DNA from: Candidatus Halarchaeoplasma halalkaliphilum | GTDB lineage: Archaea > Thermoplasmatota > Thermoplasmata > Halarchaeoplasmatales > Halarchaeoplasmataceae | Reading direction: 5' to 3' | Assembly: GCA_007133925.1 (NCBI GenBank) | Contig: SLLU01000069.1 | Location: 1-35,513, forward strand | Length of the DNA stretch: 35,513 bases | Part shown: positions 1 through 35,513 of the stretch, piece after piece | How the letters are laid out: each line of letters begins with the position of its first letter | How positions within the stretch are numbered: position 1 is the stretch's first letter | Made by a program: the position numbers and the translations under genes | Notes under the pieces: generated by a model | What the model saw: only the letters and a program-made list of their open reading frames with translations | Told to the model about the DNA's origin: nothing | Databases searched by the model: none

Positions 1-3000
1 AGGCTGGCTGCAACAACGGCAACGATGATCAGTGCGATCATCCACAAGGGAATGCCTGTGGAGGGGTCGATCACTTCGAAGGAGGCAGAAGTGTACTCAG
101 CCTCATCCCCTCGGGGATGTTCAGGACGGATCACAATTCTGTAATCTCCACCTCTATCTGGGGTGACCAGTTCGATATAGAATGAACCATCACCACTGGA
201 TATAGCATCCGCCTCAACGATGGGGGTGCCATCCGCATCCACAAGGAACGCTCGAATTAACATATCTGGGATGGGTTTGCTGTCATGATCCCTAACGATT
301 TCCCCGAAGATTTCAATGAAATCTCCTATATTCAAATCGACCTGGCTGAAGTAAACCCCAACGAACCTCAGTTCCATAGGTTCGATGGTTATTTCCCGAG
401 AGATGCTGATGTTGCCATATTCGTTTACCAACTCAACTGTGATAGTTATCGTACCTGTAGTGTCCACGTTCCAGGTCCTGGAAGCTGTCACTATCTCACC
501 TACAGGTATATCAATGGTAGTACTGCCTATGTTCTCATTCTCGTGAGAAAAGAGGATCTCCGCATCTCTGAGAACTGTTCCCCCGTTATTTTCGATATTC
601 ACGGATATCTCAAGATCATCTCGTTCCATCACGGAATCGTCTTGGATATCTTCCCCGTTAACCTTCAATTCGATTTCTGGAGAATAGAACTCCGGTTGCG
701 GCGGTGCTCTCACGAGGACTTCAGTGAAGGCTTCATTGTTATCTATGTTGTGATCTCTTGGTGGGTCCGTTTCGGGATCCACGAACACGCGGATGTGTCT
801 TACTTCCTCTATTAAATTATCATGGGATAAGGTGGCGTCCCAGAAAATGCTGGCAGTCCTTACCGCATTTCGGGATACTGCTACAGTGGCAGTATCGATA
901 AGATTGTAATTTCCGCCATCGAGAATGTAAAAGCGTACTGTTGCTTCACTCACGTCTACCATGCCCACATTTGAGATGTCTGCGGAGATGACGGCAGTTT
1001 CCCCGACCATCAGGTCCCCGGGAGCCACTTCCACGTCACCATCGGAGACAGCCAGATCCGGCGTGTACACATCTTCAAACACTACCGGGATTGTATACAC
1101 ATATACGTCGGACGGATAATTCGGAATAGCGACATCCATACTTATTTCATGTTCTTCATATTCTGCTATGAGTTCGTAGTTACCAACAAAGGTAGGACCA
1201 TGTATGTTAACTATGTCGGAAAGGGCTGGTAAATAAACGATACCGTTTGCTGTGGTTCCCGATTGACTCTCGTCAGGGTCGTATGAGCTTTCCAATGTAA
1301 CATCCACATCACCCAATAATACGTCTCCGTGGCTCCTGGTTTCCACACGAACCCATCGAGACACTTCTATCCGGCCAGTACCAGAAACCACTACGGAAGG
1401 TGTGGCCACGGCCAATAGTTTAGCCTCGGTATGTTCAAAATCGTTTAGATGACCGGTGAAGGTACTGTCAGTACCTTCCATCCTTGTGGGATTGATGTGT
1501 ATGTCAGTTGAGGTGAAAGTCGAGCCAAAGACTTCAAAAAGTTCCGATGTCACGTGCATGGGACCTCTTACCGTGCTATCGCTTATTGTCAACGTTGAAT
1601 CATCGACGGCGTGGATCCGTACTTCCATATCTATGATGCAGTCATTCCGCACTTCTAGGATTCCCTGGTCCTCTATGATTATGTTCATGCGGTAGTCCGA
1701 ATATGCCCTTATGCTATCGAACACCAATCGCCCCTGATCCCGGACTATTATTCCGTATTGATTATGCCGTTCCTGCACCATCCTAAGGTTGCCATTGATG
1801 GTGAGTTCACCGCCTTGCTCAACTACGATGAACCCGTTGGGACTGAATGTGCCTCTGCTTTGAGTATTGGCCACTATAAGATCGAAGGCGTAGTCCACGC
1901 TGAATATGGGTTTGGTAACAGTCCGGTGTGCTTCCAAAACATCATCCAGCAATACTTCCACCCTTATCTCTCTATTTCCTCGTGTGGATGGGTTCCATGT
2001 GGTGGTCACCTCCGCCGTGCCCTGGGCCGGGATCGTTAACATTTGACTGGTCCCGGTTATTTCAACATTATCCGCATAAAAGCGTACTCGAGCATCAGCC
2101 AAGGCACCCTCATTATGGATCACTGCTGTTATGTCTAAATCATTCCCCATCTCCGGAAGGTCCTCGGATAAAGATATGCTTTCCACGGATAGGATAGGGG
2201 GTTTAACGATGGTCAGATCCCGTGTCTGTTGCTGTTCGCCAAGTGTAATCATTACAACTCTCGTTTCACTTAGTTCATCCGACACCATCTGTGCCAGCCA
2301 CGTTTGTTCCACAGTGGTAGTTCCTCCGCCGATCAATTCGGGAACAAGCTTTTCGCCCACTAGAGTGCCGTCGATATAAAAATTCGCGTAAGTGCTCCTT
2401 GAACCATATTCTCCAGCATTCATTATATGGGCAGACATAGTGAGGGTTTCACCTTCGTGTATTGTGGCGGGATCAAGTTCAAAATTGGTGATCTGGAGAT
2501 CCGCCTTTTCAAGTATAGTTATCGTTCGGGTACGTACGTTATCATCTGTGGTTTGCTGATGTATCTCTCCGTCAGGGTCCACTACCACTATAATCTGGTA
2601 TGTCCCTGTAGAAGGATAATCCCATACTAATGGTTCGGTCACCACATCTTCCTCACCCTGACCTTTGATGCTTACGAACCTTGTACCGAACTGGTTTCCC
2701 GGATCCTGCTCATCGTAATAGAAGGCAACTGTAACGTTCTCCACATCCGCTTCACCCATATTGTCTATACGGGCTGAAACGTGCACTTCGGCCCCGTCTT
2801 CGACTTCACTGCCCGGGTTGAATATGATCTCCCGTACCCTCAGGTGTGCCTGGCCAGGGAGTTCCATATCGAATTCCAGATCGGTTCTGATCAGATTATC
2901 AACCAGATTCGGGAAAGATTTGAGGGAAAGGTCTCTGGAAGCTTCGATTTCGTCGATCTCAAATTCCTCGTTCTCGTAGGTACCGTCCAAAATGTATGTA

Positions 3001-4655
3001 CCCCCTACGAACTTACTGTTCGGCCAGTTTTCAGGATGAGTGATATTGTCGCTGAGTAAGAACATGACCGTCCGTCCATTGCTAAGGGTTATGTAGCCTG
3101 TTCCCGGTTCATATATTGTTTCGTAAACCCGTTCCATGTAATCCAATGCCTCGGGGTTATGAACCGGATCGTTGTATGTACCTCTCATATTGTTGGGCAT
3201 TATCTCAGCACCCTTCAACACGTTTCCGGCTGTATCCATCGCAGTTACTTCCACCCAACGATACATGTTAACTATAGATTCATCGTCTGTTACCACTATG
3301 GGATCCCCGTCCGGTCTGGGCAATACCCCTTCGGGCAGTTCCAGACCATAGGTTCGAAGGGTGGAACCACCCAGGACCCGTATGACCCTGTGACTAAGGT
3401 CCGCATTTGCCATCCATGAGGTCTTGTCCGTGATGACCCGACCAGATCCGGGCCGGGGATTCACATCCGACGGGTTGAAATCTATGTCGATAACACTGTT
3501 GATCACCGTCATGGTTGAGTCCCACAGATGTATATCGTTGTCAAAGGCTGAATGAAGGGTTATTGATTCTATTGATATGGAAGCATTCTCGTTATCAGGA
3601 TCACCCATCGAATTGGATAGGGATACCGTCAGATCGAATGTGTAGTCACCATTTATCTTGCTGAGTCCGGGTTCGAATATATTGATTTCATCGAAAATCA
3701 GGCTACCGCCCGTGTTCATTATGGTAAAAGCCTCCTGGGGACCATCCGGGGATTGGTAGATCAGACTATCTTCCGCAGTATATTCGGTCCCGGTTCTGTA
3801 CCTCACTTCCATGACCAACGCACTTATCCTATCGAAAGGGTTGATATATGGATAACCCTGGGCTATAGATGGAAATTGAGGGTTGGCCAATTCCCATAAA
3901 TTAATAGTCATAGAGTCTCCGGGTCCCAGTACTGGAGGAATCGGGCCGCTGTAATCTGCGGGATACCACTGCATTGGTGAAAGGTGGTCATTACGATAAT
4001 AACCTCTTATTTCGGAATCCTCCAAAAGGACGTGGGACCCCATGTTGGCTATGAGTCGGGGACAATCATTATTGTCGTGTTCTCCCACTCGCATTTCGGA
4101 AGCACCCCAGGTAAAATCATAGTTCGGAACCTCATCCAGAGGTTCGAAGGTGGAGTCTCTCAATGTGAGGGTTGAGCCTTCGAGATAAACCCATCCAGGG
4201 AATTTAAAAGACGAGCCTTCCAGAAGTTCGATGGCGCCGTTGAAGGCGGAAATGTTAGTCTTTAGGAACGGCCTAAGAACAGTTCCCTCTCCTCTAAGGC
4301 TGGTGGTGATTTCACTGTTCCTCAGTGTCAATCTACCACCGTTTATGATGATGTTTCTTGGATTATACCCGTCTATCAACAGTACCATGGAGGTGTCTAT
4401 CAATTCGAGATGCCCGTTCGGACCGATCTCGATACTGGCATCCAGGGGAAGTTGTACGCCAGATAAGGTAACTGGTTGGTTTATGATCCACACATCGCCC
4501 TCCCCATCCCATCCGTGGATATCATTGTCAATGACCATTCCGTCGGGACTCTCCGCTAAATCATGTGCAAATGCCGGAAATGTTGCACTTATTAACAATA
4601 TAATCGTTGCTACTAGCCCAAATAATCTCAGATGCTCTGCTTTTTTATGGTTCAT
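1..4655 (-). CDS. Large secreted, membrane-anchored surface protein with beta-rich regions and several CARDB/Ig-like domains (partial: stop codon lies beyond the left edge)
   Basis: Manual translation from ATG at 4655 gives signal peptide MNHKKAEHLRLFGLVATIILLISATFPAFA. CARDB-like motifs: DLQITNFELDPATIHEGETLTMSAHIMNAG, PDLAVSDGDVEVAPGDLMVGETAVISADISNVG, YQIIVVVDPDGEIHQQTTDDN. The same frame at the window edge reads GIPLWMIALIIVAVVAAS (TM anchor). The ORF track lists no ORF in this frame, consistent with no internal stop. Confidence 0.85.
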   Translation of the reverse strand, partial: MNHKKAEHLRLFGLVATIILLISATFPAFAHDLAESPDGMVIDNDIHGWDGEGDVWIINQPVTLSGVQLPLDASIEIGPNGHLELIDTSMVLLIDGYNPRNIIINGGRLTLRNSEITTSLRGEGTVLRPFLKTNISAFNGAIELLEGSSFKFPGWVYLEGSTLTLRDSTFEPLDEVPNYDFTWGASEMRVGEHDNNDCPRLIANMGSHVLLEDSEIRGYYRNDHLSPMQWYPADYSGPIPPVLGPGDSMTINLWELANPQFPSIAQGYPYINPFDRISALVMEVRYRTGTEYTAEDSLIYQSPDGPQEAFTIMNTGGSLIFDEINIFEPGLSKINGDYTFDLTVSLSNSMGDPDNENASISIESITLHSAFDNDIHLWDSTMTVINSVIDIDFNPSDVNPRPGSGRVITDKTSWMANADLSHRVIRVLGGSTLRTYGLELPEGVLPRPDGDPIVVTDDESIVNMYRWVEVTAMDTAGNVLKGAEIMPNNMRGTYNDPVHNPEALDYMERVYETIYEPGTGYITLSNGRTVMFLLSDNITHPENWPNSKFVGGTYILDGTYENEEFEIDEIEASRDLSLKSFPNLVDNLIRTDLEFDMELPGQAHLRVREIIFNPGSEVEDGAEVHVSARIDNMGEADVENVTVAFYYDEQDPGNQFGTRFVSIKGQGEEDVVTEPLVWDYPSTGTYQIIVVVDPDGEIHQQTTDDNVRTRTITILEKADLQITNFELDPATIHEGETLTMSAHIMNAGEYGSRSTYANFYIDGTLVGEKLVPELIGGGTTTVEQTWLAQMVSDELSETRVVMITLGEQQQTRDLTIVKPPILSVESISLSEDLPEMGNDLDITAVIHNEGALADARVRFYADNVEITGTSQMLTIPAQGTAEVTTTWNPSTRGNREIRVEVLLDDVLEAHRTVTKPIFSVDYAFDLIVANTQSRGTFSPNGFIVVEQGGELTINGNLRMVQERHNQYGIIVRDQGRLVFDSIRAYSDYRMNIIIEDQGILEVRNDCIIDMEVRIHAVDDSTLTISDSTVRGPMHVTSELFEVFGSTFTSTDIHINPTRMEGTDSTFTGHLNDFEHTEAKLLAVATPSVVVSGTGRIEVSRWVRVETRSHGDVLLGDVDVTLESSYDPDESQSGTTANGIVYLPALSDIVNIHGPTFVGNYELIAEYEEHEISMDVAIPNYPSDVYVYTIPVVFEDVYTPDLAVSDGDVEVAPGDLMVGETAVISADISNVGMVDVSEATVRFYILDGGNYNLIDTATVAVSRNAVRTASIFWDATLSHDNLIEEVRHIRVFVDPETDPPRDHNIDNNEAFTEVLVRAPPQPEFYSPEIELKVNGEDIQDDSVMERDDLEISVNIENNGGTVLRDAEILFSHENENIGSTTIDIPVGEIVTASRTWNVDTTGTITITVELVNEYGNISISREITIEPMELRFVGVYFSQVDLNIGDFIEIFGEIVRDHDSKPIPDMLIRAFLVDADGTPIVEADAISSGDGSFYIELVTPDRGGDYRIVIRPEHPRGDEAEYTSASFEVIDPSTGIPLWMIALIIVAVVAAS

Positions 4656-4847
4656 ATCTTCCACCAAGGATCGCTACCTTTTGTTCTTCTAACATCCTAC
4701 GCTCACCTATAAAGTGTTTTGCATTTACTATGGATATGACATAATCCTATATAAAAGATTCTCTTAGAGCGTTGAATTAGTTATTATGATCGTTACCAAA
4801 TGTAAAAATGTTTAATAATCAGTGATAGCATTGGTATTTTGATTGGG

Positions 4848-6287
4848 ATGCGCGAGACCATTCTAAGAGAATTAGCTGAAAATAACACGCTGCTTTCACC
4901 GGGCGCATGGGAGTATCTGGATACATTGGATGATCCGGTTTCTATCGTACAAGAGATGGTAAGAACTTCCACCGACCTGCCCTTCCCCGTCGGACGGGAT
5001 GTTTTGGTCCCTTTCGTGGAGGCAAAACGCCCTTCTAGAAAAGAGAAAACACCGGATGTAAGGCCACCATCCATAAAAACCCACGAAGTGAAGATCAGAT
5101 CGGATATAACCGGTAATTCGACCTGCACGGGAGAGTTGTCTGATTTCACCAACCATTTCATGGACCGATACAATAAGCTCAAGACTATCCTGATAAGGAG
5201 AAGAGAGGCAAAAGGTATTTTGAACATCAACAATGTGGTGAAAAGAAAAGGCGAGGCCCGGATCATCGCCATGATAGGGGACGTATCAACCACCTCAAAC
5301 GGCAACATATCACTTACCCTTGAAGACCCAACCGGGCATATCAGAGGATTTATCTCGTCTGAAAGCGGTGCTTACAGTACCGACCTGTTGGAAGACGAGG
5401 TCGTAATAGCGGTGGGCAAGGTTTGGGAGAAAAAGAAAAGTTTCGACACCACCTTCGCCATAAACGAGATAATCCGTCCAGGGGTACCCAGAAGTGTGGT
5501 CAAAAGGAGCACCGATGTCCAGGGGAAGATCGCTTTCATAGGCGATATCCACATAGGTAGTAAAACATTCCTTAAGGATAGTTGGGAACGTTTTCTATCA
5601 TGGATGGAATCGGGGGAAAACGGTTCCTCCGAAATAGGATACCTGATTATTGCCGGGGACCTGATAGACGGCATCGGCATATACCCCAATCAAGAAGACG
5701 AATTGGAAATAAAAGATATTTATGAACAGTACAGGGTATTGGGAAAGATGCTCAGGAGGATACCATCCCATGTCCAGATAGTCGCAATTCCAGGCAACCA
5801 CGATATAGTTCGAAACATGGAACCCCAGCCATCGCTACCCAAGAACGTACAGGATTTATTTCCGGACAACGTCATCTTCTGCGGAAATCCATCCATGATC
5901 CACATAGGAGGTATCAAGATCCTTATGTACCACGGGGGTAGCATAAACGACCTGTCGGACATGCTCTCCAGCGTGGACACTGATCAACCCTGCACAGCCA
6001 TGAAGGAGATGCTGGAGAGAAGGCATCTGGTACCGGTTTACGGCAAGAAAACACCCATCGCACCTGAAAAAGAAGACATGTTGGTGATTAACGATGTGCC
6101 GGATATATTCGTAACAGGTCATATGCACAAAACAGACGTTATGCAGCATTACAATACATTATTGATTAACGCTTCAACATGGCAAGACCAAACGGATTAT
6201 CAAAAGATGCGGGATATACAGCCGGATCCGGCCTATGTGATCATATACGACCCTGTCTTGAATCAGGTGGACAAAAAGAAATGCTAG
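4848..6287 (+). CDS. polB: DNA polymerase D small (proofreading exonuclease) subunit DP1
   Basis: OB-fold region (LEDPTG), then calcineurin-like phosphoesterase motifs GDIHIG, AGDLIDGIGIYP, PGNHD, YHG, RHLVP, TGHMH, NASTWQ. ATG at 4848 preferred to the track's TTG at 4839. Confidence 0.95.
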   Translation: MRETILRELAENNTLLSPGAWEYLDTLDDPVSIVQEMVRTSTDLPFPVGRDVLVPFVEAKRPSRKEKTPDVRPPSIKTHEVKIRSDITGNSTCTGELSDFTNHFMDRYNKLKTILIRRREAKGILNINNVVKRKGEARIIAMIGDVSTTSNGNISLTLEDPTGHIRGFISSESGAYSTDLLEDEVVIAVGKVWEKKKSFDTTFAINEIIRPGVPRSVVKRSTDVQGKIAFIGDIHIGSKTFLKDSWERFLSWMESGENGSSEIGYLIIAGDLIDGIGIYPNQEDELEIKDIYEQYRVLGKMLRRIPSHVQIVAIPGNHDIVRNMEPQPSLPKNVQDLFPDNVIFCGNPSMIHIGGIKILMYHGGSINDLSDMLSSVDTDQPCTAMKEMLERRHLVPVYGKKTPIAPEKEDMLVINDVPDIFVTGHMHKTDVMQHYNTLLINASTWQDQTDYQKMRDIQPDPAYVIIYDPVLNQVDKKKC

Positions 6288-6381
6288 TACCACTGACATA
6301 GAAGTTTTTTAGACTTATTCTAATTACACCGATAAGGGATTGATTCGTGAACCCTTGGTTCAAACCCCTTGTGTTACAAGT

Positions 6382-6390
6382 AAAATAAAA
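6382..6390 (-). terminator. T-rich archaeal terminator after rps3ae-tRNA-Met
   Basis: TTTTATTTT immediately 3' of the tRNA on the minus strand. Confidence 0.45.
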
Positions 6391-6487
6391 TGTCGGGGGC
6401 GGGGTTTGAACCCGCGGCCTCTAGATGTCCCAGGAACGCTCGATTTCCCTATGAGTCTAGCGCTCCACCAAGCTGAGCTACCCCGAC
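6391..6487 (-). tRNA. tRNA-Met(CAT), elongator type, with 23-nt canonical intron (6427-6449)
   Basis: Acceptor stem GTCGGGG/CCCCGAC+A, D stem GCTC/GAGC, anticodon arm CTAGA-CTCATA^A-TCTAG, T loop TTCAAAC. Bulge-helix-bulge: helix CTCA/TGGG with bulges TAG and ACA. G1-C72 pair, so not the initiator. Confidence 0.93.
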
Positions 6488-6498
6488 ATAGGGAAACT

Positions 6499-7392
6499 CT
6501 AGTCCTTTCCATGAAGGGCGTTATGTATCTTCTTGGTAAATGCCGGGCCGACGCCCTCCACCTTCAACAGATCTTCCTCGGTAGCGTTCTTCAGCTGCTC
6601 GAGAGTTCTGTAACCCCCTCCATAGAGTTTTTCCGCCATCGTGGGACCGACACCGTCTATGGTCTGGAATTCCTGTAGTATATCCGGTTTGGACAGGACC
6701 TTCTCGGGTTCGGGCATTGTTTCTTCTTCCTCTACCACGGTGACCTCTTCCTTCACCTCTTCTTCCGTTAATATCAGGTCTTCCACCATTTCACTTTCAG
6801 GTATGGAAAGTATCTTGGATTTGCATATCTCCACAGTACGGAGTGGATATATCTCCTTGCAATCTTTCTTGATCTGGCTAGCAAGGGATCCGAACAGCAT
6901 CTTTTGAACCAGTTGAGACAGTGTGGATTTCGAAGCGGTCTCTGTTATGATCTCCATCTGCTTGTTACGTAGAGACCTCTTTATGGAGGTGTTGATCCTT
7001 TTGTTGGTAACCGAAAGTACCTTTATTCTAATCTTATAACCCTCTTTTGTGGAAACATCGAAGGCTGGATCTATCTTTGACCTTCTTCGACGGGTCAGAC
7101 GTCTAACAAAATCAGATGTCATATCATGACCGTAGAACTGGGTTCTGCATTCGCCACCCCTGATGGCATTGACCCTCAACTTGACCTTTACATGTACTTT
7201 GGAAAAATCTCCGGCCAGTTCTTGAAGACTGATCTCAGATATCCTACCAAGCAATAATTCCGGATCCGCTGAAGGTGTTTCACCCACCTTTGCACCCTGG
7301 AACATGTCCGGTGCTACTATGGTGTACCAACTCTTTGATTTCCATTTGTCCTTTACCCGTCTGGATGCTAGTCTGGACTTTCGCCTTGCCAT
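6499..7392 (-). CDS. rps3ae: 30S ribosomal protein S3ae (eS1) with acidic linker and C-terminal tandem helix-hairpin-helix domain
   Basis: N-terminal KDKWKSKSWYTIVAP, then GRISEISLQELAGDFSK, DFVRRLTRRRRSKID, IYPLRTVEICKSKI. The last ~60 aa carry IDGVGP and VEGVGP HhH motifs. Confidence 0.95.
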   Translation of the reverse strand: MARRKSRLASRRVKDKWKSKSWYTIVAPDMFQGAKVGETPSADPELLLGRISEISLQELAGDFSKVHVKVKLRVNAIRGGECRTQFYGHDMTSDFVRRLTRRRRSKIDPAFDVSTKEGYKIRIKVLSVTNKRINTSIKRSLRNKQMEIITETASKSTLSQLVQKMLFGSLASQIKKDCKEIYPLRTVEICKSKILSIPESEMVEDLILTEEEVKEEVTVVEEEETMPEPEKVLSKPDILQEFQTIDGVGPTMAEKLYGGGYRTLEQLKNATEEDLLKVEGVGPAFTKKIHNALHGKD

Positions 7393-7479
7393 TGTGATTC
7401 CCCTGATTAACTTGGATTCATGCTATCTCCATATGATATAACAACTTTTTGGTATATGCTATGGGGACCTAGGCCTATG

Positions 7480-8994
7480 TTAAAGTAATTTTAAACCTTT
7501 CGGTGGATCTCCATGGAATTCCCTGAACCTTTCCGGCCAATCACCCGGTTCAAGACCTTTTTGGGCAAGGAAGGCTGAAGCCCACCGTTCAAGTCCGATA
7601 CCGGAGCAGCCGGAGTACAACTCTTTGGCCTGTGATTTTATGTTGAATACCTTGGTGTATTTTCCGAATATGCTGAGATTCTGAAATTCCAACCACTCAC
7701 TTTCCTTCCTGTCCCCCCGGTAGGGAAGATAGGCCTCGAAATCTATGGTCCCTTCATTTTCGTCCGCACCCTTGTCGGTACCCCCGGACTGCTGAAGGTA
7801 GAATGGTTCCACCTGAGCCATCCTCCATTCCAGTTCTAAAACCTCTTCGAACACATAAGTGTACCTTTGGATCAGTGACTCCCGTAAATCGGTAAGCTGT
7901 TCCAGTGTGCCGATATAGACCGGCTCGATACGATGGAACTCATCCACACGCTCTATCCCGTGCCTGCCCCCGGATTCGTACCTAGCGCTGGGTACGGTAC
8001 GGTCGTACACGAGTAAGGGAAGGCTTTCGTCCGCGATGGTTTGATTTCTAAGAGACCAATATATGACAGGACATTGAGCATAACATATGCCGCTTCGAGG
8101 TTCGGATATCAACTCTTTGAGGAGTGCTACGGGGATCTCCCTGGCGATCTTAACATGATCCACGAACCCCTCCCATTCCGAGGGTGTCCTTGTCAGGGGC
8201 TCCGAAACATAATAAATCTCGTTCGGGACCCCTTCCATGTGACCAGTATCGATCCACACGTCGAAGGGGACCATCATGGATTGAATGACCTCCTGAAATC
8301 CCAAGGGTTGGAGTACCTCTTCGATGGCTATCCTTTCCATTGTATTGAGTATCTTCGCCGCTTGGGGTTTGTAGAACCATTTACCCTTTGTGGGGCCCTT
8401 CAGAATCCACCCTCTTTTTTCCATCTCCACCGTGGGATCCTTGTCCCATACCATCCTTTTTTCTTGGGAACTCCAGATCAGGTTCCACTGTTCAGCTTTA
8501 CCTTTGTAATGTTGAGCATTCACTTTTTCCTGTATGCGCTTTATGATCCGGTCCACGTAGTTATTTTCCATCTGCTCCTGGGTGAGTTTTGATGCGTTGA
8601 AGCGACATAACCGTTCCTCGAACTCGATGTCCTCTGTGAAGGGGACCGTGACCGGTTCAATTGGCTTGAACTCACACTGGAGTTCCACTATATACGATAT
8701 GATATCTATTCCCCTGATGCCTATGTGGTATTCCTTTCCCAAGTTTCGGGACAAATTCTTTTTCAATCGGAATACCGCATCATGGGCCCTCACGTAGCGG
8801 TCGGAGACCACCTTCAGTTCAAGAGCATGGGGATGGAATATCATATCCTTAACGGAAGCACCACCCTCTAGGTCCTTTGGGACCCCTCTTTTGAGAAGGT
8901 CCTCTTCAGCCGCCTTGATCAATTTCGTTATGTAGTCCTGTTTGTCATCTACGTCCCCGCTGAATTTAAAGAGGCATACCAATTCAAATTTCAT
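7480..8994 (-). CDS. serS: Seryl-tRNA synthetase, methanogenic (type 2, Zn-dependent)
   Basis: 504 aa. N-terminal LLKRGVP...SDRYVRAHDA domain of the rare-type SerRS, YAQCP, motif 2 RYESGGRHGIERVDEFHRIE, WLEFQN, motif 3 SGCSGIGLERW. Confidence 0.92.
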   Translation of the reverse strand: MKFELVCLFKFSGDVDDKQDYITKLIKAAEEDLLKRGVPKDLEGGASVKDMIFHPHALELKVVSDRYVRAHDAVFRLKKNLSRNLGKEYHIGIRGIDIISYIVELQCEFKPIEPVTVPFTEDIEFEERLCRFNASKLTQEQMENNYVDRIIKRIQEKVNAQHYKGKAEQWNLIWSSQEKRMVWDKDPTVEMEKRGWILKGPTKGKWFYKPQAAKILNTMERIAIEEVLQPLGFQEVIQSMMVPFDVWIDTGHMEGVPNEIYYVSEPLTRTPSEWEGFVDHVKIAREIPVALLKELISEPRSGICYAQCPVIYWSLRNQTIADESLPLLVYDRTVPSARYESGGRHGIERVDEFHRIEPVYIGTLEQLTDLRESLIQRYTYVFEEVLELEWRMAQVEPFYLQQSGGTDKGADENEGTIDFEAYLPYRGDRKESEWLEFQNLSIFGKYTKVFNIKSQAKELYSGCSGIGLERWASAFLAQKGLEPGDWPERFREFHGDPPKGLKLL

Positions 8995-9105
8995 GTTCTA
9001 TCAAAGAAAGCAATCTACGGTAGGTAATTAACGTTTTCCGAACCATTGAATTGTTTTCGAAAGGTTTAACATCTACTTGAATATTAGTATCCCTCGGGAT
9101 TACAC

Positions 9106-9672
9106 ATGCAGAGCTTCGAATACCCCCGGGTAAAGATACAGGATATCATGTCCACCAACCCGATCATAATCAAGAAAACCGAAAAGGTCTCTAGGGCAGC
9201 GGCCTTGATGAAAGAAGCGGGTGTTGGCAGTCTGGTTGTACTGGATGAAAATGGAGAACTAGAAGGTATAGTAACAGAGATGGATATAGTTTTCAAGACC
9301 GTGGCAGATGGTCTGGACCCTAACAAGGTTAAGGTAGTAGACATAATGTCAAGCCCGGTGGTTACGATATCTGGAAAAAAATACATCCGGGATGCAGCCG
9401 AAATGATGGCAAAGCTCCATGTCCGAAGACTGCCCGTGATCCGGGACGGAAAGATGATAGGCATAATCACCGAGAACGACATAATCGTGATATCACCGGC
9501 CCTGCTGGATATAACCAGAGAATACTCAAATATCCGATATCCCGATGATAAAAACCGTTACGACGAGCAGGACGAACCGGAAATTTCAGGTTATTGTGAA
9601 AGTTGCAAAGTGTTTTCCGAAAGACTAGCCACCGTTGAAGGGCAGTTGATCTGCCCCGAATGTGATAGATAG
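9106..9672 (+). CDS. CBS-pair protein with C-terminal Zn ribbon
   Basis: Two CBS domains (IQDIMS...GSLVV...GIVTEMDI; VVDIMS...RRLPV...GIITENDI) and C-terminal CESC...CPEC. Confidence 0.88.
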   Translation: MQSFEYPRVKIQDIMSTNPIIIKKTEKVSRAAALMKEAGVGSLVVLDENGELEGIVTEMDIVFKTVADGLDPNKVKVVDIMSSPVVTISGKKYIRDAAEMMAKLHVRRLPVIRDGKMIGIITENDIIVISPALLDITREYSNIRYPDDKNRYDEQDEPEISGYCESCKVFSERLATVEGQLICPECDR

Positions 9673-9687
9673 AAAGAGTTGACTTGT

Positions 9688-10095
9688 ATGAAATTTGTAA
9701 AAATATCCCAAAAGGAGTTGAACGATATCGCAAAATTCTATGAAGGTGTGATGGCCACCGCCTACGAAGGCCTTTTCTATAGAGAAGGAAAGGTGATCGG
9801 GAACAGCATTACTGGGGTCATGGAAAGCGATGAAAATTTCATGGAGAAGGTCGAAAAACTAGTTCAGGCAAGGGGCTGGGTGGTCTCCTTGAAATTAGAA
9901 GAAGATACCGCGTATGCCGATGGCAGCGTGGAGGTGGATAATACTTCCCACACCAAGACCTGTCATCGTTTGAGAGGTATATTGTCTAGCATATATGAAA
10001 AGAAGACCGGTGATATGGTGGAGATAAAAGAGATGAAGTGTCAAAGCATGGGAGACGAAAGATGCGAGTTTGAGGTAAAGATAAAAGGTTTTTAA
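9688..10095 (+). CDS. V4R (4-vinyl reductase) domain protein
   Basis: CHRLRGIL...IKEMKCQSMGDERCEF is the V4R Cys/Glu/Cys/Cys signature. ATG at 9688 chosen over TTG at 9679. Confidence 0.85.
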   Translation: MKFVKISQKELNDIAKFYEGVMATAYEGLFYREGKVIGNSITGVMESDENFMEKVEKLVQARGWVVSLKLEEDTAYADGSVEVDNTSHTKTCHRLRGILSSIYEKKTGDMVEIKEMKCQSMGDERCEFEVKIKGF

Positions 10096-10108
10096 TGGAG
10101 GAGTAATT

Positions 10109-10453
10109 ATGGAAGAGTATGAAAAAATGTTCAGAGAGCTTTCGGGCATGGGCGTCAGCGGAGTGGCATTGATCGGCCGGGATGGGATGATACAGTATTC
10201 AGAACTTCCAGTTGGAGTTCATGAAGAAACATTCGGGATCATGATGGCAACCATCGTAGGTGCCGCCAAAACAGCCAATATGGAATTGAGTATGGGATCA
10301 CCGAAAAAGATAGTCATAGATTCCCCGGATGGTGTCATAGTTACGTCGGCTGCCGGAAAGAAAAACATAATAACGATAGTTGTCGGGCCCGGACATGCCC
10401 TGGAACCTATCTTCGAGTATCTGGACGACTATTTATCAAGCATAACTGAGTAG
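10109..10453 (+). CDS. Roadblock/LC7 (MglB-like) domain protein
   Basis: GVSGVALIGRDGMI...FGIMMATIVGAAKTANMEL pattern. GGAGGAG RBS upstream. Confidence 0.85.
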   Translation: MEEYEKMFRELSGMGVSGVALIGRDGMIQYSELPVGVHEETFGIMMATIVGAAKTANMELSMGSPKKIVIDSPDGVIVTSAAGKKNIITIVVGPGHALEPIFEYLDDYLSSITE

Positions 10454-10454
10454 A

Positions 10455-11426
10455 TCATTCCAGTATATCTACGAGCTGGTTGAAAACCGCCTCGGCGGTT
10501 TGTTGTATCACCTGCTGGCGATCGCCCTTGAAATGATGTATTTCGACAGATGTATTTTGTTCCATTGCCATCCCTGTGTACACCGTCCCCACCTTCTTTA
10601 CTTTTGTAGCGCCCCCAGGTCCGGCGATACCCGTGGTACTTATACCTATGTCAACCCCTATCCGTTCTCTAACGTTCTCGGCCATACACCTGGCAACGGG
10701 CTCACTCACTGCACCGTGTTCTCTTATCAAATTGGCATCCACTTTCAACAGGTCTGTTTTTGACTGATCACTGTAAGAGATCACGCCGGCCATAAAATAC
10801 ATGGATGCGCCTGGGATGCTTGTCAGATACTGGGCGATGGCACCTCCTGTGCATGACTCTGCCGTAGCCACGGTCAATCCTTTTTTTGTCAGCAAGTGTG
10901 CAACTCTTTTCACCGGATTTTCAATACACTCCGTAAGAGGCCCACATCGAAGGGTGATATCCAACCCCTCTATATAATCTGCCACCGATGGGGGTACGAG
11001 GTGCTTCCACTCAACCCCATCATACATTTTTTCCCGTACAAGGGTTCCCTTCCAAATATCTCGATTGAACGCCTCTATGTCCACCAGTTCCACATCAATG
11101 TTACCCATGAGTTTTTTTACAACGGAAGATCGGGCATAGACCCTGTCGAATGACGGGAGCATGCTGTGGATGTAATGGGGCCATTCAGGATAACAGTGGA
11201 TATCGGGTATGGGATATATCTCATAATCCGATATGCCTTCGGCCTCCATGACCTTCCGTATCATGGTTATCCTCTCTCCACCGGAAAAGGGGTTGTCCGG
11301 AATCCGTTGGATCTGGGCACTGCCCACACCGATCATCAACACATCGCATTCCCTTTCCATCTGTTTTACGATGGCAAAATGTCCGTTATGGAAGGGCTGG
11401 AACCTGCCTATGAATAGACCCCTCAT
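10455..11426 (-). CDS. nadM: Fusion of nicotinamide-nucleotide adenylyltransferase (NadM) and CinA-C/PncC NMN deamidase
   Basis: N-terminal half: LFIGRFQPFHNGH, GVGSAQ, NPFSGGERI. C-terminal half: VATAESCTGG, YSDQSK, HGAVSE, TGIAGPGG, GDR. Confidence 0.9.
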   Translation of the reverse strand: MRGLFIGRFQPFHNGHFAIVKQMERECDVLMIGVGSAQIQRIPDNPFSGGERITMIRKVMEAEGISDYEIYPIPDIHCYPEWPHYIHSMLPSFDRVYARSSVVKKLMGNIDVELVDIEAFNRDIWKGTLVREKMYDGVEWKHLVPPSVADYIEGLDITLRCGPLTECIENPVKRVAHLLTKKGLTVATAESCTGGAIAQYLTSIPGASMYFMAGVISYSDQSKTDLLKVDANLIREHGAVSEPVARCMAENVRERIGVDIGISTTGIAGPGGATKVKKVGTVYTGMAMEQNTSVEIHHFKGDRQQVIQQTAEAVFNQLVDILE

Positions 11427-11489
11427 GATATGGGGATGATGTTATGATGTTGTATAAACATTGCGCTAACATCACTGAAAAAAACGTTA

Positions 11490-11564
11490 CGGGCGTGAGG
11501 GGATTCGAACCCCCGGTTTACAGCTTAGGAGGCTGTCGCCTTATCCAGACTAGGCCACACGCCC
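11490..11564 (-). tRNA. tRNA-Arg(CCT)
   Basis: Acceptor GGGCGTG/CACGCCC+G, anticodon arm ACAGC-CTCCTAA-GCTGT, T loop TTCGAAT. Confidence 0.95.
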
Positions 11565-11565
11565 A

Positions 11566-11694
11566 TGGTGACTCGGAAGCGGGTTTTCAGTATGACATTG
11601 AAGGCCAGCGCCATATCCAGACTATCTTCGAGAGCGGTGTTGCTGCCTCGAATGGTTCAGGGAATGTTTTTATTCCCTATGAGGCCACACGCCC
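11566..11694 (-). pseudogene. tRNA-Arg-like 5' half with 58-nt D-arm insertion and degenerate 3' half (pseudogene, split-tRNA half or tRNA-derived ncRNA)
   Basis: After removing 11624-11681, the first 28 nt match the neighbouring tRNA-Arg at 27/28. Then CTGGC-CT-TCA-AT-GTCAT. No intact T arm or acceptor 3' strand. Confidence 0.6.
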
Positions 11695-11716
11695 ATTGGA
11701 GAGGTTGGTAGAATCA

Positions 11717-11793
11717 TGGTGGGCCCGGCCGGATTTGAACCGACGACCATCTGGTTATGAGCCAGACGCTCCACCAGTCTAAGCTACGGGCCC
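11717..11793 (-). tRNA. tRNA-Ile2(CAT) (agmatidine type, AUA reader), CCA encoded
   Basis: Acceptor GGGCCCG/CGGGCCC+ACCA, anticodon arm TCTGG-CTCATAA-CCAGA. The GGGCCC acceptor is typical of archaeal Ile tRNAs. Ile2 rather than Met is an inference. Confidence 0.85.
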
Positions 11794-11822
11794 CTTTATT
11801 TCGTTCAGATATCTGAGTATCG

Positions 11823-11834
11823 TATTTAAGTTTG
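11823..11834 (-). promoter_or_regulatory. BRE/TATA promoter for the tRNA-Ile2 / element / tRNA-Arg transcript
   Basis: CAAACTTAAATA on the minus strand, ~30 nt upstream of the tRNA-Ile 5' end. Confidence 0.55.
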
Positions 11835-11840
11835 ATGGAA

Positions 11841-11935
11841 TGGGCCGAGGCGGGATTGAACCGCCGATCTTCGCCTTTCTTACCGTCCAATGAACGGTTG
11901 TAAGGGCGACGTCATAACCACTAGACCACCGGCCC
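11841..11935 (-). tRNA. tRNA-Val(TAC) with 22-nt canonical intron (11877-11898)
   Basis: Acceptor GGGCCGG/TCGGCCC+A, anticodon arm TCGCC-CTTACA^A-GGCGA. Strict BHB: helix CTTA/TAAG, bulges CAA and AAA, intron stem CCGTTC/GGACGG. Confidence 0.93.
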
Positions 11936-11967
11936 ATGGGGAACAGGGTTCGTCAGGAATGAATGCA

Positions 11968-11982
11968 TATTTAATTCTTTTT
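11968..11982 (-). promoter_or_regulatory. BRE/TATA promoter for tRNA-Val
   Basis: AAAAAGAATTAAATA on the minus strand, ~33 nt upstream of the tRNA. Confidence 0.5.
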
Positions 11983-12011
11983 GCCGATGAAGTACGAAGC
12001 GTGTGACAGGC

Positions 12012-14516
12012 TCACATGGAAAGGGGTATGGTCTTCATCTCACGCTGTACCTGTTCTATCATATTGTTTGCACCGCTTGATGTGAGGGACAGGAGGGACT
12101 TTCTGTAATTGGCTGCTATGCCTTCCTTGTTCCCCATCTTTTCCTGAAGCTTGGCCATGGAAAAATACGCCAGTCCTAGGGGGTAAGACGAACCCAGTTT
12201 TTGGTATATGGATATGGCTTTTGCCAGATTATCTTCTGCCAGATCATCCTCGTTCAAACGGGTGTAAGTCTGACCCAACAGTGCATGACCGTATGCCCTT
12301 TCCTCCTCGTATCTTAGTTCGGTGAATATCCGGGTGGCCTCTTCAGCGGCCTCGGCGGCTTCCTTGAATTCTCCCTTATCCAGATAACATTCGGTCAGGG
12401 TCAGAAGGGCAGATGCTTTCAACTTCTTGTAACCCATCTGCTCGCATATCTCAACTGTTTCCTTCAAAAATTCCTTGGCGTTGCTAAGGTCCCTTATGAC
12501 TTTGTAGAAGGCACCTATGTCGTGTAATCCACCCACTCGATGGTAGGTTTCCTCGATCCGTTCCCATGCGGATAAACCCCTTTCAAAAACGTCTAGAGCA
12601 TCCGGAAAGTTACCGCTGTCCCTTTCGACCCTGGCCATGAGGAAGTAGGCTGATGTTAGTATGGTGTACATACTGTTCTGTTCAAGGATATCTATTGCCT
12701 CCGTCAAATGCTTCCGGGCATCCTTCAGGTCCCCTTTCTTTGCACAGAGGTTAGCGATCTGGAAAAGTGTTTTACCAGTTAGTTGCGGGCTGGTAGTAGT
12801 AGAACGTGATATATCTATCGCCTTTTCGTACTCCAACAATGCAGAGTCAAACTGGCCCTGGTCCTCGAGTACCCTGGCGATACCATGGTGAGCGTATGTG
12901 ATAAGATCTTCGTCATCTCCATTTTCTATAACATATCGGTACTCTTCCAGGGACTGTGAAAACTCCTGGAGTATCCTGTTAGCTTCTCCTTTCCAGAAAC
13001 AAAGGATCGGAGAGCGCCTTTTGTCATCACAACGGATCCCGAGCCTTTCTATCAGTTCCAGCAGGGATCGACTGTAGCCACCAAATATTATATCAAAACC
13101 ATGTTCTTCAACAATTTCCAAGAATAAGTCGTATTTACCAGCGCTGGCTATGTGATACAGCATCTCGATCTTTTCCCAGATGGTCTTCGCGGGTATGTTA
13201 TCGTAATATTCATATGCGATGGTGTTAAGGGTTTTTTTCGTTTCCACAGGCAGGCGTCCCAAAAGCCTTTTTCGCACCTGTGGATGTATCACGGGTTTTT
13301 CCTCAAGGGATAGCGTGGAAAGGGGGGTTTTCATGAGGTTCGTTATGAGGTTGAAATTCACTGATTCCAGACCGCATATTTCGTTCTTTTCCACGGGATA
13401 CCTGTGGATGGACATGTAAGATAAAGCAAGGTGTTCCTCGGGAGTAAGATTATTTTCCAAGACCAGATCTAGAACGGCTTCGCAAGACTCGGACATCCCG
13501 TAATAATCTGCTAGTTCGACGAACATGGTTCTTTCACATTCTTCGTGTTCAAGGGATATGATCTCCGGTTGAATCATTAGTAATTCATCATGGGTTAATT
13601 TTCCCTCTTGAGTTGTGAAGATCATCATGGATCGTTCCATCTCTCGGATCTCGTCAGCCACCTCACCCAGGATACCCATCAACATAGGATTTTCATCTAT
13701 ATCATCTATGAACATGAACGCCCCGGGCAGCAGGGACATATCCATTTTCAGGTTGGCCAGTGCCTCTACGATCTTGAGCTTTTTCGTGGATTCTAGGTAT
13801 GAGGTGAGTTTGTGTTCTCCGTTCCTGGAAAAAAAAGCTGCCAGATGTTCTAAAAGATACCTTTCGTTGTGCCAATCCTCCACTTTCAGATAGAACATGG
13901 GCACCTTACCCATGTTAATCTCTGCCAAATGCGAGAGAAGGGTCGTTTTTCCGCTTCCGTGAGAACCTTCTAAAAGAACAACCGAAGAAAATGCATTAAA
14001 TTCCTCAGATACCTCCTTCAATACACCCAGTATCTTGACCGGTGGTTCCGGCATATTGAACAAGTAGTTCACCCGTTCCTTGGTGGCATCCCGTGAATCA
14101 TGTTCGATTATCCCATCCTCCGCACGGGTTACGATATCTATGAGAGAAAAATTCGTATGAAGGTATTTGTTCAGGTCCTTCAACAGGATGTCCCTGTCTT
14201 CCCCGTTGGATCTTACTTTCACAGAACTCTGAAGTATCCGAGAGGAGATTATTTTGGACTTTTTTACACCTTCATCCGTGAGGAAATAACCCTTTCGTCT
14301 TTGCTTTTTACCCTTGATCCTTGTTGTTTCCTCATTGAGAAGCCCTTCGTCAACCAGACTCCTAACAGAATACGATATGGTATTCTGCTTGGAACCGATG
14401 ACCATGGCCATGCCTTCCTGTGTGATATCGGCGGATTGCTGATATTTTTCCCGTGTTGGATAGTGTTCCAAAAGATGTACGAGGACCTTTTCTTTTGTGG
14501 TTACCTTTAGAACCAT
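12012..14516 (-). CDS. wHTH - P-loop NTPase (STAND-like) - TPR protein, putative regulator
   Basis: N-terminal winged helix (ITQEGMA...ISYSVRSLVDEGLL...YFLTDEG), Walker A GSHGSGKTT, Walker B FMFIDD, and C-terminal TPR-like repeats over ~330 aa. Confidence 0.82.
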   Translation of the reverse strand: MVLKVTTKEKVLVHLLEHYPTREKYQQSADITQEGMAMVIGSKQNTISYSVRSLVDEGLLNEETTRIKGKKQRRKGYFLTDEGVKKSKIISSRILQSSVKVRSNGEDRDILLKDLNKYLHTNFSLIDIVTRAEDGIIEHDSRDATKERVNYLFNMPEPPVKILGVLKEVSEEFNAFSSVVLLEGSHGSGKTTLLSHLAEINMGKVPMFYLKVEDWHNERYLLEHLAAFFSRNGEHKLTSYLESTKKLKIVEALANLKMDMSLLPGAFMFIDDIDENPMLMGILGEVADEIREMERSMMIFTTQEGKLTHDELLMIQPEIISLEHEECERTMFVELADYYGMSESCEAVLDLVLENNLTPEEHLALSYMSIHRYPVEKNEICGLESVNFNLITNLMKTPLSTLSLEEKPVIHPQVRKRLLGRLPVETKKTLNTIAYEYYDNIPAKTIWEKIEMLYHIASAGKYDLFLEIVEEHGFDIIFGGYSRSLLELIERLGIRCDDKRRSPILCFWKGEANRILQEFSQSLEEYRYVIENGDDEDLITYAHHGIARVLEDQGQFDSALLEYEKAIDISRSTTTSPQLTGKTLFQIANLCAKKGDLKDARKHLTEAIDILEQNSMYTILTSAYFLMARVERDSGNFPDALDVFERGLSAWERIEETYHRVGGLHDIGAFYKVIRDLSNAKEFLKETVEICEQMGYKKLKASALLTLTECYLDKGEFKEAAEAAEEATRIFTELRYEEERAYGHALLGQTYTRLNEDDLAEDNLAKAISIYQKLGSSYPLGLAYFSMAKLQEKMGNKEGIAANYRKSLLSLTSSGANNMIEQVQREMKTIPLSM

Positions 14517-14670
14517 ACGATAGACAATAAAGAAGAGGTAGTATATGTATATTTTTGATAATTCGAGGGAGGGTTTATTAAGAGGAGGCTATGTCCATCC
14601 GGATTTCAGAAAGGTTTATGTTAGAGGCTACGATGTTCATCTGATCCCATTGGAAAGAGAAGCAAAAGAT

Positions 14671-16062
14671 ATGGCAGAAAAACTGCTGGAAGAAGACCGG
14701 GTCCATATCGTATCCCACATAGATGCGGATGGAATCACCGCAGCCAGCATAGCATATGCCTCCCTTGAACGGGCCGGGGTTAACGCTACCGTAGGTTTCG
14801 TTAAACAGCTCGAGGAGAGGGAGATAAGCAGGATAAAAAAAGAAAGGCACCCTATGGTGTGGTTCACGGATCTTGGAAGCGGGCAGTTGGAGGGTTTGGG
14901 AGACATAAGGTGCGTTATCTCGGACCATCATGAGCCCAGAGGCACTCCTTCTCCAGGATTGGACAGGGGAAACATACTGAGCTATTTAAGAACGGAGGTA
15001 CTTGAATTGAACCCACACCGATTCGGAATCGATGGCTCCACAGAGATTTCCGGAGCGGGTGTAACATACCTTATCGGAAAACACATGGGTGACAACGTTG
15101 ACCTTTCCAAATTGGCCATCATAGGGGCTGTCGGGGATATGCAAGCTTCCGCAGAAGGTAAACTGGTGGGTGTAAACCGAAAAATTCTGGCTGAGGCCGA
15201 GGAAGGGGGATATGTGAACCGAGATATGGATATACAACTCTACGGCAGGGAGAGCCGTCCCCTTCACAAGTTACTTGAATTCGCGAGCGACCCCATATTG
15301 CCCGGACTAAGCGGTGACGAGAACGGATGCACTAGATTCCTGGAGGATCTTGGAATACCCCTTAGATCCAACGGGGAATGGAGACGGTGGTATCACCTGG
15401 ATAAAACCGAGAGGCGTACGATTATATCCGCCATGGCAGACCGGATGCTTGACAGGGGTTACCCGGCCCATTACCCTCGCTCCCTGGTGGGAGAGGTATA
15501 TACATTTCCAGGAGAGGAACCCGGAACCATGTTACATGAGGCAAAGGAATTTTCAACACTCCTGAACTCCTGCGGAAGGTACATGCGGGGGAAGGTGGGA
15601 ATGGAGGTCTGCCTCGGAGACAGAAACGGATATCTCAAGGAAGCTTATGATCTATTGAAGGGTCATCAAAGAGTCCTGGTGGACTGCATGAGGATGGTTG
15701 AATCCAGGGGATTGACTGAGAGGGAATATCTGCAGTACTTCCACGGAGAGAATTTCATACCTGAAACCGTCCTGGGAACCGTGGCGGGGATGCTTTTAGG
15801 GGGAGGTAAGGCAAACAGGAACATCCCCGTGATCGGCTTCGCTTTTACAGAGGAGGACGAAGGGGTGAAGGTCTCATCCCGTGGTACAAAAGATCTTGTG
15901 GAAGCCGGCCTTGATCTTGGGGCGGTCATGAATCGCTGTTCCAAGTTGTTGGGAGGTGAAGGAGGTGGACACGCCATCGCTGCCGGGGCGTTCATACCAT
16001 TGAACTCCGAAGTGGATTTTTTGGATCTGGCGGAGAACATGATACGGGGTCAATTGGGTTGA
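14671..16062 (+). CDS. recJ: RecJ/GAN-like DHH family phosphoesterase (ssDNA exonuclease)
   Basis: Motifs SHIDADG, FTDLGSG, SDHH, LNPH, GAVGDMQ, EFSTLLNSCGR and DHHA1 GGGHAIAAGA. Start uncertain (14545, TTG 14650 or ATG 14671). Confidence 0.9.
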   Translation: MAEKLLEEDRVHIVSHIDADGITAASIAYASLERAGVNATVGFVKQLEEREISRIKKERHPMVWFTDLGSGQLEGLGDIRCVISDHHEPRGTPSPGLDRGNILSYLRTEVLELNPHRFGIDGSTEISGAGVTYLIGKHMGDNVDLSKLAIIGAVGDMQASAEGKLVGVNRKILAEAEEGGYVNRDMDIQLYGRESRPLHKLLEFASDPILPGLSGDENGCTRFLEDLGIPLRSNGEWRRWYHLDKTERRTIISAMADRMLDRGYPAHYPRSLVGEVYTFPGEEPGTMLHEAKEFSTLLNSCGRYMRGKVGMEVCLGDRNGYLKEAYDLLKGHQRVLVDCMRMVESRGLTEREYLQYFHGENFIPETVLGTVAGMLLGGGKANRNIPVIGFAFTEEDEGVKVSSRGTKDLVEAGLDLGAVMNRCSKLLGGEGGGHAIAAGAFIPLNSEVDFLDLAENMIRGQLG

Positions 16063-16099
16063 GGGAAAGATTGATTACCCATTCCAACATTTTTGGTCC

Positions 16100-16618
16100 A
16101 TGAGTATGGATATCCCTGAGCCGGACGAACTCGACAGGGAACTCAAGATGAGGCAGGCCAAGGTGTGGGGGAATATGTTAGGTATGGCCATAATGTTAGT
16201 CTTCTTGGTAGTGATAATTTTCTATCCCACTGAGCCATGGATCAAAGTCGCATTGATCGCACTGTTTGCGATCTACATGGTGATAATTGGCTCCAGATTG
16301 AAAGACTCTTTGAAGCAGTATTACGCACTGAACGAGGAGTTGGTGATCAAGGGGGGGCATATCAAAAAGGTAAACTCCAAGATGGGTGTGGAAATATGGG
16401 AGATGCCTCTGGATGATATCATAGGAGTGTTTACTAACATAGAAGGGATGCCAAATACACTGTTTGTTCTGTTTGAAAAGGACGGTGAAAGGGGGGCCGA
16501 GAACTTCTACAAACATAGGATAAAGGATCTGGATAAGTTTAATATGTTGTTGAAAAAAAGAGGGTTACTGAATGAAAGCTCCGTCACCCTAGAAGAGCTC
16601 GAACGCAGGACCAAATGA
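16100..16618 (+). CDS. Hypothetical membrane protein (two N-terminal TM helices, soluble C-terminal domain)
   Basis: 172-aa ORF with two hydrophobic segments, filling the gap after recJ. Confidence 0.7.
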   Translation: MSMDIPEPDELDRELKMRQAKVWGNMLGMAIMLVFLVVIIFYPTEPWIKVALIALFAIYMVIIGSRLKDSLKQYYALNEELVIKGGHIKKVNSKMGVEIWEMPLDDIIGVFTNIEGMPNTLFVLFEKDGERGAENFYKHRIKDLDKFNMLLKKRGLLNESSVTLEELERRTK

Positions 16619-16646
16619 TTCGCCTTGATACGGGTCCTTTCTCGAA

Positions 16647-16661
16647 CAAAAGTATTAAATA
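16647..16661 (+). promoter_or_regulatory. Putative BRE/TATA promoter of the mbh operon
   Basis: CAAAAGTATTAAATA ~120 nt upstream of mbhA. Confidence 0.4.
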
Positions 16662-16781
16662 ATTATGGATAATCCCTCCAAATACATGAATCCGTATATC
16701 AGCTTGCATAGGAGATATTGTGTAGAGATGCTGGAATGCCTGCGCGGCTGTAGAATAAAATAACTTATGGAGGAGATAATC

Positions 16782-17303
16782 ATGGATGAATCCAAAGCAT
16801 TCGTCTCGACATTTTTGCTAGCACTATTCGTATATCTGTTTCTGACCCTGGCCGCAGGGAGGTCCATGATTGAGGGATCCATCCTGTGGAGCGTGGAAGA
16901 GTTGGTGCTCGGTATATCCATCGCACTGATAGTTGGTGCCGTGGGGAGCAGCATCCTCTGTCGCTCGGGCAACTACAGGATGCTCAATCCTTTGAGATGG
17001 TTGATCATATTGGTTTACTGTGTTCCCCTCTTCGTGGAGATGGTGAAGGCAAATATGGACATGGCCTACAGGGTGATAACAGGGAAGATAGATCCGGGCA
17101 TTGTAAGGATAAGCCCGAAACTGAAAACGGACCTGGGTATCACCGCCCTGGCCAATTCCATCACCCTGACACCGGGAACCCTCACCGTGGATGTGGACGA
17201 TGAAACCGGGGACCTTTTCATACACTGGATAAACGTGGGGAAAAACCCCACGAAAACCATCGCAGGTAACTTCCTGCCGTGGATAAGGAGGTTTGCGGAA
17301 TGA
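16782..17303 (+). CDS. mbhA: Mbh subunit A (MnhE/MrpE-like)
   Basis: MVKANMDMAYRV...PGIV...LANSITLTPGTLTVDV...LFIHWI. ATG 16782 follows GGAGGAG. Confidence 0.9.
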   Translation: MDESKAFVSTFLLALFVYLFLTLAAGRSMIEGSILWSVEELVLGISIALIVGAVGSSILCRSGNYRMLNPLRWLIILVYCVPLFVEMVKANMDMAYRVITGKIDPGIVRISPKLKTDLGITALANSITLTPGTLTVDVDDETGDLFIHWINVGKNPTKTIAGNFLPWIRRFAE

Positions 17304-17569
17304 ACCTGTCATTTGAATTCTATCTGGTGGCGGTGGTGTTCGTGTTCTACATATTGATCTCAGTGTTGAGACTGTTTTTGGGCCCGACCGCACCGGATCG
17401 GGCTGTGGCACTGGATACCATAAACACGCTGGTAGTCGCCAGTATGGTGGGCCTGGGTGCCGCCACATGGGAAACCCTGTTCATAGACATAGCCATAGTT
17501 TATGCCATACTATCCTTCGTGACCACCCTTTACATAGCGAAATATCTTGAGGGGGTGAAGGAGGGATGA
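17300..17569 (+). CDS. mbhB: Mbh subunit B (MnhF/MrpF-like)
   Basis: RLFLGPTAPDRAVALD...DIAIVYAILSFVTTLYIAKY. ATGA overlap with mbhA. Confidence 0.9.
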   Translation: MNLSFEFYLVAVVFVFYILISVLRLFLGPTAPDRAVALDTINTLVVASMVGLGAATWETLFIDIAIVYAILSFVTTLYIAKYLEGVKEG

Positions 17570-17931
17570 TATTCACGGCCTTCCTTTACGGGCTTTTGGT
17601 GGTATCTGTTCTGTTCAACGGCCTGGGCGTAATCGGCCTACATCGGTTCCCTGATGTTTACACCCGACTGCATGCGGCCACAAAATGCACCACCTTCGGA
17701 ACCATATTCATGACCTTTGCGGTGATGGCTTACAGTGGTTACATGTACTACACGAACCCGGACCAGACAGAATATCTCAACATGTCCCTTCACACCCTGG
17801 CAGCCCTTGTGGCCATATTGATAACCAATCCTACCGGAGCACATGCCATAGCCAGGGCTGCCCACAGAGTGGGCATCAAGCCCAAATTCGCTTCCGTGGA
17901 CCATCTGGCGAAAAAGGAGGGATACCCATGA
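17566..17931 (+). CDS. mbhC: Mbh subunit C (MnhG/MrpG-like)
   Basis: GLHRFPDVYTRLHAATK...TNPTGAHAIARAA. Confidence 0.92.
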   Translation: MIFTAFLYGLLVVSVLFNGLGVIGLHRFPDVYTRLHAATKCTTFGTIFMTFAVMAYSGYMYYTNPDQTEYLNMSLHTLAALVAILITNPTGAHAIARAAHRVGIKPKFASVDHLAKKEGYP

Positions 17932-18179
17932 TCTACTTTGTACTCCAGATACTGGTCCTAGTGGGACTCGTGATGACATCCCTGGCCGTGATACTGTTCA
18001 AAGACCTGATCTCGGCGGCCATATCCCTGGGGGCATCCAGTTTGATACTTTCCCTCCAGTTCTACCTTCTCCGGGCTCCGGACGTTGCCATAGCCGAAGC
18101 CGCAGTTGGTGCAGCCTTGACCACCGCCATCTTTATTTTCGCCATCAAAGCAAGTCAGAGAGAGGAGGGGTATCGATGA
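17928..18179 (+). CDS. mbhD: Mbh subunit D (DUF4040 / MrpA-C-like)
   Basis: LRAPDVAIAEAAVGAAL. Start is the ATG at 17928 (RBS AGGAGG, ATGA overlap), not the track's 17685. Confidence 0.88.
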   Translation: MIYFVLQILVLVGLVMTSLAVILFKDLISAAISLGASSLILSLQFYLLRAPDVAIAEAAVGAALTTAIFIFAIKASQREEGYR

Positions 18180-18475
18180 GGAAATTGGTAGCGTTCCTGG
18201 CCATAATGATCATCTTCGCCTTCCTGGTCATCACAGCAGTGGAACTGAGGGGAGATGATGGGGGTTTCGGGGAGCCCGTGAATACAGAGATGGACGAATA
18301 CTTTTTGGAGAACAGTCAATCTCACAATCAGGTAAACAACATTGTAACCGCCATCCTGTTCGATTACAGGGGGCTGGATACCCTGGGCGAAGCCACTGTG
18401 CTGTTCGCCGCCGTATCCGGGGTTTTGACCGTGCTCAGGAAGATGAAACCGGTGAAAAGGGGTGGTAAAAGATGA
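18176..18475 (+). CDS. mbhE: Mbh subunit E
   Basis: NIVTAILFDYRGLDTLGEATVLF signature. Confidence 0.9.
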   Translation: MRKLVAFLAIMIIFAFLVITAVELRGDDGGFGEPVNTEMDEYFLENSQSHNQVNNIVTAILFDYRGLDTLGEATVLFAAVSGVLTVLRKMKPVKRGGKR

Positions 18476-18939
18476 ACTGGGAGATGTCCAAGATCGTCCG
18501 AACGGTCACCGACATAATGGTAGTTCCCATAATCGTGTATGGTATCTATCTTATCGTACACGGGCATCTCACACCCGGAGGGGGTTTCCAGGGAGGCGCC
18601 GTCATAGCGTCATCCACCGCGCTTCTGATCATCGCATACGGTTCATTCAGGGACCATAAAGCGGACCTGTCCTCCATAGAATCCATAGGCCTTACACTGT
18701 TCATTATTTTGGCACTGTTGGGCTTGTTCTTGGGGGCGACCATGTTCCACAATTACAGCGCGGGAACGGGCGGGCTGTTCGGAGGGACTGTTCCCCAGGG
18801 CATAAACCCGGGATACATAAACACCGGGGGCACGGTGCCCCTGATGAACATCATGGTTGGCCTTGAGGTCGCCGCCGCACTCAGTTTGATCCTCTTGATG
18901 ATGGGAAAAGCCAGTGATTCAGTGGAGGTGGAAGCATGA
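18472..18939 (+). CDS. mbhF: Mbh subunit F (MnhB/MrpB-like)
   Basis: HGHLTPGGGFQGG and NIMVGLEV. Confidence 0.92.
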   Translation: MNWEMSKIVRTVTDIMVVPIIVYGIYLIVHGHLTPGGGFQGGAVIASSTALLIIAYGSFRDHKADLSSIESIGLTLFIILALLGLFLGATMFHNYSAGTGGLFGGTVPQGINPGYINTGGTVPLMNIMVGLEVAAALSLILLMMGKASDSVEVEA

Positions 18940-19289
18940 ACCAGTGGGTGATTGCGCTGCCTTTCATAACGGTGGCCCTGCTAATATCCCTGGGATTGTA
19001 CACCATACTCTTCAAAAGGAACCTAATCAAGATGATCATGGGTCTGGCCATAATACAGAACGGTGTCAATCTCTTTCTGGTTTCCCTTGCCTACCGTGAG
19101 GGTTACGCCGCACCCATATGGACCAGTGCGCCCGGAGAGGATATGGTGCTACCAACATCCCATGCATTGACCCTCACCAGCATCGTGATAGGTTTAGCCA
19201 CCACGGCTCTGATGCTTTCATTCGTGATAATGCTGAAAAAGCACAAAGGGTCCGTTGACTCTTTCAAGAACAGGAGGTGCAGAGAATGA
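18936..19289 (+). CDS. mbhG: Mbh subunit G (MnhC/NuoK-like)
   Basis: RNLIKMIMGL...NLFLV...ALTLTSIVIGLA. Confidence 0.9.
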   Translation: MNQWVIALPFITVALLISLGLYTILFKRNLIKMIMGLAIIQNGVNLFLVSLAYREGYAAPIWTSAPGEDMVLPTSHALTLTSIVIGLATTALMLSFVIMLKKHKGSVDSFKNRRCRE

Positions 19290-20806
19290 GTATGGACCTT
19301 GTATCGGCCTCTCCAGCCTTCGTCCTCGGCATTCCGTTGTTGTTTGCGTTCCTTACACCCCTAGCCAACCGGGTCTCCAAGGACCTGAGGGATGCCATGT
19401 TCGTGATAGGGTTGCTCCTTACCGCCCTGTTCGTGGGGATAATGGCATACGAGGTGTACACCTCCGGTAGCTGGATCTATGTATTCGGTTCCGAGGAGAG
19501 TCGGCCCACCCAGACCGCTTCATACTTCAGGATAATGTTCGCCGCAGATGGCTTCTCCGCCCTGGCATCCATAACCATGGTGATAACCGCTTTGGGAGCG
19601 GGGCTGTATTCCTTCGCATACATGGAAGGTAACACAGGTATGGAAAAGTTCTACACACTTTTTTTCCTCACCCTTGCAGGTGTCATGGGTATGGTACTAA
19701 CAGCGGACCTCTTCAACCTCTTCGTTTGGTTCGAAGTGACATCAATAGCGTCCTGCGGCCTCGTGGCCTTCCAGAACTACAAGGTGAAGAGCGTGGAAGC
19801 CGCCCTTAAATACATGTTCATAAGCGTGCTCGGAGGGTTGTTCTTTTTGGTATCCATAGGTCTGCTCTACGGTGAATACGGTGTACTGAACTTTTTCCTT
19901 CTGGCGGACGCACTCACTGGAGGTATGATAGACAAGGTGGCCCTGTCCATAATCATCGTAGTGTTCGCCATGAAGGCCAGTAGCGTGCCCATGCACATGT
20001 GGGCACCGGATGTTTATGCGGAATCCCCCGGTTCGGTCACACCCTTCATTGCGATCACGTCCCTGGGGTCCCTCTTCGTACTCACACGGATAATATTCAC
20101 CCTGTTCAGGTATTCCTTCGGTGTTGCGGCCGTGGGCCATCTGCTGATCATACTGGGTCTTCTATCCATGTTCGTGGGCATATCCATGGCCCTGAAGCAG
20201 AGTGATGTGAAGAGATTGATAGCGTACCTTTCCGTGTCCCAGATAGGATACATGCTCATGGCCATAGGAGTGGCCTTCGCCACCCTGGATTCTGCGGATT
20301 ATTCCTCTTTCGGAGCCATGGCCCTTGAAGGTGGCTTGTTCCATATGATCAACGACGGAGTTTACAAAGCCCTGCTCTTCCTTTCCGCTGCCTCGGTGGT
20401 CTATGCCACGGGCATAGGGGATCTGAACAAGCTCGGGGGTCTGGCACACAAGATGCCTTACACCACCATGTTCTTCCTCCTGGGTGGATTATCCATAGCC
20501 GGTGTTCCGCCCCTTTCCGGATTCAGCTCGAAATTGCTAATATACCAATCGGTGTACCTCTACCACCCCATACTGGCCATAATAGCACTGGTGGTGAGCA
20601 TAATCACATTCGCACTGATAGGTAAGATATTCTACAGTGCGTTCCTGGGCCCGGATCAGGGTCTAACCAGAGGGGAGGTACCCAGGTCCATGCTGGTGGC
20701 CATGGGGATCCTTACAGTAGTAGTCATATTGTTCAGCCTGTTCCCCAACTACGTTGTGGCGGAGATAGTGGTACCCGCGGTAGAGGGTTTGGGGGTGGTG
20801 GCGTGA
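19286..20806 (+). CDS. mbhH: Mbh subunit H (MnhD/NuoN-like antiporter subunit)
   Basis: DLFNLFVWFEV, AALKY, MKASSVPMHMWAPDVYAESP, DVKRLIAY, GVPPLSGFSSK. Confidence 0.93.
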   Translation: MSMDLVSASPAFVLGIPLLFAFLTPLANRVSKDLRDAMFVIGLLLTALFVGIMAYEVYTSGSWIYVFGSEESRPTQTASYFRIMFAADGFSALASITMVITALGAGLYSFAYMEGNTGMEKFYTLFFLTLAGVMGMVLTADLFNLFVWFEVTSIASCGLVAFQNYKVKSVEAALKYMFISVLGGLFFLVSIGLLYGEYGVLNFFLLADALTGGMIDKVALSIIIVVFAMKASSVPMHMWAPDVYAESPGSVTPFIAITSLGSLFVLTRIIFTLFRYSFGVAAVGHLLIILGLLSMFVGISMALKQSDVKRLIAYLSVSQIGYMLMAIGVAFATLDSADYSSFGAMALEGGLFHMINDGVYKALLFLSAASVVYATGIGDLNKLGGLAHKMPYTTMFFLLGGLSIAGVPPLSGFSSKLLIYQSVYLYHPILAIIALVVSIITFALIGKIFYSAFLGPDQGLTRGEVPRSMLVAMGILTVVVILFSLFPNYVVAEIVVPAVEGLGVVA

Positions 20807-21141
20807 TAGATATACTCTTGAAGGACATGTGGAGTCCCATCGTCTTCATAATAGTATCCTTGCTGACAGCATTGGTTGCCTACATGTTCTACAGGATAGG
20901 CGATGAGGGATACAAGCGTACGAGACACAAGGGAGAACCCTTCATATCGGGTAACATGCCCCCCAAGGACCCAAGGATGATACACGTGGGCGGGGATAAC
21001 GTGTTCTGGGGATTCACCCACGCCCTGAGAAAATATCTTGATCCCCTGGTCAAAGCTCACACGGGGATCATCAACGATTATGTTTACTGGATGGTCATAA
21101 CCATGGCACTGGTGCTGATATACGTCTATTTATTAATATGA
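20803..21141 (+). CDS. mbhI: Mbh subunit I
   Basis: TM helix + PFISGN + HTGIINDYVYW, located between mbhH and mbhJ. GTG start. Confidence 0.8.
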   Translation: MIDILLKDMWSPIVFIIVSLLTALVAYMFYRIGDEGYKRTRHKGEPFISGNMPPKDPRMIHVGGDNVFWGFTHALRKYLDPLVKAHTGIINDYVYWMVITMALVLIYVYLLI

Positions 21142-21152
21142 GGTGAAATGTC

Positions 21153-21596
21153 ATGAAACTCACAAAAACCTTCGATAAAGCGCTCTGGGTCTTCCACGTG
21201 AACAGCGGGTCGTGTAACGGCTGTGACATTGAGATAGTTGCGGCATTGACTCCACGTTACGATGTGGAAAGATTTGGCATAAAACTGGTTGGTTCTCCTA
21301 GACATGCGGATGTGCTGCTCTTCACCGGCCCTGTCACAAGAAAGATGAAGGAACGCGTACTCAGGGTCATCGACCAGACCCCCGAACCAAAGGTGGTGAT
21401 GGTGGTAGGTAACTGCGGCAGTACCACTGGGGTATTCTACGATAGTTACGCCATAGATGGACCCATAGACACCCTTTTGCCCCCAGGGACCCACATAGTT
21501 TACGTAACCGGTTGTCCCGTGCGACCGGAGAATCTCATCAACGGTGTTAAGGAAGCATGGTTATACCTGGAAAAACTACGAGGTGATGATAAATGA
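21153..21596 (+). CDS. mbhJ: Mbh small subunit J (NuoB-like, [4Fe-4S])
   Basis: GSCNGCDIE, SPRHAD, GNCG, GCPVRP. Confidence 0.94.
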   Translation: MKLTKTFDKALWVFHVNSGSCNGCDIEIVAALTPRYDVERFGIKLVGSPRHADVLLFTGPVTRKMKERVLRVIDQTPEPKVVMVVGNCGSTTGVFYDSYAIDGPIDTLLPPGTHIVYVTGCPVRPENLINGVKEAWLYLEKLRGDDK

Positions 21597-22186
21597 AGAG
21601 TATAAAGCTCCCCATGAGCATGGACCAGCTGGAGGCCTATTTCAAAAAACATCTGGGCCAAGGAATACACGATCTAAGGAGGGAGGAGATCAAGAAAGGT
21701 ATCAAGCGGAAGCCCATGAAGCTTATATGGTTCACCGTGGACAGAAAATACTTTCGGAAAGCGGTCATGCTGGTATCCCAAATACACATACCCCATCTGT
21801 CGGTCACCTCCGGTTCGGACAGGGGCGATTTCGTGGAGTTGATTTATCACTTCGCTGTGAATTACGGACATCCGGGAGATGAGGTGAGCGTGAACATAAA
21901 GGTCCACCTGCCCAAGGATGACCTGACCATCCCCACCATCACGGACATGGTCCCCGGGGCCATAACCACTGAAAGGGAGAAGCAAGAATTTTTGGGGATA
22001 ACGGTCAAGGGTATCCCGGATTCCAGACGACTATGGCTGGATGAGAATTTCCCCAGGGACAGATACCCGTGGAGGTGGGATGAAACGGGCATGGAAAGTA
22101 TGTCAAGGTACGTTCACGACGAGAGCGAGGCCTCCAACCCGCCCACTGCCAAGAACCCCAGGAGAGGAGGTGACAAGGATGAGTGA
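21593..22186 (+). CDS. mbhK: Mbh subunit K (NuoC-like)
   Basis: ELIYHF...IPTITDMVPGA...EREKQEFLGI...GIPDSRRLWL...YPWR. Confidence 0.9.
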   Translation: MKSIKLPMSMDQLEAYFKKHLGQGIHDLRREEIKKGIKRKPMKLIWFTVDRKYFRKAVMLVSQIHIPHLSVTSGSDRGDFVELIYHFAVNYGHPGDEVSVNIKVHLPKDDLTIPTITDMVPGAITTEREKQEFLGITVKGIPDSRRLWLDENFPRDRYPWRWDETGMESMSRYVHDESEASNPPTAKNPRRGGDKDE

Positions 22187-23417
22187 CAAGAACACCTATC
22201 AAGTCCCCATAGGACCAATACATCCAGCCTTCAAGGAGCCGTTCATGGTCAATTTCGTCCTGGATGGAGAAACCATAGTAGATGCCGAGGCGCACCCCGG
22301 GATGAACCACAGGGGCGTAGAGTTCATGGGGATGCACAGGAACCCACTGAAAGTGATCCCCCTGGCAGAGCGCATATGCGGTATATGCTCCATCGTTCAC
22401 CAGCACATGTTCACTACCGCAACAGAACATGCCGCAGGCATAGAGCCCACCGAACGTGCCAGATACATAAGAACCATACTTGCAGAATTGGAAAGGATCC
22501 ATTCCCACGTACTTTGGGCCGGGGTGGCCGCCCATGAGATAGGTTTCGACACACACCTCCACTTCACATGGAAGGTGAGGGAAAGGGTCATGGACCTTCT
22601 AGAATACATCACTGGCAACAGGGTCAACTATGCCATGTGGACCATAGGGGGCGTAAACCGTGATATCACAAAGAAAATGTATCCCAAGATAGAAGACACA
22701 CTACTTTACTACGAGTCACTCTACGGAAAATTAGAGGACATATTCCTGGGTGACACGAGCATACGACTTAGGACCAGGAACGTGGGCATACTCACGGAAG
22801 AAGATGCCCTACGCTTGTGCGGAGTGGGACCCACGGTCAGGGCCTCAGGGGTGAGAAAGGATGTCAGGATAGACCAGCCCTATGCAGCCTACGGTGATCT
22901 GGATCTGGATTATGTGATCCCTTCCTCCTTCGGTTACGAGAACACCGGAGATGTGTTCTCCAAGACCCTAGTACGGTTGAAGGAGATACCCCAATCCATA
23001 GACCTCATCAGACAGTGCGTTGACGGGATGCCGGATGGGGACATAGACAGTGAACCGAGGAAAGCGGTCCTGATCAATAAGCTTAAAAAGGCGGACGGCG
23101 AGGGGATCGGTCGTATAGAGGCACCCAGGGGAGAGGCATTTCATTACGTGAGATTGGAGGGTGGAATGGAAGAAGTTGCCAACTGGAAGGTGAGGGCGTC
23201 AACATACAACAACCTGACGACCTATCGCCCCATGTTCATGGGTGAGCAGATAGCGGATATCCCCATAATTGCCGCATGCATAGACCCCTGTATAGGTTGC
23301 ATGGATCGTGCCGAGGTGGTGGATGTTAGGTCAGGGGAGAGAAAACATTTCAGTCACGAGGAACTGCACCGGCTCAGCGTTGAGAAGACAAAAATGCTTT
23401 TGGGAGGATTACCATGA
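22179..23417 (+). CDS. mbhL: Mbh catalytic large subunit L, group 4 [NiFe] hydrogenase
   Basis: GPIHPAFKEP, HRGVE, L1 ERICGICS, EAPRGE, L2 DPCIGCMDR followed by a 35-aa extension. ATG 22179 follows GGAGGTGA. Confidence 0.95.
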   Translation: MSDKNTYQVPIGPIHPAFKEPFMVNFVLDGETIVDAEAHPGMNHRGVEFMGMHRNPLKVIPLAERICGICSIVHQHMFTTATEHAAGIEPTERARYIRTILAELERIHSHVLWAGVAAHEIGFDTHLHFTWKVRERVMDLLEYITGNRVNYAMWTIGGVNRDITKKMYPKIEDTLLYYESLYGKLEDIFLGDTSIRLRTRNVGILTEEDALRLCGVGPTVRASGVRKDVRIDQPYAAYGDLDLDYVIPSSFGYENTGDVFSKTLVRLKEIPQSIDLIRQCVDGMPDGDIDSEPRKAVLINKLKKADGEGIGRIEAPRGEAFHYVRLEGGMEEVANWKVRASTYNNLTTYRPMFMGEQIADIPIIAACIDPCIGCMDRAEVVDVRSGERKHFSHEELHRLSVEKTKMLLGGLP

Positions 23418-24412
23418 ATTTTGAGGAATGGACTCTGAGGCTTTTGGTAATACTGGTCTTGCCTTTCATCGGGATATTCCTGGGGCTCGCATACAAGGGC
23501 TTCGACAGGAAGATATCCGCCATGATGCAGTCCCGGATAGGACCACCCCTGAGGCAGCCCTTCAGGGATGTGAAGAAACTGTTCATGAAGGAGAATATAA
23601 TCCCGGACCACGCCGTGGCCTGGGTCTTCCATGGAGCACCTCTGTTCGCCCTTATCGCCCCGCTTGTAGCCCTGGCCTACCTACCCCTGGGACCCTTCGA
23701 ACCGGTAATGGAGGGCTACGGGGATCTCATATTGATACTATACCTACTGGCGATACCTGCCGTGGCCATGGCCATGGGAGGGTTGGCATCCGGTTCACCC
23801 TATGCCACCGTCGGTGCCCAGCGTGAGCTCGTCCTCATGATGAGCTATGAGTTCCCCCTTGCCATCGCGGCGGTGACAATTGCATGGAAATATGAGAGCT
23901 TTTCCCTGGCAGCCATATCCCAAACACCCGTCTGGAGTATGGTGGGTCCCATGGGAGCCTTGGGCCTATTGCTGATCGCCCTGGGCCTATTCGCCGTACT
24001 CCCAGGAGAATTATCAAAGGTGCCCTTTGACCAGGCCGAGGCGGAAACCGAGCTTGGAGGAGGGCTGTTCGTTGAATATTCCGGCAGGAACCTGGGTGTG
24101 TTCTATCTGGCAGAGGCCGTGAAGATGGTGGTTGTGGGGGCCCTGCTGATCGCCCTTCTGTTCCCCCATAACATATCCCAGTGGTACTCCTTCGGGGGAC
24201 CTGAATTGCTGGGAGTTTCGGTGCTCGGTACCGTTGCTGACGTTCTCTTCTTCCTATTCAAACTGCTGATCATAATATACGCGGGAGTGTCCCTGGTAAG
24301 GGTGGCCCTTGCCAGGTTCCAAATAGACAAAGCCAGTTACTTCTACTGGGTACCCATGACACTCCTGGGACTCCTGGGAACGGTACTGGTCGTGATGGAA
24401 GGAGTAATATGA
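23414..24412 (+). CDS. mbhM: Mbh subunit M (NuoH-like)
   Basis: DRKISAMMQSRIGPP...QPFRDVKKLFMKE, PFDQAEAETEL, EYSG. Confidence 0.93.
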   Translation: MNFEEWTLRLLVILVLPFIGIFLGLAYKGFDRKISAMMQSRIGPPLRQPFRDVKKLFMKENIIPDHAVAWVFHGAPLFALIAPLVALAYLPLGPFEPVMEGYGDLILILYLLAIPAVAMAMGGLASGSPYATVGAQRELVLMMSYEFPLAIAAVTIAWKYESFSLAAISQTPVWSMVGPMGALGLLLIALGLFAVLPGELSKVPFDQAEAETELGGGLFVEYSGRNLGVFYLAEAVKMVVVGALLIALLFPHNISQWYSFGGPELLGVSVLGTVADVLFFLFKLLIIIYAGVSLVRVALARFQIDKASYFYWVPMTLLGLLGTVLVVMEGVI

Positions 24413-24422
24413 GGTGATATGA

Positions 24423-24827
24423 ATGCCAACATCTACCGTATTCACACTGATAAGACAACTGGTCACCAAAAAGGCGACCAACAAATTTCCGGTGACATAT
24501 GCTCCGGACAACATGCACGCAGCAGCAGCGGAGATCCAGAAAGGCAGGTTGAAGATCAACCCGCCGGTGGAGCTACCTCCGAACTTCCGGGGAAAGCTGG
24601 CCTATGACGTTGATGCATGCATAGGCTGCAAGATATGTTTGAAGGTCTGTCCGTCGGAGGCGCTGGTCTTTAAACCGGAGGAAAAGAAGATCAAGCATTA
24701 CGTATCACGGTGCACCTTCTGCAGCCAGTGTGTGGACGTTTGCCCCAAGGATTGTTTGAAGATGTCGGACGAGTTCCTCATAGCCGGATTGGATAAGTAC
24801 GGTAAGGATATGGTCCTGAACCCCTGA
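24423..24827 (+). CDS. mbhN: Mbh subunit N (NuoI-like 2[4Fe-4S] ferredoxin)
   Basis: FRGK, CIGCKICLKVCP, CTFCSQCVDVCP. Confidence 0.93.
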   Translation: MPTSTVFTLIRQLVTKKATNKFPVTYAPDNMHAAAAEIQKGRLKINPPVELPPNFRGKLAYDVDACIGCKICLKVCPSEALVFKPEEKKIKHYVSRCTFCSQCVDVCPKDCLKMSDEFLIAGLDKYGKDMVLNP

Positions 24828-25271
24828 TCACAGCCAGGGTATATCCTTCCATCCGTCGGTCATGAGTAATTCCAGCAGTTCCCCCTTTGCCCTTTCCAGC
24901 TCCGGGGTCATGCCCTCCCGTAGAGACATATCCTTGGGTTGAATTCCTATTAGCGTTACGGTTTCCGCCTTCCCGGCCAGGAAATCCATAACCAAAGAAA
25001 GGGGCAGTGCGTGGGTACTCATGGTGAAGACACCCAACCTATCCCTGGGGACCCTGCGTATCTCTCCGGGTTCCAGACCCATGTTCGCCGCATCCACGAT
25101 GACCACTTCTTGGTATATCCCCTCTTCGATGTGGGGGATGAAATTTTCTGGCATGGTGCCGCAGTCCTCAACATCCCACCCGTCCCGTTCAAATCCCCGG
25201 GCCACCTCCTCGCCGATGGCATCATCGCCCCTTATGTCGTTTCCCACGCCCAGGAGGATGTTTTTCTTCAT
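24828..25271 (-). CDS. hycI: Hydrogenase maturation endopeptidase (HycI-like)
   Basis: LLGVGNDIRGDDAIG, GTMPEN, IVDAA, STHALPL, IGIQP. Confidence 0.92.
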   Translation of the reverse strand: MKKNILLGVGNDIRGDDAIGEEVARGFERDGWDVEDCGTMPENFIPHIEEGIYQEVVIVDAANMGLEPGEIRRVPRDRLGVFTMSTHALPLSLVMDFLAGKAETVTLIGIQPKDMSLREGMTPELERAKGELLELLMTDGWKDIPWL

Positions 25272-25354
25272 GTCCCCGGGAGCAATGGGCAGGCATAATA
25301 AACATTTCCCAAAGAGAAAATTATTTGATACCCCTTTACTTAACCTACTTGGAC

Positions 25355-26275
25355 ATGGAGACCTTCAAAGAACGTTGCAAGAAGATAATGGAATTCGCAG
25401 ATCAGGAGGAGTTCGACGAGTATGCGGAACAGAATCTCAACAAAAAATTGTATTCGTGGAAAGAAAATTTCCGGGAACCCATCGCCTCGTTGGACTACTT
25501 CGTTAACGGGAAAGAATACTCGTCCCTGATGGAAGCGCTCTATAAGGAAGAAGTACTCTCAAAGATCAAGATCAACTTTTTGAAACCGTCCCTTAGCGGT
25601 AAGTGGAATTTTTCCAAGCCCACACAAAGCATAATGGAAAGGAGTGGAAAAGCACTGTTGAGGACCCTGGATTTCAAACCGGACTCGTTAAATCCCTGGG
25701 CCAATGCAAGACGTATAAAGGAAGAAAAGGTGATGTTAAGAGCATACATCACAGATTTCTACGTTCCCGTATCCATCCAAACCAAATCAAGATTCCACCA
25801 CGCCCAGGAAATACCAAGACAGTTCGACCCCCATCTGAAAAAGATGGCCGGGCTGTGGCGTGATGTGAGAAGGGGGGTTATACCCTTCGAGATATACGTC
25901 TGCGCTTACACCCCCAAAGACCGCTATATATATGTCATCAATGTCATGGGCGACGCACAGATGCCACATCCCCTGCACAAGATCCCCTATCATCACAAAG
26001 TGGACCGTCCGCCTCTGGAGTACATGATATTCGATACAGTTATAGCCCACGTTGAGTTTCCAGAACTGGTAAAAAAGATGTGGTTGTTCATATTCGAATG
26101 CGGCGAGACCACCGTCCCCGATCTGGCCCACAAATTCAACGTGCCTAACCAGATAGCACAGAACAACCTTAACGCACTGGCCTCCAAGAACCTTATATCT
26201 GTGAGGAAGGACATCTACTACAACGTGAATATGGAAGAGGTTAACAAGCGGGCCAGTAAGCTATCCAATATCTAA
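25355..26275 (+). CDS. Hypothetical protein with probable C-terminal winged helix
   Basis: Long ORF ending TTVPDLAHKFNVPNQIAQNNLNALASKNLI (wHTH-like). ATG 25355 preferred to TTG 25325. Confidence 0.7.
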   Translation: METFKERCKKIMEFADQEEFDEYAEQNLNKKLYSWKENFREPIASLDYFVNGKEYSSLMEALYKEEVLSKIKINFLKPSLSGKWNFSKPTQSIMERSGKALLRTLDFKPDSLNPWANARRIKEEKVMLRAYITDFYVPVSIQTKSRFHHAQEIPRQFDPHLKKMAGLWRDVRRGVIPFEIYVCAYTPKDRYIYVINVMGDAQMPHPLHKIPYHHKVDRPPLEYMIFDTVIAHVEFPELVKKMWLFIFECGETTVPDLAHKFNVPNQIAQNNLNALASKNLISVRKDIYYNVNMEEVNKRASKLSNI

Positions 26276-26760
26276 TTCGCCTTTGCCTGCTTTATAAGGT
26301 CCCCCAGTGTCAATACGGCCCCGTCGTTTGATGAGTGGGTTGGTGCCTCCTGATATTCGTCCATCAATTCTATGTTAAGAGACGATTCCAGTTTTTTTGT
26401 GAGTTCGTCGCTGGGTCGTAAAGAGCCCTTCTCTAGTTTGGCGATCACGGACTTTTTCTCATTCACACTTTGTGCCAGATCATCCTGGGTTTGTCCCATC
26501 TCCAATCTTGCCTCACGTATCCTGTCGCTGTAATCCAGTGCGAGCACTTTGTCGCCCCTGGACATCCCTCTTGTGCTGCTGTAGGCTTCCCTCTTCTTTT
26601 GGATACGTCGTAAGATCTCATCCTGGGATAGAGAATTCTTACCAGATGCTAAAACTTCTTTTCCGTGGCGGGAACAATCCGAACATACCTGGAGTGTCGA
26701 CCCCTCTATAGAAACTGTACTTGGCTTTCCAACTTTTTTTCCACATAGTTCACAATTCAT
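26272..26760 (-). CDS. mbf1: Archaeal multiprotein bridging factor aMBF1 (Zn ribbon + HTH)
   Basis: MNCELCG...VCSDC, IREAR...TQDDLA...EKKSVIAKLEKG, C-terminal TLGD. Confidence 0.92.
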   Translation of the reverse strand: MNCELCGKKVGKPSTVSIEGSTLQVCSDCSRHGKEVLASGKNSLSQDEILRRIQKKREAYSSTRGMSRGDKVLALDYSDRIREARLEMGQTQDDLAQSVNEKKSVIAKLEKGSLRPSDELTKKLESSLNIELMDEYQEAPTHSSNDGAVLTLGDLIKQAKAN

Positions 26761-26933
26761 CTAAAATTCCCCCAATCATGTGATAATGGAAAAGTGGTTT
26801 AGGGGTTATAAACATTTTCTTCCGATTTCAAAAAAAACGTCCGTTTTGCCCCTCATCTTAAAGAAAACTTATATATCCCCGTTTTCATTACCCTTTAGAT
26901 TAAAGGAGTCTTAAAATTATAAAATGTGGTATC

Positions 26934-27560
26934 ATGGCTTCGAAAAAGAAGGAAAAAACGGAAGCAGTTGATTGGTTCGACGAGCTTGACGAGGAATTGG
27001 AGAAGAAAACCGAAGAGACCTTTAGGGATATGGGTGAACGGGACTCCAAGTTAGCTGACATTAATCAACAGTTCATAAAGGACTTTTGGAGGATCTGGAT
27101 CCGCTTTGAAAAGATAAACGTGCACTTCAGCATGAAACCGGAATACAGCTCCTTTGCGAAGATAAAGGAATTTCCCGAGAACTGGGAGTTCAAGGAAAAC
27201 TTCGATTTTGCCGGGGTACGAACCATCCGACTGATGGATAAAACCCAGGATGAAAATCGGGCCGGAGACACTCTACTCATTGAGTATTACACCGATGAAG
27301 ATTCCTTCAAGGTGGGTATGTTCTTTGAATTCTGCGAAGGGGAGACCTACTACAAATACAGTGGCTGGAAAAGGATATACGCCAGATATATGATCTGGGA
27401 GACCGACTTCCCTCTGAAGAGCAAGGAGTTGGACAAATTCCATGAGTCCTTGAAGGATATCGTAAAGGTATGGTACGAGTCGCACCTGAAAAAGAATAGG
27501 AGTGTCATATTGGACCATATCAACCAGAACTACGACAAGATAGAGGAATATCCTGAATAG
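26934..27560 (+). CDS. Hypothetical protein
   Basis: 208-aa ORF with upstream TATA-like CTTATATA. No recognisable motif. Confidence 0.72.
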   Translation: MASKKKEKTEAVDWFDELDEELEKKTEETFRDMGERDSKLADINQQFIKDFWRIWIRFEKINVHFSMKPEYSSFAKIKEFPENWEFKENFDFAGVRTIRLMDKTQDENRAGDTLLIEYYTDEDSFKVGMFFEFCEGETYYKYSGWKRIYARYMIWETDFPLKSKELDKFHESLKDIVKVWYESHLKKNRSVILDHINQNYDKIEEYPE

Positions 27561-27664
27561 ATAAACCCCTTCCACTTTCACATTTTTTCTTGGCCCTCCC
27601 GTAAAGTGTTAAATACCTCAAAGGTTTAGCCGGTTATCACATTCGAAAAAAAAAGCGTGATAGA

Positions 27665-28975
27665 ATGAACAAAAACGAAGAACTCGCGCCCCATGTAAAC
27701 GATATAACCCGGGCGCTAAAAGGAAAAGCAAGCGAAGAAGAAGTCGAACGAGAACTCCAGGAGTGGCTGGAAAAATACAGGGTGGACCTGCCTACCGCCA
27801 AAAGATCGGTGGTCAACAAACTCGGAGGGGATCCCCAGGATCTTTACATCCGTACCGAGAAGAAGATCGGCGAGATAACAGGTGCGGAAAAGAACCTTGA
27901 GGTCAAGGTGAGGATCGTGTCCATAACCGAAAAGAACATAGAGGTGGATGGTGAACCCAAGAAGATATATTACGGTATCTTCGGGGATGACACGGGTACC
28001 ATACCCTTCACTCTGTGGGAGCCACTGACCGAGGAACTTGAAAAGGGTGATACAGTACATGTGATCAACGCATATGCCACCACATGGAACGACAAGCCCC
28101 AGATCAACATCGGTTCCCGGGGAAGGATGAAGATGCTCGAGGACGGTGATGTACCGGAATTCAAAAGAACCCCCCAGCGATGCAACATAATGGATGTTCG
28201 CGAGGGTATGAGAGACCTCATAATCACCGGTAGAATACTCTCTCTGGAGAACAAGATCATACAGACTGAAAACGGTGAAAAGGACCTCTGTTCGGGCATA
28301 GTCGCGGACCCCACGGGTAAGATACAGTTCAGCGCATGGCACGATTTTGACCTGAAAGAGGATCAGGTGATCGAGGTTGAGGGCGGATACATACGCTCAT
28401 GGAGAGGTGTACCCCAGCTGAGCTTTGACGAGAACGCCTCGGTGGAAGTCCTTGACGACTCCACTGTGCCCTCCGGAGCGGATCTGGAGGAGGCGGGTAT
28501 GATGACCATATCCCAGCTGGCCCGAAGGGGTGGTGCCGTGGATGCCATCATAGACGCCGTGATGATAGACGTGAAGAGCGGTAGCGGCTTGATATTCAGA
28601 TGCCCCGAGTGCAACCGTGTGGTCCAGAAGAGTGCGTGCAGGATACACGGAAAGGTTGACGGTGAACCGGACCTGCGTGTAAAGGGCATACTGGACGACG
28701 GTACCGGTGCCCTGACTGTCATAATCACCCGGGACGAAACCGAGAAGATACTCGGGTACGATCTGGACAAAGCGATGCAGATCGCCAGGGATCGGATGGA
28801 TCATGGTATAATAAAGGACGAACTCGAAGACCGACTCATAGCCCAGCCCCTGAGGTTGAAGGGAAACGTAACGTGCGACGACTACGGTCTCATGCTCATA
28901 GCAAGCGATGTGCAGGAGAAGAAGATAGACATGGAAAAGGAAGCCCGCAGACTCCTTGATGAGGTGAGGATATGA
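27665..28975 (+). CDS. rpa: Replication protein A large subunit (three OB folds + Zn finger)
   Basis: OB motifs GDDTGTIPFTLW, ADPTGKIQFSAW, LDDGTG, and Zn finger CPECNR...CRIHG. Confidence 0.92.
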   Translation: MNKNEELAPHVNDITRALKGKASEEEVERELQEWLEKYRVDLPTAKRSVVNKLGGDPQDLYIRTEKKIGEITGAEKNLEVKVRIVSITEKNIEVDGEPKKIYYGIFGDDTGTIPFTLWEPLTEELEKGDTVHVINAYATTWNDKPQINIGSRGRMKMLEDGDVPEFKRTPQRCNIMDVREGMRDLIITGRILSLENKIIQTENGEKDLCSGIVADPTGKIQFSAWHDFDLKEDQVIEVEGGYIRSWRGVPQLSFDENASVEVLDDSTVPSGADLEEAGMMTISQLARRGGAVDAIIDAVMIDVKSGSGLIFRCPECNRVVQKSACRIHGKVDGEPDLRVKGILDDGTGALTVIITRDETEKILGYDLDKAMQIARDRMDHGIIKDELEDRLIAQPLRLKGNVTCDDYGLMLIASDVQEKKIDMEKEARRLLDEVRI

Positions 28976-29862
28976 GCATGATACAGAGAGAGGTCGCCTG
29001 GAGACTGTTCGCCGAGGAATTCAACCAGTCAACGCTGGAGATCAGCGGCAGCGAGGCGGAAAGGACCCCGTCCTACGTGGTTACCCCCTTGGGTGCCATG
29101 GTCAACCGGGTGTACATGGTGGGTGTTCTCACGGAAACGGAGAACCTCGGGACCCAGGACGATCCCATGTGGAGAGCCAGGGTTTCTGATCCCACAGGAA
29201 CCTATTTCGTGTCCGCCGGGCAGTACCAGCCCGGCGCGGCCACCGCCATATCATCCCTGGAACCCCCTGCCTTCGTGGCAGTTGTGGGAAAGTCCAGTGT
29301 GTACAGACCTGACGATGAATCCATGTTCACCTCCCTGAGGTGCGAGTGCATCAAGGTGGTATCCGAAGAGCTTCGGGATTACTGGATCCTAGAAGCTGCC
29401 CGTGCCCTTAAAACGAGGCTGGAGGCCATGGAAGAGGCACGCAAGATGGATAACGTGTCCGTGGAAGAACTGACGAAGCTCGGATTCGAATCGGATCTAG
29501 CCAGGGGCGTGGTCAAGGCTGCGGAGCACTATGATTCCATTTCCCTGGACAAGTACTGGTCCATGCTGGAGGATTCCCTGATGTACGTCCTTCCCGAGTA
29601 CGAGAGGAGAACTACCCTGGAGGAATCCACCGATGTTACAGAGGAGGATAACAGCGAACTCGAGGATTTGATACTGGAGATCATAGGTGAGATGGAAGAA
29701 GAGTTGAGTCAGGACGAAGGAGTGGACTACGGAGACCTCATGGTGGAAGTGATGAACCGGGCAAAGATATCCGAAGAGGAGTTCGAAGAGGCCGTGAAGA
29801 ACCTCAGGTCCATCGGTCATCTTTACGAGCCGGACCTCGGTTCCCTTAAAAGAATATACTGA
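28972..29862 (+). CDS. RPA-associated/RPA2-like protein (OB fold + C-terminal winged helix)
   Basis: QREVAWRLFAEEF, PSYVVTPLGA, WRARVSDPTG, C-terminal GHLYEP. ATGA overlap with rpa. Confidence 0.88.
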   Translation: MSMIQREVAWRLFAEEFNQSTLEISGSEAERTPSYVVTPLGAMVNRVYMVGVLTETENLGTQDDPMWRARVSDPTGTYFVSAGQYQPGAATAISSLEPPAFVAVVGKSSVYRPDDESMFTSLRCECIKVVSEELRDYWILEAARALKTRLEAMEEARKMDNVSVEELTKLGFESDLARGVVKAAEHYDSISLDKYWSMLEDSLMYVLPEYERRTTLEESTDVTEEDNSELEDLILEIIGEMEEELSQDEGVDYGDLMVEVMNRAKISEEEFEEAVKNLRSIGHLYEPDLGSLKRIY

Positions 29863-29863
29863 A

Positions 29864-30610
29864 TCAGCCCTTCCCTTCCCGCTGTTTACCGATGGCTTCC
29901 CTCAGTTTCAGCTTCCCTTCCACCACCTGCTGAGCCAGGTCCTTTGAGATGGTGATCTCACCGTCACTCTGTATCCTGCTGCGTCTCTGCATCTCTTTTA
30001 TTTCACCATCTGTAGCCTCTACGTGGTGAGGACCATATGCGATCTCACCCAGGGATATCGCTATCTTCTTGGCGGCCTCTATGTCCGGAGAATCTACATG
30101 ATGGGTGGTGTATTCCTCGTTGACTATCTCTATCCTCAGGGGAAGACCTTTCAACGAATTGAGTGTCCGGTTCCGGTTGGTTTTATCACCGTGGCCCACC
30201 TTTACAACCATGGTATGAAAATCGTATCCCGCCATGTATCTTTCGATCAGATCCCTTACCGTCTCGGGGGACTCCGCGTATGCAGTTTCAAGGACCTTTC
30301 CGTCGCCCAGGAGTACCACTCCCGGTCTGAAACCGGGGTCTATGCCCACCACCATAACATGGTATGACGATTTTCCGGAGAGGGCATTGAGGGCGATCCT
30401 GACACCCATGCGTATGTCCTCATCAATACCAATCACATTATCGTGCTCTATCAACGGTTCCTCCGGAGGGGTGGTGAGGATCACACCCACGTTATCGGGG
30501 ATCCTGTCATGGGGGGAAAGACTGAGGAAGGGGATATCCCTCTGTTTCAGTTCCCTGACGAGGTCATAGTAGAACTCGAAATTGTCCGTGGCGATGGCTA
30601 GTATCTTCAC
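29864..30610 (-). CDS. Uncharacterised archaeal protein with RNase H-like (YqgF/RuvC-type) GIDPG motif
   Basis: VVGIDPGFRPGVVLL...VKVGHG...VNEEYTT...DIEAAKKIA. Confidence 0.72.
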   Translation of the reverse strand: MKILAIATDNFEFYYDLVRELKQRDIPFLSLSPHDRIPDNVGVILTTPPEEPLIEHDNVIGIDEDIRMGVRIALNALSGKSSYHVMVVGIDPGFRPGVVLLGDGKVLETAYAESPETVRDLIERYMAGYDFHTMVVKVGHGDKTNRNRTLNSLKGLPLRIEIVNEEYTTHHVDSPDIEAAKKIAISLGEIAYGPHHVEATDGEIKEMQRRSRIQSDGEITISKDLAQQVVEGKLKLREAIGKQREGKG

Positions 30611-30674
30611 TGTGAAGGGTAATAGTTCATGGGGATATATCTTTTTTGAAAAAAAAGAGAGAGAAAGGGTTTTT

Positions 30675-32033
30675 TTACTCCACGTGGGGAGCGGATCCGA
30701 TCAGTCCGGTTTCCATGAGGGTTTTCGTATGTTTTCTGCTTCTGAGTATAAGGCTCTCGGCCTTTGCCCTGAGTTCCTCCTCGCTGATCTCTATCCTTGC
30801 GATACCCTGTTCTATGGCTTTGAGACCCACACGGACCGCCTGATGGATGTAAACCTCGGTATTGTCCATGGTGGGTACCAGATAATCCTCATGTATGCCC
30901 TGACGTTCGGCAACCTCGGCTATGGCATAAGCCGCTTCTATGTGCATCTCGTCGGTGATGGTCTTGGCCCTGACATCCAGAGTACCCCGGAATATTCCCG
31001 GGAATCCGATGGAATTGTTAACCTGATTCGGGAAATCTGATCTCCCGGTACCCACTATCCTCACACCGGCCTCCTTGGCCTCCCAGGGCCATATCTCCGG
31101 TATGGGATTGGCTTCAGCAAAGAGGATACCGTCGTCGTTCATCTTGGTCAGCCATTCCTTCTTGATGGTGTCTGGTCCGGGTTTTGAGGCCGCTACGACC
31201 ACATCCTTGCCCTCGATTAGGTCGGGGATGCCGCCGTCCGTCTTGGCTTTGTTGGTCTTTTGTGCGAATTCCCACTTGACCGGGGAACGTTCCCTGTCCA
31301 GATCGTCCCTATCTGCATGCAGGAGTCCCCTGGAATCGCACAATGTGAGATTCTTTCCCGGGACACCGGCTTTTAATAAGGTTCGTGCCAAGCACAGATT
31401 GGCAGCCCCGGAACCTATCAGGCCTATCTCCACTTGGTCCAGTTCCTTGTCCACCACCTTCAAGCCGTTTATAATGGCTGCCAGGGTGATGGCTGCGGTG
31501 CCCTGCTGATCATCGTGCCAGACCGGTATGTCCATCTCTTCCCTTAGCCTGTCCAGTATGTAGAAACACTTGGGTTTGGATATGTCCTCCAGGTTGATAC
31601 CTCCGAAGGAGGGGGCTATCCACTTGACGGCCTGGATTATATCATCCGGCTCGTGGGCATCGATGCATATGGGAAATGCATCCACTCCACCCAGGTACTT
31701 GAAGAGCAGACCCTTGCCCTCCATGACAGGCATGCTCGCTTCCGGGCCGATATCTCCCAGCCCGAGAACCCTGCTCCCGTCACTGACCACGGCCACGTTG
31801 TTCCATTTGTTGGTGTGCTCGTAAACCTTCAGGGGGTTTGCGTGTATATCCTGACATGGCTTTGCGACACCTGGGGTGTACCAAACCCCAAAATCATCGA
31901 AGCTACTGACCTGTACCTTAGGGGATATCTCTATCTTGCCTCTGTAAAAGGGATGCCATTTCATGGACTTCCTTGCCGGTAGTTCCGCCTTCTTTATGAG
32001 TTCCTCTTTTGTAAGTTGCTCTTTTTTGCTCAT
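30675..32033 (-). CDS. NAD(P)-dependent malic enzyme
   Basis: YTPGVA, DGSRVLGLGDIG, PVMEGK, GGINLEDI, HDDQQGTA, GSGAA, ANPIPEI, TGRSDFPNQVNN. Confidence 0.95.
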   Translation of the reverse strand: MSKKEQLTKEELIKKAELPARKSMKWHPFYRGKIEISPKVQVSSFDDFGVWYTPGVAKPCQDIHANPLKVYEHTNKWNNVAVVSDGSRVLGLGDIGPEASMPVMEGKGLLFKYLGGVDAFPICIDAHEPDDIIQAVKWIAPSFGGINLEDISKPKCFYILDRLREEMDIPVWHDDQQGTAAITLAAIINGLKVVDKELDQVEIGLIGSGAANLCLARTLLKAGVPGKNLTLCDSRGLLHADRDDLDRERSPVKWEFAQKTNKAKTDGGIPDLIEGKDVVVAASKPGPDTIKKEWLTKMNDDGILFAEANPIPEIWPWEAKEAGVRIVGTGRSDFPNQVNNSIGFPGIFRGTLDVRAKTITDEMHIEAAYAIAEVAERQGIHEDYLVPTMDNTEVYIHQAVRVGLKAIEQGIARIEISEEELRAKAESLILRSRKHTKTLMETGLIGSAPHVE

Positions 32034-32088
32034 GGGACTGCCTCTGCGGAGGAAAGAATAAATGGCATATAAATATGTAATGGGGCTT

Positions 32089-32580
32089 TCACAGCAAATT
32101 CACGATCAATAGGAAGTTTCCTAGTCCCAGGAACACTCCCAGCAATATGGCCATGGCCATGAACATCCATGCCCGTATCTCCTCGCCCAGATGTTCCGCC
32201 CGTACGGCACCCAGAACGAGGCCGAGACCGATGATGACCATCCCTACGTTTATGAACAAAAGGGAGAAGATTATCATGGTTGATGCGTATCTGACCGGTT
32301 CTTCTGACCATTCCGATACAGCGTGCATGGAGAACAGAAGGGAATAGCCGGCGATCAAAAGGAGGAAGCCTATGATCAATATGTTGACATACCCAGTGTA
32401 TCTATCGGCGGTGGCAGATCTTCTGGGTTTTAACTTCTTCTTGCCGGAAGGGGATGCTGACCCGGTGTCCCATTTGAACCTGCGGTTGCATTTATTGCAG
32501 ATTCCTGAGCCATCTTCCAGGAACTCCATATCATCTGAGCCGCACGAACCGCATATGCCTTCCTGGGGTTTCCTCACCAT
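32089..32580 (-). CDS. Hypothetical membrane protein with N-terminal Zn ribbon and three TM helices
   Basis: CGSC...CNKC, a basic linker, then three hydrophobic segments. Confidence 0.72.
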   Translation of the reverse strand: MVRKPQEGICGSCGSDDMEFLEDGSGICNKCNRRFKWDTGSASPSGKKKLKPRRSATADRYTGYVNILIIGFLLLIAGYSLLFSMHAVSEWSEEPVRYASTMIIFSLLFINVGMVIIGLGLVLGAVRAEHLGEEIRAWMFMAMAILLGVFLGLGNFLLIVNLL

Positions 32581-32627
32581 TGATCCACCTTTTTTATAGC
32601 AACCGGGCGGGGGTCATAAATAAGTTT

Positions 32628-33599
32628 CTATTTTCTCCAGGCGATGTCAACCTCGTCGGTACGATAATTCTGCATGACGGCACTTTTTTCCAAGGGTGTT
32701 TCACAACCTGCCTTGTACATAATATAGCCAGTCCAGGCGATCATGGCTCCGTTGTCCACGCAAAGAGGGCCTGGAGGAGCGTATGCCCTGGCCCCTCTTT
32801 CTGCGGCCATGGTTTCCACCATGCCCCTTAGTCTTTTGTTCCGTGCAACGCCCCCTCCCAGTAAAACCTCGTTCTTGCTCGTATGTGCCAGAGCCCTCTC
32901 AGTGACCTCAGTGAGCATGGCGAAAACCGTTTCCTGCAAGGAGTAACAGAGGTCATCCAGGGGACTTGAAGAATTGAGAGAGGCTGTCAATATACCCGAG
33001 AAGGACACGTCCATCCCCTTGACACTGTAGGGCAGCTCAACGAATCCTTTGGCAAGGCTGGCCCTTCTTTCTATCTCCGGGCCAGCGGGGAAGGGCATGT
33101 GGTTCATCCTTCCGAACTTGTCAAGCATGTTCCCTACCCCTATATCCAGTGTCTCACCGAACACCCGGTACCTCCCCCGTGAAAACGCTATGACCTGGGT
33201 GTTTCCGCCGGAAGCGTAGAGTAGAACAGGGTCCGAGCAATCCGTTGTAAGTCGACCGATCTCTATATGGGCTATGCAGTGGTTCACCCCCACCAGTGGA
33301 ACCTTCAAGGCAAGAGATAATGCCCTGGCGGCGGTGGCCACCGTACGTAGGCAGGGGCCCAGGCCAGGACCCTGGGAAAAGGAGACGAGGGAGATATCCT
33401 CCCGCACTATACCTGCGGTTTCCAGGGCTTCGTTGATAGCGGGGAGCATATTGCTCGCATGGTGGTTGGCTGCCTCTCTTGGATGAATCCCCTCCTTTGG
33501 TTTGTAGCTCTTCATCACATTGGCTAACACGTTACCTTCTTCATCCAGGATACCCACGCCCAGTGTATGCGCGGTTCCCTCTAATCCCAATATATGCAT
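32628..33599 (-). CDS. kae1: tRNA N6-threonylcarbamoyltransferase Kae1 (stand-alone)
   Basis: LGLEGTAH, GIHPREAA, GPGLGPCL, VNHCIAHIE, SGGNTQ, GETLDI, GGVARN, DNGAMIA. Confidence 0.96.
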   Translation of the reverse strand: MHILGLEGTAHTLGVGILDEEGNVLANVMKSYKPKEGIHPREAANHHASNMLPAINEALETAGIVREDISLVSFSQGPGLGPCLRTVATAARALSLALKVPLVGVNHCIAHIEIGRLTTDCSDPVLLYASGGNTQVIAFSRGRYRVFGETLDIGVGNMLDKFGRMNHMPFPAGPEIERRASLAKGFVELPYSVKGMDVSFSGILTASLNSSSPLDDLCYSLQETVFAMLTEVTERALAHTSKNEVLLGGGVARNKRLRGMVETMAAERGARAYAPPGPLCVDNGAMIAWTGYIMYKAGCETPLEKSAVMQNYRTDEVDIAWRK

Positions 33600-33635
33600 A
33601 AAAAAAAGAAAGGGGAAGTGGGTTATACGTTTTTC

Positions 33636-33782
33636 TTACTTGGATTTACCGATGCGATAGACACCAGTACCGCAACCCGGGCACTCGCCCTTGTTGGCAG
33701 GTCTGCCGTTCTTCATGGTGACGGCCTGGGCGTTCTTCATCTCTACCTTTTTCCTACATTTTACACAGTATGCTTCTACCAT
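33636..33782 (-). CDS. 48-aa basic Zn-ribbon protein (DUF5679-like)
   Basis: MVEAYCVKCRKKVEMKN...MKNGRPANKGECPGCGTGVYRIG. Start is ATG 33782; the track's longer start overlaps rnpB. TTTAATA upstream. Confidence 0.82.
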   Translation of the reverse strand: MVEAYCVKCRKKVEMKNAQAVTMKNGRPANKGECPGCGTGVYRIGKSK

Positions 33783-33866
33783 AATATTCACTGAGGGAGG
33801 TATAGGCGCCATGGATATTAAAGCTTTCCTTAGTTTGTGCCTAAATAGCCTCATATCAAAAGAGTT

Positions 33867-34197
33867 GAACAGGTGACCGTAGTAAGCCCCTTTCTGTTTC
33901 AAGACGGCATTCATCTATGCGTCCTACCCGCCGGTCCCGGAATGATCATCCCGGCATCTTTGGACTTGCTCCGGTGGGGAGTCGCCGTTTCATCGATCCC
34001 TCCGGTTCTCAGCTCTGCGGGTTAACTCACCTTGCCTTGCGGCAGGCTTCGCACACTTCACAGCTCACCGGAGGACGTGTCGTTTCTGCGCCCTTGCCGA
34101 GACTCTCGCCTCACCGCCTTGCGACGGTCCACCTTTTCCGCGGAGAGGGGACTTTCCTCAGGGTCGAACCCCGTCGGCCGTCCTCGGTCTCCTGTTC
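33867..34197 (-). ncRNA. rnpB: RNase P RNA, archaeal type A
   Basis: Conserved regions GAGGAAAGTCC, GCAGAAAC, TGAAACG, AGATGAAT, AACAGAAAGGGGCTTA. P1 is GAACAGGAGACCG/CGGTCACCTGTTC. P8 CCGTC-GCAA-GGCGG is present. Ends approximate. Confidence 0.94.
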
Positions 34198-34220
34198 GCA
34201 CTGTAGGTGGACTTCCGATG

Positions 34221-34230
34221 TATAAATAAT
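34221..34230 (-). promoter_or_regulatory. TATA box of rnpB
   Basis: ATTATTTATA on the minus strand, ~24 nt upstream of the P1 5' strand. Confidence 0.55.
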
Positions 34231-34246
34231 TGTTGATGGCCCTGCC

Positions 34247-34942
34247 TCAATGTATCTCCGGCCTGCCCTCGCTCCTGAGGACCCACATACCCTTATACTG
34301 GCTATACTCGAAAAAACCGTCTATCACGATGTGGTCGCCCTTGGCCATGTCCCTGTCAACATGCCAACCGTCCACCTCGCAGCTCAGCCTCCTGTACGGG
34401 TTATCTAGGGGGCAGATCACTATGTGTGTACCCCTTGAGATGGTCCAAAGGTCCTTCACCTCCCCGCGGACCCTTACGTTGGTGCCCTCGTACCACGTGG
34501 GATTCTCCAGTATGGACTCTATGGGTGTGAAACTGGATCTGGCCCTTTCCACCATCCTCATATCCCCGGGATTGGAGACCCTCATGCGATACTGGCGACC
34601 GTACTGTTCCACACGCCCCTGAAAGTACACTATTGCACCCGGGATCATGTACTCCTTTCCATCCACGTCCTCCATCACGTCCGAGTTTATCAACACCGTG
34701 ATTTTGTGTTCGTCTTCCGGCTCCCGTATGGAAACATGAAAGGTCCCGTGAAATAGTCTTCTGTCCATAACGTAACCCTGGGTCTTCACCACGGTATCCA
34801 AGTATTCCCCGTCTATATCCCCCACGGCGACCTGAGGGGGTTCTTGTGAAGCAGAGAGGACGAACAATGCGGATGTTCCCAGAAGAGCACCTAGAGTGAC
34901 GATAAATAACAATCTTTTTCCGTCGGGTTTGGGAAGTTCCAT
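34247..34942 (-). CDS. Membrane-anchored protein with two OB-fold-like domains
   Basis: N-terminal hydrophobic helix. Two repeats with OB pattern: VKTQGYV...PGAIVYFQGRVEQY and VRVRGEV...KGDHIVIDGFFEY. Confidence 0.72.
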   Translation of the reverse strand: MELPKPDGKRLLFIVTLGALLGTSALFVLSASQEPPQVAVGDIDGEYLDTVVKTQGYVMDRRLFHGTFHVSIREPEDEHKITVLINSDVMEDVDGKEYMIPGAIVYFQGRVEQYGRQYRMRVSNPGDMRMVERARSSFTPIESILENPTWYEGTNVRVRGEVKDLWTISRGTHIVICPLDNPYRRLSCEVDGWHVDRDMAKGDHIVIDGFFEYSQYKGMWVLRSEGRPEIH

Positions 34943-34946
34943 CAGA

Positions 34947-35513
34947 TCACCCCAGGAGTTCCGTCAGCCTGGTTTCCAGTATCTCCGCGGGTATGTCCGA
35001 TAGTGAAACTTCCGTTGTCCGACCCCTGTTGGATGAAACGGTGGTGGTGTTTAGGAGTCCGTGATCCGATATGGAGTTCAGGTACTTCCAGAACTGGGTG
35101 TGGCCCAGCTTTTTTTGTCCGAACTCTTCGCACACCACCTTGTAACATTCCTCTACGTCACCGGTGGTGGTGAAGGGTGAAGACCTCAGGAGCCGGACCG
35201 CCGATAGCAGCACCAGGCGTTCCTGAAGATTGAGTTCCCTTATCTTGTCCTCGGTGAAATAGGGATCGATATCCGCCTTGGCACCCCTTATGTCCTCCGC
35301 ACCTATGTTGTCCTTTCCCTTGGCCTCCGCAATAAGGGAGGCACGTTCAAGGAGCTCTATGCCGAACCGGGCATCGCCCCTTTCGGACGACGCTGTGGTT
35401 GACAGAAGTCTCAACTCCGCTTCACCCAGAGCATCTGGATAAAGGGCCAGCTCCGAACGATATGCAAGGATGTCGTGGAGTTCCTCCTGGGAATACTTAG
35501 GGAATTTTACCCG
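34947..35513 (-). CDS. cdc6: Orc1/Cdc6 replication initiator (partial: C-terminal AAA+ lid and winged helix)
   Basis: Frame open to the right edge: FPKYSQEELHDIL..., GDARFGIELL, TTGDVEECYKVVCEEFG...HTQFWKYL...RGRTT. Confidence 0.92.
   Translation of the reverse strand, partial: RVKFPKYSQEELHDILAYRSELALYPDALGEAELRLLSTTASSERGDARFGIELLERASLIAEAKGKDNIGAEDIRGAKADIDPYFTEDKIRELNLQERLVLLSAVRLLRSSPFTTTGDVEECYKVVCEEFGQKKLGHTQFWKYLNSISDHGLLNTTTVSSNRGRTTEVSLSDIPAEILETRLTELLG

What the first reader, a model, noticed from the sequence alone, without database searches (positions are those of the whole stretch)
11566..11694. Hidden tRNA-Arg-like 5' half with TCA at the anticodon position, inside a probable Ile2-Arg pre-tRNA
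Seen: on the minus strand the Ile2-Arg spacer reads GGGCGTGTGGCCT[58 nt]AGTCTGGATATGGCG-CTGGC-CT-TCA-AT-GTCAT-ACTGAAAACCCGCTTCCGAGTCACCA-T, then tRNA-Arg begins. Without the insert, the first 28 nt match tRNA-Arg(CCT) at 27/28 and keep the D-loop A after GG (A20, the Arg identity element). The anticodon stem differs (CTGGC vs ACAGC), which points to a different isoacceptor such as Arg-TCN rather than a plain copy. A 4-bp stem TGGC/GTCA closes a 7-nt loop centred on TCA (11599-11601). The 3' part keeps only traces (AAACC, TTCCGAGT) and ends in ACCA, one base before tRNA-Arg. No TATA-like box precedes tRNA-Arg, while one precedes tRNA-Ile. Inference: the element is co-transcribed and released during tRNA processing. 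Candidate explanations: 5' half of a trans-spliced split tRNA (known in Nanoarchaeum and Caldivirga, not known to me in Thermoplasmatota), a tRNA-mimic or opal-anticodon ncRNA, an integration scar, or a decaying duplicate.
Basis: partly seen in the sequence, partly recalled or inferred. Interest (0 to 1): 0.78.

Follow-up and report, generated by a model that had tools for sequence, protein, structure and literature searches.

The report
Partial tRNA-Arg copy carrying hairpin insert
The "hidden tRNA half" is a non-decoding partial copy of a tRNA-Arg gene's front end, split by a 58-base two-hairpin insert that recurs in front of tRNA genes throughout one family of salt-lake archaea; it is not a split or stop-codon-reading tRNA.

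Summary
The split-tRNA and opal-anticodon readings are not supported. Window 11694-11600 (minus strand) copies tRNA-Arg nt 1-35, interrupted between nt 13 and 14 by a 58-nt module "M" made of two hairpins. Nt 1-24 match the adjacent Arg(CCT) gene. Nt 24-35 are identical to this genome's intact Arg(TCT) gene. The "TCA" is therefore TC of the TCT anticodon plus the first non-tRNA base.

The piece scores as no tRNA. Arg GCG, CCT, TCG and TCT genes are intact, no orphan 3' half was found, and TGA is the commonest stop codon.

M occurs in 24 of 44 genomes of the family and in 0 of 133 genomes from 28 other families of the class. All 32 arrays not cut by a contig end lie just upstream of tRNA-Arg(TCT/CCT), Ser(GCT) or Met(CAT), always at nt 13/14 of a partial 5' copy. 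Covariation is strong. M is a clean 59-nt indel between related species.

My best reading (about 0.5) is a DNA-level repeat unit: duplication or recombination across the tRNA 5' boundary, plus a site-specific mini-insertion. It would be co-transcribed as leader and discarded. A functional leader RNA (about 0.3) is not excluded. No transposase, integrase or carrier element was found.

The parts
11841..11935 (-). Intron-containing tRNA, anticodon TAC by the Rfam alignment; first gene of the tRNA cluster.
   Evidence: Rfam RF00005 at 54.6 bits with a 23-nt insertion after the anticodon loop. ARAGORN without the intron option missed it.
A CTTAAATA box lies about 31-38 nt upstream.
   Evidence: The Ile2-versus-Met assignment was not tested.
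11695..11716 (-). 22-nt spacer between the CAT-tRNA and the partial copy. It has no room for a promoter and no A/T-rich box.
   Evidence: Sequence. Co-transcription is an inference.
11682..11694 (-). X: a copy of tRNA-Arg nt 1-13 (acceptor 5' strand, nt 8-9, D-stem 5' strand), 13 of 13 identical to the Arg(CCT) gene downstream.
11624..11681 (-). M: the 58-nt two-hairpin module inserted between tRNA nt 13 and 14. hp1 is 11679-11658 (AGGGAAT / ATTCCCT stem). The linker GAACCA is 11658-11653. hp2 is 11652-11627 (TTCGAG / CTCGAA plus a GC/GC pair with a bulged T). GAT is 11626-11624.
   Evidence: Covariance model R1 gives 58.2 bits, E=9e-10. Fold. Covariation in relatives.
11600..11623 (-). Y: a copy of tRNA-Arg nt 14-35. 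11623-11614 equals Arg(CCT) nt 14-23. 11614-11600 (ATGGCGCTGGCCTTC) is identical to the genome's Arg(TCT) gene on C147. The copy ends after the second anticodon base.
   Evidence: (the 15-nt exact match to C147:352-366).
11566..11599 (-). S: a 34-nt non-tRNA spacer that serves as the leader of the real Arg gene. It is homologous to the spacers of Arg(TCT)-type units in relatives. Its first base completes the apparent "TCA".
   Evidence: Alignment with G003, G020, G027 and G016 units: 57-64 of about 86 positions. No significant match elsewhere in the genome.
11489..11565 (-). The intact tRNA-Arg(CCT) gene. A run of seven T at 11484-11478 follows as the likely terminator.
   Evidence: ARAGORN and Rfam, 67.9 bits. 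T-run.

Best explanation
The element is a non-decoding DNA repeat unit of a kind specific to this archaeal family. It consists of a partial copy of the 5' end of a tRNA-Arg gene (nt 1-35, of Arg(TCT) type), sitting directly upstream of an intact tRNA-Arg gene and interrupted at nt 13/14 by M, a 58-nt two-hairpin insertion.

Shown: the copy breaks off inside the anticodon, so "TCA" is TC of TCT plus the first spacer base. M is a discrete indel. It is always at the same tRNA position and in the same orientation, and it is found only in such partial copies in front of tRNA-Arg(TCT), Arg(CCT), Ser(GCT) and Met(CAT). Units come and go between species of one genus and form tandem arrays.

Inferred: the partial copy arose by duplication or site-specific recombination across the 5' boundary of a tRNA gene. 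M then inserted 3' of the ..GGCCT motif, and only insertions into dispensable copies survive. The window's unit came from an Arg(TCT)-type unit. Its nt 1-24 were homogenised to the neighbouring Arg(CCT) gene by recombination or gene conversion. The whole unit is transcribed with the CAT-tRNA and Arg(CCT), cut out by tRNase Z and RNase P, and discarded. What moves or maintains M is unknown.
For: Not a tRNA: no tRNA-model match in 11566-11694 even at E<=10, and none from ARAGORN.

Arg(TCT) identity and shared breakpoint.

Distribution: M is in 24 of 44 family genomes, 48 hits in 36 arrays, and in 0 of 133 genomes from 28 other families. In 32 of the 36 arrays a tRNA or its start lies 30-260 nt downstream on the same strand: 14 Arg-TCT, 13 Arg-CCT, 3 Ser-GCT, 2 Met-CAT. 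The other 4 arrays are cut by contig ends, and none has room for a tRNA but lacks one. In metagenome contigs, 6 of 7 pattern hits were confirmed by the model; 5 of those have tRNA-Arg downstream and 1 is cut by a contig end.

Covariation: 93% of 646 cells are paired, 13 of 16 pairs change on both sides, and 0 of 500 shuffles reach the observed score.

Indel: there is a clean 59-nt gap of M between homologous units of G031/G026 (with M) and G011 (without M). M-less units also exist in G001, G061 and G065.

Turnover within the genus at this same spacer: G002 and G003 have about 27 nt and no unit, G001 has an M-less unit, and G004 has a decayed one. Contigs of relatives in runs X2 and X5 join the two tRNAs with 70 and 27 other letters.

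Exchange between loci: a rare nested insertion in hp2 is present at both Arg loci of G065. M copies at different loci of one genome are 0.89-0.91 identical in G010 and G016.

Decay pattern: the pseudo-tRNA flank has decayed in G031 while its M is 98% identical to that of G023.
Against: No mobilising enzyme or carrier was found. There are 0 matches in viral contigs, phage records and plasmids. No kilobase-sized element lies between repeated tRNA starts in any of the 44 genomes; all extra uninterrupted copies are 76-90 nt from the next one. hp2 alone occurs nowhere else. M has no terminal inverted repeats and no consistent target-site duplication. Y1 transposase presence does not track M: both 15, M only 9, Y1 only 9, neither 11 of 44 (my tally).

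Several features fit a selected RNA equally well. M is better conserved than its flanks. It is always in sense orientation and lies between apparent promoters and the tRNA. A related hairpin with the same flanks marks the leaders of tRNA-Glu as well: 27 of 29 pattern matches are in tRNA leaders, against 4 matches of the reversed control pattern.
Confidence: 0.5

Rival explanations
1. M, possibly together with the tRNA 5'-end mimic, is a functional cis-acting leader RNA or a small RNA released from the pre-tRNA. Possible roles include a protein-binding hairpin pair that controls folding, RNase P processing or the level of certain tRNAs, or an insulator that keeps the duplicated 5' strand from mispairing with the tRNA body.
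For: There is strong compensatory change in both stems across 6 genera. The linkers are conserved and hp2 carries a conserved bulged pyrimidine. M is in sense orientation in 32 of 32 arrays where the tRNA is visible. It lies downstream of TATA-like boxes in L048, L023 and L042. It is better conserved than the flanking pseudo-tRNA. An hp1-like hairpin with the same flanks also sits in the leaders of tRNA-Glu in 4 genera, with units nearly identical between genera. In the fold of spacer plus tRNA, the upstream copy competes for the 3' acceptor strand in the centroid structure.
Against: Presence is patchy within a genus at the same locus and across the family (24 of 44). This genome's own Arg(TCT) gene has none. 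Copy number and order vary, and decayed copies exist. There is no excess of G-U over A-C in the stems (13 versus 15), and the antisense strand folds at least as well. There is no Rfam match. No RNA data could be laid.
Confidence: 0.3
2. It is a neutral, decaying tandem duplicate of the tRNA-Arg 5' part that happened to acquire an insertion. It has no mobility and no function.
For: It is a partial copy next to the intact gene. The region after nt 35 is unrelated to tRNA. The window's M has no close relative; its best identity is 0.77. Only one copy exists in this genome.
Against: The same module sits at the same tRNA position in four tRNA species and six genera, with hairpins kept by compensatory changes. 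M is near-identical between species while its flanks decay.
Confidence: 0.12
3. It is the 5' half of a split or trans-spliced tRNA, or an alternative 5' exon that shares the 3' half of Arg(CCT). That could yield a UGA-reading or Arg(UCN) tRNA, with the 58-nt insert acting as a D-loop intron.
For: The 5' part has tRNA-Arg sequence, including the D-loop A after GG. CTGGC could pair with GCTGT of the Arg(CCT) gene in 4 of 5 positions (my reading). CCTTCAA is shared by 4 of 5 aligned units.
Against: Arg TCT, TCG, CCT and GCG genes are intact. No orphan 3' half was found, and no complement to the tail. I could find no bulge-helix-bulge pairing at either border of the insert or of the larger interval (sequence; by eye only). 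In most relatives the copy stops at nt 24-25 or has decayed. TGA ends 385 of 634 long ORFs. The assembly is only 67% complete, so absences are provisional.
Confidence: 0.03
4. It is an assembly artefact: a chimeric join of two tRNA-Arg loci.
For: The copy is chimeric, CCT-like followed by TCT-like. tRNA genes are repeats that assemblers can mis-join.
Against: Contigs from three runs in two studies span the whole unit with 0, 0 and 4 differences. The same architecture is present in 23 other genomes.
Confidence: 0.01

Closest known systems
Partial tRNA gene copies left beside intact tRNA genes by integrating elements in archaea. Examples: the SSV1 44-bp repeat in tRNA-Arg, pNOB8-type plasmids, PYG1 in Pyrococcus yayanosii, and the tRNA-Thr 5' fragment of Caldiarchaeum subterraneum. 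Sources: PMC3293823 (abstract and Discussion read) and PMC9897764 (abstract and section 12 read).
   Same: A direct repeat of one end of a tRNA gene lies next to the complete gene. The break is in the anticodon loop. Close relatives differ in presence or absence. Copies differ by an extra inserted sequence, as when the Caldiarchaeum attP copy carried an intron.
   Different: Here only 34-60 nt lie between the repeats, not 2-23 kb, and there is no integrase gene. The units form tandem arrays with a 76-130 nt period. The inserted module sits in the displaced fragment, not in the working gene. No free or viral form was found.
Split and tri-split tRNA genes of Nanoarchaeum equitans and Caldivirga maquilingensis. 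PMC4033280 and PMC3218864 were seen only in the search listing; the details are recalled.
   Same: An isolated tRNA 5' part ends near the anticodon loop.
   Different: There is no partner 3' half and no complementary leader. The isoacceptor is encoded intact elsewhere. The piece sits in the leader of another tRNA rather than behind its own promoter.
Non-canonical archaeal tRNA introns and their transposition between tRNA genes in Thermoproteales. The concept is recalled; PMC4090602 was seen only in the listing.
   Same: A short structured insert occupies the same position in several different tRNA sequences, with related copies in different genes.
   Different: No bulge-helix-bulge motif could be drawn. 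No complete tRNA gene carries M; it is only in truncated copies.
Small non-autonomous hairpin repeats moved by Y1 (HUH) transposases, namely IS200/IS605-derived PATEs and REP/RAYT elements (recalled from general knowledge).
   Same: There are no terminal inverted repeats and no target duplication. Hairpins lie near both ends. Insertion is orientation-specific, 3' of a short motif (..CCT). Tandem reuse of the site is possible.
   Different: The two hairpins are unlike each other. Copy number is only 1-7 per genome, and copies occur only in tRNA leaders. No full-length element with these ends was found, and there is no association with Y1 transposase genes.

Membership tests
tRNA (Rfam RF00005 / ARAGORN) | A cloverleaf with acceptor, D, anticodon and T arms that scores above threshold. 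| tested here: not met
   No match over 11566-11694 at E<=10. ARAGORN finds none, with or without introns. No T arm or 3' acceptor strand is present in the sequence.
Split tRNA 5' half | A separate 3' half gene exists whose upstream leader is complementary to the sequence following the 5' half. | tested here: not met
   Only the real Arg(CCT) gene provides a T arm followed by CACGCCC. GCCAG followed by a T arm occurs only in the real Arg(TCT) gene, plus one chance site. The tail has no complement longer than 14 nt. The assembly is 67% complete.
Split tRNA 5' half | The isoacceptor is not encoded by an intact gene. | tested here: not met
   Arg GCG (C2), CCT (C45), TCG (C73) and TCT (C147) are all intact.
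Archaeal tRNA intron (bulge-helix-bulge) | Two 3-nt bulges separated by a 4-bp helix at the exon-intron borders, with complete exons on both sides. | tested here: not met
   By inspection, the 4 nt before the 5' border (TGGC) have no complement near the 3' end of the insert or of the larger interval. The 3' exon is missing. No dedicated BHB program was run.
att-type partial tRNA repeat from site-specific integration | A direct repeat identical to one end of the tRNA gene, adjacent to the intact gene. | tested here: met
   13 of 13 and 10 of 10 positions are identical to Arg(CCT), and the 15-mer is identical to Arg(TCT).
att-type partial tRNA repeat from site-specific integration | A mobile element with an integrase lies between the repeats, or a free form carrying the matching site exists. 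| tested here: not met
   Only 34 nt of spacer lie here. In all 44 family genomes the repeats are 76-130 nt apart. Nothing was found in viral, phage or plasmid collections.
MITE / PATE-like non-autonomous transposon | Terminal inverted repeats and a target-site duplication (MITE); or end hairpins shared with an autonomous IS (PATE). | tested here: not met
   There are no inverted termini. The flanking trinucleotides vary. hp2 does not occur outside M. The ends of an IS200-like element in G016 carry different hairpins.
MITE / PATE-like non-autonomous transposon | A discrete filled versus empty site in homologous DNA, with fixed target and orientation. | tested here: met
   There is a 59-nt indel between G031/G026 and G011. 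Insertion is at nt 13/14 in Arg, Ser and Met copies, in the same strand as the tRNA in 32 of 32 arrays.
Known RNA family (Rfam 15) | A match to a curated covariance model. | tested here: not met
   There is no family match at gathering score in the window apart from tRNAs and RNase P RNA, and none at E<=10 over the unit.

The most novel reading that the evidence does not exclude
The hairpin pair, together with the short mimic of the tRNA's own 5' end, is a previously undescribed functional class of pre-tRNA leader element in this family of halo(alkali)philic Thermoplasmata. It could be a protein- or RNase P-interacting leader module that tunes maturation of particular tRNAs (Arg-AGR, Ser-AGY, Met, Glu). 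Alternatively, it could be a new kind of enzyme-less or trans-mobilised mini-element that targets the first nucleotides of tRNA genes and rebuilds them on insertion.
Probability: 0.3. Interest if true: 0.7.

Novelty: new variant of a known kind. Interest (0 to 1): 0.5.

Why it matters
The result removes a tempting but wrong reading, namely a split or stop-codon-suppressing tRNA in Thermoplasmatota. It also shows how a breakpoint inside an anticodon can mimic one.

More positively, it exposes a clade-restricted system of small structured repeats tied to the 5' ends of tRNA genes. The hairpins have been kept by compensatory change across at least six genera, with no recognisable transposase or integrase. 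If the units are mobile, they are a compact model for how tRNA genes gain fragments and inserts, which bears on the origin of disrupted tRNA genes. If they act as RNA, they would be a new type of archaeal pre-tRNA leader element.

There is also a practical point. Such pieces can mislead tRNA annotation and recoding predictions in metagenome-assembled genomes.

Tried and rejected
**Intron motif.** I looked for a bulge-helix-bulge motif by eye at both borders of the insert, and for the larger interval from the first copy of nt 13 to the second. No 4-bp central helix can be drawn. No BHB software was run.

**Strand tests for an RNA.** The stems hold 13 G-U against 15 A-C among 624 cells. The antisense strand folds better in 38 of 38 copies. 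Base composition explains 3.97 of the 5.63 kcal/mol difference, and only 27 of 38 copies exceed the shuffled mean. The tests are inconclusive.

**Carrier search.** The degenerate pattern of M gave 0 hits in viral contigs. blastn of the unit found nothing in phage or plasmid records. Metagenome hits were all chromosomal tRNA-Arg contexts.

**Non-family pattern hits.** Three Thermodesulfobacteriota hits scored 25.6-29.5 bits with no tRNA nearby. One Bacteroidales hit had no model match. I treat these as chance.

**Autonomous partner.** A pattern for hp2 alone matched only at known M sites.

**Y1 transposase.** The cross-tabulation shows no useful association. Genome incompleteness and relatedness confound it.

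**Promoter in the spacer.** The motif GAAAAACC(C)TTYA resembles the box upstream of Arg(TCT) loci. It lies only 10-24 nt from the tRNA start, which is too close for it to act as the promoter. It remains unexplained.

**Sequencing runs.** Neither says anything.

**Literature.** Preprint 10.1101/2025.08.03.668216 (passages read) concerns elements of Marine Group II archaea and is not relevant. Four searches listed no description of this module. Titles and abstract starts only were screened, and subscription journals are not covered.

Full report
**1. Observation**

The minus strand of the window carries four features in order:
- an intron-containing tRNA with anticodon TAC (11935-11841);
- a tRNA with anticodon CAT (11793-11717);
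- a 151-nt spacer;
- tRNA-Arg(CCT) (11565-11489), followed by a run of seven T.

Inside the spacer, the 13-mer GGGCGTGTGGCCT repeats the first 13 nt of the Arg gene. That gives 2 matches against 0.01 expected by chance. A 58-nt insert follows, and then AGTCTGGATATGGCGCTGGCCTTCAATGTCAT.

The arrangement is not a mis-assembly. Contigs from runs X1 and X4 cover 11400-11756 without a difference. A 5,372-nt contig from a different study (X2) covers 11400-11748 with four differences. X1 may be the source sample.

**2. It is not a tRNA, a tRNA half in use, or a suppressor**
- The tRNA model gives no match over 11566-11694, even at E<=10. ARAGORN finds nothing there.
- The MAG (1.38 Mb, 160 contigs, 67% complete) encodes intact Arg GCG, CCT, TCG and TCT genes.
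- Only the real Arg(CCT) gene offers a T arm followed by the matching 3' acceptor strand.
- GCCAG followed by a T arm occurs only in the real Arg(TCT) gene and at one chance site.
- The 34-nt tail has no complement longer than 14 nt in the genome.
- TGA ends 385 of 634 ORFs of 250 aa or more, so a UGA reader would be harmful.
- Because the assembly is incomplete, the absences are provisional. The presence of intact genes is not.

**3. Anatomy**

The region after the insert holds ATGGCGCTGGCCTTC (11614-11600). This is identical to the Arg(TCT) gene on contig C147. The copy is therefore chimeric: nt 1-24 follow the neighbouring Arg(CCT) gene and nt 24-35 follow Arg(TCT). It stops after the second anticodon base.

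Units in front of Arg(TCT) genes of G003, G020, G016 and G027 align with the window's nt 14-35 plus spacer at 57-64 of about 86 positions. They break at the same point: CCTTC, followed by AAT, AAC or GAT. A Met-type unit in G020 breaks after nt 33. "TCA" is thus TC of TCT plus the first spacer base.

**4. The insert is a conserved module**

A DNA search of relatives showed the same architecture elsewhere: tRNA nt 1-13, two hairpins, tRNA nt 14 onward, a spacer, then an intact tRNA.

I built a covariance model of the two hairpins (M: 63 positions, 16 pairs). Its distribution is as follows:
- It finds M in 24 of 44 genomes of the family and in 6 of 10 genera. There are 48 hits in 36 arrays.
- It finds M in 0 of 133 genomes from 28 other families of the class.
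- A strict pattern scan of about 186,000 species' genomes found it only in MAGs titled Thermoplasmata or Thermoplasmatota, plus one titled Aenigmatarchaeota that has the same tRNA-Arg context. Four low-scoring or unscored chance hits lay elsewhere.

Thirty-two of the 36 arrays have a tRNA, or its start, 30-260 nt downstream on the same strand. These are 14 Arg(TCT), 13 Arg(CCT), 3 Ser(GCT) and 2 Met(CAT). The other four arrays run off contig ends.

In every case M sits between copies of nt 13 and nt 14 of the tRNA that follows it. Both stems covary. Ten of 14 pairs are compensatory in a MAFFT alignment. On the model-fitted alignment, 93% of 646 cells are paired, 13 of 16 pairs change on both sides, and 0 of 500 shuffles reach the observed score. 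Controls with slid partners fall to 0.06-0.12 against 0.43. That alignment leans towards the model, and the sequences are related.

**5. M is a discrete insertion in a pre-existing, unstable unit**

Homologous units of G031 and G026 (with M) and G011 (without M) differ by a clean 59-nt gap between GGCC(T) and (T)AGTCTGG. M-less units also occur in G001, G061 and G065. They consist of tRNA nt 1-25, a GGAAT..ATTCC hairpin, a stretch complementary to the D-loop copy, and a spacer, with a 76-90 nt period and up to three copies.

At the very spacer of the window, the four other species of the genus differ. G002 and G003 have about 27 nt and no unit. G001 has an M-less unit. G004 has a decayed one. 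G003 carries M at its Arg(TCT) gene instead. The window's own genome has none at Arg(TCT). Contigs of relatives in runs X2 and X5 join the two tRNAs with 70 and 27 other letters.

In another genus (locus L048) the same tRNA(TAC)-tRNA(CAT)-Arg(CCT) cluster holds two M copies behind a TTTATATAT box.

M copies at the two Arg loci are often more alike within a genome or genus than orthologous copies are. Examples are G010 at 0.91, G016 at 0.89, and G019-TCT versus G031-CCT at 0.97. A rare nested insertion in hp2 is shared by both Arg loci of G065. The pseudo-tRNA flank can decay while M stays intact, as in G031.

**6. A wider hairpin family**

hp1 with its flanks (AC-N-GGGAA..TTCCC-Y-G-N-A) matches 29 places in the 44 genomes, against 4 for the reversed control pattern. 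Twenty-seven of the 29 are in tRNA leaders (contexts).

The new cases are tandem arrays of about 57-nt units in front of tRNA-Glu genes in four genera. ARAGORN reads TTC with an intron in L095 and CTC in L101; the other loci got odd calls. Each unit has this hairpin, a second hairpin, and a copy of the first six nucleotides of tRNA-Glu. Some units are nearly identical between genera.

GGAAY..RTTCC hairpins also follow M-less partial copies. They also lie beside a 3' fragment of the CAT-tRNA in G005. Other hairpin pairs repeat downstream of three tRNA-Leu genes in the window's genome.

**7. Mechanism**

The following are shown: the unit is non-decoding; M is a site- and orientation-specific indel; units are gained, lost, amplified and exchanged between tRNA loci; the hairpins are maintained.

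The following are inferred. The partial copy arose by duplication or site-specific recombination across the tRNA 5' boundary. Breaks in the anticodon loop are typical of integrase sites, which I recall from the literature on tRNA integration sites. M then inserted 3' of ..CCT, and only hits in dispensable copies survive. The window's unit is of Arg(TCT) type, and its first 24 nt were homogenised to the adjacent Arg(CCT) gene.

Only 22 nt without an A/T-rich box precede the unit, while a CTTAAATA box precedes the CAT-tRNA. The unit is therefore probably transcribed with both tRNAs and released by tRNase Z and RNase P.

Against a purely DNA-level reading: no integrase, transposase, inverted termini, target duplication, free form or autonomous partner was found. 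M's conservation, orientation and leader position would also suit a selected RNA. Strand-asymmetry tests did not decide between the two. I put the DNA-level repeat or mini-element reading at about 0.5 and a functional leader RNA at about 0.3.

**8. Comparison with known systems**

The nearest known things are the partial tRNA copies left by integrating elements in archaea. In Caldiarchaeum, a 5' tRNA-Thr fragment lies 1.8 kb upstream of the working gene, and the copies differ by an intron (PMC3293823, abstract and Discussion read). Thermococcaceae fragments flank 9-23 kb elements (PMC9897764, abstract and section 12 read).

This case differs in four ways. It has no element between the repeats. 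It forms tandem arrays. The structured insert is in the fragment, not the working gene. The hairpin family is clade-wide.

It fails the defining tests for a split tRNA, a BHB intron, a MITE or PATE, and any Rfam family. Four literature searches listed nothing that describes it. Only titles and abstract starts were screened.

**9. Limits**
- No RNA data could be laid.
- All genomes are MAGs.
- Counts across related genomes are not independent.
- The BHB test was by eye.
- The Ile2-versus-Met identity of the CAT-tRNA was not tested.

Noticed in passing
L095 (G016:C5) 2600-3000; L099, L100, L101, L102, L103, L104: Tandem arrays of 2 to 8 or more units of about 57 nt lie directly upstream of tRNA-Glu genes in four genera. 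Each unit holds a GGGGAAC..GTTCCCC hairpin with the same flanks as hp1 of M, then GAAGTCGC, a second hairpin, and a copy of the first six nt of tRNA-Glu. Some units are nearly identical between genera.
   Followed up: partly
L079 and L080 (G065), L026 (G016): A nested insertion of about 55 nt sits inside hp2 of M at both tRNA-Arg loci of one genome. A related stretch lies in a Ser-locus unit of another genus. This may be a second mini-element.
   Followed up: no
L082 (G005:C215), between the CAT-tRNA and the M array: A partial copy of the 3' end of the CAT-tRNA lies about 300 nt downstream of the intact gene, next to GGAAT..ATTCC-type hairpins. Small ORFs follow on the other strand, including a 58-aa C2H2-like zinc-finger protein and a small membrane protein. 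It looks like an integration remnant at the 3' end of that tRNA.
   Followed up: partly
own genome C131:799-819, C132:18077-18145, C138:10342-10410; C90:1653-1695: The same pair of hairpins (AGGAAGAACTTGTTTCTTCCT and AGGGACATCAGTCCCT) recurs 45-170 nt downstream of three different tRNA-Leu genes. Two GGAAT-type hairpins follow tRNA-Ala(CGC).
   Followed up: no
window 11566-11599 and spacers of the units in L021, L023, L025, L027, L036, L038, L045, L048: The spacer before the real tRNA carries GAAAAACC(C)TTYA. This resembles the CGAAAAACTCTTAT box upstream of Arg(TCT) loci, but it lies only 10-24 nt from the tRNA start.
   Followed up: partly
window 6390-6488 (-) and 11841-11935 (-): Two intron-containing tRNAs (CAT with a 23-nt intron; TAC with a ~22-23-nt intron). 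ARAGORN miscalls or misses both in default mode, but Rfam detects them.
   Followed up: partly
window 33871-34193 (-): Archaeal RNase P RNA, 221 bits and full length.
   Followed up: no
window 11489-11716 (-): In the predicted ensemble of spacer plus tRNA-Arg, the centroid structure pairs the upstream copy of nt 1-9 with the 3' acceptor strand, not the true 5' strand. The duplicate could therefore compete during folding.
   Followed up: no
L028 (G064:C84): Two near-identical M-bearing units lie upstream of Arg(CCT). A run of N sits between them, so the array length there is unresolved in that assembly.
   Followed up: no
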